A stretch of DNA of 58,062 nt, the filler included, from Porpidia crustulata (lineage: Eukaryota), in the NCBI GenBank assembly GCA_964255105.1. It is 6 parts of 6 records of this genome, joined end to end, with 100 filler letters (N's around TTAATTAATTAA, not from the genome) between each part and the next. Parts side by side here need not be neighbours in the genome. Positions count along the whole stretch, not along the records: positions 19,420 to 29,025 come from CAXUWE010000912.1; 5 more parts are not named here. One strand, written 5' to 3'. Shown here in pieces: positions 1-58,062 of this stretch. The notes under the pieces were generated by a model, which made no database searches, was not told the DNA's origin, and worked only from the letters and a program-made list of their open reading frames with translations. Within the stretch, counting starts at the first letter, position 1, and the number at the start of each line of letters is the position of its first letter. Both the position numbers and the translations under genes were made by a program.

Positions 1-1
1 T

Positions 2-157
2 CTTTGTGTAACTTTGGAAAGAAGTGTCTATCAACGGACTCTGGATACATTTGAAGATGATACGACCCTTTTTAGGCATATGTGGGGCTCAGAATATCCG
101 TTCTGGGGCATTTGCGGCGGAGTGTCCCATCAAGCGCTCGCCTGTGCCAACGTGTAA
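2..157 (+). CDS. Possible 3' end of a gene truncated by the window start (LCVTLERSVYQRTLDTFEDDTTLFRHMWGSEYPFWGICGGVSHQALACANV*)
   Basis: Open frame from position 2 to TAA at 155-157 with protein-like composition; family not recognised. Confidence 0.3.
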   Translation, partial: LCVTLERSVYQRTLDTFEDDTTLFRHMWGSEYPFWGICGGVSHQALACANV

Positions 158-1018
158 CAATTGGCGTTGCGAATCTGTGGAGAGCTTCAACCCACGACGC
201 AATATGAAGACTCACCCGAGCAGCTTTACGTTTCTTTCGTACGAGTATGATGGGCCGACGTGAACAAGTCTTCAATGTAGATCCTGCCTGCGAGCAGCCG
301 CAGTGCTTGGTTACGGGAGGCGGCGAGAGATGTCTCGGACCATGCTCTCGTCGCTGTGAGTCAAGGACTACGGATGCAAGCCTACGGTGGTTTATTGCAT
401 TGAACTACATCAACCTAGGTTCGATGTATCCACTTTGTTCGTGGGCGCCTCATCGGAAAGCTCACTCTCGAAAAGACACTGGCTCAGCGGCTTGTCACAC
501 CTGTCACACAGCGACAGTACTTCCAAACCCTGTTTCATGTACAGGTTTCTGATAAGTTCCTTTGGATGACACGTCTATGCTGATGGGCCAATGGGCAATC
601 TTCAGCTTATTCACGACTATCCTGTGGTATCTGCGGTCACTAATAGTCTTCCTTTTTGCCACGGACATTCCACATCATACCTCAGACAACGGCTTAGATT
701 TCGCCTCATTCGCAAATTCTAGGCCACTTATTGATCCTGATCCGTTTGGTTGGCCGGTCGGAGAACAAAGAGCCTCAGACTTGTGGGCGATCTTCACCAA
801 GCCCAATACACTAAATTGACCATGACCTGAAAGACCCAAATGCTCCGAAACGGACATTGTCTTCACCCACGCAACTGTGCGGCAAACGAGTCTCGGATTC
901 AACATCTTCCACACTCTTTCACTTAAGTTCTTGGCTTCCCCTCATTACATAGCTCGTCACCTCTGCTACATGCTGATCAATCTTCCTTTTTGTATAATTC
1001 AAATGCTCATTTAAGGCC

Positions 1019-2502
1019 ATGTTGACAAAGACAGATGATTTAGTCATAGATGCTGGACATCATATGCGTGAGAAGTCCGTCCTTGAAGATAGCAAGTACG
1101 AGAAAGTTTTTTTGGACACCAGCTGGGCAAATGTATTCTCCTCCTCCTCCCATTCCCAGAAGTCATAATATCTGACCGTCGACATAGGGACTTCGGGGAA
1201 TTGCCGCTGTCTTTGTCATGTGTAGCCATATGACCCTGGCTTTCGCTCGTTATATCGTTCGGCCAGCGGAGGGCGAAAATGGTGCTATCTCATTAATGCA
1301 ACAGCCCATATTTCGCCTTGTCGCCCAAGGTCCCGCATGGGTGGCTTTGTTCTTTATCCTCTCTGGGTTTGTCAATGCACTCAAACCGATCAAGCTGGCT
1401 AGATCGGGCAATATTGAGGCAGCTCTATCCAACCTCGCGATCAGCTCTTTTAGGCGGCCGTTCCGCCTAGCGCTTCCAGCAACTGCTGCGACTGTTTGCA
1501 TTTGGCTCGTCACCCAATTCGGAGCTTTTGAGACGGCAAGGAACTCGGATGCGTATTGGCTATACATCACCAGTCCAAGTCCCAATGAAACATGGAGCAA
1601 GGCAGTGAAAGACCTGATATCAGCTATCCGCACAACTTGGTTGTACGAACCATCGAATCCCTACGATCAGCCACAATGGGCTCTCATATATCTTCTTCAA
1701 GGATCCTTGTTTGTTTTTGCCGTGTTGCTGTTGACGATCAACCTTACCCCTCGGTTTCGAGTCTTGGCGGTTGTAGTCTGTTACTTTTGGTCCATGAATT
1801 GGAGCAACCAACTTCGTGATCGTAGGGCTTCCTCCAACTCCCCGCGTCGAGCGTATACTAATTTTCACAGCCATGGTCGGCCCCAATGTCTTCGCCGGTA
1901 TTCTTCTCGTCGAACTAAACTACTCGCAATACCCTCTCCACTTCGCTCGCTCCTCCATGTTATTTGCTCCACCGCTCGCTTTCTTGAGCCTCGTTCTGAT
2001 GTCTTTCCCGTCCCAATTCCAGACCTGGACACCATGGACTAACTTCCTTCTTGACTTGTTCTACATTATAGCTCCGGAAAATGGCAATCTATCATGGTTT
2101 TGGCCCTCGATTGGTGCCCAACTCCTTACCTTTTCAATCATTATGTCTCCTCATTTGCAGAAAGCACTAAGCCACTCATGGTTGCTGTTCCTCGGGCAGA
2201 TCAGTTTTCCACTATATCTACTCCATGGATCCTTCATGCGAAGTCTCCTGGCTTGGCTTCTCTTCGCCCAACAGGACCTGAAGAGAGTAGAATCAGATGG
2301 AAAGCAGTATATGCGGTATCCACAGCCAGGGTTATTGACCTTTGCCATTGTGTTACCAACATTTACAACTTTACTTTTATCAGCATCTTATGCATGGGCG
2401 GTAAAGGTGGAGCCTTGGTTCGCTTGGAGCACTAAGAAGGCAGAAGACATTATGTTCGGGAAGGAAGAACGATCTCCTTTGCTACCCTCAAAGCAGTGGT
2501 AA
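1019..2502 (+). CDS. Acyltransferase family 3 (O-acyltransferase) multi-pass membrane protein
   Basis: gccATG at 1019; splicing intron 1133-1187 gives the family N-terminal motif W(A)NGLRGIAAVFV; GPAWVALFFILSGFV and FLGQISFPLYLLHG motifs; second intron ~1821-1870 joins ORFs 1218..2042 and 1816..2502. Confidence 0.85.
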
Positions 2503-2981
2503 AGTTTCATGTACAAATTTTCGGCATTTGTTATTCAACCACTATTTACGATTTGTCTTCGGCACCAGCCTGTGGCGTTGGAAATTTTGGGATTGAATTT
2601 TAACATCAGCCGACATTTCATGTATATACATATTCTCTAAATGATCTATCAAGTCTGTACCTTCTTAGCCCACGGCAGGGTAACGTGTAATGACCTGAGA
2701 TTAGGCTCAAAGAAAACCTGGATGTATACACTGGATTGGCAAGAACAAGAAGCGGCAGATTTAAACGCGATTTCCGTCACACTTACTCGATGGTATCATG
2801 GTACTTTTAGGCATTGGTACAGCTGGTCAAATCACCACTATCGATCGTCGAGCATTCTCTATCCAGGCAAGCAAGCTGTATACGTCTCCTTAGCCTTGGA
2901 ACCTAGCATCTGATGAACAAGATCCGTTTAGGTGGACGTATCGGAAGTCAAAAATAGCGTACGCAGAATATATCACCTTGG

Positions 2982-3628
2982 CTAGACGCCCATACTGATC
3001 TTCTTTCCGTAAATCTTCTCCGCCAGCAATCTCAAGCTCATCGGCGTTTTACTATCCTCGTAGTGCTCAATGACACTCATCTTGGTCACAGTACGGCCGA
3101 TATGGGCCCACTGCGTCCCATCCATTGCCATTGTCTCGCACGCTTCCCTCGTCTCCGGTGACCACCACCCCGGTAGCAAGCCACGGCGGCTCTCCACAAG
3201 GTTCAAAAAGCGGCCAAAGTCCTCCGTGGGATCCTTCCCCGCGTAGAGGCCGCGTTTTTCGTTCGCGAAGTTGCTGTCATCTTCCAAGCGCATGCGGTAG
3301 CAGTCTATGAGCTGCTGGTAGGTATAGGGTTTCGGGAAAGAGTGGAGGTAGGTGTCGCCGACCAGATTCTTGAAGAAGTCACCCATGGGTTTGGGCATGG
3401 CGTTGAAGTCGGTTTGGCCGCTCGGAGTGGGCTTAGGGGCTGCGCATTCTCGCTTGTGGGTTTTCCAGTCAGCCATTTGGCATTCGCGAGAGCAATAATG
3501 CTTGTCCAGGCATTTTGCGCAGCGTTTCAGGGGTACTGAAATTTCTGATTGGGATTTCTTGCAGTTGGCGTAGGTGGTATTGGGATCTTGATTGAATGTA
3601 CGGATAATGGGAAATTGGATTGAGACAT
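2982..3628 (-). CDS. MYND zinc-finger protein of a common fungal family, 5' end apparently damaged
   Basis: Frame upstream of ORF 2982..3476 reads YANCKKSQSEISVPLKRCAKCLDKHYCSRECQMADWKTHKREC (MYND); conserved C-terminal LIDCYRMRLED...LLPGWWS...EHY...LRLLAEKIYG; the nearest ATG (3628) is out of frame. Confidence 0.7.
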
Positions 3629-3953
3629 TTTCACTGGAGGATTCTTGGTCACTTTCGCAAATAAAGACAATGATAAAACGTTGAAATTGACGGAGATGCT
3701 GAAAGTTGGGAGGAGGTTTTAGGGTGATGGAGAGTTATGATTTGTACTTAATGGATGCTGCCTTTGTAGATGTGAATTAAGATAGGGTCGAGCAAAAGCC
3801 AAAGTACCTCACTGTAGAAAACTATCCCATCTTTTTATTTACATGGCTTTCACTTTACGATCTCACATTCACAAACCTCAGCAAGTATTAGATGTCACAT
3901 TAGTTGCTAACCGACGAATAAAGGACTCTACTAGCTTCCGCTGTAGGGCTGAG

Positions 3954-4003
3954 GATGCCCTGGCAACCAGCATCTCGGGTCAAAACAAAGCAAATGTAAA
4001 CGA
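3954..4003 (+). promoter_or_regulatory. Putative RFX X-box-like (GATGCCCTGGCAAC) and forkhead-like (GTAAACGA) sites upstream of the kinesin
   Basis: Motif match only, 100-150 bp upstream of a mitotic gene. Confidence 0.3.
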
Positions 4004-4103
4004 TTAAATGTCTTCGGTAATTGCGTAGGGGCGTGCGCAACGGTCAATGATAGTCTTCACCTCGTAATCACGTCAGAGCCATCAGATACATATCATCGTA
4101 GAT

Positions 4104-6782
4104 ATGGAGCCTCCTCAGAAACCACCACCAACGTCACTTTTCCAAGTGTACCTACGTCTCCGTCCTCCACCATCACCACTTGTCCAATTGACACAACAAT
4201 CGCTATATCCTCTACTCCCGGGCCCTGAACGATATCTTACAGTGGAATCAACCTACAATGACTCCCCTGATGGCAAGCCTACACATATCACAATCCATCC
4301 GCCAAGCGAATCACGAAAAAGAGCGGTGGAGAAATTCGCCTTTACCAAGGTCTTTGAGGAAGAGGCATCGCAGCTTGACATCTTTCGAGAGACTGGAGTT
4401 GTATCTTTAGTCGAGGGAGTGCTAGGTGAGGGAAGAGATGGTCTAGTTGCTACGTTGGGAGTGACGGGCTCTGGAAAGGTTTGAGAGCATAGACCATTGA
4501 TGGCAGAACAGAAGGGGGTCTAATTGATCGCAGAGCCATACAATCCTGGGATCGAAATCGCAACGAGGTATCACCCAACTATCGGTTGACCTTCTATTCA
4601 GATCTCTCGGCAAGCAGATACTCCATCCCACCACCAGCCCCTCGTTAGTGTTATCTTTAAGCGCAGCGGATTCTTCGGAAGGACAGATACTCTCAGCCTC
4701 AAGTTTCCTCGATGGCATGTTTGGGGACGTTACGCAGTCGCAGCGAAGCTCCCGGGCCCCCACACCCATGATGGTATGCAGAATTTCTACTTCACCCAAA
4801 ATACCCCCTGCTTCAACCGGGCTTTATGGCCAGTGGTCTATCCTAAGTCTCGATGCTGGATCTTCTCCCATAGAAGAGAAATCAAACGCAGAGTCACTGA
4901 TAGCTTTACCTTCCCAAACCATTGACCAGGGGGAGCGATCCCTACCTTCCAAATCATTCATTTGGAACACCCCCAGAATAACGAGAAAACAAGCTAAACT
5001 ACGCTTCGGTAACACCCTCCAGGATCCCCATTTCGTTCCAAGCGTACCGAAGCGCAACCTCCCTCAACGACCTTCGGTGCTTCCGAGTTTTCCTGATATC
5101 AGCGATTTATCCGTATCGACGAACCCGAATACAGAATATACGATTTTGGTGTCCATGTATGAAGTGTATAACGACAGAATATTTGATCTCCTTTCAAAGT
5201 CTCAGAATCTGAAAGACCTACGTCGACGACCGCTTTTGTTCAAATCTACAGAAGCCTCACCAGATCGGAAAGTAGTCGCTGGGCTCCGAAAGGTTGTTTG
5301 TGGAAGTTACGAAGAGGCACTTGTGGTGCTTGAGATAGGATTGGTACAGCGAAGAGTCGCTGGGACTGGAAGTAATAGCGTGAGTTCAAGAAGTCATGGA
5401 TTCTTTTGCGTCGAGGTAAAGAGGAGGGCAAAGGGTGGCATGGCAAGCCTGTGGAGTGGAGCGCAGCTTACGATTGTTGATTTGGCTGGTGAGATGCAAA
5501 GAGAAGAGATCCAGTCACTTTCAGAATGCGCGCTTACCAAGAATGAGATAGGTTCGGAACGTGCGAGAAACGCTAAAACAGCTGGAGCTACCCTGGTTGA
5601 AGCAGGCAAAATCAATGAGAGCTTAATGTACTTAGGCCAATGTCTCCAGATGCAGAGCGACTGTCAAGAGGGGTCAAAGGTGGGTCTCTTGATTGACATC
5701 CTCGGATCTGCCTTGTTAACATTCGATAGCCTTCCATCGTCCCGTTCCGCCAATGCAAGCTCACCGAGCTTCTCTTCTCCAATTCCTTTCCATCCTCATC
5801 ACATCACCCGTCGCATCATGCTGTACATCACCGCAACGCCCAGAAAGCGATCATGATTGTGACCGCCGACCCTCTTGGTGACTTCAATGCTACCTCCCAA
5901 ATATTACGTTACTCCGCCCTGGCTCGCGAAGTCACTGTTCCACGAATCCCTTCCGTGTCCAGTACCATTCTGTCTTCCATCTCGGCATCCCACAAACCTC
6001 AAATTCAGACTACGAGCGGGCGTACCTCGCCAAATGAAACAGAAGATACGGATAAGGGTGCCATTCTGGAAATGGCTTTTTCCGAAATCGCGCGTTTGAG
6101 CGAGGAAGTCGAGATATTAACGATCCGACTGAGCGAAGAAGAGGGAAGGAGAAGGGAGGCGGAAGAAGAATGGCAGAAGGCGGAGGAGAAGGCGGAAGCA
6201 ATCGAGACGGCTGTGAGGGAGGAATGTTGGGGGGACATGGAAGGGAAGCTGGCCGAGGAGAGGAGAAGATGGATGGGAGCCTGGGGCGAGGAGGCATGTT
6301 TACTATGAATTGGCGCTTTAGGAATGCAACGAGCTAATACAGCGCAGGCCGACCGCAATGACGAGCACCTCGACCGCAAACTGGAGATTCTGTCTCAAGG
6401 CATCCAAATCCACGAAGACGCTCCTCAATCGCCAAGTCAGTACACGGAAGACTTGGAATTGGAAAACGAAGCTCTACGCCGCAAACTCGAGAGTCTGGAG
6501 CGGGAACTCCAATCTCAATCACCCACTCGATCGGCCAGGAAGTCGCCGCTTAGCCTCAGGGTAGGACAAGACGACTTCAGTCCGATTATAAGCAGATTTG
6601 ATACGATGCACTTAAAGGAGAACGACAGTAGCAGGATGGGGATGGGCTCGCTGAGTAAGGAGATGCGGACACCGAGTAAAGGGGAGGTCAAGATACCGGG
6701 CAGGAAAGTCAGGAAATTGACGGCGAAGAAGTGGGACTTGATGGATGAGAACGAAATGGACACGTATGGGGAGTATTACTAA
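4104..6782 (+). CDS. Kinesin motor protein, kinesin-6 (Klp9/MKLP-like) type
   Basis: FQVYLRLRP, P-loop GVTGSGK|SHT, YEVYNDRIFDLL, switch I NSVSSRSH, switch II VDLAG|SER, INESLMYLGQC, VPFRQCKLTELLF; C-terminal coiled coil; introns ~4480-4534, 4774-5022, ~5490-5551, ~5680-5730, 6294-6347. Confidence 0.92.
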
Positions 6783-8118
6783 TAGGGATGGAGGCGTTTG
6801 TTTCGTGACAGGCTTTGGCAGCGATAGTCGTGGGCATGGTGTCTCGATGGCAAGGAGTCTGTCTTTTGGAATAATACCTCTGGCGCAGTGTCCGACCATG
6901 ATTGGAATAAAATACCTTGTCGCCCTTTTCTGCACCGCAACTCCGCAACCCTATCTGGAAGCAATGCACGAGAATCTCGCAGTTCGCAGGGTGGCATATT
7001 TCGAACCGACTTGACCGTCGGATTCGCTTACCGTTTCCGCATTAGGGCCGCCAGCTCGAAGAAACCTGGACGTCACGCGCCGGCGGGAATTGAAAACGAA
7101 TGCTGGACGCTGAGTAACGTACGACTAAGTTCCACCATTCTCAAGAAATTCATAGGAGCTTCGCTGTTTGTAGCCTGTGAGCTGAGGTTTGTAATTGCAT
7201 CTCGACCTTTATAGCTACTTGGCGGACTGTTTAATAAGTATGAGGTTTTGCTGACCTGATTGTTTTTGGCTGAAAGCTGGAGAAAGAACACGTGCGCTGG
7301 TAGGCGAGTTCATTCGAGACGCAGGGAAAAGGGCTTGGGCGTCGGTACTCCGCGCATGCAGCAATTGGCTACCCACTTGACGGGACTGCAGTGTGATTCC
7401 CAGATTAAATATTTTACACCCGGATATATTTCAATATCTCGGACGTGGCCGACTTTTTGCGCGACCTCGTACGAACATCTCCCCTTCTTGTTCTGATTTC
7501 CCCATGTCAGATGTCCATTACTTTGCTGGCGGGAACAAAGAATGAGAAGTGGAACAGCGCCACAGGCAGTAATTAATAGTCGCTACGGACTAGGGTGTAG
7601 CGAATTATCATCAACGTAAGAGCTAGAACGATGCGGGCTGCCGAGCTCCCCGTAAAGAAGCGTAAGGAAGACGCTCCTAGGTGGTTCGTAGCTCTTGCTT
7701 CGACAAAGTCAAAACATGGGAAAGACAGCGGGAGCTAGATGGAAGTTATGGATAAGGGGAAACAATTAGCAACAACAACAGGAGGTGGGACCGTGGGGGG
7801 GAGATGACAATAATACGGTACGGGGTTTAATTGTCTGATGCGAATTGTCGTAGCCATTGCTCTTTACTTATCAACACACATCCTTATACTCAATTTAACA
7901 CCTAGAAATACATAGAATCTCACCGTGAATTCCTCTTCGTCACTTCGAGTGATCCACACAACGTAATCCTTTAAAACCCCAGTTCTCATCGGCCTTGAGA
8001 CCAAACAGCTACACCATAAGCTCGAAATAAGCAAGAAAGAAAAATCCCCACAATCCCATCAATTCCAGCTCTAACCTACAGAAAACCCCACACATCTCGG
8101 ATTGTCACCAATCTCATC

Positions 8119-9410
8119 ATGATCGCCGCACGAGTCGTCGGTCGGTCGTCGCGGTTCATCGCTGCAGCGACCACCAGCGGCACCCCTCGCATCGCCGCAA
8201 CCGCAACACTGATCAACTCCCACAAACCCATTAACATCGTCCGACCCCTCACCAGTTCGACGAAGCTGTACAAGGAAGACAAGTCCTCGGCTTCCGACAA
8301 GAGCGCCGCCGCCACGGCGCTCGAGGGAGACGCCGGCCATGAGGGCAGCTTCTCCCGTACCGACAACAAAGTGACGATTGAGTACCCTGAGGAGCATGAG
8401 TTGCCACCGAGCACTCCGGTGCAGGGACGTGGAGGGCTACACTTCAAGCGGACTCTGGCGTCGTTTACTTTGGAAGGGAAGGTGGTTGTTGTCACTGGTG
8501 GGGCAAGAGGTTTGGGGTTGGTTATGAGCCAGGCCGCTGTCATCAGCGGTGCTGACGTTGCTATTGTTGATCTAAATAGTGAGTTAAATCATTTACTACT
8601 ACGGGGATATGCTAATTACGATCTACAGAGGAGGAAGGTGAACGTCAAGCCAAAGAGTTGATGAAGCACTTTGTAGACGAGAATCCAGGCGCTGAAGCGT
8701 ATGTGTACTGCGATAGTATGAGAAATCGTCTAATCCCTCCTAGAATCCCCAAGGTCACTGCTCACTACGCAGACGTCTCTGATCCCGAGTCCGTCAATGC
8801 CGCCATTGCCGAAATAGTCGCCGACCACGGCAAAATTGATAATCTCGTCACCTCCGCCGGCTTCACCGAGAACTTCGACGCCATCGCCTATCCACCAGAT
8901 CGCATGCGCAAGCTCTGGGGCGTCAATGTCGACGGGACCTATTTCTTCGCCATCGCCGTTGCAAAGCATCTAATGGAACGCAAGGCCAATGGCGCGGTCG
9001 TTTTCATTGGGAGTATGTCGGGCGCCGTCGTCAATGTGCCGCAGCCGCAAGCACCTTACAATGCCGCCAAAGCGGCCGTGAGGCATCTGGCGAGCAGTCT
9101 GGCGGTCGAGTGGGCACACGCGGGCATTCGTGTCAACGTGATTTCTCCGGGTTACATGTTGACGGCATTGTAAGTTCAATAAACCTTTGCTCACATTTCT
9201 CGTAAGTCCTAAGCTAATTTGATGCCCAGGACCAAGAAAATCCTCGACGACAACCCAGATCTCTACAAACATTGGATCTCCCTGATCCCCCAAGGCAAGA
9301 TGGGACAGCCGGAGGATCTCATGGGCGCCGTCACCTTCTTGCTCAGCGACGCCGCGGGTTACATCACCGGAGCGGATCTCCGGGTTGATGGGGGTTACAC
9401 CGTCACTTGA
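8119..9410 (+). CDS. Short-chain dehydrogenase, D-arabinitol 2-dehydrogenase-like, with probable mitochondrial presequence
   Basis: TGGARGLG NAD-binding motif, YNAAK catalytic motif, VNVPQPQAPYN, DLRVDGGYT end; Arg/Ser/Ala-rich N-terminus; three short introns. Confidence 0.9.
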
Positions 9411-9611
9411 GAGGTTGTTCCACTGGTAGTGGTAGGAGGTCGGTAGAGAGGGGAAAAGAAAACTGGGGAGAGGGAATCGCCGTGGTCAAAAACTCAATCG
9501 ATGATGCTGTCTATCTTTGACTCGGTTTAGCGTTGGGAATAGAACGATCAGTTATTTTTTCCACAGGACGCATAAGGGGGTCACGGGTGCGATGGCGTGG
9601 GTGTTTAGGGG

Positions 9612-9711
9612 NNNNNNNNNNNNNNNNNNNNNNNNNNNNNNNNNNNNNNNNNNNNTTAATTAATTAANNNNNNNNNNNNNNNNNNNNNNNNNNNNNNNNN
9701 NNNNNNNNNNN
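9612..9711. other. Artificial contig spacer N44-TTAATTAATTAA-N44
   Basis: 100-nt N run with a six-frame stop linker. Confidence 0.98.
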
Positions 9712-10421
9712 GACGGATATTACGAATGTGGTATGGGGTGGCTTTTCAAAAAAAAAAAAAAAAAAGACATGGCGAGAATTGTTTAGAATTGTTTAGTGAT
9801 GATTATGAATGACTCTTCATGTATTCCTAGTCATCTCATCTCATCTCATCTCTCCGTCTCTCAAAACGGGAACGCAAGCTGTTCCAATCCTATCCTATCC
9901 TACTATCCTATCCGTACTTTTGCGCGGCCGCAGACATCAAACAACCTCCTTCGTCCACCACATCAACAACAACCGCCCTCGCGACGCTCATGTTCCCACA
10001 ACCTAACGTTCCAGATACATTTGGCGCACACATATCCTACCGATGCTTTTTTGGGGTTCGCCCCGCCGTGATGCCATGAAGAGTTGTTGCGAAAAAAAGG
10101 AAAGAGAAAAAGAACGATCCGGGAGGAAAAAGAAGAAAGAAAAAGCCGTGGCCGATCCGGTTCAACGGCAGCTCAGGACGAATTATCTACCTCCCCGATT
10201 CGCATGCGTCGGGGGAAAAAAAGCGTGCCGCCGCTAATTGTGTACAGTTCGAAAGGACGCTAAGATGCTATCTGGGATGGCCGGAAGGAACCAATGCTCT
10301 AGGACAAAACATTATGGTACAGGAAGGCGTACGTTCGTGAGAATGAAACCTTCTACTACATGAGACTCGTGGTAAAAATCTGAAAAGGATGTGGGGATGT
10401 GGTCTATGATATCGAGTTTTT

Positions 10422-13400
10422 TTAGACGACTGTCATCATCGTCATGTGTCCGTTGATTTCGTTATCGTTGCCGGAAATCGTCCCCCCTAGGAACTTGCCA
10501 TTTTTGGGACTTTGGTTGACGCGGGGTATCTTGCTTCCGGCCGATGGAGAAGAAGGAGGGTTTTGAAACATGTGGCTGAAGGGCGGGTCTTGAGGAGTCA
10601 AGTCTACGGGTTTGGGAGAAAGCGGAGCATTTTCGGCACGGCGGACAATTTCTTTCAAGGCTCTTGTGACCACGCCAGCACGTGTCACCAGGTCCCGTAG
10701 AGATGTTGTGTCAAAGGGTAGTTTCTTTTGTGACGACTTAGAGTCGAGGAGGGCTGGGTTGTAATGGTTGCGCTGCTGGTGAATGGTTTCTAAGGCAGAC
10801 TTGGCTGTCGCTGTGGACTCACGACGAGGCCTAATCACGGGAGGCGTCTCGTATCGTGACCTATCTGGGGTCGAGCGTGAAGGCGTCTGAGAGCTTGGTG
10901 TTTCATTGTTATCGTTCAGAGATTCTTCGCCAGTGGCTGGTAGACCAGATCTACGCCTTCTATGGCTAGCGGGTGAATCTTCCTCGAATGGGTCGAATTC
11001 ATTGCTAGGCGAGCGAGCGAATATGTCTTGCTCGTCATCGTCCAAAGTTGCGAGATTTATAATGCCCTCTGCTTCTTTCCATAACTCACTGGACTGTCCC
11101 TGCATGATCCCTTGAGCACCAGCTTGCTGCTGAAGCCGCTTCAATTCTTCGACCAGCAACGTCAATTCTTTGACTTGCCCAAACTGTCCATGTACGCTTG
11201 CCTGTCTTTCCATAATGGCTGGAGGAACCAACATGCCTGAAGCACTTCGCGCAATATCACTACCGGATGACGACTGCTTGTTCGGGCGAATAGGTTCATC
11301 GAACTCGAAGTCATTATCCCAGTCCTCGCTGACACCTTTGTGACCCAGTATCCAAGATTCTAGCTTCTGCGTCGTGTTGTGGTTACGGTGGCCCGAGGCT
11401 TCCGGAGGAACTGGTACGCTCTGGCTACGTAAATGTAAAGCGCTCGGCCCTCGGCGGCCGCTTAAACGACTTCCACGAGACTCCTTGGTATTCTTTCCAT
11501 GTACCGTCCTCGGCCTAGGAGATGTACCTTGAGGAGATGTTTTCTCGATCAAAGGCTGCTCGGACCAATCGAAGATATTAGGTTTCGATGGCGTATCCTG
11601 CGGATCGGAGAGCTCAGAATCGAAGAGTTTGGGGTCAACTGAATTGAGCTCCGACGGTATCGGTAATCGGTTGAGGCGATTATCGCTAGGAGAATCGAGA
11701 AGACCGTGTCCGAAGTCCGCGTTCCCGGTCTCCATGTCCTCCAACGACCAGGTTTCGTCATCTTGAGATGCTTCCATACCTCGGTCGAGTATCCTCCTTA
11801 GCTTTAGCTCAAGGTTTGCGGTCGGTGGGGATGAAGAAAGGTCCGGTGAGTGTGTAATACTATCGGCGATATGTACAGGAGTGGGGTCGAGTCCATCCTT
11901 GCATGATCCTGCAGCCCGAGCAGAGATGGGCGAGATTGATTGTTCTTCTGCAACGCGGTGCCTCTTGGAACGAGATTCTGTGAATAAATCATTTGGCTCC
12001 AGGTCGTGCAATGCAAATAATTTGGCCTTGGATAATCCTGCCGGTGGAGACTCATCAAAAACCGTCTCAATCGGAAGTCTCCGCACACCAGAGTGGCTAC
12101 TTCCAGTTGCACCAGTCCTCAAAGAATCGTACACAGTGTCGCTTCGGCCATCCCCATCATCTTCATCACCGGACATAAAACGGCTGTTCTCATTGTCAGA
12201 ACCAAGTAATGTCGATGCCCGATCCGACGGAATTCTTAAGGACCGGCTAAATTTATATGTATTTGTGGGAGGCTCTTGTGGGCTAGATATTGATGGAGAA
12301 GGGGGGCTGGAAAGTCTGAGTGAAGACGATGATTTCTCGGGTTGTGGACTTGTTGGGTAAGAAGGCGCTATGTTTGGTAATTGAATGTCAAAGGTGGATG
12401 AACGATGGAGCGGTGGAAGCGGGGAAGATGAGGGTCTATCGTATGCTTCGAGAGGTTCTGAATCTGTTTCGTAAGTGCTGTCACCGCCTCTACCTGGTGA
12501 CCAAATTCTTGTCTGGGTTCCAAAACCAGATTGGCCTTGCGGGTAGATTGCCGGCTGCCGGCGTATTGAGGATTGCGGAGCTGAGGCGATCCTCCTGCCG
12601 TTTGAAGTCCTGTTGGTATCTTTGCTTCTCCTTCTGAGGCTCCCAGAGCGGGGGATTTTCCATGTCGATGGTGACGGGGACGGAAACATATCGGTAATGG
12701 AGAAAGAGCGTTTTGGCACTACTGTTGAGTCGACACTATCGTCTGACATCGTCTTATCGGTCGGGGACACAAAAGAATCAAACCCCGAAGACGTGGTAGG
12801 CCTTTTCTGACTAGAGACTTGTGGACTAACATCGTCCACGGTATCATCCGAGGACCTTGGAGTTATCGACGTTGCCAACAGAAGGGTCGGTAACTCGTTA
12901 ATGCCAGGCACAATACTTCGTGGCGATTCATTACGATTAATTACACCATTTGCTGCTCGTTTTCGTGCAGGGCCGTCTTTAATTACTTGTAGCGGCTTGG
13001 ACTTGAAGAAAGGTTGCCATGTTCTTGCTGATTCTTCAGAGGGAAACTTATCTTCCTGGAGGTCTTCGAAAGGGAGTGACTGACGGTATGAAGCTTGGGG
13101 AATTGACTCTTCATCATAGAAATGCCTCTGTTGAAGGGTAGCCGAACGTTGATGGCTGGTGGCAGGCCTGCGAAGCGTTGAATGCATTGGTTTACTGCTC
13201 TGCAAAGCCCGTTGCGAGGTACTGCGCTTGACCAGCTTGTTCCGTGGTGCTACCGTAGGGCTAGCATCGGAGATGGTAGGCAGGATAGGGGCGGTAGATC
13301 CGTTCGCAGTAGAACCATTCGACATTGAAAAAGTTGACCCAGGCCGGGGCGGCGTTGAAATGCCACTTTCGCTCTTAAGAGATGACAATGTTGACATTCG

Positions 13401-13748
13401 TCGGAGCCAGGACGACTTAGCGGTCCCACTATCCTTATATTCAAACGGTATAGCTTCCCGGGCAAACGATCGTTTTGTTTCTTCTGGTGGGTTATTGGTC
13501 CAATCGTGCTCTCCGTGTACTTCTATGTTGGGATTCGAAGCATCTGTCCACTTTCCGTCGCTCAGTCTGCTCAACGATGACAACGGCCGACCAACGGAAA
13601 TTCGCTTCCGCAACCGAAAAGTTGGAGCAGACACTGATTGTGAGGCTTGGGAAGGCGTCGACGGGAGCATCGATGGAGGATGGACTTCATTGACACTCGT
13701 ATACGATTGAGCTTTGCGCTTGTTCTTCGACGTAGGTCTGAGAACCAT
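10422..13748 (-). CDS. Large Ser/Pro-rich hypothetical protein (1108 aa, single long exon)
   Basis: 3.3 kb uninterrupted ORF, mostly disordered, with conserved-looking blocks LHLRSQSVP, SEDWDNDFEF, QASVHGQFGQVKELTLLVEELKRL, LPFDTTSLRDLVTRAGVVTRALKE. Confidence 0.85.
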   Translation of the reverse strand: MVLRPTSKNKRKAQSYTSVNEVHPPSMLPSTPSQASQSVSAPTFRLRKRISVGRPLSSLSRLSDGKWTDASNPNIEVHGEHDWTNNPPEETKRSFAREAIPFEYKDSGTAKSSWLRRMSTLSSLKSESGISTPPRPGSTFSMSNGSTANGSTAPILPTISDASPTVAPRNKLVKRSTSQRALQSSKPMHSTLRRPATSHQRSATLQQRHFYDEESIPQASYRQSLPFEDLQEDKFPSEESARTWQPFFKSKPLQVIKDGPARKRAANGVINRNESPRSIVPGINELPTLLLATSITPRSSDDTVDDVSPQVSSQKRPTTSSGFDSFVSPTDKTMSDDSVDSTVVPKRSFSITDMFPSPSPSTWKIPRSGSLRRRSKDTNRTSNGRRIASAPQSSIRRQPAIYPQGQSGFGTQTRIWSPGRGGDSTYETDSEPLEAYDRPSSSPLPPLHRSSTFDIQLPNIAPSYPTSPQPEKSSSSLRLSSPPSPSISSPQEPPTNTYKFSRSLRIPSDRASTLLGSDNENSRFMSGDEDDGDGRSDTVYDSLRTGATGSSHSGVRRLPIETVFDESPPAGLSKAKLFALHDLEPNDLFTESRSKRHRVAEEQSISPISARAAGSCKDGLDPTPVHIADSITHSPDLSSSPPTANLELKLRRILDRGMEASQDDETWSLEDMETGNADFGHGLLDSPSDNRLNRLPIPSELNSVDPKLFDSELSDPQDTPSKPNIFDWSEQPLIEKTSPQGTSPRPRTVHGKNTKESRGSRLSGRRGPSALHLRSQSVPVPPEASGHRNHNTTQKLESWILGHKGVSEDWDNDFEFDEPIRPNKQSSSGSDIARSASGMLVPPAIMERQASVHGQFGQVKELTLLVEELKRLQQQAGAQGIMQGQSSELWKEAEGIINLATLDDDEQDIFARSPSNEFDPFEEDSPASHRRRRSGLPATGEESLNDNNETPSSQTPSRSTPDRSRYETPPVIRPRRESTATAKSALETIHQQRNHYNPALLDSKSSQKKLPFDTTSLRDLVTRAGVVTRALKEIVRRAENAPLSPKPVDLTPQDPPFSHMFQNPPSSPSAGSKIPRVNQSPKNGKFLGGTISGNDNEINGHMTMMTVV

Positions 13749-16700
13749 AGATTGTCGAGGGTTTCCAAAAGCGAGGCCAACTGCGGCAACGCCAACAGTT
13801 CCAATTGCACAAAGCTGTTCATATCCACGGAGATTAGTCTAAACTCGTGCGTTCGTTTGTAGTCATGTAGGATCAGCCGGAACGGCACTGAGTAACTCGG
13901 CCGCAACTTTGAAGAAGACAGCCTCTAAAGTTGGCGGGAGTGTCACGCGAGGAGAGACGTACGGTTGGCACAGCCTCCATTACCTTACGAGCGTCTGTCA
14001 CGACCGACCGCTGCACATCTCATCGCATCTGAGCTCAGACGTCGCGAAACAGACCTGGTAGACCCGTGACCTCATCCAAGTGGCATGGAGTGGAGTGGAA
14101 TGGCAGCTTGACGGAGACGAGCGAAAGGGACGAGGTTCGGGGGGCGGAAAGCAGTGACCGCAAAAACGACGGTAATTAGAAGTGAACGAATCAGGGAAAC
14201 GACCGGCAGGCTGGTCCACGGTAAAGCAATAGAAGTGTGGTTGAAAAGGTTCGGCGTTGAGCGTCTCAGTGGTTCGTAACTGTTTGAACCGGTACCATGA
14301 TACTGGTTGGTTTAAGTGAGGTTCAGCCCATAAGAAGCGTAACGAGGGAACGAGGATTAACTCCAGGTAGTCTGCCCGCTAATTACAAGCCCCCGGGCTG
14401 TAGTAAACCCGATGCGCCAATCAGATGCCATCCGTCTCTGGCCAAAATCTTAACGGTTTATTGCGTGTTTGGGAGCGTGTTGGCAGCTGTCTGCGGAAGA
14501 TGCCCAACGCTGGATTGCTCCAATTGCTCACGACTACAACTACGGTGTAAAGATCTGATCGGATGCCATTGGATGATGCACGAGGCATCATCCGCATTTC
14601 AAATCACAGATACTGTTACTATGGCCATGCGGGGCGAGTGTGCAGCCGTGGGGACAAGCATGCAATGACCGGGTCTCTATGACCCTTTGCCTGCGAGCTT
14701 GCGAGCCTGCTGGTTATGCGGCGCTGTATCATTCCACCGGCAACGGGACTATCTGCGTGGGTATTGAGTCAAACAGACCGAGCTTACCTCGATAGCGGGC
14801 TGTACACTTCCCCTCCGCAGTTCAGCCGCCAAGAGGTCGGACGAGCATTCTGAATCGTCACTTTTCCGTCGTAATTGTTCAGCCATTATTCTGCCAGTTG
14901 AGTCCAGCAACTCTGGCAGCAGTGGGCGGTGATAAGTACAAGCACTTGGTCGTATGCGGACAAGTAGCCACATAAAGACCCTCCTTAAAACTTCGTCCCG
15001 AATGGCGGTCGAGCTGGCGGAGCTGGAACTCCACTCCAGACTAGGATATCCCTAGGTGGGTTGCCTTGAAGGATTACAACTTACAACACAGCAGTTAAGT
15101 GAGTGCGGCACCTTGCCGGCAGAGGGGAAACAGGATGATGCGTCGTGGAACTCGCACGTTATACTACTGCTGTTGTCTCCAGACTACAAATGCACCGAAT
15201 GTTTCGACGGCCCCAATCAGGGACCGTAATTGACAGACGAGGGCCCACACTCACGCCATGTCGCCATGGGCCACCAGCCATGTTGATCGATTCATGAGAG
15301 CGACAGGGTCTGGCTATGGGTATCAGGGTATGCCGTATGGGGTGTAGGAGGGATTGGGCTAAGAGGCTGCGTCTTTTCCAAGTCGCTTAAAAGCAAGTTA
15401 TGGGCCACGGCGGGTCTGAGTCTCAGGTCTTTTTTACGTATGGATGTTACTGTATGTGGATAGCAGTAGTAGCACCTTAGTAGCAGCAAGGTATAAGTCA
15501 GCAGCAAACTTTGTCATTTGCACGGCAAGCTTCAGTGGGGTAAGTCAAGGGTGGTCCGAAGCACCTAAGGGACTCTATTTCTAGGCACGGATGCCGATGA
15601 TCTAAGTAGATAGGTATTCGATGAAATATCGACTATTCGATGATGAATACTGCTCAGTACCAACAAGGCTCTGAAGTGCCCTGATAGCATATGGACCGAG
15701 ACCATGCTATCGAGCTTCTTTATCAAGTTGATGGTGTGAGCGAGGCGATGTCGGGTACAGTGCGGGTTTCACAAGTCCTGGTCCGGACCGCAGCCACTTT
15801 GTGTTTCTTTTCTTCGTAGATTGATTTATCGTCACTTGTGTCGTTTGTAAGACCTGAGGCTCGTGCCATACCTGTCGGTTACGGGCAAAAGGGGAAAGAC
15901 GATCTCGATTTGGTGAAAGGCCGATTGTAGCCATAGTAGTGTGTCTCCCCACTCGTCTCAGCTCAATCAAGAAATGGGGATGACAAGCTTGAAGCCACTG
16001 AGCCAGGCTACACTACGGCCGATCAGATTACAGGGATCAAATACGACGGAGGGCGATCCCAACTGATCCTCAAAAATGGTCGGCCGCCTAGGCAGGATGC
16101 TTGGGTGCAATGCGGGACATGAGCGAGGAAACCGAGAGGTCCAACATTTCCCTGCGTTCCATGGAACTTGGGAAGGACGTGACATTGGTCCATCACGTCA
16201 GGCATGATTCTCTGGGCTTCCATCTTAGTCGTCCTTTGGCAACTGCAAGTCATCCATCACGTCGTAAGGTTAACGTGCGTTCACCGCTTAAGTCCCTCTG
16301 GCAACTGTCATGGACAAGATTGATTGACATCTGTTTCCAGCCCGGATCCAACGTCGCCCTGATTTGCCATAGACCGTTAGTCACTGTGCTACAAACAGAC
16401 GCAGAGAGCAAGTCAGGTCCACTAAAATGTCTCATTACTAAGTTGATGCGTGTCTGTACGCGACTTTGGGTGACGTGATGATTGGCTGAGAATTGCTGCA
16501 GATGAAAAAAGCCGATTACGGCTGCAAGATCAACTTCCGCTTCCTTGCTCTTAGGCGCGGCACAAGAGATGATAGTATCATATCATTATTATTGATATAA
16601 TTAATTGTTGTTTATAGGCACGGTAGGCTGTAGGCTGCAGGCTGTAGCCTGTCAGGACGTGTCAATCATCAAAGTGTAGCGAAATTGCCACGCCACTATC

Positions 16701-16801
16701 TCCACTATCTCCACTGTCCAGTCAACAATCTCCCGTAACCACCAACTACGAATTTCGTATCACGGTACGCAATAATTTGGAAATTGGGAGTGAGCGTAGC
16801 C

Positions 16802-19319
16802 ATGGAGGCAGAGATAAAAGCACAGATCCCTGCTGTGGATCCAGTAATTGCGACTTATGCTCAGGTAGCCTTAGCCCCCAGCCCTAAGCCCCAATCTCTG
16901 TGCGGAGGATATAATTGCATTGTATATCCAATCGAGTAGTGCTGACACTATCAAAGGGCTATCTCGATCATGCCTCTCAACAGTATACTTCAGAGGCGGA
17001 TGCTGGTCAATCCCCTCTTGACGAGGCTGCCGAGACCATTACTGCTCTGCTAGTATCTGCATCAGGGGACTTCTCGGATCAGAATGCAACGTCAATCCGT
17101 AATCTAGTTGACAAGTTCATTTCCAAGCTCAGCGCTACGAATGGCGTTGATGGCGAGAAGAGGCAGATGGCGTTGGTGACCCGGAAGCTGGATCATGCCA
17201 TTCAAGTTGGATCACAGCGTAACATCTCCTCAACTCTGGGGCTTGCCGGGGGCGTCGTCGATCTTGAATCTGCCAATACCAAAAAGGTAGAGTCTCGAGT
17301 AGACAGAAAGAAATTGGAGAAAGCAGAGAGAAAGATCCAGGCAAAGCAGGAAAGGAAGGTCATGAAAAACGTAGAGTATGAAGCATCGAGGTTACTTGAT
17401 CAGCCAGATGATGCTCAATCGTACGAAGAATTTTTCATGCAAGTCAATCCGCTGCAACTAGGAGCCGATCAGGCATCGAAGAGCAAGGATATCAAAGTCG
17501 ATGGCGTCGATGTATCGATCGGTGGCAAGCGTATTCTCACCGATACGACTTTAACCATGGCCTTTGGTCGCCGCTACGGTCTAGTGGGTCAGAACGGCAT
17601 TGGAAAGAGTACTCTTCTGCGGGCTCTGAGTAGAAGAGAGTTGGCCATCCCTACGCACATCTCAATTCTCCATGTTGAGCAAGAGGTGTGGAACTGCTCT
17701 TTGTTGAGATCCCATCGTTATGAGATTGATACTGACATTTAATTTTCTGCAGATCACTGGTGACGATACACCTGCGTTACAAGCAGTGTTGGATGCCGAT
17801 GTCTGGCGGAAGCACCTGCTTGCTGAGCAAGAAGTATGAGCTCAGAGACTTCCATGGCTGGACTAGGATTAACGACCTCACAGAAAATCAGCAAAGAACT
17901 TGCCCAAATTGAAATTGAGCGATCTTCCATGGCAGATACTTCAACCGATGCGACGCGCATAGATGCGCACCGAGAAGGGCTTGATACTACCCTGAGTGAC
18001 ATCCATGCTAAATTATCTGAAATGGAATCGGATAAAGCAGAGTCTCGAGCTGCAAGCATCCTGGCAGGTCTTGGGTTTTCCGAAGAGCGCCAACACTATG
18101 CCACCAAGACTTTCTCGGGAGGATGGAGAATGAGACTGGCGTTAGCAAGAGCGTTATTCTGCGAGCCTGATCTTCTATTACTTGATGGTAAGATACTTAC
18201 GATTGACGTTGAGATGAGCCGCTAAAGACGATGTAGAACCGTCGAACATGTTGGACGTCCCATCAATCACTTTCCTATCAAACTATCTCCAGGGATATCC
18301 CAGTACTTTACTCGTGGTTTCACACGACAGGGCGTTCCTGAATGAAGTAGCCACCGATATCATACACCAACATTCAGAGCGCTTGGACTACTACAAAGGC
18401 GCCGATTTCGGTCCATCCCCCCTATTCCCCGAATTTGATCTCTCCCCACTAACACCTGCCAGACTCCTTTTACGCCACCAAAGAAGAACGCCGCAAAACC
18501 GCCAAACGTGAATATGAAAACCAAATGACAGTCCGCGCTCACCTCCAATCCTTCATCGACAAATTCCGCTACAACGCCGCCAAATCCTCCGAAGCCCAAT
18601 CCCGGATCAAGAAACTTGAGAAAATGCCCGTCCTGGAGGCCCCCGAATCCGAATACATCGTCCACTTCAAATTCCCCGACGTCGAAAAACTCTCCCCGCC
18701 CATCATCCAAATGACCAACGTCTCCTTCGGCTACACGCCCGACAAACCCCTCCTCGCCCACATCGACCTCGACGTCCAACTCGACTCCCGCATCGGCATC
18801 GTCGGCCCCAACGGCGCCGGCAAAACCACCGTCCTCAAACTCCTCATCGGCCAGCTCACCCCGACCAAAGGCCTCATCTCGCAGAACCCCCGGCTCCGCG
18901 TCGGCTTCTTCGCCCAGCACCACGTCGACGCCCTCGACATGGCCGCCTCCGCCGTCGGCTTCATGGCCAAAACTTTCCCGGGCAAGCAGGACGAAGAGTA
19001 CCGCCGCCACCTCGGCGCCTTCGGCATCACCGGCATGACCGGCCTGCAGAAAATGGCCCTCCTCTCCGGGGGCCAGAAATCCCGCGTCGCCTTCGCCTGC
19101 CTCAGCCTGACGAACCCGCACATCCTTGTGCTGGACGAGCCGTCGAACCACCTCGACATCGAGGCCATGGACGCGCTTTCGCTCGCGCTCAACCGCTTCC
19201 AGGGCGGCGTGCTCATGGTCAGTCATGATGTGACGATGCTGCAGACGGTGTGCACGAGCTTGTGGGTGTGCGATGGTGGGAGGGTGGAGAAGTTCGAGGG
19301 GGATGTGAAGGCGTATAAG
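16802..19319 (+). CDS. GCN20: ABC-F family translational regulator Gcn20, 3' end cut by contig break
   Basis: Two ABC domains without TM segments: GQNGIGKST, FSGGWRMRLALARAL, LLLD|EPSNML; GPNGAGKTT, LSGGQKSRVAFA, VLDEPSNHLD; first exon MEAEIKAQIPAVDPVIATYAQ; about five introns. Confidence 0.93.
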
Positions 19320-19419
19320 NNNNNNNNNNNNNNNNNNNNNNNNNNNNNNNNNNNNNNNNNNNNTTAATTAATTAANNNNNNNNNNNNNNNNNNNNNNNNN
19401 NNNNNNNNNNNNNNNNNNN
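19320..19419. other. Artificial contig spacer
   Basis: Same N-TTAATTAATTAA-N linker. Confidence 0.98.
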
Positions 19420-20722
19420 GTCTGTAGGTATAGTTAGAGGATTGGTAATGGGAAGACGTTGAAATATCGAACGTGACACATAGCGTAGTCGCTCAATCGT
19501 AACCACGGTCGCATCGCACGGAAACCCGACCATCCCTTTCAAACAAAATCCCGCTTCCTTCGCACCGTCTCGCGCTAAACCCCAGCAGGGTAGTCACGTG
19601 ACCGAAACTTTCCCTCAGGCACCCCATTTTGCAGTAGCCAGCTCCCACTAGAAGGATAATTCACACTGAGATTCCCAGAGAGAAGGGCACCCAGTGAGCA
19701 GAATTTTTATGCAGTAAGGGTATATTGACGCCTTTGACTCTGGAAGTGGGAGACGGGAGGGACAAAAGAGGTGGAGAGGCAGGAAAATCTATAAGAATGG
19801 TTTTGCAGACAAAACACGATTCGGAAAAGGGCGAAAATAGAACTTGTAGCGTGACATCTGTAACTGCTGGTGCATTACATGTTATTAAATTACTAGGTAG
19901 GTTGGTTGAGGTTGCATGGCATAGAGGAACTGCGAGAACGAAAATTGAAATTTTGGCGGATATTGTTTGTGTATGATCTGAGTTCGGTAGGTTGGGAGGG
20001 AGTGGTAAAGGTCGCTGGTGAGGGGGCGTTGAGGAGTGTTGATTGGGCATGGAAGAGAGGGGGTGGGGGTGGAGAAGGCAGATTGATGCACGGAAAAGCG
20101 GAAAAGTGCATGGATGCGTACAGACCTCGCCGGCTGAATTTTGGATACAATTGGGGATCCGGCAATGGGTGGATAGGATATGTTGTTTATTTGCTTTGCT
20201 GGTCGTGGCTGTAACCCGCTTGCATGCTTGTTGTTGTTGTTAGATTTGTCGTTGAAGGATCCGCAATGCATGCACAAAGGCCTAGGGCTGGTATTAGGCC
20301 GATAGATTGAAAACGTTTCCATTTCAGACCCCGGTACCATCCCAAGTGAAAGGTCTGCTGTGTCGGCTTGTTTCATGTCTTTCCTGCTGCTCGTACGTCC
20401 GTGGGGTAAGTAGAATCTTTCTGGAACATGCGTGTCAGGAGATCAAATTTTGCTCGCGAGGATCTGTGACGCCAAGTATCTACAAACCACGTAAATTTCA
20501 TGTATAGCGTATTAGACGTCTGAAAAAATGAGATGCAGAATGCGCGCAGGACCTGCGTGTAGAAGAGTCCAAACCCATGGATATACCTTACAAACCCAAC
20601 GCCTCCCAATTTGATTTGACTGTGCATTCTTTTTACTCCACCAAATGGTACCGACTTTGTAGCTCAGCTAAAGGTGGAGGTGGACTTGATAAACCATTAA
20701 TGCTTATCAAAAGAGTATTCCT

Positions 20723-22049
20723 CTAGGCCAGATATGACACGTACCCTTTTGAATCACGAACATCAACAAGGCTATGTGGTGGATGCGGAGACGCGACGTT
20801 ACGAGGTCCGTCGTATGCGGTAGTATCACTGTACCGACTGGAAGGTCTGTAGCCATCGAGCGGCGGCGAAGAAAGCTCGGCCACTTCGGTCTGTTGGGCA
20901 TATTTCGGGTACGGCGGAGCAGCCTGGCCGGGGTATTCTCCAAATCTAGCGTCGCCTGGGCTATACGGCATTGAGGGTGTTTGAGGCGAGAACGGACTGA
21001 GATGCGGTGCCATCATGTCTGGTCCAGGCGGTTGTTGGTTTGCGACGTGATGGTCTCGCTTCAGGAACTGGATCATGGTCCTGTGACGGGCGAAGAAATA
21101 GAGTAAAGTTCCGATCAGTGCTAGAACGGCAATTCCACCAACCACAATACCTGCAATTGCACCTGATGATAGCTTGCTGTCATGGGTAGTTGTCGTGCTC
21201 TGAGATGAAGCAGGACTTGTTGCGGCTGGTGAGCCGGACGTAGATGTGCTCGAGGGCATCGAGCTCAGTACTTCTGCCGTTGGGAGGCTTTCCCCGGGAG
21301 CGACCATATACGGCGCTGCCTTGGCTTTTTGTATTTGTGTTGCTAAGGTGGCAGTTGCGTTCTGGATGAGTTAGTAACGAAAATATGGCCCATCGCCCAA
21401 AGTAGCCAATTCTTACCGGATTTATAACCCCAACCATCCCGTTTTGTTGACATGATCCAGGAGCGGCACAATAGAAGAAGACAGGGTTGGTATCGTTGAC
21501 TGTTAGATTCCAAGCCGGCGGCTGTATGATCGATCTGAGTAAATCCATCGGTAACACCAGACGCTCAAACCTACATTGCTGAGTATCGTACTGACTGGGA
21601 AGAAGCCCGACCAAAAGCCGACTTTATCTCTTCCAGTTTGTTCGTATGGAATACATGGTATTTGGTACTCGGCGCGGGCGACCGAATGATTTGGTGGAAA
21701 GAATTGAAATTCTTCTTGGTGATTAGATATCAATTCGCTCTGTACGTCCAGGTAAAGCTATGCTCACCGATAATATCACCAACAGCTGCTTCAATGGTAT
21801 CCGGATCAAATCGATTCTCTGCCTGATGCAGACATCTGTTCAGTATCTCTATCACTCTCCAGGCGCTGAAGGATTGCGGTAAAGCGTATCATTCCTTACC
21901 TTTCCTACAGAAACAGTATGGACTTGGACTGTACTTGTCGATGAAACTGCTTGGCTTGTTGAAGATGGAGCGTTTCCATTTGACGTTTTCTGGCAGGATC
22001 CCAATCCAGCAGTAATCGCAATGCACAAAAGAGTCACAACGAATAACAT
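20723..22049 (-). CDS. Secreted/membrane Ser/Thr-rich protein with cupredoxin-like domain and one TM helix (3' end uncertain)
   Basis: Signal peptide MLFVVTLLCIAITAGLG; VHTVSVGK, FQFFPPNHSVARAEY-PCIP, FWSGF, PVFFYCAAPGSC-GMVGVINP; TM GAIAGIVVGGIAVLALIGTLLYFF; multi-exon; may continue through a further intron past 20723. Confidence 0.85.
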
Positions 22050-23969
22050 TTTGAGATATATCTTTGACCTAAGGCGCCGTCTCCAATTGATATTGTCAAA
22101 ACTTCTAGAATGAAAGGGAAAGAGAGGATCAGAGATTGTCCACCTGTCAATAATATCTCTTGTGTAAGGCTGGAATCCTCACCCACCATTGCCAATTTGC
22201 CATCACACCAAGAGAAGTTCGGAACTCACTGATAGGCCAGGCTCAAGGGGCTGATGGCGCCACAGAACGCCTGACTGTTGGTTTTGTTTGATGATTTGCA
22301 TGTTTCTTCGGCACTGCTGCAGCTCGTAAACCTCGGATCGGTGCATAGTCTCTCGGTAAGCACTAAAAATGCGAGGATGAAGATTGTAAGGACCGGATCA
22401 GATGTCTCTCTAGAGGCTGGAGAGTGAAGTCTGAATGTCTAACTACCTGAATACTAGGTACAGTGTCCCCCCGAAGCATTGGGCCGGGTCATGACGCTAC
22501 CGGCTGTGTACTGGTCTAAGCTGACACCCGTCGGTCTTCGTGTCCGACAGTCTAAGCGTACTAGTGTAGGAACTTTTGACATTCAATTCAGAAGAGAGAT
22601 CGACATGGACGAAGGTTCCTACACGATTGCTTCGAATAGAAGTTTGGCCGGCAGGCATTCGAAAAAGCAATACAATGCACCACAGCCCCTGCTCTAGCGC
22701 TCTATCTGCATTCTCGCTCCTAAAACTGCTTGAAGTATGGTGGTACCAGAGCCTGACTTAGCAGGGTTTCCGGCGGTGCCTTGAGGGACTGGATGAATCG
22801 TTTTTCTCTCTTCGATGGTGTGGTCAGCTAGAGCTGCACTGACAGATTATATATCTACGAATTGCTTGGTTGATTTGCATCGCATGGTGTGCGCCAAAAT
22901 CCAGTTGTGGCGAAGTAAACATTTGTTGTGTAACACAACCCTTCCCGCGAAGTTTCTGGCCGCCGTACAAGCCCTACGAGTATGCGTTCATGGCGTTCTC
23001 CAACATCTTTTTGTTATCCAATCGTGAATAGATAGTGCTCACTCCCCTCAGATCCTACAATTCCAAGCCTCGATCGGCCACGTGTGAGATATATGGCACG
23101 GTGGGATGGAAATACTACTGTAAAGTGCAACTTTAGAACTAGCCTACAGACAATCGATGGCACATCTGATGGTTTCATGTCCACCGTCCAAACTAGAATA
23201 AAAGTATCTGGGGAGAACACTGTAAGCTGTACTTGAATTGCAAGTCTAGAAGCCAACAGCGCTCGTATTAACATCGATGTTCTCATGGATTATCCTGATA
23301 GAGTCAATCCTCATGCTTTCAATTAGGTAGTACATCTATTCGAATCCTGCCAAAATCCTGATCATTATTCAACTCTCCAATCTTCAACTCATTTCTTTGG
23401 TAGATACATGTCTCAATTGGTAATTCGAGGATGATTTAGTCAAGTACCCAATGTAAGATAGTGACTAGAAGCTGTTTGAACAGAGCTCGTCCTCGACTAT
23501 AACAGCCGCTAGATACTTTCAAGCCTTAGCAAATAGGTACCTTGATAGGTTCGCCAGACTACTTCATGGCAATGTATTTTGTTTCCATTTATTATTATGT
23601 TGGCAGTAGGACTGTAAGAGCACACTATATCACTAAACCATCCTGAAGTTCATAGCGTGATAGGAAACCTTACAACAGACCAGATACGTACAGAGTAAAG
23701 GCAATTGACCCCAAATTGAACAATCGAAAATAAAAAATCTAGAATAAAAAGGTCGAAAGCACTACACTTGGTACTGCAGCCACCTTTAGCTAGCTGTAAT
23801 ATGCCTAATATCATAGATTGAGGCTATACACACCTTTTGCCCCTAAATTAAAATTCCTTCCCCCTGTGCTCTAGCGAAACGCGTGACGATGTTCATATAA
23901 GGCGAGTGGGCGGTAACCTATGTAATCTATCGGCCTCCGTAGCATTGAAAGATCGACTTGCAACAAAGC

Positions 23970-26920
23970 ATGGATTTTGTAAGTTTCTCAATTCTTGTTT
24001 TCAATCGGGGGAATTTTACTGACAATGGTTGAATTTACAGTGGTTGCGCTTGACCGGCGGAGCCAGCGCTTCCTCTTTGGCCAAGCCAGCATATTTCACG
24101 GATCCTCAGCAACGTTTGGCCCGCTTCAAGCGGATACATGACCAGCTATTGGTAGAGCCTTCATGAATCCACCAAACCCCTAGCTAATACATGAGATAGC
24201 AATTATGGCGTAGCAAGAAATATCTGTCCAACGGCCCTACTACCACCGAGAATGTTCGCACTTGCATTGAAGGCCTCAGGCGTATGCTGGAATATGAAGT
24301 CCAGGCGCCGGCACCGCACCTCTGTATTGAGTTTCTTGCCGCGTCGCAGACTTACAATGTTGTGACAAAGATTGCGTCGCTGTCTCATGACGAAAGTATT
24401 ATTCGCGAGACACTCGAGTTGTCGAACATACTTATCGAAAATGAGGAGGGTAATTTTCTCGAGGATCAGCATTTCGCAGATTCACTGGTAGCTTTAATCT
24501 ACGCATTGTCAAGTTCTATCGCATCTCTGATGGAGGTTGAGAACGCTATGGTCGAGGTCTTATTCGGGATCGCAGCCAAGATGAGACAGCAGCCGAAATC
24601 ATTGCCAACATGGTTTAGGCCTGGAAATCGTCACCCAGAGGGTGCCACATCGGGGTCTGCAATCACTAATTCCAGCTCGAGGTCAAATAACCGAGAGTTT
24701 CCTTTGTTCTACTTCCTACTTAACTATGTGCATCATGAAGGTAAGGTCGGTGACTTCGCAAGAACAGGGCTCCTGTATATCATCGAGACTGCTACCCATT
24801 CCGACGAATTAGAGAGATGGATTGTGGAAAGCGATCTCGCCATGTTGATGGCAAGTGGGCTAGGGGCACTATATAGTCAACTTAGCAGGTACATTACTCT
24901 CGTTCCATGTGAAAGCTCTGCAGCTGAACTCTGTAGGAAGCTTATCCTATCATTTCCCAATGGATCAGTGCCTGCGATAGTTGCTTTCTCTGGAAACACC
25001 AGTCCTCCACCTCCCCTTGGTACAGAGATGTCCACTTCCGAAGAGTTCCAAGCACATATGGCTACTTTTCTGTCGTATCTAGTCTTCTGGCAAGATGTCT
25101 TAGAACACTGTACTTCAAATGATGTGAAACAGAGCTTGCTTGACCATTTTGAATATCTTTTCTTGCGGCAATTATTGTAGGTTGATTTGTCAAGTAGCGC
25201 TTTTAACATGCTCACAGCTCTTAGGTACCCTTCGCTGATGGAATCCTCCGATACTGATGGTGGCTCGGCTGTTGCAGTCCTAAGTTACCTACGATGTATC
25301 CTCGAATCGATTGATCATCCTGAGCTTACTCATCTGATCCTACGGTATCTCTTTGCCCTTCCCAAAGGACTGTCTGAAGATTTGTCAAAGGCAAGACCAA
25401 CCACGCTCGTGAGGCGACGAAAGTCCGAAATACTTATCAGTACCTTGGCTACTGGTGATCAGAAGCCTTCGCCAGACTTGTTTACTCTGGTCGATTTGAT
25501 ACTTACTAATCTCCAGAGTCGAAATCAACAAACAGTCACCGCAACTCTACGCTTGATTTCTGTCATCTTACGTAGTCATCATCAGCATGCCTTATCCACG
25601 CTTGTCAGAATTAATACGGAGAGTTCGAGCGTCCAGCGCACAATTCTGGCTCACGACGAAGCCCTAGATCATCTCCTCTCCCTAGCAGAAGATGTTGCTC
25701 CCCATGATGATCTAGAAGTATCTTTCGAAACGCACCTGCAGGACGCACACAGCCTTCTAGAATTCCATGCATGCTCAACCTCTTTGCTTGCTCTACCTAG
25801 CATGAGTTCACTCATAACGCAGCCTTCAATGGAAAAGCACACATCAGAGAAACCGCCATTACTGCAAGCACATAGCATTTCACCCGATGATCCAATGTTG
25901 AAATTGCTTCTATTATCATTTGCAAATTTTCTACAGAATGACATTGAGACAAATCTCAGCTTGACGCAGACACTCTCAACCCTCGCATCGTGTGGCTTTA
26001 CCCAATTGGAAGGTTGGCTCTTGTCGAATAGTGAGAACAATAGTCAAACTACAATATTTGACACTCGAGAAATATCCGGAGTCGATAATACTCATGAGGT
26101 GATTGTGGATGAGCATCGTCCTAGCGCTTACGGCGATGACAATGCTGCTGATACACACGTCTTAGATCCGGTCTACCAAAACCTAGCTTCGGCGTCTTCG
26201 CCTGTTCTTACTGTCCTTCAGTCTCTTCTCGACCAATTGGAGAAAATTCGGAGGACTATTCCAGACTTCGACTTGTATTTGGCTGAGCGCCGGCATATAT
26301 TCAAGGTCGGAGAGGAAATCGATAATGCTCTAGCAGAGAAATCTAACATTCCTGGAAAATCCGAAGACTCAAAACACACTTCCCCTACAAGATACCGGGA
26401 AGCTGCTCCGATGGGTTCAATTCCACCGCGACTACTATCTGAAAACACTTCAGCCAGTGCCTCTCGATCCAGCTCTCCGCGAGGTAGACAGTTGACCGAC
26501 CCTCCGCAATCTGCTCTGGTTGGAAGGTTGAGCCATCTCCAAATCCCTCCTTCATCAAGTCCTTCAGGTCTAGGATCGAGGGCTTATTCATCGTCCCCAT
26601 TGCGGAAACACTCTTTATCATCGCAACCCCCTAAATTTGCCAACCCTTCCTTGGGTCCTGCGGATGCACTGCAGCAGAGGATTAAAATGAACCCGCGACC
26701 GGTGGATCGGCGAGGTCATGTGCGTGAGCTAGGGAGCAGCGAATCCAGTACTGTACGCAGTGAATCAGGCGAGCCGGTGTCGCGCACCGCGGAGGAACCA
26801 CCCGAGGTCAGCCTCAGCCATCTACTGACAAATGTGATCATCCTTCAGGAGTTCGTTCTGGAAATCGCTGCTATTGTACAAGTGCGAGTGAGCTTGTTCG
26901 ACGAGGTTGCATTTGTCTGA
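23970..26920 (+). CDS. fhipA: FHIP / RAI16-like (FAM160) subunit of the FTS-Hook-FHIP dynein adaptor complex
   Basis: 9-nt first exon ATGGATTTT plus intron 23979-24040 gives MDFWLRLTGG; FPLFYFLLNYVHHEGKVGDFARTGLLYIIE, MASGLGALYSQLS, FLSYLVFWQDVLEHC, C-terminal SHLLTNVIILQEFVLEIAAIVQVRVSLF. Confidence 0.88.
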
Positions 26921-27765
26921 CTTTGGTATCGGCACGCACGATTTTGTTAGCTAGAAGGTCGTGAAGTTGGACGTCGAAAGACATCCACCCGGCGAGTTGT
27001 CTGAATCGAGTTGCCGGAGTGGCCGAAAGATGTAGTTGAGTATTCGATATCCTTGTCCCTGGTGGTTAAAGTATCAGAATCAGCCTCCCTTGCAGATGTA
27101 TATTTGACTATCGCACTGTCTGACCGAGCGTGAGCGCAAGGAATTGGCGACGAGGTGAGTAGTATAAATATGGCCCTGGCTTTTCAGCAGTGTAGCAACA
27201 TCTGCTTACTGTCTACGTTCAGTCTTTGTCGATACAAACTGCCAGCTCTCTGGCTCATAGTCCTCATAAAGCGTTCTCCTGTTGAACCGAAGTCCACCCA
27301 CCCATTTCCTCTCATATCAACTTTGGAGGGACCATGCTACATTGGCATTCAGCAGCCTATTCCCCGCAATCAGCAGCTGCAGGGCAGACTTGTTATAGGG
27401 TCACCGACGTCTGATCATTCGTGGCGTTTGTCAAATAGTTGCGATTTAAGAAGCCGGGAGGCTATATTTTCATGATGCACTGATCTATAGTGCTTCAATG
27501 ACCCTATGACTATAGCAAAGTATATTTCTGTCAAGCACAATATACAATCAATCCATATATCCTTCCCAGCAATGGATCAGATCACGCCTTGCGAATATAC
27601 CATCTTTCCAGTGACATACCTATCTGCCTCACCCATGCATCTGCCTTTTCCACCCACTCTCAAACTTCCCCCGTCATGTCGTATCAGTCGAATTTCCCAA
27701 TGAAGCGACATGAATCCTCAAGTCATTCCTACAATTGAAACACTTGAATTATATCAGAAAAATTC

Positions 27766-27770
27766 AAAAA
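27766..27770 (-). terminator. Pol III oligo-T terminator of the tRNA gene
   Basis: TTTTT on the minus strand 2 nt after the discriminator base. Confidence 0.75.
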
Positions 27771-27772
27771 TA

Positions 27773-27914
27773 TAGTCGCACTGAGGATCGAACTCAGAAC
27801 TGGAAGTTATTAGCATGGTGTAGGATGTTGATGGTTGAATTTCTGTACCCTTCTCGGAAGCTGCGGAGTTCACAGTTTGTGAACGAGAAATCATAACCAT
27901 TAGACCATGCGACT
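27773..27914 (-). tRNA. tRNA-Val(CAC) with two introns (canonical 37/38 intron 27858-27877; GT-AG insertion 27800-27848 in the variable loop)
   Basis: Spliced form AGTCGCA TG GTCT AATGGTTA TGAT T TCTCG TT CAC AC CGAGA AGGTT CTGAG TTCGATC CTCAG TGCGACT A: perfect 7-bp acceptor, 5-bp anticodon and 5-bp T stems, A and B boxes, discriminator A73. Confidence 0.9.
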
Positions 27915-29025
27915 GTAATTCTTCAAGTTTAGGCTTATTGTAAAATCTATTATTGATGATTTGTAAGACGACAAGATAAGCGGAAAGATTAGTATCGACT
28001 CTCCTCTGTGTTTAGATCATTAATGTGGGCAATATCTTTATTGAATACATAATTGGCTTTTGCAAAATAGAAATGTGTCCCAAGATCATATCTATGATCA
28101 TATTCTCAATATAGCCCTGCTATTTTTCCTTTCAGTGAAACGACAAAATCAGCAACGAAGGCCAAAAAACCCTCACAATCTCCATCTCCACCTCCATCTC
28201 CATCCACTTCATCTCCAACGCACCGCAACAAATACTCTCAACCTACCAAAAAAAAATCTGCATTTCATTCTATCTGCTAGTCCCAAGTATCTACTCCAGC
28301 GTGCACCAAACCGTAAGGCTCTCTATCTACACTTTATTTCCCGTCCGCTTCATTATTTACCAAAACTTTTCTTTTGAGTGGTTTTTTCGTGCTTGTTTTT
28401 CGATCTCTGTGGACGTGGAGAAGCTACAAAGCCCGCGCAATATACGAGATCGAAGCGTTTCATTGAGAATTAAATATCCGTGCGGAATTTCAAATCCACG
28501 TTCCTCTACGAGTATAGCAAAAGACACTGCCAACAATCGACATCCAAACCCCCCGCGACCGCGACCGCGACCGCCACAACCCCTATCACAAACCCCCCTC
28601 GCTGAGCGCCACCAAGACTCACGTCCGTCACAAGTTGATGACAGTCTTCAGAAAACCACTACCAAGATCATCACCAACTACAATCGCGAATACCCTTCAG
28701 GAGCAGAAAAAAAATGTCGTAGGCGGAGGGCAAGTGGATAGATACGGGTATGGTGGCTGGGGGGTATCGATGGTGCGGGAATCACTTCAACGGAAAAACC
28801 CTCCACGCCAAATCCCCTAACCCGAACGCCAATCAAAAACACCAATACCAAAGCATCGCAACCCCCCCTCCCCCATCAACCTCCCTTAACCCAGCAAAAC
28901 ACACAACCATAACAGACCCAAACACTAAACCCAACCGTCAAAAGTACCACACAAAACGACGCTAGCGATATAAAACCCTGCATATAAACCCCTGCAACCC
29001 ACCAGCAGCACCAGCATCCACGATC

Positions 29026-29125
29026 NNNNNNNNNNNNNNNNNNNNNNNNNNNNNNNNNNNNNNNNNNNNTTAATTAATTAANNNNNNNNNNNNNNNNNNN
29101 NNNNNNNNNNNNNNNNNNNNNNNNN
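29026..29125. other. Artificial contig spacer
   Basis: Same linker. Confidence 0.98.
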
Positions 29126-30204
29126 CATCCCCATTCCCCACCCATCCTCCACCCTTTTTATTTGAGTCATATCTAGCTCGAGATACAGCCTTGGGTGGCG
29201 GAGGTTTGGGTGGCTCCCCGTTTTGGGAACAGCTTCAAAGTAAATTTGTGATTTCGTTGACACTGAGCGCTATTGTATCGCATGAAAGAAGTTCATCACG
29301 TTCGGCTTTTTGAAAGTATGCTGTAAAATCTCCTTGAACATCGTATCTGCTCTATTATTATAGCCGTGGCCTTTTCTCCATCAAAATCTTTTTTTACATT
29401 TCAAGAGATACGTACCCAGATAAGTACATTTTCCTATACGGAGAAAAGAGGGATTGGTCGATGCGGCGGAATTGTTAATTTGTTATTTCACCTGATTCGG
29501 AGTTCTGTACGCTCGATGTGGCAGGCGTATGAAGTATACAGCCTGACTCAGCGTATCAGAATCCTGAGTCAGAAAGGGCTTGGGTTCGAAATTCGCCGAG
29601 GATCGCCTTGGTTCAAGCCGATCGAAGACCACAGTCTTTTCGCTTCTTGCTGTACCATTGATTGCTTTATTTGCAACCAAAGTAGTAGCCTTTGGAAATA
29701 AGCTGCGTCATCTCCCTCACATGAAATATCTACATCGAATGTAGAAGGCCATTAGAAGATCCGATGACGAGAGTTTTTGAGACGTTCAGGGGTAGCCAAA
29801 ACCATGGTTTGGTTCGTCTGTGTCTAGTCAGATCTTTGGTGGATGTACATAAATCTGACCGAGCTGAGAAAGGGCGAAGTGCTTGAGTTGGATGCCCTGA
29901 AGCATCTCGTTTCCACCATTCACCGAACCCGGCAAACGTTTCGCGCAGAATCTTGTCGTACAACACGACCGCTAGCAAATCATGACAGAACGAGCAATTC
30001 CGTCAGTCTCTATGTAAAATCATGTAAGATTGTCTTGTTTCCACAACACTGCTAATTTGCCAAGAGTACGTCTGCAGGCCTTGCGCGAAGGGGAATAGGA
30101 CCTCGAGAAAGATCCGGCATCCTGTAAGATATCGAGTCGTCATCATCGGAGACCTGGCTTGAGTATCCCTCATCATTTTCGTCTTCGTCTTCGTCTTCAA
30201 TATA

Positions 30205-33200
30205 TTAGTTATCATTACTGTCAACTGATTCGTGAACGTTACTCGACATCTCATGTTCACCACTTTCAATAAAGGGTTTAAACCGATAGTCGGGACTAGA
30301 ATAGGTGTGAAGAAGACTGTTCATCTTGGCACTGCATATCTGCTTCGCAAGCTGAGGCACTGATATACCCTCAGAGTTCGTGCTGAGCGCATCGGCTCCG
30401 TGTTCGAGTAGGCGCTCGGCAGCTTCGACACTGTCGATTCTGACTGCCGCGAACAAAAGGTCCTTCACGTCTACCTTCTGTTTGTCGATGGCTGCGCCTT
30501 GTTCCACAAGTTTAACTGCTACAGGATAGTGGCTGGTATTTTGGGCAATGGATAAAGCGGTAGTGTGCCATTCATCTTCCAAGTCGGGTGCGGCATGGTG
30601 ATCGAGTAGCACACTGGCAGCCTCCAGATTCCCCCAATGTGCAGCAAGATGCAAGGGCGTGCGGGATTCATGGTTGACTTCATCTGTAGACATGTGGCCT
30701 TTGTCGAGGAGAATTTTCAGACTCTCGATATGGTTAGCTTCTACCGCCCAATGAAGAGCCGTATATTCGCTACCCGGCTCTTTTGTCTGTAGGTCACCGA
30801 TCCTTGCCACAATCGCCTTGTTCAGCGGGTCAATGAGACCTAATCTTGCGAGCGACCAAATAGGGAGCTCGTCGACATTGGGAATAGAGTTGACCGATCT
30901 GAAGTAGCTCCCACCTTCCAACACACCCATAATTTGGGTCTGACCATATTGCCATGCGACCTTCCAAGGGGTCCTGCCATAGTTGTCTTCCTTACTCGAA
31001 TCTGCTCTGATGTCGAGTAAAGTTTCAGTGACTTCAATTTCGCCACTCCTACTCGCATCATGTAACGGCCTGATACCATTCTTGTCCGCAGTATCTGGAT
31101 CAAGTCCGTTCTCATTAAGAAGGCGAACAATCCTCGAGTGCCCGTTCACACTAGCGCTGTGCATCAGACCACGATTGTCGTTATCTCGGACTTGAAGGTT
31201 AATAGTACTCTTGTACTTCAGCATTACCTCAACGGTTTCGGAAGACCCGTAGTCAACTGCGCGTAGGATTGCTGTGCCCCCTCGACGGTCTGTGAGACCT
31301 GGATCGGCACCCCTTTGTAGTAAGAGGTCGACAATAGCAGCTTCGTTTTTCTCCGCCGCAAGTATCAGTGCAGTACGGTCCGCTATAGATTCGCGCGAGT
31401 TGACGTCGATGTCCTTTCTGTCAAGCAAAGCCTCGACAGTCGAATAGCAAGGCTTTGAACAAGCGATGGACAATGCTGTCAATCCGTCTGAATCCCGCAG
31501 ATTAACATTGACTTGTTCAAATTCGAGGAGTCGTAGAACGATACTGGAAAGGCCCAAATTAGCCGCAAGCATGAGCGCCGAGCGATTGTAATTATTTCGA
31601 TTTATGGAATTGAGAATGCGCCCCTTCCTGTCCAATCGTATTCGATCTAAGAGGAGACTAATAATATCTTCGTGATTTCGTCTAATTGCTTCCCACAGAG
31701 CATTGCGTCCAAGGATACTCTGACGGTCTAGAGATGCTCCGAGGTCAAGGAGCTCGCGCACGACCTCGACGTGACCTCTCCTACAGGCATACATTAGAGG
31801 TGTCTGACCGTATCTCCATTCTTCTATGTCGACGAGTCTCGTCTTCTGCTCTAGCTCGGGAATGATTGTGGATAGCCCAAACCATGCACACACATGGCGA
31901 CCGTCAATTCCCCCAGGTACATCCCAGCTGCCGTCGGAACCAGCCTTTGTATACCACGCTGCCTCGATGTATGCGTCAACACGACGCGGCTGGCTCAGAA
32001 GTTCAACAGTTCTGGTCCGAAGACCAGGATTTGGACCAGCATCGCGGACGTGATCTCCCCAAAATTGCGATGTATACGCGATGAATGGATTTTCTGCTTT
32101 CTTTGTTTCAAATTCATCGGGGTCTCCGTAAGGTTTTGCAAAAGCCTCATAATCCAGGCAGGTCAAACAAGCGTTGGCCATATTGATCTCCATGTCTGGA
32201 TACCATGCTTGCCGGGTTTCGTCGAGGTAATCTTGCAAAGTGACGTGGACGAGCCTTACAATCTTATTGCTGTCTATAGTGATCAACCCGGTCGTGCTAA
32301 GCTGGATATCTTGGGGATCATAATCCCGTTTTGGATTGAAAGCAATATCACCTGGTCTTATCGCTAGGACATGTTGCAGCTCAGCTAAACTTAGGCGTTG
32401 GTGCGCACACACAATCAGGGCCAATGTTTTGAGTCCGAGGGCGCAATCTCCACGGTTATTTGGACCCCGGACTCTTTCCATTGCTTTTTTGTAGATCCCG
32501 TTCAATTCTTCTGGATAGTTATCTAAGATTTCCTCAATATCTTCAATCGTCTGGGCTGCCTTAATCGCGTCCATGTACAATTGAGCATATAGAAATTTAT
32601 ATTTCGATTTCCTGACAATGATGGATGGAATCCGGTCTCGAAGTGGGATTCGGTCAAAATGAGGCAGCCGTTCTCGGAGTTCCTCATCCTGTCTCAGCTT
32701 TCTACTGAGCCTAGCAGCATCAGGACGGGCAGGATATATTCGCTTGTCCCAATATGGGGCACCGAATTCTTTCTCCTCTCGTCCAATTTCGAACTTCACA
32801 TATCGTTCTATATCCAATTCTTGTGTTTTGACCTCAACCTCGACCTTGTAATAAGGCTCGACTTGCTTGTGCGACACATCTTTGCAAGGCGTGTTCTGGT
32901 CCTTGCAACGTTGGCAAATATCATATTCACCTCCATCACAGATTTCGCAACGATAATATATCTTGATATCCTTTGCATCGCACGCATCACAATCAACAAC
33001 ACGTTCAGCATCTACACCGTCGAACCTTCTCGACATGACCATCAGACTCAGGTTGTACTCTTGAAGCTTGCCGAGAGCGGACAGCAATTCATACTGGCGA
33101 CCCAGATCACCGCATTCATCTAATGCATCTACTATAAGATATGTCCTCTCGTGAGTTGCGAGTTCGGCTCGAAGGAGTTCCCCAAGCTTCTCTTTCTCAG

Positions 33201-34366
33201 GAGCGGCAATTGGCTTGAACACCTTCGCGCTTTTCCACGCATGCTGGAGGTCTGCAGACACGGCTCTCGAAGATCTCCGCCGATTTGGCTGTTTAAGCTG
33301 TTTGAGCTGTTTGAGCTGTTTGAGCTGTTTGAGCTGTTTGAGCTGTATGAACTGCTTCAGCAAGCTGCCCAATAAGTTCTCTATCGTTTGGTTCCTGGAA
33401 TCCTTATGGTCTAGGAACAGACAAATCACCGGTCTATCGACATCCTTGAACTTTTCCTCGAGATGATTCTTCACGATGGCCGAAAGCATGGTCTGGAAAG
33501 ACTATCAGATGATGGATTGATAAATGCGCAGAATATCACCGGCAGCTTACTTTTCCGGTGCCTGCCTCTCCATAACAATGAAGATACCATGGCCGGCCGG
33601 TAGCCCAGAGAGTCAAAGTCGGCGAGTCAAGCAGCCACTGGCCGATAGGGAATGATCTGGCCCAGAGATACTTCTGCCTCGCCTGGTAGTCCAGGGGAGA
33701 AAGCCATTGCTGAATCAATCCGCTCTCCTTGTCTTCGTCGTCTTTTCTCCTCCTTTCGTCGTCTCTTCTCTTCCCTTCCTCCCTCTCACGTGCGAGTCTG
33801 AGTATTTCTGTCGTTTTGGCATTGGTGTCTTGCCCAACGTCCGCAACACCTTTCGTTGTTTTCAAGATGTGCTTAGAAAGCTCCATCTGGAAGATAGGTA
33901 AGAGGTGATGAATATCTGAGCGCGATTTTCTTATGTCCGTGAGCATGCTTATCAAGTCGCCCTTCTTCCACAGGTAGTACAACTTTGTGCAGAAACGATG
34001 ACTTTTCCATCCTCGACGATTTACCATGGCATACAAATTTGCCATGTTCTTTTTGAGTCGTGCCAAAGGCCCCCCCGGTTCACCCCCCGGATCCGGCTCA
34101 TACGTCCAATCCGCATTCAGCACCCCACTTGTGCGTTCCAACTCCAATATGTCTTTGATCCAGTCCTCAGCGGTATCCGTATCATGCTTAAGTCGCTCGA
34201 TCTTCTCAACAAGGTTCTGAATCTCCTCTAAGTTCTCTTTAATCTGCTTGATTTCTTCTTCTGCGTGGCTCAGGTCATGCCAGGTCGAGTGAGCCTGCTG
34301 TCCAGCCAGTCCGCAGAGCTGAATCAAAGTGAGACAGCCAACAGTGATGCTGAAAGGGTCAGTCAT
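30205..34366 (-). CDS. Fungal NLR-like STAND protein: helical (HeLo-like) N-terminus, NACHT with inserted ZZ zinc finger, ankyrin repeats
   Basis: Start MTDPFSITVGCLTLIQL; WLSPLDY; Walker A GEAGTGK|T split by intron 33493-33550; Walker B YLIVDALDEC; CDAC-YRCEIC-DICQRC-C-H ZZ motif; RLVHVTLQDYL; many ankyrin units (GQTPLMYACRRGH, TALHWAVEANH, RTPLHLAAHWGN). Confidence 0.92.
33289..33342. repeat. 9-bp coding minisatellite (CTGTTTGAG x5 plus one variant) encoding (LKQ)6
   Basis: Read directly from the sequence; lies inside the NACHT domain. Confidence 0.95.
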
Positions 34367-35588
34367 TGTGACGAGAATCAGACACCAGAAGGCAATAGTG
34401 AATTCGGGCACAGATGGCCGAGTCGGACGAAGGATATCAAGATAATCCTAAATACGACAGTGCGACTACGAAATTAGCAACCGGTCAATTGACGTTGCCT
34501 TGAGTGAGAGCAAAGTCAACAGTATCGGAGGAGCCACAAGCACGAGGGCAATAGGCAGCAATGAGCCTTGAGCCGCCCAGGCAAGTTTGACTACCTCGAC
34601 CCTTGACTAAATGAGGCTTTTATGTGGAATCGCAACCGGCGAGGGCAGCAAGATATTACTCAGTCACAGGCTGGCTGGCTAGACTTGGATGGCGCCTCCG
34701 GAAGCAATTGATACCGTATTCTATAATTCTATACCATGCTTAACCCTTCATGTCGGTTTTGTAAGTCTCAGGCGTCCAGCCAAGGTGCCAAGATGCATAC
34801 AGGTGGGGCTGAACGATCAGGTACGAAACCCCTAATCTGTTCCGTATCCCGCGTTCCTTACAACTCATTAGCGTACCCATACTCGCCATGCTTGTTCGCA
34901 TACCTTACGCCGCATGGATCTGGCTTTGAAAGCAGCTGTGGGCTGAGAGCTACTTCGCATTCCGTGGATGTCACATAGGTATCTACAGGCTATAACGGAA
35001 TCTTGGTCGGAGTCTGTATAGAAGACCATCCAGATGCATCGACGGTAGATTGACGGTGGCGGAGGGAGGGAAATGGGCCATGTTGGCGTGGGACGCCTGA
35101 AAGTGTGGGGTGATTTTTCGCTTCCGAGAACCTATCGGGTGAAGTGATTGATGATACTCGTAATCACACTAATTCGTAAGCATTATACTTTACCTGTCCT
35201 CAGATTCTTAACGCATCCATGCCTTTCTTCGTGGTCGTCTACTACTGTACAATTACGCTCATGACGTCTCATCGTCCCACGTAGACAGCTGACAAAGCGC
35301 GTCAGTTTCTACATGCCTTAATGTCAAGTGATGGACGGAGCTGCCCAGCTACGGATAGCCTGGCGCAGTCCCAAAATCGATGACAACGAAATTCGATACT
35401 CTAACATCAAAAGGGTTACGACTCGGCGATGGCTAACCCAATTGCGGCTGAGCGACGAATAGCATCGAAGCTGACATCCCTAGCGTGCCATATTGCAGGG
35501 TCGACGTTGATCAGACCCAATCAAAATGTTGCAGTATTCTCACTCATTCACATCTTCATCACCGTATGGGGTTAGATAGAGTAGAATT

Positions 35589-35915
35589 CTACTATGGTAC
35601 TCGGGGTTTCAGTTGTTAGTACGTGGCGTTTGGCTATACCCAATTAGACATCGTTTATGGCCAGTATATCTACCCTAAAATCTAGTATGTTTTCCCTCTG
35701 GATCAATAACGGCCTGGATAGGTGAGCCGAGAGGTAGGTAGGTAGGCGGGTGATTTGAAGCAGTTGATTAGGTGCTTGAGCAGGTAATTGAGTAATTGAT
35801 CAAACAGGTGAAAATTTGCTGAATTAGGAGCCGAGTATTCTGGCATTGAAGATTAAACGCTAGCAGGGGGGCTAGCCGAGTGTACTAACAACTGATACCC
35901 CGAGTACCGTAGTAG
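35589..35915. mobile_element. MITE-like non-autonomous element (~327 bp) with 34-bp terminal inverted repeats
   Basis: 35589-35622 CTACTATGGTACTCGGGGTTTCAGTTGTTAGTAC matches the reverse complement of 35882-35915 at 32/34 positions; no ORF inside. Confidence 0.75.
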
Positions 35916-36327
35916 TTCCGCAACTACCTAGGAACATAGGTACCTAAGGTACCCTTACATCCATAAGGCAAGGCTAGGCGGACAATTCTCAGCTAGCTTC
36001 CATCTGAGCCTCATATGTCAGATTGATTCAGGGGCCAAAGTAGTCTCCCATACGCCTATTCCGTATCATGTACGGTATCATTTTCTTCTGCTGACCAGGC
36101 TGAGCAGGCTTGTTGTACCGCTAGTTTGGGTTGGAAATGATGCTCACTAAGTGGTAATTAGTTGCACGTATCTATAGGTAATGTCTTCAGCTCGCGTGCT
36201 TTGCTGGGAATTGCTTCTACATCATGCTTCTTCAACGTCAAGTTGACCGACATTCTTTATTGTTGCTGGATTTGTAGGATATATTGATTGTTTAGGTTGC
36301 CTTAATACTCTTGTTCCCCGTATCAAC

Positions 36328-38705
36328 ATGCGTTCTTCACTCGTTGCTTTTCTAGCGCTTCTAACCACATCGCTGTCGGCGCCCACTGCAGATTCAGGTG
36401 CCTCACCAACATCTGCAGCTGCCTCCGCTCAATCCACGATATGTGGCGATATTGTCAATTCAGGCAGTGAGAGCTTCGCGGACCGACTCTCTAGAAGCTA
36501 TAGCTAATCTCGCTGTAGAAATTGTTTTCCTGGCTAAGGATGCTTACGATTGTCTTACCAGTGTGCCCTTCAACCCTGCTGTCGCTACCCGGTTCTTGAA
36601 ATACTATAACGATACGATTCAATTCCAAAGCAATACTGCCTATATAAAGAACCCACCAACAAGCTATCAGCAGCCGCCATCGGATCTGTTCAAGGGGCTG
36701 GACGAGATTCAAAAGGCCATCGATGCAGGAGTTTTCCCCAATCAATATGCCTTCGAGGCAACTCTGCAGCAACTAATATATTCGGCCCACGACTCTCATT
36801 TGACTTTGAATGCTGGAATTCTGTCGGCGTTCAGTTTCGCTAGCGTCTACGGGATTGTATCGGTGTCCACCGATGGAATAGAGGATCCCAAGATTTATGT
36901 TCCGGGTATGATGGCCAACTGAGCCTCAGGAAAAGGTCGTAGCTGACTGTCGAGTAGACGATCTGATTGAAAGCCACCAAACCAGTGTCACCTGGAGACC
37001 ATCCGCAATTACCCTGATCAACGGTCAATCCGTCACAGATTATCTGACCCAATTCGCAGCCTTGAACGCCATTGGCGGCCTCGAGCCGAACGCGGATTGG
37101 AATCAATTGATGTCCAGTGCAGCGCTGAATATTTCAAACCTTTACAGTATTTTTGAAGGATTTACATCATTCTATCCGGGCGAGAATTTGACTTTCACCT
37201 TCGAGAATGGCACAGAAATTACAGAACCCTGGCTGGCAATCTACAACAGCCCGGGCGCTACGGGACCCCTAGAAACGGGTGGGGATTTCTACAACTTCTT
37301 CGTTTTGGGCTTCTACCCAGCATCATATGATCCGTTTGCTACGACCACAACTTCGGATTCCGCACCTTCGGCAACTTCGACTGAAACCTCCACTGCAACT
37401 TCAGCCACCGCCACCGCTACACCTACATCATGGCCTGACATTGCATATCCTCAAGATCCCGATGTTGTGCAACCTGATCTCACGTTCGGTGGCGTCGTGA
37501 CCGGCTATTTTCTCCGTGATATATCAGTAGCCGTGCTCAGCATCCCCACCTTTTCGGCATTTGGTACCGCGGTCGCAGATTTCTCTAACACCGTGGCCGA
37601 GTTTCTTCAAAAGGCAAAGGATGATGGTCTGTCGAAAGTGTTGATTGATCTGCAACAGAATGCCGGGGGTGACACGCTACTGGCATATGACACCTTCAAA
37701 CAATTCTTCCCGACCACCGAGCCTTTCGCTGGCAGTAGAATGCGCGCCCACGAGGCTGCCGACGTACTTGGCACGACCCTCACGGATGAGTACGACACTC
37801 AGACGTTGAACGACACGTTCTATTATGAGCTCTCTGCCAACGAGTGGGTGGCAACCGACCGGCTGAACGCCGACACCAGTCAAAATTTCACGTCGTGGGG
37901 GGAGTTCTTTGGGCCACATGAGTATAACGGGGATTCTTTTACCAATGTAGTACGTCGCGTCCCCTAGGGGTTCAATAAACGGGCTGCTCACGATGCGTAG
38001 GAACGCTATAACCTCTCTAGTTTTATCTTCGATGTGGTCGCGTCCGGAGGCATAGTTATCTACGGCTACGATGTACGCTCCCAAACACCTCCTCAACCAT
38101 ACGCAGCTGCAGACATTGTCCTTGTAAGCCCAGCCACCCCCGCAATCTGTCTTGACTATCCTAACCCTCGCAGCTCACCGATGGCCTCTGCGCTTCCACC
38201 TGCGCCCTCTTCGTAGAGATGATGCACCACGAAGCCGGCGTTCGCACCGTTGTCGTGGGTGGCCGCCCTAACCCTGGCCCCATGCAAGCTGCCTCTGGCA
38301 GTCGTGGCGCCGCCTATTACACTAATAGCGCTCTCGACCTTGACATTGCAACGGCAATTGAACTCAATGCGACCGCTGGCGACGTTCTCCCACCTCGCCA
38401 AGATGATGTCTTCATCACCTCCCTGACCTTCAATGTGCGTGACCAGATTCGCCAAGGCTCAACCACCCCCACGCAATTTCTCTACGACGGCGCCTCCTGC
38501 CGCATCTTTTATTCTTTCGCCACAATCTTCAACTATACCGCCCTATGGACCCACGCCGCCAGCGCCATCTTCTCCAATCCCGCCCTCTGCGTCCCTGGCT
38601 CCATCACTCCCACTTCGCCAACCGACTCCCCCCTTCCCCTTCTGCCGATCGCCCGAACTGGCGAAAACCTCACGGGAATCCATCTCAACCCTCCCAATAC
38701 TCCCA
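36328..38705 (+). CDS. Secreted peptidase S41 family protein, 3' end cut by contig break
   Basis: Signal peptide MRSSLVAFLALLTTSLSAP; AYDCLTSVPF, FQSNTAYIKNPP, VLIDLQQNAGG, LTDGLCASTCALFVEMM (after splicing), VRTVVVGGRP-GPMQA, ASCRIFYS; three introns. Confidence 0.88.
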
Positions 38706-38805
38706 NNNNNNNNNNNNNNNNNNNNNNNNNNNNNNNNNNNNNNNNNNNNTTAATTAATTAANNNNNNNNNNNNNNNNNNNNNNNNNNNNNNNNNNNNNNN
38801 NNNNN
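38706..38805. other. Artificial contig spacer
   Basis: Same linker. Confidence 0.98.
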
Positions 38806-38991
38806 CGTAAGCACCCCGAACACCTAGTCGTAGGACCTAGATGCTCTGTTTTCAACAATTTTAATGTTCGTTGCTTGTTTCTTAATGCAATCGTCGACGA
38901 TTGCAAAAACGGAAAGCTTTCGCTTAATTTTTTGATGGGCGATTGAACCCGATCGCCAATCCTATGTATAGAGAGATGGTTTCTTGTTTAT

Positions 38992-39525
38992 TTAATCTAC
39001 ATCGTTCATAATCTCCCACTTTGGATATATCGGTTTTCCTTCTTTCAGGTTTACTACCCGTCCTCCCTCGAGATAGACCTCAACCCAGCTGACGCTTGCC
39101 ACCACATGCAGTTTACTCACCCAATCACCCTCCTCCTCATGCAGTGCCTGGAAATCAGGATCGGCTGCAACGGCATACACGGCCTCCATGGACTTCATGT
39201 AATACTCCACGGTGACGTGATGATCGGAGATGACGAATCGCGAACCCCAATCGTTGTTCAAGTTGTGGGCCAGGGCCCGCAGCGAGCTGGGGGTGAAACA
39301 CTTGGGACAGAAGAACATAAGAAGGGAGGCGAGAAAAGACGGGGGAAGGAAGGTCCATATCGTACTTACCATTCCGTAAGACACGACGTCATGCCGTTCA
39401 CAGATGGGTGCTGCGCGCGCGCAATGATTCTCCGTGGCCCACTTGTGAAAAGCTTGCTCTGTAACATTCTCGTTGTGATAATGGGCGACTGAGAGACGAA
39501 GGAGGCGCTGTTTAACTGGTGCCAT
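38992..39525 (-). CDS. EthD-domain protein (AurZ-type dehydratase/decarboxylase-like), copy 1
   Basis: MAPVKQRLLRLSVAHY...FHKWATENH; intron 39301-39369; DHHVTVEYY...AADPDFQALHEEE...SWVEVYLEGGRVVN. Confidence 0.85.
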   Translation of the reverse strand: MAPVKQRLLRLSVAHYHNENVTEQAFHKWATENHCARAAPICERHDVVSYGMVSTIWTFLPPSFLASLLMFFCPKCFTPSSLRALAHNLNNDWGSRFVISDHHVTVEYYMKSMEAVYAVAADPDFQALHEEEGDWVSKLHVVASVSWVEVYLEGGRVVNLKEGKPIYPKWEIMNDVD

Positions 39526-40194
39526 CAAGAAGGAAAGACAAGAGAGACTAGCAGGAGTTGGGAACAGAGAGAGAATAACACAGAATGTCTTCGCAGGCAA
39601 GAGGATAAACGATCTTTTAAAGTTCTCGGGATTTGTATGTAAATTCTGATGAAGAGCATCATCTATTATCCAATGCCAGTTCATACAGCGTCATGATTCT
39701 CAGAACTAGCCGGCTGGACCACAATGCCGAGACTAGCAGCGTTTGTTTTCGGAGATTTCAACCCAAGATCTACGTCAAGCATACAGTATGCGCTTCGCCG
39801 GTTCCCTGTATTGATTTCACCCTCGCTGGCTGACATCTGATCCGAATCTTCGTTTATATGCTACATCTACGGAATGAGATTCGGGAGTCCTAAATACTCA
39901 TCCGCAAAGACCGATATTCATTATACCTTGGCGCTATCGGTACGCCGAATGACTAACAATCTACCTTAATACCTAAGATGTGCCAGTTGCGACGTTTTCA
40001 CGTTTTATAAAACAGCGATATAAATTTACCGCCATTGAAATTTAAATAGCAACCATCAAAGATTATTCTAACTCCCAGCTTAGCCACCTTAGCATCTTAT
40101 TGGTTGCAAATGATAAATTTTGCAGCTAGAACTCATAATATCATTGTTCCGTCTCTGACCTAACGACCTCGGGATTTTTTTCCCGGCGTGCACA

Positions 40195-41559
40195 TTACAT
40201 TTTGCCCGCCAGATACAATTCACCATATGGAGTTTTCCCATTCGTCAACTTGTTCTGCGTTGGCGCTCCCTGAATGTCCAAAGACTTTCGATGGATATCG
40301 AACTTCTTGTCCAACCATGAAAATGTTCGCTGCATCGAGTACCCAAAAGCCCCAATCTTAGCCTGCAACCCCCCAAAGACACTTTCCTTGGCAATCCACT
40401 CCTCCTTCTCGTCTAGACTGAGGTGCGTCAGAGAGTTGTAAATTTTAGTCGTGCTGGTCGAAGGGTCAAAGTAGAATGAAGAACCCGCGCCGGTGACAAG
40501 AACAGGACACTTGACAGCTTGCAGGTATTGAGTCCCATCGTGACAGAGTAGCGTGAAGTCAAAGCTATCTCGGATACACTCCGCCTCGGATTCCTTTCCA
40601 AAGATCCACTTCATGTGGTTGAACTCCCATCGGGCCTGGAAGTTTAGTGCGCTCAATGTACGGATAATACCATTGAACACACTATCTGGAATCGACCCAC
40701 GCTCAAAATAATTCCAGAGCATACTTGGCATACGTCCGGATATAAAGCTTTTCATGGAGTAGAAACCGTCAACGGAGATGCAAGCTTTGATACGCGGATC
40801 TACGGCTGCGCGGAGACTGTAGTAACCCCCCATAGATGCTCCGGTGATAGCGACACGGTTCAGATCAAGGCCGCTTTCTGGATGGGTGTGAGCGAATTCA
40901 AAAAGATAGTCCAAAACACGTCCGGTCACGGCTTCGTAGTCCGGCCTTATGGGAAGTTTACATTCACGGAGCACGATGCCCTGCCCAGGTCCCTCGAATA
41001 GTAGAACAGCATATCCGAGTTTAGGGCCCACGGAAGCGTTGATGAAATAAATTTCTTCCTGCGTTGAGTCCCCGCCCCCGTTGTTGATCAATATGGGGGT
41101 CTTCCCCGGTAGGCGTTTGTCAGCAGCAGGCAGGAAAAGATAACCAGGTAGCTTGATATCATTCTCGTATGGGATCTCTAGGAAATGAACCTCCCCATCG
41201 AGATACTTAACACCCTTCTTGAAATTGTCGATGGCCCGCTTCAGAGTTGGCAGGACTCGCTTGTCGTATCCAATTGGGCCTTCGTTAAGCATGAACTGCG
41301 CTGCACGCATGTAGTTTGATGACCGCAAGTATCCTCTTCGTGCGGCAATCCGATCACCTGTTGCCTCGCCTTCTTGGGCTATCGTCTCTGCCTGTGTACC
41401 AGCTTCCATCCATGCCGTATACCAGCTTTCTGGATCCAGGTCTTTGATCTTTCCAACGGCTTCTAGTATTTCTGCTATCTCTCCGCCTTCATAAGGAACC
41501 ATGGCAAGTAGGCGCAGGAATTCGAAGTTAAAAAATGGTGACTTGAAAAATTCGAACAT
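40195..41559 (-). CDS. Alpha/beta hydrolase (2,6-dihydroxypseudooxynicotine hydrolase-like; CcsE/PsoB-type cluster hydrolase)
   Basis: FFNFEFLRLL...GGEIAE, GGGDSTQEE, FEGPGQG, nucleophile elbow GASMGG; intronless 454 aa. Confidence 0.88.
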   Translation of the reverse strand: MFEFFKSPFFNFEFLRLLAMVPYEGGEIAEILEAVGKIKDLDPESWYTAWMEAGTQAETIAQEGEATGDRIAARRGYLRSSNYMRAAQFMLNEGPIGYDKRVLPTLKRAIDNFKKGVKYLDGEVHFLEIPYENDIKLPGYLFLPAADKRLPGKTPILINNGGGDSTQEEIYFINASVGPKLGYAVLLFEGPGQGIVLRECKLPIRPDYEAVTGRVLDYLFEFAHTHPESGLDLNRVAITGASMGGYYSLRAAVDPRIKACISVDGFYSMKSFISGRMPSMLWNYFERGSIPDSVFNGIIRTLSALNFQARWEFNHMKWIFGKESEAECIRDSFDFTLLCHDGTQYLQAVKCPVLVTGAGSSFYFDPSTSTTKIYNSLTHLSLDEKEEWIAKESVFGGLQAKIGAFGYSMQRTFSWLDKKFDIHRKSLDIQGAPTQNKLTNGKTPYGELYLAGKM

Positions 41560-42219
41560 TGTTGCTAGGATTATCAGAAAGTAGGATTGAAGTATTGAAC
41601 AGAACCTACTGGAAACCGTGTGGGGTACGTGCTAGGGTAAGAAAATTGATGTTGTCGCGATAATAAGAAACCTCTTTCACTTATTTGATTCAGTAACGAA
41701 CAACCCTTCAACGCTTTCAAGCTCATATTTACTTTTTCGCAGATGATTAATAACTCCGAAAAGCAATTACGGCATCTCCAAAATCCTTTGCAATGATATC
41801 CTAGATCTCGGATGTACCAGAAAGTAATAAATTTTAAGGGATACCGACTTTTGGCTATCGTCGGGTGCACGTGTTTGCGTCGTTCCGACTGAGTAAACTT
41901 CGGTGTTACATTTCGCTAATCGCGTTCGCGCTGACTACGAGTTCGATTTTCGGTGCTGAAAATGAATCCAGAAGCTGATCTGTGACTGAAGAATATGAAG
42001 AGATTTACTCCAAAGAATATACATGCCATGAAATCATTCATTATCAGCTAAGTAGATCACCTTATGTCTCTAGCTTGGTTTATATCAACAACTTAATATT
42101 TGAGCAGAAGCCAGTTCTTGTTTCAGTCCAGTTGAACAGGTAAAAGCAGACAATTAGCTTAAAAGTGATCCACAAACAGTTCAACAGACACCTTTATATG
42201 CTTCTATAGCATTCTGCCT

Positions 42220-44083
42220 TTACACGACCGCCCCGTTTGTGTGCAAATCCTTGCCCTTCGTACTCTCCTCCTGCTCTCGTCTTGCGGCTTCCTGAACATC
42301 CAACCCTGTTTTAGCAATCTTGTGCTCTTTGCTCAATACCTGCCGACTAATCAAGAGGCTAAGGAAGAAAGCGAGGACTCCGACGACTGTGAAGAATATC
42401 CAAATCGTGGACAGACTCTCAGTGTATGCAATGTGGACTACTTGTTTTTGAATACCACTAAGAGTCTGGATGAACTTCGTGGCTGCGGTAGCATCGCCGT
42501 TTATGAGTAAGTCCGTGATTCGGGGAGGTAAGACCATTTCTAGTTGTGAAGAATGCGCCTTCATACGATTTTGAAAAATGACCCCACCAATGACTACGGA
42601 CATGGCTTGCGCAATATCTCTAGCGAAGAAGACTGTCCCAGCTGCACTGGCAATATCGGCAGGACGTGTTAAACTGAAGATAGCGATGATTGGAGCTTGG
42701 AAAAGAGGTCCGATGCCAATACCGGATATAATCTGATAAATGACGATTCGAGACCACGAGGGTTGCGCTGGAAGGTTGATGTAAAGGCCATGCCCTAGAA
42801 CTAAGAAAAAGATTGCAAAGTAGATTGGCGGACGGTATCGGCCGCTCTTACTGATGTACATACCTGTGGCTGTTGAGACCACACATAGAGTAATAGCAAC
42901 AGGCAGTAGATAGACCCCGGAAAGGAGTGGCGAGGCTCCTAGTACCGACTGAAAATATAGCGGCAAGTAGAACAGATCTGCAATGAAGATGAACCCGTGA
43001 ATGAAGGCGATGCCGATAGCTGCAACATTGGAACCTTGTTTAAATATTCGTAGTGGGACGATCGGATACTTGGCAACTTTCCACTCAACAAGTAAAAACA
43101 GGCCAAAGGTTAGTACACCGAAGATAACGAGACATAGGACTGTGGCAGAGTTCCAGGGGAATGCGACTCCTCCATAAACAAGACCTAAAAGGAACATTGT
43201 TGTGGCACCAGATATGACAAGGGTCCCCAACCAGTCTATGGCTCCCAAGCCTTCCAGCAAGGGGGTCTTCGGGGTTTCAACTTCAAGGAAGAAGAAAACA
43301 AAGGTACCGGCAAGGCCAGCAATGGGAACTGGCTATATTCAGCATTCATCCTGGAACCTCACTCCTGAGTCGATGGGTAAGAATACTTACGATTGATCCA
43401 AAAGCACCACCTCCAAGTAACATATTCAGTAAACGCTCCGCCTAAGATAGGTCCCAAGCCACAAGCCAGTCCCCACACTATACCAAGAACACCAAAATAA
43501 GTGCTACGAGTGCTAGGTATGAATTAGTTGAAGGACTCACATTGTAAAACGGGGTTGTCGCTTACAGCGGGCTGAAAACATCGCCAATGACAGTAGCAGA
43601 GAGCGACAGAATGCCGCCACCTCCAATTCCTTGAACCACACGGCCTCCGATTAACATGTGGAGGTTGATCGACAGCGCAGCAATGAGAGACCCAATGAAG
43701 AACACAAAGATTGCAAGGAGTATAATAGGCTTGCGCCCAAAGATATCGCTGACTTTGTTCCAAGTTGGGGTTGCAGCCGCCGCGGGAAGCAGATACGAAG
43801 TACCGATCCACGTGTAGCCTATGGCGGAGGCTTTGAATGCTTCAGCAATAGTCGGAAGGGCGGTGGCGACGATGGTCTGTTCAACCGCTGCAATGAAAGT
43901 GGAGGTGCTGAGTGAGAGCATAAGCAGGATGACTTGTCTCCTCGTTAGGTTATCTCCTTCTGGGTGAGATTGTACATCTGCCACAGCAGCAGTCGGCTCA
44001 GTGAGCGATGGGATATTGTTTGGTCCCTCTTTCTCATTGATGGAGGGACCTGTGGCAGGTGATTGAGTTCCACTGTCGGACAT
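42220..44083 (-). CDS. MFS 14-TM drug/metabolite efflux pump (DHA2 type)
   Basis: [52 protein letters not shown]; two introns between ~43330 and ~43565. Confidence 0.92.
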
Positions 44084-44549
44084 ATTGTAAAATCGAAGGA
44101 TGTTGGGTTGATGCGGTTGGATGAGGAAGAAGTTTTGGATGAGGGATGGTTCTTGCCAGGTCTGCAATTAAATGAAAGGGGAGGGTCCATCTTCGAACTC
44201 TTGACAAATTACTACAATACAGCATTTGCGAATGCCATCAACCATCAAATGCGTGACACCGACCGCTGCCGATCTTTCGGTGTTTGCCAAGCCTTGTTCG
44301 GCGCTCAGCTTACATAAGTTACTAATCAAGTATGCGTTACTAATCACCAATCACGGGCTCAGGTACCACCCCAATTACCAACCACCGAACAAGGGAAATG
44401 GCCCATGGCACTGCGCATTGTTACAGTATCAATTTGAGGCCTACCATGATTAACGAGAACTCCTTGATCGTAGTCACCTGTCTCTATCGCTCCTGTCCGT
44501 GTTTCTCAGTCACGAGCCGGCTTACATCCACTCTTCAATCCACATCGCC

Positions 44550-45107
44550 ATGAACATGACTATCCAGCGTCTCCTCCGTCTGAGTCTTGCCCACTATCGA
44601 AAAGATTCATGCTCAGAATCAGATTGTCATTATTTCGGCGCGGTCCTACATGCGAAACAGGCGGCAACTCTTCATACTTCTCACGGAGTTCAGATATATT
44701 ACCAGGTATGTTCCATCAGATGCAGTCAGGACGCTGTCAAGATGATCGCTTCTGATCCGATTTCCATATAGCACTTTGCAACCAATGCAACGCGCCAAGC
44801 TCTCGAGAACTTTAAGCGCGAATTAGGGGCGAATTGGGTTATCGACCAGCACGATATGACTGTAGAGCTATACCTCCCTGATATGGCTACCCTAAAAGCT
44901 ATTGCCTCGGACCCAGAGTTTGCCAGCTTTAGTGAGCTGGAGGAACCATACATAAGTCGGAGACATGTCGTAGCCAGCCTGGGATGGGTGGAAGTGTATG
45001 TTGAGGACGGACGAGTCGTTGGCTTTGACAGCGAGGGAAATTCGGCTTACTCTCCATATTCAGAGTTTGTAGAAGACAAAGGCCAGTTGAGCAAGATGCT
45101 TAGATAG
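44550..45107 (+). CDS. EthD-domain protein, copy 2
   Basis: QRLLRLSLAHY; intron 44706-44771; DQHDMTVELY...IASDPEFASFSELE...LGWVEVYVEDGRVV. Confidence 0.87.
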
Positions 45108-45473
45108 TTAGGATCGAATCGACGTAGCTGCGCTTTGAAGTCTTGGTGAATGGAGAGTTGCAGGTATCAAGAAAACCACAGAATCTATACCCAGGCCGAT
45201 TTTTCTTGACCGCAAACAGAAACACGGGTTTTCACATTACAAATTATTACTTCTGAATACTTTTCCCAGTCTGTGTCCGGGCCCCTTTGTTCACCCGGGG
45301 GTGTCAGAAGTCATTGGACCACTTAGGTAAGACAGCCCTCTCCGAACCGTCCAATAACTTCTGACATCCCCGGGGGGTCGCAAAAGTGAGTGGAAATTTT
45401 CTGGTGGGGGAAGCAGGAAAAGTTTCCACTCACTTTTGCAGTTTGCACCTTGAGGTAGGTTAGGTACCTCAGC

Positions 45474-45699
45474 TACAAAAAAACCGCACCGCAAAATTGA
45501 TCCTTCACCACATCATCAAATTTACTACTGCATTCCTGAATTTATTTGCTTATAGAAGTCAACTGCATCTCGCGCTTCAGCTATAATAGATGTATCCTGA
45601 TGTTGAGAGCTTAACTTAATGTTGTTATCTCCAAAATTGTAGTAACAAATTTGATGCTGTAGGTAAGGGATCGAAATTGCGGTGCGATTTTATTTTGTT
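45474..45699. mobile_element. Degenerate MITE/fold-back relic with ~58-bp imperfect inverted arms
   Basis: 45475-45532 (acaaaaaaaccgcaccgcaaaattgatccttcaccacatcatcaaatttactactgca) aligns to the reverse complement of 45638-45698 (acaaaataaaatcgcaccgcaatttcgatcccttacctacagcatcaaatttgttactaca). Confidence 0.6.
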
Positions 45700-45730
45700 A
45701 CCCGCGTGCTTAGTTAGAGTCATTTATCAC

Positions 45731-45764
45731 GTGATTCAAAGCTTTCGCGGAAGCTTTGAATCAC
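45731..45764. repeat. 34-bp palindrome GTGATTCAAAGCTT-tcgcgg-AAGCTTTGAATCAC
   Basis: Perfect 14-bp arms around a 6-nt spacer, ~135 bp upstream of the Zn2Cys6 gene. Confidence 0.9.
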
Positions 45765-45898
45765 CATACTTTCAGTTGAATGCCACGTTACAAGCCGCAC
45801 GATTTATTCAACGATTAGCATTAGTCTAGCAAACCCCAGACCTCAGCAGACGGACCTCTAGAGACGTGGCGAGTATTAGAACCTTCTCGACTGCTGCT

Positions 45899-47314
45899 AT
45901 GCCTCAGCCCGTACGGCGCTATGCGTGCGACCGATGCCATGGGCAGAAATTACGTTGCCTTCATCAACGCGACGGCTGCGCTAGATGTGCCAAAGCGAAT
46001 GTACCCTGTACATGGACTGCGATAGTGCGCGGCGGACCGTCAGTGGATAGAACTGCTCCTCGCCCGTCTGCTGGTAGATTGGAGACGCTCACCCGCAGAT
46101 TCGAGGATGAAAACTCTGACCTCGTTGAACCCAACCTCATCACAGAAGATCAGGAATCGAATTTGTGGTCTGCATCAACGGCCAGTGAGTACTCCTTACT
46201 TCTCCAGGAAGAAACCCTGACCTGACCTAGTCGTTCAGGAGATAGCAACAGTCAAGACCATCGGCTACCTATTGAATCCGCCTCAAGTCCGTTTGTGGAC
46301 GTACCTAGCAACTTCCAAACGTTATACCACATCGCTCCAATTGACTCCAAGGGGTGTAACCCAGATATAGGTCTTGCGGAAGCCATTAATCTACCAAACT
46401 TTCTATACCACGATCCTGATGAGTGGCTCAATAGTCTGATCTGTCCAGCAAACTCACAGCAACTCCAGGACTTAACACCTACAAATTCCGACTTTCTCAG
46501 CCCTCTTGACTTTCCACAGGCGACCAATTATCAATACCAGACACAAACAAATGCACACGATGAAGATAGTCTAAACGCAGCTGGCACACTCCGTCATGAG
46601 ACAACGTCTGCAAGCTCTTCATTTTCTACGCTTTCCACCATAAGAGAGCTGAACAATCTCAACATTAAGCTATATGCGCATGCTTCCAGCATTCCAAAGC
46701 CACCCAACCTTACAACAGAGACCCTGAGCTGGAAAGACAAAGATTTCGCAATGGACCAAACATTTGAGCTATCGCAAAGCATGATAGCGCTGTTGAATCG
46801 TCTATCTCCCGCAAGGGCTATAGAGAATTCTTTGAACAATAGCCCGAAGTTCAATTCATTAACTCCACAATCTCCTCATCCTCTTGCGGATCCGGAATCA
46901 CCCCGTATAGACCAAGCATCTATGCTGATAATCTTGTCCTGCCACATTCGTTTGATGGAGACGTATGATCACATCTTCAGGAACATGCAAGCCTGCCTAG
47001 ATCGGTCTTCCACCACAGCACCCGAAGACTACGTGAGCCTCCCCTGTGTCAGCGTCGGTTCATTCTCTTTTCCGCCTACCTCCGCAATGCAACTCACCAT
47101 GATACTACATTGCGCATCGGAAATATTAGGTCGACTGCGTAAAGTCACGGTATCAAATAGATTATACACCGCCTCTCAGGATGAAGACTTCAGAGCTGGG
47201 TCTGATCTTGACCCCATAACTATAACTGCGAAAGCAGTCACGAGAAAGCAGAAGAAACTGATAGATCGAATCAAAAATTTGCGGCAGTCTCTCGTAATAT
47301 TAGACATCATCTGA
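45899..47314 (+). CDS. Zn(II)2Cys6 pathway-specific transcription factor
   Basis: ACDRCHGQKLRC-CARCAKANVPC; intron ~46185-46238; C-terminal ELNNLNIKLYAH...ASMLIILSCHIRLMETY...LPCVSVGSF typical of cluster regulators. Confidence 0.9.
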
Positions 47315-47371
47315 GCAGGAAAAATCTTCGCTGCTGAGAGTCTAGATGTATCGCTTGTAGCAGCCCCGTTT

Positions 47372-47878
47372 TCATACCGTCCTGACTTCGATCGCTCTCA
47401 GAACAGCCATTAAGAATAAGAGCACAGCCGGTATATTACATGTCGCGATCCTCCACCAGTTCATGTTAAGCCAAGGCTTCATCATTGCGAGATTTTTCTC
47501 GCCAGAAACTTTAGCATCCCAGATAGTTCCTATCATTCTCATCGCGGTCTTCCCAAAGACGGCATGCATTCCTGCAAAGAAACCACCTGCGAAGTACAAC
47601 ATCCGAGTCTGGTTGTCAAGGGCTGCTCCAGCATCTCCGAACCCGTTCAAAATTCCCAGAAGTCCCCCGAGGGGATGAACGATGCTGACGACCCAAATAA
47701 GCCTGCTAAAAACCACCGGAAACCAATGCGGGAGGACTGCGCCCGCTGGACCTTGGGGGACAGAAGGATGGACAAAGGGTTCGAATGTCCATTGCTGGTC
47801 ACAAGCGCACATCAGCCCGGCGGTGGAGGTAACCAGCGGCATTGTGCGCAAAATTTTGAGAATCAAGTTGCTGTACAT
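47372..47878 (-). CDS. Small multi-pass membrane protein, possibly DUF1772/anthrone-oxygenase-like
   Basis: 168 aa with about four hydrophobic helices; LPHWF, GGFFAGMH, W-L-MNWWR pattern; family assignment is tentative. Confidence 0.7.
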   Translation of the reverse strand: MYSNLILKILRTMPLVTSTAGLMCACDQQWTFEPFVHPSVPQGPAGAVLPHWFPVVFSRLIWVVSIVHPLGGLLGILNGFGDAGAALDNQTRMLYFAGGFFAGMHAVFGKTAMRMIGTIWDAKVSGEKNLAMMKPWLNMNWWRIATCNIPAVLLFLMAVLRAIEVRTV

Positions 47879-48384
47879 CTTGACGTACGAGTTGAGTTCT
47901 TAGATGTTCGGAATACTGGATATGGATCTTGGTTTCGAATGGATTGTGAATGATACTTCGAAAAGCGCTACTACACGGCGTTATTGGTAGAGTATATTTG
48001 AGCGCGCAATTCAATGAAAGAACGCTCGGCAAAACAAATCCGTAGATGATTGCTGGCTTATCAGGATAAAGTGCTTGTGATGCTTTAGTTAGTTGCAGTG
48101 ATACAAGTTCTATATATGCTTCGACTTAACATTGGACCAATAAGCCTATAGGAATTTTACTATTCTTCGGAATTCAGAGACTCAGAGACATGCCGAACCG
48201 CGAATCAGATAAGATTGCCTAAAGTACTTATTAAGCAGCTCCTGAATTCGGTAGTCGGTCCTCATGTTATCCGATGAACGAAAAAACAATATTTATTATT
48301 ACTATTATGCGTATTTTTAGTAGAACAATCGTGTTACGATCAGACCTTCCCCAACATCCCCAGCAGCCCACCGGATCAAGGTGG

Positions 48385-48484
48385 NNNNNNNNNNNNNNNN
48401 NNNNNNNNNNNNNNNNNNNNNNNNNNNNTTAATTAATTAANNNNNNNNNNNNNNNNNNNNNNNNNNNNNNNNNNNNNNNNNNNN
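48385..48484. other. Artificial contig spacer
   Basis: Same linker. Confidence 0.98.
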
Positions 48485-48955
48485 CTCCCGGCTTTAGAAA
48501 AATAATACAATGGTTCGAAAAAGAATAAGAACAATTCATCGGTCACGATAGAGTGGCCGTCGAAGAAAAAAAATCGGAAAAGATAGATGCAATCGATAGT
48601 TTTTTTTTTTGGCTTGGGTAGATAGATTGAATGGATTTTGATGGATGAATGAATTGTTAACTGTCCGTTCGTGAGATGAGGGATTTTGGATATGTATTGG
48701 AATTCAGTTGTTGATTTTGGGGGTAGGATGAATGTGATCATCCGGGATGGTAACGGTCTGTGGAGGGTTGGGTGCCTTTCTATGAGGGTTCAGCAAGTCC
48801 GTGTCGGCCAGGGACAAAGAAGCGGTGGGCTGCACTCCCGGGGTGATTCCACCAGCTGGGGAATAGATGTTGGATATAAATATTTACAGAAAACTGTATA
48901 CTCAGACGGTCTCGAGTCAAAGACCCTGCGAAATCATTATCACACAACCTCCCGC

Positions 48956-50626
48956 TCAGCCCAAACCCATCTTGATATCATCACCAACATCCCAATCACC
49001 GTCCCGATCCTGATGTAACGGGATATGATGATCTAGATCATTCTCATTGCGCAGGATGGAGCCCGAGGATTGCGCGCTGCTTTTGGTGCTGCTCTGCGTG
49101 CTCTCCCGTCTACTTCTGAAAAATCCTCGTTTCCTCACTTGATCACCAGTTGCGTTTTCGTTATCTTGAGTCGTTTTGGGATAGTTGGATATTGGGTCTG
49201 TAGAGTTGATTTCGTCGGAGGAGGGGACGAGTGTCGCTTCAGAGGTATTTGGCGTTGAATCAATTGTTTCTACCAACTCAGCGTCTCTGTACCACTTTCG
49301 GCGGCGCGTATATCGGCCCCAGCCGTCACGTCCACGACGACCGTCGTTCCACTGTAAGTGATTTAGTATCTTGCGTTGGGAGTTTTATTTCAGTAGTACC
49401 TTGTTATCGTAGTAAATCCAGCCATCCCCATTCGCATCTAATTTACTCTTTCCGGCACCTTCAACTTTCCAATCGCTGCCTTCCACCCAACGCCACTGAG
49501 CACTGCCATTGTCAACATCTGGGAGTTGGAAATTGTCCTTGGAGTCGGACGGATTCAAATGCTCATCCGTCCATGGTGCTCGCTCATTAAACATCAAAGA
49601 ATAAGTCCACCCAAGCCCAAGCCATCGACGCTGATTTTCATACACAACAAACGTGAAACGTACACCGGCCGACTCGGGTCCTTTGTGAGCCAATGAACTG
49701 GCTACCGCATGTTGATTTTTACTACGAGGGGGAAGTGGCGGCGGGTCTCCGGGGCGAGGTGGAAGGGATGGTGTGTCAGAAATGCTCTTGGTGAAGCTCA
49801 AACCAGTAGTCACTGCCACCACGCGACGGATAGCCCGAGATCGCCAAAGAATTGTCCGCGAAACCCGAGCTGGTCTCGAATGCCAAGTAAGCATCAAGGT
49901 GCCAGCTGCGAGGACAACTCGCCGTGTAGTGATAATTTGTAGGGGCGAAAGCGTCAGAACGATCCATATTGGCGTGACAAAGAGAATTCTTATAAATAGA
50001 GTCGTGAGAGATGGTCTAGTGGTCGCGGATGTTGCTGTTCGCTGCGTGGAGAGAAAGTCTGTCATTTGAAGGAAAGGCTCAAGGAGCACATTACACCGAG
50101 TGGTGAATATCGTCAAAGTCTCTACGATTTCGTCTAGGCTTTTCTGGTGTTTCATACTGCCTTCTGAAATTTGCTTCTTGTGCCCTTTTTGTTTTTCTCC
50201 AGTCCAGCCAGTTGATGAGAGCGGAGAAAACCTTCGAGTGTACATGCCCAAGATAATCCCAATAACCACCGCGACTGGTCCAGCCCATCGCGTTACAATA
50301 TCACCATAAAGTATTAGAGCCCAGAAGCCGGCCACAATCAGAAAGCTCTCCCAAGGGTCTCCGCTTGTCCATGATAGCAAACCAGCTACTTTGTTTAAAG
50401 GCAGTACGAACGGGTGAGAGAACGCTAGAGCCCTGGTGATCGGAGGAGGAGTCGCCACAAGTAGGGGCGATTTGCGATGAACGAGTATGGTAGACCTTTG
50501 TCTTGTTGAAGGGGAACTTTGCGACGAAGAAGGCGAAAAAGCTGCTATTGTCGGTGGATTTGGATCTCTGTTCGCCCCGGAATTGAGAGTTCCATTTTCG
50601 GAGACTTTTGCTGGTGAAGGAGCCAT
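48956..50626 (-). CDS. Pex24/Pex30(Pex23)-family peroxin with dysferlin domain
   Basis: SPLLVATPPPITRAL, WTSGDPWESF, RFTFVVYENQRRWLGLGW, WRWVEGSDW, GWIYYDNK|WNDGRRGRDGWGRYTRRRKW after intron ~49337-49399. Confidence 0.9.
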
Positions 50627-51031
50627 TGCCTCTAGCCAAGGTGTTTCTGGGAATCATATGTTAGTCACTACTGACCAAACCACTAGGCAGCGCTTAACGT
50701 ACCAAATGCAGCCATGCAATAGGAAACAACTCAGCAGCAACTGCTCGAAGCTATTCGATACCATCTCAACAGATCTGGACAGATCTTCTTCACAAATTCA
50801 TCAATGATGGTGCCCATGTTGTACCGAAGGAAAGTCGCGTTGGCATGTGAAGTCATCGGCAACGATTCCCGTAATCCGCATCGGACATCGAGTGATCTTC
50901 GCACCGACATAATTCCGTCCCGTCGTTGACCCGAGAAGCAATCATCATTTAGGTAAGAAATCTAGCAACCTCCAAATCCCTCTCAAACAACTACCTAGTA
51001 ACGCCGCTGTTGGCTTCAGAAAGCTTTGCAT

Positions 51032-51507
51032 ATGGTGAGATCTTGCATACGTACATGGCAGCGATTAAAAGGAACCTAACAAAGTCACAGGCGCACCGTA
51101 TCATCACCCAGGTCGTCATTGTAGGCTCACGAGTACTTGGTCGCGCTTTTGCAGAAGCATACAAGCAAGCCTCAGCCACCTCGAAATATGCTGCAGAATC
51201 CGCGAAGAATACTCCTGGAGCAGCAGCCAATTTTGCTTCTAGTGGCCTCACACTAGATGAAGCATGTAAAATTCTCAATGTGAAAGTACCACAAAAGGGC
51301 AAAACGGATATGGAGGCTGTATTAGAACGTTTTAAGAAGCTGTTCGATGTGAACGAACCAAATAATGGTGGAAGCTTCTATTTACAAAGTAAAATTCTGA
51401 GAGCCCGGGAGAGGATAGAAATGGAGGTCAGGGAGGCGGAAGAGAAAGCGGAAAGAGAGGCGGAGCTGAGAGAGGGGTGGAAGCCAAAGATGTACAAGGA
51501 TCGATGA
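51032..51507 (+). CDS. PAM16: Mitochondrial import motor co-chaperone Pam16 (Tim16)
   Basis: ATG-only first coding exon plus intron 51035-51090 gives MAHRIITQVVIVGSRVLGRAFAEAYKQA; LTLDEACKILNV; GGSFYLQSKILRARERIE. Confidence 0.95.
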
Positions 51508-52858
51508 CACCAGACGTTGAAATATCCGGGAAAGAGTACCCTCGAAGCTATTCCCTTTCGCAGCTGATCGACCAGCCTTCGGCACCCTATCATTTTATTG
51601 TCAGATCGTCGGTATCACTTTTAGCGTTGCATCAACCCGGCGTTTGGGACACTTCCACTCTTACTCAGATGAGAGTGTAATCTGAATTGATGATATCGTC
51701 AATGTGGGAATCGAGATCTTTGATTCGATAGCGCAGCTTTTGAAATACGAGCAAGACTATCAAAACATCTATTGAAGGCTGTTTGAGATTGGTCAAAAGA
51801 TCAATGACTATTTGATTGGAGTCTATGGATGTGGAACATGTACAGTAAATTCAGCAGAAGCTTGTCCTTGCTCGTGGTTATTTGAAGGCGGTGGCAAGAT
51901 CATATTCGCTATAAACTGAGGCCCTACTTTATACGAGGTTGAGAACAGAAGGTCGAATTCTGGCCATGTTGTCCTTGTCAAACGTTCCGTGCAGCACAGA
52001 AAAACATACTCATCCAGTATTGGGTGTTCTTGAAAGCCTATGCGTTAACCAAGAATGCTTGACTCCCGGACCTTGGCGATATTTGGCTGCGGGAAGGGCA
52101 CGTGGGTACTGAAAGAAGATTGGTAAGGTCTGATAGTGTCTAATCACGACATCATGAATAAATTGCGCATCAACCTCTCCTGTACCACGCCATGATATGT
52201 CTAGCAGTTGATGGTATGCATTTGTGCTCAACGGTTGAGATAGAGTTGGGGTTGCACATTGCCATAATTGGCCCTGATGTGAAAGAGGACTGCTGTTTAG
52301 GGCAGATTAGGGTTCGGACTTGTGCAGGGCATGCGTTAGTTCCAATGCGTGATGGCGCTAAGGGACAAACGAAGTTTCAATCATCCTCATCCCTCCGTCC
52401 CGCACCAGATTAATTCTTTCCTTTTCATTCTACGAGTACTTCCCATTTGTACCTTCACGTTCTAGCATCAAACGGATTCCGGTTGCTTACGATATGGGCG
52501 CATTACATCGCAAGGCTAGGCTAAGCGTGCCAATGGAATTATATCTGCGCGTCATAGACGTTGATGGCACGATGCTTAGATACACACCCTAATTCACTCG
52601 ATTAAAATGCCTCTTCACATTTTCACCATGATAAGACCTACTTAGTGTCGAGCCTGTCAGTCGACTCGGCTTTGGACTTTGGAATGCTGCTCGGGGTAGG
52701 CGCTCATATATATCAAGGCTGCTCCAGGCTTGCGTAACATAAATACCTTACTCTGCCGTCAATCCACACTGGTCTCTCAACTACACCGCAAAGTACCTCA
52801 GCTTCGATCCTCTGGCCCTCCATCCGTAGCCCATCGCTCATCATTTGTTTGCCTCAGA

Positions 52859-54139
52859 ATGTCTCCAGCAGCACCCGAGTTGTCGACGCTCCTACCTCCG
52901 CTTATCCTTGGAACTGCCACGTTCAATTCTCAATATAATCCAGATCCTTCTTTACTGCCAACCACCGGCATAGTCCACCGCGCTCTTTCGTTGGGTGTTC
53001 GGGCTTTCGACACATCGCCTTACTACGGTCCAGCCGAAGACTTACTCGGTAAAGCGCTCGACACCTCCTTTGTACATGACAATTTTCCCCGCCGCGATTA
53101 CTTTCTTCTCACCAAAGTTGGCCGAGTTGGGAGTACTGAATTCGATTACTCTGCTCCATGGGTACAGCGTAGTGTACGACGCAGTCTCGATCGACTTCGA
53201 ACAAGCTATTTGGACGTCGTCTATTGCCACGACGTCGAATTCGTTACCCCCGCAGAGGTTCTCGAGGCCGTCATCGAGTTGCGCAGGCTCCGCGATGAAT
53301 CAGGCGTAGTCAAATACATTGGCATCTCCGGCTATCCCGTCACCACGCTTTGTGAGCTTGCTGAGACAATCCTGGAGAAGACTGGAGAGCCCCTCGATGC
53401 CGTCATGTCCTACGCAAACTTTACCTTACAAAATACACGACTGAGCTCGATCGCCGTGAAAAGGCTAAAAGCAGCTGGCGTCGACGTTGTCCCTAACGCC
53501 TCCGTCCTTGGTATGGGGCTTCTACGCCGTACTGGTGTTCCAATAGGTGGACAGGGTGACTTCCATCCCTCACCAACTGAGCTTCGTGCTGCCATACAGA
53601 GGGCAAGTGACTGGTGCGACTCCCAAAATGACCGAATTGAAAAGGTCGCTATTCGATTCGCTTTGGAGACGTGGATGCGGGAGGGCGAGCGCGTTGGCTC
53701 GAAAGGTGATCCAGCCTCGGGCATTCCTTGGAAGAGGGAGACGATTGAGCAAATCGGAGGAGCCAAGCTAGGTGTTAGTGTCATGGGTGTTAGTAACGTA
53801 AGTGAGTTGGACGAGACGATGCGTGTCTGGAGAAGCATACTGGACGGCCTCGAGAACGGAGAACAAACCGCAGTTGAGTCTGGCAGAGGTACTGGAGATC
53901 ACCTGTGGAGTCTGTCCCGACAAAAGAAAGTGGCAAAGCTCTCTCGTGGGGTGCGGCAGGCCCTGGGCAAATGGGTTGACTACACGTGGACCAGCCCTCC
54001 ACCTGGATTTGTGAACCAGAGAAAGGCGTTGGCCGCTGCTTCGGAACAGCTGCCTACACCGGCAGCCTCGCCGCCGCAAATCGCTCTTAAGGGTCTACGT
54101 GAGGATACGGCCGAGATTGAGAGCAGCCCTCTGATCTGA
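52859..54139 (+). CDS. Aldo-keto reductase, L-galactose / D-arabinose 1-dehydrogenase (Ara2-like)
   Basis: LPPLILGTATF, AFDTSPYYG, LLTKVGR, SLDRLRTSYLDVVYCHDVEF, YIGISGYP; first ATG at 52859. Confidence 0.88.
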   Translation: MSPAAPELSTLLPPLILGTATFNSQYNPDPSLLPTTGIVHRALSLGVRAFDTSPYYGPAEDLLGKALDTSFVHDNFPRRDYFLLTKVGRVGSTEFDYSAPWVQRSVRRSLDRLRTSYLDVVYCHDVEFVTPAEVLEAVIELRRLRDESGVVKYIGISGYPVTTLCELAETILEKTGEPLDAVMSYANFTLQNTRLSSIAVKRLKAAGVDVVPNASVLGMGLLRRTGVPIGGQGDFHPSPTELRAAIQRASDWCDSQNDRIEKVAIRFALETWMREGERVGSKGDPASGIPWKRETIEQIGGAKLGVSVMGVSNVSELDETMRVWRSILDGLENGEQTAVESGRGTGDHLWSLSRQKKVAKLSRGVRQALGKWVDYTWTSPPPGFVNQRKALAAASEQLPTPAASPPQIALKGLREDTAEIESSPLI

Positions 54140-54577
54140 TATCAGTTCACATTGATATGATACGCTCGGTGTCTATTCGTCGCTACCGTCATTCCCATCT
54201 CTATGATATACATGCATGTCGGCTGCTATGTGCTTTATTACGGGATACCCTTCTGGGCTTTAGATTTAGGATGTCATAGATGGGCAAATTCAAGCTCGGA
54301 CTCTACCGGAGCCCCACCAACGGCCTAGTCGAGTATCTTGGTTTGCTTATCGGAGGGATGAAACGTATTCACTGGCTGAGGCTCAGCTTTCATTAAGTCT
54401 CACGCTTTGTTTGGCCCAAAACACCCAAAACTGCGCCGCATGCACGACCAGTAGATGTTCCTACCTAGTCGCTTCCTACTTTTCCTTACCTAACGATATG
54501 GGAATATCATAGCTCTTGATACTGTTGTGTTATGATGTCTCTCATCTATCAGCTGTGCATGACATGATAATTATCTC

Positions 54578-55760
54578 TCATTGCCGGTCGCTTTTTTCGT
54601 AGCTCGCACAAGCCATGCTATTTTCCGCTCGCCTCTCTCTTTGGAAGAAGTATGAGTGGTTTTCTGCGACTGGTTCAGTGCTGAAAGGCATAATTAGTAA
54701 GTACAACACCCTAGCATTGTCAAGGAGAATCTTCAGATCTTCTGAGGTTGTTTCTTCCGAACCATTACCAAATATGGGCGCGACCGATTTTCTGGTTCGA
54801 ATCTCACGCACCCACAAGAAATATGGCTTCCGAGTGCATCTGATTTGACTTTGTTTGACATTAGTCTGATTTAGTGAGATGTATTTGCCGGTTCGAATCT
54901 TACTTAAAACACCAGCCAATATCCACAAACATCTTACTCAAGTTGTTAATTGTCTCTATATAATAGCAGAGGCTTGGTTGCTAATATCGGTTCTCCGTGC
55001 AGCCCCTCCACAATATGACACATTTGAGTCTAATCTTCAGGCTACACTGACAGACTGACTAGAATCATTTATGTATTATAGTCTCTAAGCTCTCATACTT
55101 CCGTACCGTAGGAACCGTTCAGCTCCGGCATCAAGTCAGTTGCAATATACTCCAAGTCAACATGATGCGCATTATACCACAGATACGGCCAGGGACTTAG
55201 CATCATGTGCTCAAATTATGAGAGAAATTAATGATTTAGATCTCGAGTTTCCTTTCGACCAGTTATACAAAGCCCAGGTATCTCGACAACCTAGTTACTG
55301 GACTCCCAGCCTCATCTTCACACATCCAGGTCCAATTCTAGGCCCACTTGACATGATGGACCAGGAAGTCCCTCAGCACGTGCAGATCTTCCGCGCTCCG
55401 AGGCTGTCCTTCACAAAACTGCGTCTCAAGATTCTCGCAAGCTTTCCATACTTCCGGAGGGGGATTACAGCTCTGGAAGAGTATGTCATACAGGCCAGCC
55501 TTTTCTGGCGCACGTTTGCCATCATGCAAGTAGCAGCCGATACTATGATTCTTGTTCGTCAAATAGTTGACAGGACAGGAAGTGGAGGTGCATGGCTTGG
55601 TGGCGTTCTTCCAGGTCTGAAAATCTTGCGAGTCTGAGATCCATGGGCTGGAGACCCAGGACATTTCGATGGGTAGGGTGCCGAGATACTGTCTTAGGCG
55701 GTCGAATGTCACCACTCTCTGTTCCAAGGGACCTTTGCTTTGATTGGTCTTTCCTTGCAT
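54578..55760 (-). pseudogene. Possible decayed orphan gene
   Basis: 140-aa ORF 55338..55760 continues in frame with protein-like text after TAG/TAA stops (KWA*NWTWMCEDEAGSPVTRLSRYLGFV*LVERKLEI*); a second fragment lies at 54578..54928; no family recognised. Confidence 0.3.
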
Positions 55761-56275
55761 GCTGAAGTGTGTGCTGCTGAAGTGTGATCTGGTCTGAAGT
55801 CAAGCGATTCAGAGATTGGGCAAGAGACAACTTGGAAGAAGGGCATTATATACAATCCGACGGGAGCTTCTGTCCCAAAGACAGTGGGAACAAAGGGATT
55901 GTCAAGTAGCAGAATTTGACCCTTTCTCCAATTGTTGAAGCTTCAAACAATTCTATCATATTCAACGTATCAAGTGGGCAGTCTTCCTTTAATCATAAAG
56001 CAACATCACGTTTTCGAAACACTTGTTTCAACGACAAAGCCTTTACGAACATTGTCGTGCTGTCAGGACGAGAAGTAATTGCATGCCTGATTGTCATACT
56101 ACCTATTTCGTTGATCTTTGGATATGTTACACCATTAAAAGACTAATTGATTGATGTAGTGACTTCTAGTATTCAATTGAAATTTGGTCCACAATATCAC
56201 ACACATAGAATGCAGGACGCTAAGTAAAGTAAATATTGCGCTAGTACAAATGAAGACTAGTGGGGAATTGCTGGC

Positions 56276-56331
56276 TGTTTGTTTACTTTTCGACTCCGCC
56301 GTCCCCTTGAAGCGACGACATCACGCGAAAA
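56276..56331. promoter_or_regulatory. Forkhead site (GTAAACAAACA, minus strand) and MCB/SCB-like CACGCGAAAA upstream of the Slk19-like gene
   Basis: Motif matches within 90 bp of the ATG of a cell-cycle gene. Confidence 0.4.
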
Positions 56332-56364
56332 TCTAGTCTGTCAATCGGGGACTTGTTGCAAATC

Positions 56365-58062
56365 ATGTCGCAAGTCTTGTCTCCATTAACTGCTACCAAA
56401 GCGAATCGAAACACACCAAACACCGCTCAAAAGAAAGGGTTCTTGATACACGAAGACACCGAGAATACTTTACCTCAAAGTCCAGGCGATATCCCAAGCT
56501 CCCCATTCGTAGAAGACGTGCCATCGCCGACCAAAGCGTGGGACTTGGCGCAACAGGAAACCCCAAGAAATGAACAAGCGAAGCAGTACACAACGATCCC
56601 ACTGACGGAGGATGCCTTACGAGAGAATGGAGGGCTCACGCGAGAGTTCGAAATTGGCGATGACAACAATAGAGCTGGGGCAATTAGAAGTGAGACTCAA
56701 AATGGGTACGAGAAAAGAAATGACACCATCTCTACTGTTGCAGGGCCTCTAGGGTACATGGGCATGGACGACACCTGCATGAGCACATTCTCTGCTGCCC
56801 CTACCCTTGATATGACCATTTTTGCTCAAATGCGCCCGTCGCCAACGAAAAGCAATTCTCTGAGTCCGACAAGAACTTTCAGGCAAGCTCATTACAATGA
56901 TGAAGAGCCCACACCCCGGCAAGGCGACCGGATGACTCCGACTAGCATCCGACGTCCATACCACGAAGACTCCTCTCCGTCGCCCACCCCTCGACGTCCA
57001 AGATCAAGTCCTTCTGGTGATACTACAAATCTTATTTTGGACTTCACAGAGCAATTCAGTGCGTTTGAGCAGGCTTCCAGCCGGTCACAAAGTCGCAACA
57101 GCCGATCTTCTCCGCGCAAACAACCCTCTGATCTTACCTCTTACGCCTCTAGCCGTCGCACACCTTCTCCAAGAAAGCACGGTCTGAACTCAGGCACACC
57201 CTCTGGGTCCCGCCACCTCGTTAATCTGCTTGACTTTGACGATCTTCCTCCAGCTCCCACTCCACGCTCTATTCCTAGCATTACAGCCCGTGAACTTGAA
57301 TCCCTAAAGTCAAGTTTCCTATCTCAAATATCCTCTCTTCGCGCAAACTTAAGTGGCAAAGAAGCTGAAGTCTCCTCGCTTAAAGAGGCCGTGGGAGATG
57401 CTGAAAGACGGGTAGGGGAAGCGTTGGAGGAGATACGGGATGAAAGGGGACGAAGAGAAGCGCTTGAAGCAGGCAAATCAGACTGGGAAAAACGAGATAA
57501 AGAAATGCAAACAGTGCTACGGAACGTAAAAGAAGAAATCATCCGCTCGGACCGCGAAAAAGAAGAGCTTCTACACAAACTCTCCACCACAGAACGAAAG
57601 GCTTCAGACTTTGAATCCCGCCTCGCCGAATCCGAATCTAGTCTCACCGGTCTCCGTGCAGCCTCTTCCTCTACAGAAGCCACACACTCGGAAAGCGGCA
57701 CTGCGGCGAGCACAGACGCAGCCGTCGAAGCTGCTGTCACGAAAGTCGCCAAGGAGCTCCACGGCCTATACAGACACAAGCACGAGGAAAAAGTCAAGGC
57801 GCTGAAGAAGAGCTACGAGGCTCGCTGGGAGCGGAAGATTAGGGATCTGGAAAACAAAATCCTGGAAGTGAGCCGGGAGAATGAGGAACTGAGGGTTGGA
57901 AGGGACGCAACGATGAGTGGACTGGTTCCGAGTACTCTGATCGCCAAGGCTAAATCACCGGAACGAGGCTCTGGTAACGGAGAGCGTGAACCGCGGGACG
58001 GTGAACACGCAACCAAGGTCGAAACCCTGACGGCCGAACTCGCAACGCTCAAATCAGAAAAC
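56365..58062 (+). CDS. Slk19-like central kinetochore-associated coiled-coil protein (3' truncated; absent from the ORF track)
   Basis: ATG 56365 (MSQVLSPLTATKANRN) is in frame with AVEAAVTKVAKELHGLYRHKHEEKVKALKKSYEARWERKIRDLEN, the Slk19 kinetochore motif; also PTPRSIPSITARELESLKS. Confidence 0.85.
   Translation, partial: MSQVLSPLTATKANRNTPNTAQKKGFLIHEDTENTLPQSPGDIPSSPFVEDVPSPTKAWDLAQQETPRNEQAKQYTTIPLTEDALRENGGLTREFEIGDDNNRAGAIRSETQNGYEKRNDTISTVAGPLGYMGMDDTCMSTFSAAPTLDMTIFAQMRPSPTKSNSLSPTRTFRQAHYNDEEPTPRQGDRMTPTSIRRPYHEDSSPSPTPRRPRSSPSGDTTNLILDFTEQFSAFEQASSRSQSRNSRSSPRKQPSDLTSYASSRRTPSPRKHGLNSGTPSGSRHLVNLLDFDDLPPAPTPRSIPSITARELESLKSSFLSQISSLRANLSGKEAEVSSLKEAVGDAERRVGEALEEIRDERGRREALEAGKSDWEKRDKEMQTVLRNVKEEIIRSDREKEELLHKLSTTERKASDFESRLAESESSLTGLRAASSSTEATHSESGTAASTDAAVEAAVTKVAKELHGLYRHKHEEKVKALKKSYEARWERKIRDLENKILEVSRENEELRVGRDATMSGLVPSTLIAKAKSPERGSGNGEREPRDGEHATKVETLTAELATLKSEN

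Follow-up and report, generated by a model that had tools for sequence, protein, structure and literature searches.

The window, a stretch of 58,062 nucleotides of Porpidia crustulata DNA along which all positions below are counted, carries on its minus strand a gene for tRNA-Val(CAC) that is interrupted twice. One interruption is an ordinary tRNA intron in the anticodon loop. The other is a 49-nt insert in the variable loop that carries signals of the spliceosomal type. The parts of the gene, the candidate splice signals and the sequences that flank or resemble them are listed in Table 1.

Table 1. The interrupted tRNA-Val(CAC) gene, the signals of its 49-nt insert and associated sequences, with positions in the window.
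Feature	Positions	Strand	Basis or remark
Whole tRNA-Val(CAC) gene, 142 nt from A1 to discriminator A73, two interruptions	27914..27773	minus	RF00005, and ARAGORN after in-silico removal of the insert
Exon part 1, tRNA 1-37: acceptor 5' strand, D arm with A box, anticodon stem 5' strand, anticodon CAC	27914..27878	minus	
Ordinary tRNA intron, 20 nt, at 37/38	27877..27858	minus	ARAGORN
Exon part 2, C38-G46: anticodon stem 3' strand, first three variable-loop bases	27857..27849	minus	
49-nt insert with spliceosomal-type signals, between G46 and U47	27848..27800	minus	
Putative 5' splice site GTACAG, exon side AGG	27848..27843	minus	4 of 9 positions match the U1-complementary consensus; A at +5, G at +6
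Putative branch site GCTAAT, branch A at 27810	27814..27809	minus	Branch A 10 nt from the 3' end of the insert
Putative 3' splice site CAG	27802..27800	minus	Preceded by the pyrimidine run CTTCC
Exon part 3, U47-A73: T arm with B box GTTCGATCC, acceptor 3' strand, discriminator A	27799..27773	minus	
Two T5 runs just 3' of the gene, Pol III terminator-like	27770..27766 and 27762..27758	minus	Sequence read
Stretch weakly similar to the insert: reverse complement of tRNA 1-35 plus 13 nt of 5' flank	27880..27927	plus	

The gene was hidden from standard searches. Default ARAGORN reported no tRNA at the locus with the intron option either on or off, and Rfam searches over the whole window did not recover it, whether gathering thresholds or an E-value were applied. 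Its match to the Rfam tRNA model RF00005 was obtained only when 701 bases were searched under lax filters. That match runs end to end over 27773-27914 (35.5 bits, gathering threshold 29, E 1.1e-5), and its alignment contains two insertions: 22 nt in the anticodon loop and a single insertion of about 49 nt in the variable loop. ARAGORN -i called nothing with the insert left in. After the 49 nt had been deleted in silico, the same program returned tRNA-Val(cac) with a perfect 73-nt cloverleaf and a 20-nt intron at 37/38. No second tRNA gene was found in the 58-kb window by ARAGORN or Rfam. Two other Rfam matches in the window were weak and are probably due to chance: IS009 at 47243-47383 (27.9 bits, gathering threshold 117) and sR17 at 54552-54604 (22.2 bits, gathering threshold 36).

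The shorter interruption behaved as expected of its kind: in the predicted fold, TGTGAAC of the 20-nt intron pairs with the anticodon loop (GUUCACA/UGUGAAC), as in ordinary eukaryotic tRNA introns. Transcription by RNA polymerase III ends at T runs. The first T5 run begins 3 nt beyond the gene, and a sequence check detected no T4 run within the 49-nt insert or the 20-nt intron. Only when the 49 nt were left out did the features of a functional nuclear tRNA-Val(CAC) come together: the cloverleaf with its invariant bases, both boxes (A and B), an intron at 37/38 that pairs with the anticodon, and a terminator made of a T run.

The sequence-only reading of this DNA had placed a 49-nt spliceosomal-type intron between tRNA positions 46 and 47. 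Its coordinates, strand and letters were borne out when the sequence was re-read, and three lines of evidence agree on the position: the insertion in the RF00005 alignment, the ARAGORN model after removal, and the breakpoints of blastn, which split 24 related Val(CAC) loci exactly at 27849/27800 when they were aligned to the window. The boundary is ambiguous by one G, the insert being readable as AGG/GT..CAG/TT or as AG/GGT..CCA/GTT; only the first register has GT-AG ends. After in-silico joining, the junction reads CGAGAAGG/TTCTGAG. A cut at GT/AG restores the AGGTT variable loop, in agreement with the sequence-only reading, and this same loop is present in 28 of 28 related Val(CAC) genes.

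The signals named in that reading were all found again: a GT donor, GCTAAT with 9 nt behind it, the short pyrimidine run CTTCC and a CAG acceptor. GT, a CTRAY motif whose A lies 7-20 nt before the end, and YAG were combined in 4 of the 114,546 49-mers of the window, both strands counted. With lengths of 45-61 nt allowed, 34 of 572,320 window stretches passed the same test, and some of these are real introns. Allowing for the two registers, the chance of such a signal set is about 1 in 10,000; on these sequence counts it is very unlikely that the signals of the insert arose by chance. The insert alone has no predicted secondary structure (minimum free energy 0 kcal/mol; 200 of 200 shuffles fold at least as well).

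For comparison with the insert, we used 11 mRNA introns of the window that were fixed with annotated homologues in the kinesin, GCN20 and FHIP genes. Ten of them came from a scan that scored the joined junction peptide against homologues. Ten of its 37 rows were kept, with scores of 184-253; the other 27, with scores of 92-136, removed open coding sequence, many beginning with GC, and were dropped. The eleventh intron came from a tblastn alignment, where a 16-residue gap contained stop codons. Lists of introns drawn up by ORF logic were set aside as too ambiguous, and only homologue-backed junctions were used.

In every feature the insert fell within the range of the 11 validated introns, with its donor at the weak end of that range. 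Validated introns were 48-67 nt long, and 6 of the 11 measured 48-50 nt, compared with 49 nt for the insert. Over positions -3 to +6, validated donors matched the U1-complementary consensus at 4-7 of 9 positions, two of the 11 at only 4; the insert (AGG/GTACAG) also matched at 4. An A at +5 was shared with three of the 11 (GTACAT and GTAGAG in FHIP, GTCCAT in GCN20). Strict CTRAY branch motifs were present in five validated introns, and CTAAT at 10-12 nt from the end in three; the insert has CTAAT at 10 nt. The acceptor was CAG in five and TAG in six, and is CAG in the insert. These comparisons support the conclusion that, in size and signals, the insert is indistinguishable from the validated mRNA introns of the window.

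A likeness to local mRNA introns had also been proposed in the sequence-only reading, and most of it stood. The GTACAT donor in FHIP (24889) and the GCTAAT motif in a kinesin intron were recovered, and GCTAAT was seen in FHIP intron 1 as well. The SDR intron that had been cited alongside them is an ORF-logic candidate without backing from homology. The donor of the insert had been flagged as weak at +5; the weakness is real, but it is of less concern when three of the 11 validated introns have A at +5 and two match the consensus equally poorly.

The reference introns had peculiarities of their own. The FHIP (RAI16-like) gene contains three introns of 48 nt each, at 24152-24199, 24889-24936 and 25177-25224, all in frame. 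Two of them have A at +5 (GTAGAG, GTACAT), and the middle one lacks an in-frame stop and reads through as 16 extra residues. The kinesin intron at 6294-6347 is best read as GC-AG with the donor GCATGT, which gave an ungapped junction peptide with a score of 245; for the nearest GT alternative, 6298-6342, the score was 221 and a 3-residue insertion remained. In the GCN20 intron at 18411-18462, the donor GTCCAT is very poor, matching the U1-complementary consensus at 4 of 9 positions, but the branch motif CTAAC is perfect. Donors in the P. crustulata genome seem to be degenerate in general.

The nearest named relatives of the three homologue-backed genes were Lecanoromycetes. The kinesin showed 60-64% identity to Villophora, Xanthoria, Xylographa and others, GCN20 showed 93% identity to Circinaria, and FHIP showed 48-50% identity to Alectoria and Stereocaulon. 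The tRNA gene itself lies in about 3.3 kb without a recognisable gene (26918-30207, an interval that spans the N block at 29026-29125), between FHIP and a large NLR-like gene with NACHT/NPHP3_N and ankyrin-repeat regions. The NLR-like gene, on the minus strand at 30208-34447, is the nearest minus-strand neighbour upstream of the tRNA in the window. An ORF of 200 codons at 28139-28738 had no relatives among 1.84 billion representative proteins and is probably not a gene. The insert was also considered as an intron of a gene transcribed by RNA polymerase II; this was rejected, as no owning gene was found nearby and the neighbouring ORF is the one without relatives. Blocks of N stand in pairs in the window, each block 44 bases long and the two separated by 12 bases; the pairs return at intervals of about 9.7 kb (9612-9711, 19320-19419, 29026-29125, 38706-38805 and 48385-48484) and do not have the look of assembly gaps.

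The insert was then sought in related genes, as the sequence-only reading had proposed. The related set comprised 28 Val(CAC) genes: 24 metagenome loci and four copies from two other fungi (runs X2 and X3 of the same study). None of the 28 carries an insert in the variable loop. When metagenomes were scanned for Val(CAC) genes that share the anticodon arm and have 30-60 nt inserted behind AGG, none was found; a control scan that allowed 0-30 nt found the 24 loci, all of which have an uninterrupted AGGTT loop and an intron of 15-30 nt at 37/38. Runs X2 and X3 each had two contigs with Val(CAC) exons, at 0-2 differences (1-2 differences for exon part 1), and all four copies have a short 37/38 intron of their own and an uninterrupted variable loop. 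Because 0 of 28 related genes carry the insert, there is no sign that its splice signals have been conserved or that the intron has lasted.

The exons of the window's gene are the consensus of the Val(CAC) family. They were identical at all 73 positions to those of 11 of the 24 metagenome loci (23 were parsed; the 24th differs by eye). The flanks of the metagenome loci gave no blastn alignment with those of the window for any of the 24, and hence none is an orthologous locus. In a further run, X1, one contig of 8825 nt lay on the stretch and was identical to it; it is probably the window's own source and was not treated as independent. No other X1 contig held the tRNA exons, but these records are filtered, and so the result was not counted as evidence for a single copy. 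Among the metagenome Val(CAC) genes, the 37/38 introns were highly variable in sequence as well as in length (15-30 nt). By eye and without a count, most of these loci have a TGTG- or GTGA-containing stretch in that intron which is complementary to the anticodon loop. Several metagenome assemblies contained two or three distinct types of Val(CAC) gene.

Folding of the precursor revealed a possible interaction between the insert and the 5' half of the tRNA. In the prediction, tRNA nucleotides 5-29 pair with insert nucleotides 5-36 through 22 pairs. In the unconstrained precursor fold, at -35.2 kcal/mol, the insert is paired to the D-arm side and the cloverleaf is broken; a forced cloverleaf reached -25.6 kcal/mol. 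The duplex of the insert with the 5' exon was predicted at -20.8 kcal/mol, a value reached by 1 of 1000 insert shuffles, and 1 of 11 real introns pairs equally well with that exon. At the DNA level, the full insert was aligned to the plus strand at 27880-27927. Under three lenient scorings its score was reached by 21, 5 and 2 of 1000 shuffles and by 29, 5 and 2 of 2990 other window tiles; under a stricter scoring, 97 of 1000 shuffles reached it. This similarity test was post hoc, made after the fold had been seen, and its significance depends on the test used (2-97 of 1000 shuffles). The pairing may be due to chance, may be a trace of an origin by local inverted copying, or may have been selected. 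If the insert is a spliced intron, its pairing with the D-arm side may keep the precursor from folding until the spliceosome has acted.

We tentatively favour the reading, at just short of an even chance, that the insert is a U2-type GT-AG intron which the spliceosome removes from the variable loop, while the tRNA splicing endonuclease TSEN and a ligase remove the 37/38 intron from the same Pol III transcript. The sequence comparisons give partial support to the earlier reading of the insert as a spliceosomal intron. RNA polymerase III would transcribe the whole 142-nt gene, with the A and B boxes intact, no T run inside and a T5 run after it. The spliceosome would recognise GUACAG, the GCUAAU branch site and CAG, and the 49 nt would leave as a lariat; joining of G46 to U47 would restore the AGGUU loop. 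The tRNA endonuclease and ligase would take out the 20-nt intron either before or after the spliceosomal step. For the origin of the 49-nt intron we infer reverse splicing or intron transposition as the likeliest route, as has been proposed for the U6 and lichen rRNA introns. Genes for tRNA are prone to R-loops.

Several points stand against splicing. The donor is weak (4 of 9 matches to the U1-complementary consensus, A at +5 and G at +6), the insert is absent from all 28 related genes, and the predicted precursor fold of lowest energy breaks the cloverleaf, which could hinder processing. The same points suit a dead copy of the gene, a substantial possibility that we nevertheless hold in some doubt. 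In that event a spliceosomal-type sequence would have been inserted recently, by transposition, R-loop reverse splicing or capture of intron DNA, and the Pol III transcript would remain unspliced; the gene would be a young pseudogene and GUG codons would be served by another Val(CAC) or by a wobbling Val(UAC). Families of tRNA genes often contain spare copies, so that a dead one costs little, and redundancy is plausible here, several distinct Val(CAC) genes being present in related metagenome assemblies (for example, three loci in one). No orthologue attests to persistence of the insert, and perfect exons are what a very recent disabling insertion would also leave. Such an event would, however, have to be recent enough to leave all 73 exon bases, the boxes and the terminator unchanged, and every splice signal is still intact as well. 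Furthermore, if the insert is an old local antisense copy of the 5' half, now diverged by about 30% mismatch beside unchanged exons, then selection would have continued to act on the exons once the insert was in place. Both a spliced intron and a dead copy are compatible with perfect exons and undamaged signals, which do not separate the two.

The pairing with the 5' half raises a further alternative, in which the insert is an imperfect inverted copy of the adjoining 48 bp (tRNA 5' half plus flank), made during repair, and its GT, CTAAT and CAG are coincidental. The full-length alignment under lenient scoring and the stability of the duplex with the 5' exon favour such an origin; the stricter scoring, the real intron that pairs as well and the post hoc nature of the test weaken it. 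On this view the signals would have come together by luck, at odds of about 1 in 10,000 or longer, and a neutral dead locus is a poor fit to an insert with about 30% mismatch and 4 gaps next to exons without any change. We regard this origin as improbable. No second copy that would point to an introner or a repeat was found in the window, where the best other match to the insert in 58 kb is 12 nt. A long variable arm of the class II type was discarded, as the insert lacks a hairpin.

Cleavage by enzymes other than the spliceosome was also considered. A canonical TSEN intron must lie at 37/38, as the 20-nt intron does, and the 49-nt insert lies at 46/47. A second tRNA-type intron at a non-canonical site, cut by the tRNA splicing endonuclease through a bulge-helix-bulge (BHB) motif as in Crenarchaeota and Cyanidioschyzon merolae, is very improbable here, even though introns in the variable arm and multiple introns per tRNA are known in those lineages (PMC3978253, in part). 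The geometry sought, taken from the available part of that paper and from general knowledge, comprised two 3-nt bulges at the cut sites, a 4-bp helix between them and at least one flanking helix. In either register, 3 of the 4 pairs of the central helix could form, but this helix would need the 3' strand of the anticodon stem; the outer helix reached 3 of 5 or 1 of 5 pairs, non-contiguous, and for the inner helix the count was 1 or 2 of 5. The insert contains no BHB motif and no internal helix, an intron of this kind is absent from all 28 related fungal genes, and the set of GT, branch motif and AG would be left as coincidence. Because the insert has neither structure of its own (minimum free energy 0) nor a BHB, the tRNA endonuclease would have no handle on it.

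Least credible of all is a minimal, degenerate group-I-like intron of the kind present in rRNA genes of Phialophora and two lichen fungi. Group I introns follow a 5' exon that ends in a U, which pairs in P1; the insert ends in G, a point in favour of such an intron, yet its 5' exon also ends in G, not U. Rfam scans gave no group I match, and no pairing is predicted inside the insert. Small group I introns of fungal rDNA, as described in the accessible part of PMC3160393, occur in related fungi, retain the pairing regions P1, P7 and P10 and measure 56-81 nt; at 49 nt, the insert lies below this range.

By textbook accounts, spliceosomal introns belong to transcripts of RNA polymerase II, and tRNA introns lie at 37/38 and are removed by a protein endonuclease; snRNA genes and lichen rRNA genes are the known exceptions. 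The sequence-only reading knew of no spliceosomal intron described in a tRNA gene, and we too found no case in the full-text literature, a search outside which most subscription journals fall. Spliceosomal introns in non-mRNA genes are known, and a tRNA host, to judge from this search, does not appear to be in print. The rDNA of lichen fungi contains ectopic spliceosomal introns that are cut out of the rRNA, and one of 57 bp was spliced from Pol I rRNA in yeast (PMC8527467, in part, which cites Bhattacharya et al. 2000 for such introns in lichen nuclear rRNA genes). Like these, and in a fungus of the same class, the insert would be a short GT-AG intron lodged in a gene for a structural RNA that is not made by RNA polymerase II. 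Unlike them, it has a tRNA host that RNA polymerase III transcribes, with a tRNA-type intron on the same transcript, and it is a single example known from DNA sequence, whereas the rRNA introns are removed by host machinery.

The U6 RNA of Schizosaccharomyces pombe, itself a Pol III transcript, contains a spliceosomal intron, as does U6 of other fungi, and U1, U2 and U5 of Rhodotorula and rRNA genes are listed as other non-coding hosts (Tani and Ohshima 1989, 1991; Takahashi et al. 1993, 1996; all in the consulted part of PMC5855946). Abundance, structure or proximity have been suggested as possible determinants, and no tRNA is among the hosts listed in that part of PMC5855946. The resemblance to U6 lies in a short spliceosomal intron within a Pol III transcript of about 100 nt, with reverse splicing as the proposed origin; the difference is that U6 sits in the catalytic centre of the spliceosome, which explains the gain of its intron, and a tRNA has no such contact. 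Introns of the BHB type in Crenarchaeota and Cyanidioschyzon merolae also lie outside 37/38, even in the variable region, and can number more than one per tRNA gene; a variable-loop tRNA intron of Thermofilum pendens appears in the reference list of PMC3978253. The insert differs from these in having no BHB and in carrying a GT, branch motif and AG like those of local mRNA introns instead.

Introner-like elements of fungi and algae are short non-coding introns able to insert at new sites, possibly through action of the spliceosome on R-loop DNA, and reverse splicing into the single-stranded DNA of R-loops has been proposed as a route of intron transposition (PMC11146597, in part). A family of such elements has many near-identical copies, placed in introns of unrelated genes within one genome. 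The insert may share these properties; no second copy of it was found in the 58-kb window.

Standard tRNA finders, as seen with ARAGORN and default Rfam, miss genes of this structure, so that a genome might be described as lacking an isoacceptor. Should the gene prove dead, it would still be a clear case, open to dating, of a spliceosomal-type intron inserted into a non-mRNA gene. If the insert is spliced, the spliceosome would be able to act on a Pol III transcript that is compact, highly structured and without a link to the spliceosome's active site, and the transcript would be a natural substrate in which two splicing pathways need ordering in time and place. The spread of introns would then reach any abundant or R-loop-prone transcript. 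If the favoured reading is true, a nuclear tRNA would need two unrelated splicing systems on one Pol III transcript, and fungi of the lichen type would have allowed spliceosomal introns to take up residence in genes of each of the three nuclear polymerases.

Follow-up and report, generated by a model that had tools for sequence, protein, structure and literature searches.

A tRNA-Val(CAC) gene of Porpidia crustulata interrupted by a canonical intron and by a 49-nt insert that resembles a spliceosomal intron

In a 58,062-nt stretch of Porpidia crustulata DNA (assembly GCA_964255105.1; six parts of six records joined end to end, hereafter the window), a tRNA gene is interrupted twice: once beside the anticodon, where eukaryotic tRNA genes usually carry their intron, and once more in the variable loop. 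This locus raises the question of what the second interruption is and whether the gene can still yield a tRNA. The answer that we favor, at a probability of roughly 0.4, is that this is a Pol III gene from whose transcript the spliceosome would take out the insert first, with TSEN then cutting the canonical intron. The features on which the argument draws are collected in Table 1.

Table 1. Features of the doubly interrupted tRNA gene and its flanking genes (window positions)
Feature	Position	Strand	Basis or remark
Whole tRNA-Val(CAC) gene with two interruptions, 142 nt	27914..27773	-	RF00005 at full length; ARAGORN once the insert is removed
Exon 1, tRNA positions 1-37 (precursor nt 1-37)	27914-27878	-	Sequence and ARAGORN
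A box, within the D arm of exon 1	about 27907-27896	-	
Canonical tRNA intron, 20 nt, at 37/38	27877-27858	-	ARAGORN insertion position 37-38
Nine nt, tRNA positions 38-46	27857-27849	-	Sequence, ARAGORN, related genes
Variable-loop insert, 49 nt, separating tRNA positions 46 and 47	27848-27800	-	
Exon 3, tRNA positions 47-73	27799-27773	-	Sequence, ARAGORN, related genes
B box, within the T arm of exon 3	about 27794-27784	-	
Two T5 runs, Pol III terminator-like	27770-27766 and 27762-27758	-	Start 3 nt past the discriminator
RAI16-like gene, flanking the tRNA gene	24284-26920		Pfam on long ORFs
NACHT-type (NPHP3_N) and ankyrin-repeat gene	about 30205-34447	-	Pfam on long ORFs

The locus is a nuclear tRNA-Val(CAC) gene, intact apart from its two interruptions. 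Exon 1 holds the 5′ strand of the acceptor stem, the D arm, the 5′ strand of the anticodon stem and the anticodon CAC; the nine nucleotides behind the canonical intron supply the 3′ strand of the anticodon stem and the first three nucleotides of the variable loop; and exon 3 contributes U47, U48, the T arm, the 3′ strand of the acceptor stem and the discriminator A. A preliminary description of this DNA had reported perfect acceptor, anticodon and T stems, and on inspection all three (7, 5 and 5 bp) are Watson-Crick throughout, while the D stem consists of G10-U25, U11-A24 and C12-G23 plus a U13/U22 mismatch. The residues at 15 and 48 are A and U, as the same description had it; the pair that it singled out as an alternative to the usual one is the normal state of this tRNA family. 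Its heptamer TGTGAAC is likewise present in the 20-nt intron, complementary to GTTCACA of the anticodon arm, and this intron has the 37/38 site, the anticodon-region pairing and the position common to relatives of a canonical TSEN-type intron. The A and B boxes and the T5 terminator are intact, with two T5 runs downstream and no T run of four or more inside the 142-nt gene. The distance between the A and B boxes is indeed lengthened by 69 nt, but only 49 of these are unusual, given that 22 related genes carry introns of 15-30 nt at the same place.

ARAGORN's recognition of the gene depends on the insert. It found no tRNA across the window, none in the gene as it stands and none after removal of the 20-nt intron alone; with the 49 nt removed it reported a tRNA-Val(CAC) of 73 nt plus a 20-nt intron at 37-38, and with both interruptions removed a clean 73-nt tRNA-Val(cac). 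Rfam model RF00005 matched 27773-27914 on the minus strand at 35.5 bits (E 7.5e-06, model positions 1-71; gathering score 29) with both interruptions present and aligned as insertions of 22 and about 50 nt, a match that was obtained with permissive filters only, on a 501-nt stretch. The default-filter gathering run over the window missed the gene. A low covariance score after splicing had been named beforehand as grounds for rejecting an intact gene. As a proxy for the gene minus its insert, the related gene L004, whose mature sequence is identical and whose intron measures 17 nt, scored 49.1 bits against RF00005 in permissive mode, a value that stands for this one locus since the permissive run reported one of four loci and left the three others with the same mature tRNA unreported; the expectation of a good score is thus borne out as far as a single proxy goes. 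Rfam in gathering mode found none of five related genes (L004, L006, L008, L016 and L021). Ordinary intron-containing fungal tRNAs seem prone to loss in Rfam filtering. An assembly artefact was considered as the source of the double interruption and rejected, as an independent contig set of run X1, which may be the window's own source data, reproduces positions 26500-28871 with 0 differences.

In the joined window, two convergent genes enclose the tRNA gene, leaving 3.3 kb free of long ORFs around it; the NACHT-ankyrin gene shares its strand, with the tRNA gene 2.3 kb downstream. The NACHT-ankyrin gene is of a kind typical of fungal NLR-like proteins and has a probable 49- or 58-nt intron near 33550-33493. 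A run of N at about 29000-29120 lies upstream of the tRNA gene, with low-complexity, C/A-rich flanks. Further Pfam matches on the window's long ORFs were to the septation protein Etd1 and to an aldo-keto reductase; this set of proteins, like the lengths of the window's candidate introns (about 45-58 nt), points to a filamentous ascomycete. Scanning the window for B boxes gave 7 matches, with 6.4 expected by chance. Two B-box-like copies of GGTTCGAATCT, at 54794-54804 and 54890-54900 on the plus strand, stand 96 nt apart; the Rfam tRNA model had no match at this pair (54794, 54890), which could be tRNA-derived debris or chance. At 54525-54604 there are sub-threshold matches to C/D-box snoRNAs (SNORD2, 19.7 bits, plus strand; sR17, 22.2 bits, minus strand) and a C-box-like ATGATG, and this segment may be an unannotated fungal snoRNA.

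Relatives of the gene were sought in metagenome contigs with an anticodon-arm pattern that leaves 8-30 nt free for the intron and matches genes with and without the insert alike. The scan yielded 27 loci, comprising 22 tRNA-Val(CAC) genes (14 distinct gene-plus-intron sequences) and five unrelated tandem-repeat loci. The latter (L002, L003, L012, L019 and L025, on Ga0182004 contigs) are a tandem repeat of about 60-70 nt that contains the search pattern and is not a tRNA. All 22 related genes have an intron of 15-30 nt at 37/38, nearly always with an anticodon-complementary GTG, and a T run of at least four follows within 25 nt downstream in 21 of them, L013 having none. Half of them (11 of 22, with five different introns) encode a mature tRNA identical at 73 of 73 positions to the doubly spliced product of the gene studied here, and the view that the gene shows no decay holds up on this comparison. 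The remaining 11 differ mostly by paired stem changes, for example at 6:67, 4:69 and 50:64, which is, on the face of the alignment, the pattern of a family under structural selection. None of the 22 contains the 49-nt insert, and the variable loop AGGTT is uninterrupted in every one. In the 400-nt flanks of the related loci we found no likeness beyond a few nucleotides outside the tRNA; with flanks that cannot be aligned, none of the 22 can be called the orthologous locus.

Two runs of other organisms, X2 and X3, come from the same study as X1, the only run that contains the window. X2 and X3 each have two contigs with related genes, and X1 has one, the locus itself; this single contig might hint at a sole tRNA-Val(CAC) gene of the kind in the source organism but is no evidence on copy number, as gaps in the placement of contigs prove nothing. 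Compared with exon 1, the X2 and X3 contigs show 1-2 differences, and one X3 contig has 0 differences from positions 27772-27800. The insert is absent from both contigs that bridge the gene (one from X2, one from X3), in which exon 1 and exon 3 are spaced by 22 or 26 letters as against 77 here, a spacing that is, as we read it, a short canonical intron with no insert. Removing the insert in silico recreates the variable loop AGGTT of all 22 related genes and of the bridging X2 and X3 contigs. The gene itself has zero changes across its 73 exon nucleotides, and its anticodon-complementary heptamer and both terminators are unchanged. From this intactness, the preliminary description had concluded that the gene is under selection, which does not follow: given that the insert is absent from the 22 genes and from both bridging contigs, it is possibly too young for visible decay.

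The insert looks like a short fungal spliceosomal intron, a resemblance that lies in its signals and size. It begins with GTACAG and ends with TTCCAG, thus with GT..AG termini in the sense orientation of the gene. A branch-like CTAAT motif stands at 27813-27809, with its candidate branch A at 27810, 10 nt before the 3′ end, and the closing CAG is the first AG past the branch. The insert has the core signals of a U2-type GT-AG intron, namely GT, AG and a CTRAY close upstream of the first AG. How rarely this occurs by chance can be gauged from the window: of 114,546 49-mers, 422 have GT..AG ends, 24 of these also a well-placed CTRAY, and seven in addition a YAG end, the insert included. A random insert has the full signal set about once in 10,000, and a chance insert is thus unlikely. 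The 5′ splice site is the weak element, as GTACAG has A at +5 and G at +6 and so departs from the extended motif; the usual fungal consensus is GTRNGT. The 5′ hexamers of candidate introns elsewhere in the window, obtained by heuristic ORF joining, vary as well (GTGAGT, GTAGGT, GTATGA, GTACTA and GTAAGC). By the same heuristic joining, six candidate introns of the window measure 45-58 nt, compared with 49 nt for the insert, and the candidate at 8579-8628 also has GCTAAT.

Other properties of the insert concern its arrival. There is no target-site duplication beyond one ambiguous G. That G leaves the register ambiguous, in that a cut one base further 5′ at both ends gives an identical product, and GT..AG ends exist in the chosen register only. 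The insert has no self-structure when folded alone (MFE 0.0), and it is single-copy in the 58-kb window, where we found no further copy with up to 3 mismatches and where its best other local alignment scored 24, against 98 for the self-match. Numerous near-identical genomic copies and a target-site duplication or terminal repeats would mark an introner-like element or a MITE-derived intron; for copy number, the present counts cover the 58-kb window.

The insert also resembles its host gene in inverted orientation. Its nucleotides 3-36 are complementary to tRNA nucleotides about 5-33 (27882-27910), an imperfect antisense match with perfect pairing in three colinear blocks (6, 6 and 7 nt). Insert and exon 1 form a duplex computed at −20.8 kcal/mol, compared with −10.5 ± 2.5 in 1,500 dinucleotide shuffles (P 0.0007), and alignment of the insert to the reverse complement of exon 1 gave P values of 0.0003 to 0.069 under four scoring schemes with 3,000 shuffles each. 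P was above 0.1 in three controls: exon 1 in direct orientation, the reverse complement of exon 3, and the reverse complement of precursor nt 38-66, which run from the canonical intron through exon 2. Owing to this match, the minimum-energy prediction for the precursor is a rod formed between the insert and tRNA nt 5-30 (−35.2 kcal/mol, z −2.48; 4 of 200 shuffles fold as well), whereas a cloverleaf enforced on the precursor reaches −25.5 kcal/mol. The rod is predicted to sequester acceptor nt 5-7 and the D arm, and the 5′ splice-site region lies within the duplex predicted for insert and exon 1. The antisense match could stem from inverted templated repair, from guidance of reverse splicing, or from a role in folding or retention. 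The complementarity to exon 1 could accordingly also mean that the insert is a local inverted-copy repair product instead of a transposed intron.

Taken as a working gene, the locus would be processed as follows. Pol III would transcribe all 142 nt, from the intact A and B boxes to the T5 terminator, and pairing of the insert with the 5′ half of the tRNA would keep the precursor from adopting the cloverleaf. The nuclear spliceosome would then excise the insert, using the 5′ GU, the branch A in CUAAU and the first AG downstream, and excision would restore the variable loop AGGUU. The RNA could now fold as a pre-tRNA, from which TSEN and tRNA ligase would remove the 20-nt intron. In budding and fission yeast, the tRNA endonuclease acts outside the nucleus. 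The insert itself most likely came in by intron transposition, for instance when an intron was reverse-spliced into a nuclear pre-tRNA that still had its canonical intron and the product was then reverse-transcribed and recombined; reverse splicing into a pre-tRNA before TSEN acts would account both for the exact, duplication-free insertion and for the retained canonical intron. We infer transcription, excision, step order and origin alike. The order of steps is plausible, with fold predictions and analogy as its support. Removal of the insert first had been proposed at the outset, and that order draws some support from the predicted misfold of the precursor.

Two sets of observations weigh against the spliceosomal processing just described. 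The insert is not conserved, and the intact exons could for that reason reflect a recent insertion. On the RNA side, the hexamer GTACAG is off-consensus, the predicted pairing with exon 1 would overlie the 5′ splice site, and the 3′ exon offered to the spliceosome would consist of 27 nt plus the trailer only; moreover, spliceosome assembly is normally aided by a cap and by coupling to the polymerase, both of which are missing from Pol III transcripts. A more far-reaching version of the same reading, in which the tRNA matures via both splicing systems in turn, the insert is a transposed spliceosomal intron, the gene is possibly the sole tRNA-Val(CAC) gene, and the antisense match possibly guided insertion and blocks folding and export until splicing, appears to us possible but less likely than not.

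Almost as likely as the working, doubly spliced gene is a recently disabled copy of a multi-copy tRNA-Val(CAC) family, which would have been hit by an insertion of 49 bp, derived from an intron or made of filler DNA with a nearby sequence as template, and would yield no working tRNA, its exons being perfect because too little time has elapsed. The lineage-specificity of the insert among the 22 related genes and the bridging X2 and X3 contigs fits such a history. So does the gene number in relatives, where each assembly prefix or run accounts for two or more genes for tRNA-Val(CAC), which would make one copy expendable. The partly inverted likeness of the insert to exon 1 is what templated repair synthesis could leave behind, the 5′ splice-site hexamer is weak, and the predicted misfold would block normal pre-tRNA processing. 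However, a chance insert would hardly carry the intron signals found in seven of the window's 49-mers, and an intron-derived insert would be born spliceable. The unchanged exons, heptamer and terminators likewise count against a disabled copy, and fungal spliceosomes do act on Pol I and Pol III transcripts, according to the excerpted literature considered below. Even in a disabled copy, the insert would be most easily explained as intron-derived.

Much less probable is that the insert is a tRNA-type intron at an ectopic site, excised by the tRNA splicing endonuclease or a different endonuclease, with tRNA ligase joining the ends. An excerpt of PMC3978253 does describe variable-arm introns in Crenarchaeota, the canonical 37/38 site of Cyanidioschyzon merolae as always processed last, and many ectopic nucleomorph introns without a defined BHB. 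The insert, however, forms no BHB, in which a 4-bp helix stands between two bulges of 3 nt, one at each splice site: in both registers 3 of 4 pairs can form in the central helix, 0-2 of 4 in the outer one and 1-2 of 4 in the inner one, and an archaeal-type or ectopic tRNA intron is unlikely on this account. The test excludes archaeal-type recognition only, given that the gene's own canonical intron, with 1 of 4 pairs in the central helix, fails it too, which is what ruler-type recognition in eukaryotes would lead one to expect. The insert's lack of structure of its own also argues against an ectopic tRNA intron, and GT..AG ends with a branch motif would be unexpected in one.

Class II tRNAs tolerate long variable arms. 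The least probable reading is that the insert is never removed and that the RNA functions despite a variable region of 54 nt, or serves in some other, tRNA-like capacity. In its favor, Rfam still aligns the entire precursor as a tRNA and treats the insert as a single long insertion. However, the 54-nt region forms no stable stem-loop (−2.0 kcal/mol), by which we rejected a class II-like arm, a retained insert would, by prediction, open the D arm together with part of the acceptor stem, and nothing similar exists in the 22 related genes.

If the more far-reaching version of the favored reading is true, this would be the first reported spliceosomal intron in a tRNA gene and a natural footprint of spliceosomal reverse splicing into an abundant RNA that is not part of the spliceosome. 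Introns in non-coding RNA genes serve as evidence that the spliceosome can reverse-splice into other RNAs. Were the gene working, a Pol III pre-tRNA could be a spliceosome substrate, two unrelated splicing machineries would act in fixed order on one 142-nt RNA, a simple natural system, and the insert would be a clean footprint of intron transposition. Even a fresh pseudogene would offer a rare view of how an intron-like sequence enters a non-coding gene. Given that both ARAGORN and the default Rfam run miss this gene, similar genes would be absent from tRNA annotations. In a full-text literature search, with most subscription journals outside its scope, we found no description of a spliceosomal intron in a nuclear tRNA gene.

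By its signals, the insert belongs with the mRNA-type introns already known from non-coding RNA genes. As excerpted, PMC5855946 names spliceosomal introns in U1, U2, U5 and rRNA genes, tRNA genes not being on that excerpt's list, and it favors reverse splicing followed by reverse transcription and recombination as their origin. The U6 snRNA gene of Schizosaccharomyces pombe has an mRNA-type intron (Tani and Ohshima 1989, as quoted in the excerpt of PMC5855946), and U6 is transcribed by Pol III, as stated in an excerpt of 10.1101/2023.01.27.525755. Ascomycetes, lichen fungi in particular, are likewise described as having spliceosomal introns in their nuclear rDNA (Bhattacharya et al. 2000, via excerpts of PMC8527467 and PMC5855946), and a spliceosomal intron of lichen rDNA placed in yeast rDNA was correctly removed from Pol I transcripts, according to the excerpt of PMC8527467.

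The closest parallel is the U6 gene of S. pombe, which like the present gene is a small, structured Pol III non-coding RNA gene of a fungus with a short GT-AG-type intron. That intron is, in the excerpted accounts, proven to be removed by the spliceosome, and its presumed route into the gene was reverse splicing with subsequent reverse transcription and recombination, whereas excision of the insert described here is predicted from sequence. U6, unlike a tRNA, occupies the spliceosome's active site, which by the same accounts explains how it was hit; and unlike U6, the tRNA gene of the window depends for its canonical intron on TSEN as well, a second system made of protein only. With the rDNA introns of lichen fungi the insert would share the condition of an ectopic spliceosomal-type intron in an ascomycete non-coding gene that is not transcribed by Pol II. 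The rDNA introns, as excerpted, lie in Pol I genes and many are conserved across taxa, in contrast to a lineage-specific insert in a single tRNA gene. The tRNA genes of Crenarchaeota, C. merolae and cryptomonad nucleomorphs resemble this gene in having more than one intron, including in the variable arm, with ordered removal in C. merolae that leaves the canonical intron for last (PMC3978253, excerpt). Those introns are cut by an endonuclease at a BHB or relaxed BHB, according to the same excerpt, whereas the insert has spliceosomal-type signals in place of a BHB. Finally, in its 20-nt intron, anticodon pairing, A and B boxes and terminator, the gene is a standard eukaryotic tRNA gene with an intron at 37/38, from which it differs by the second interruption in its variable loop.
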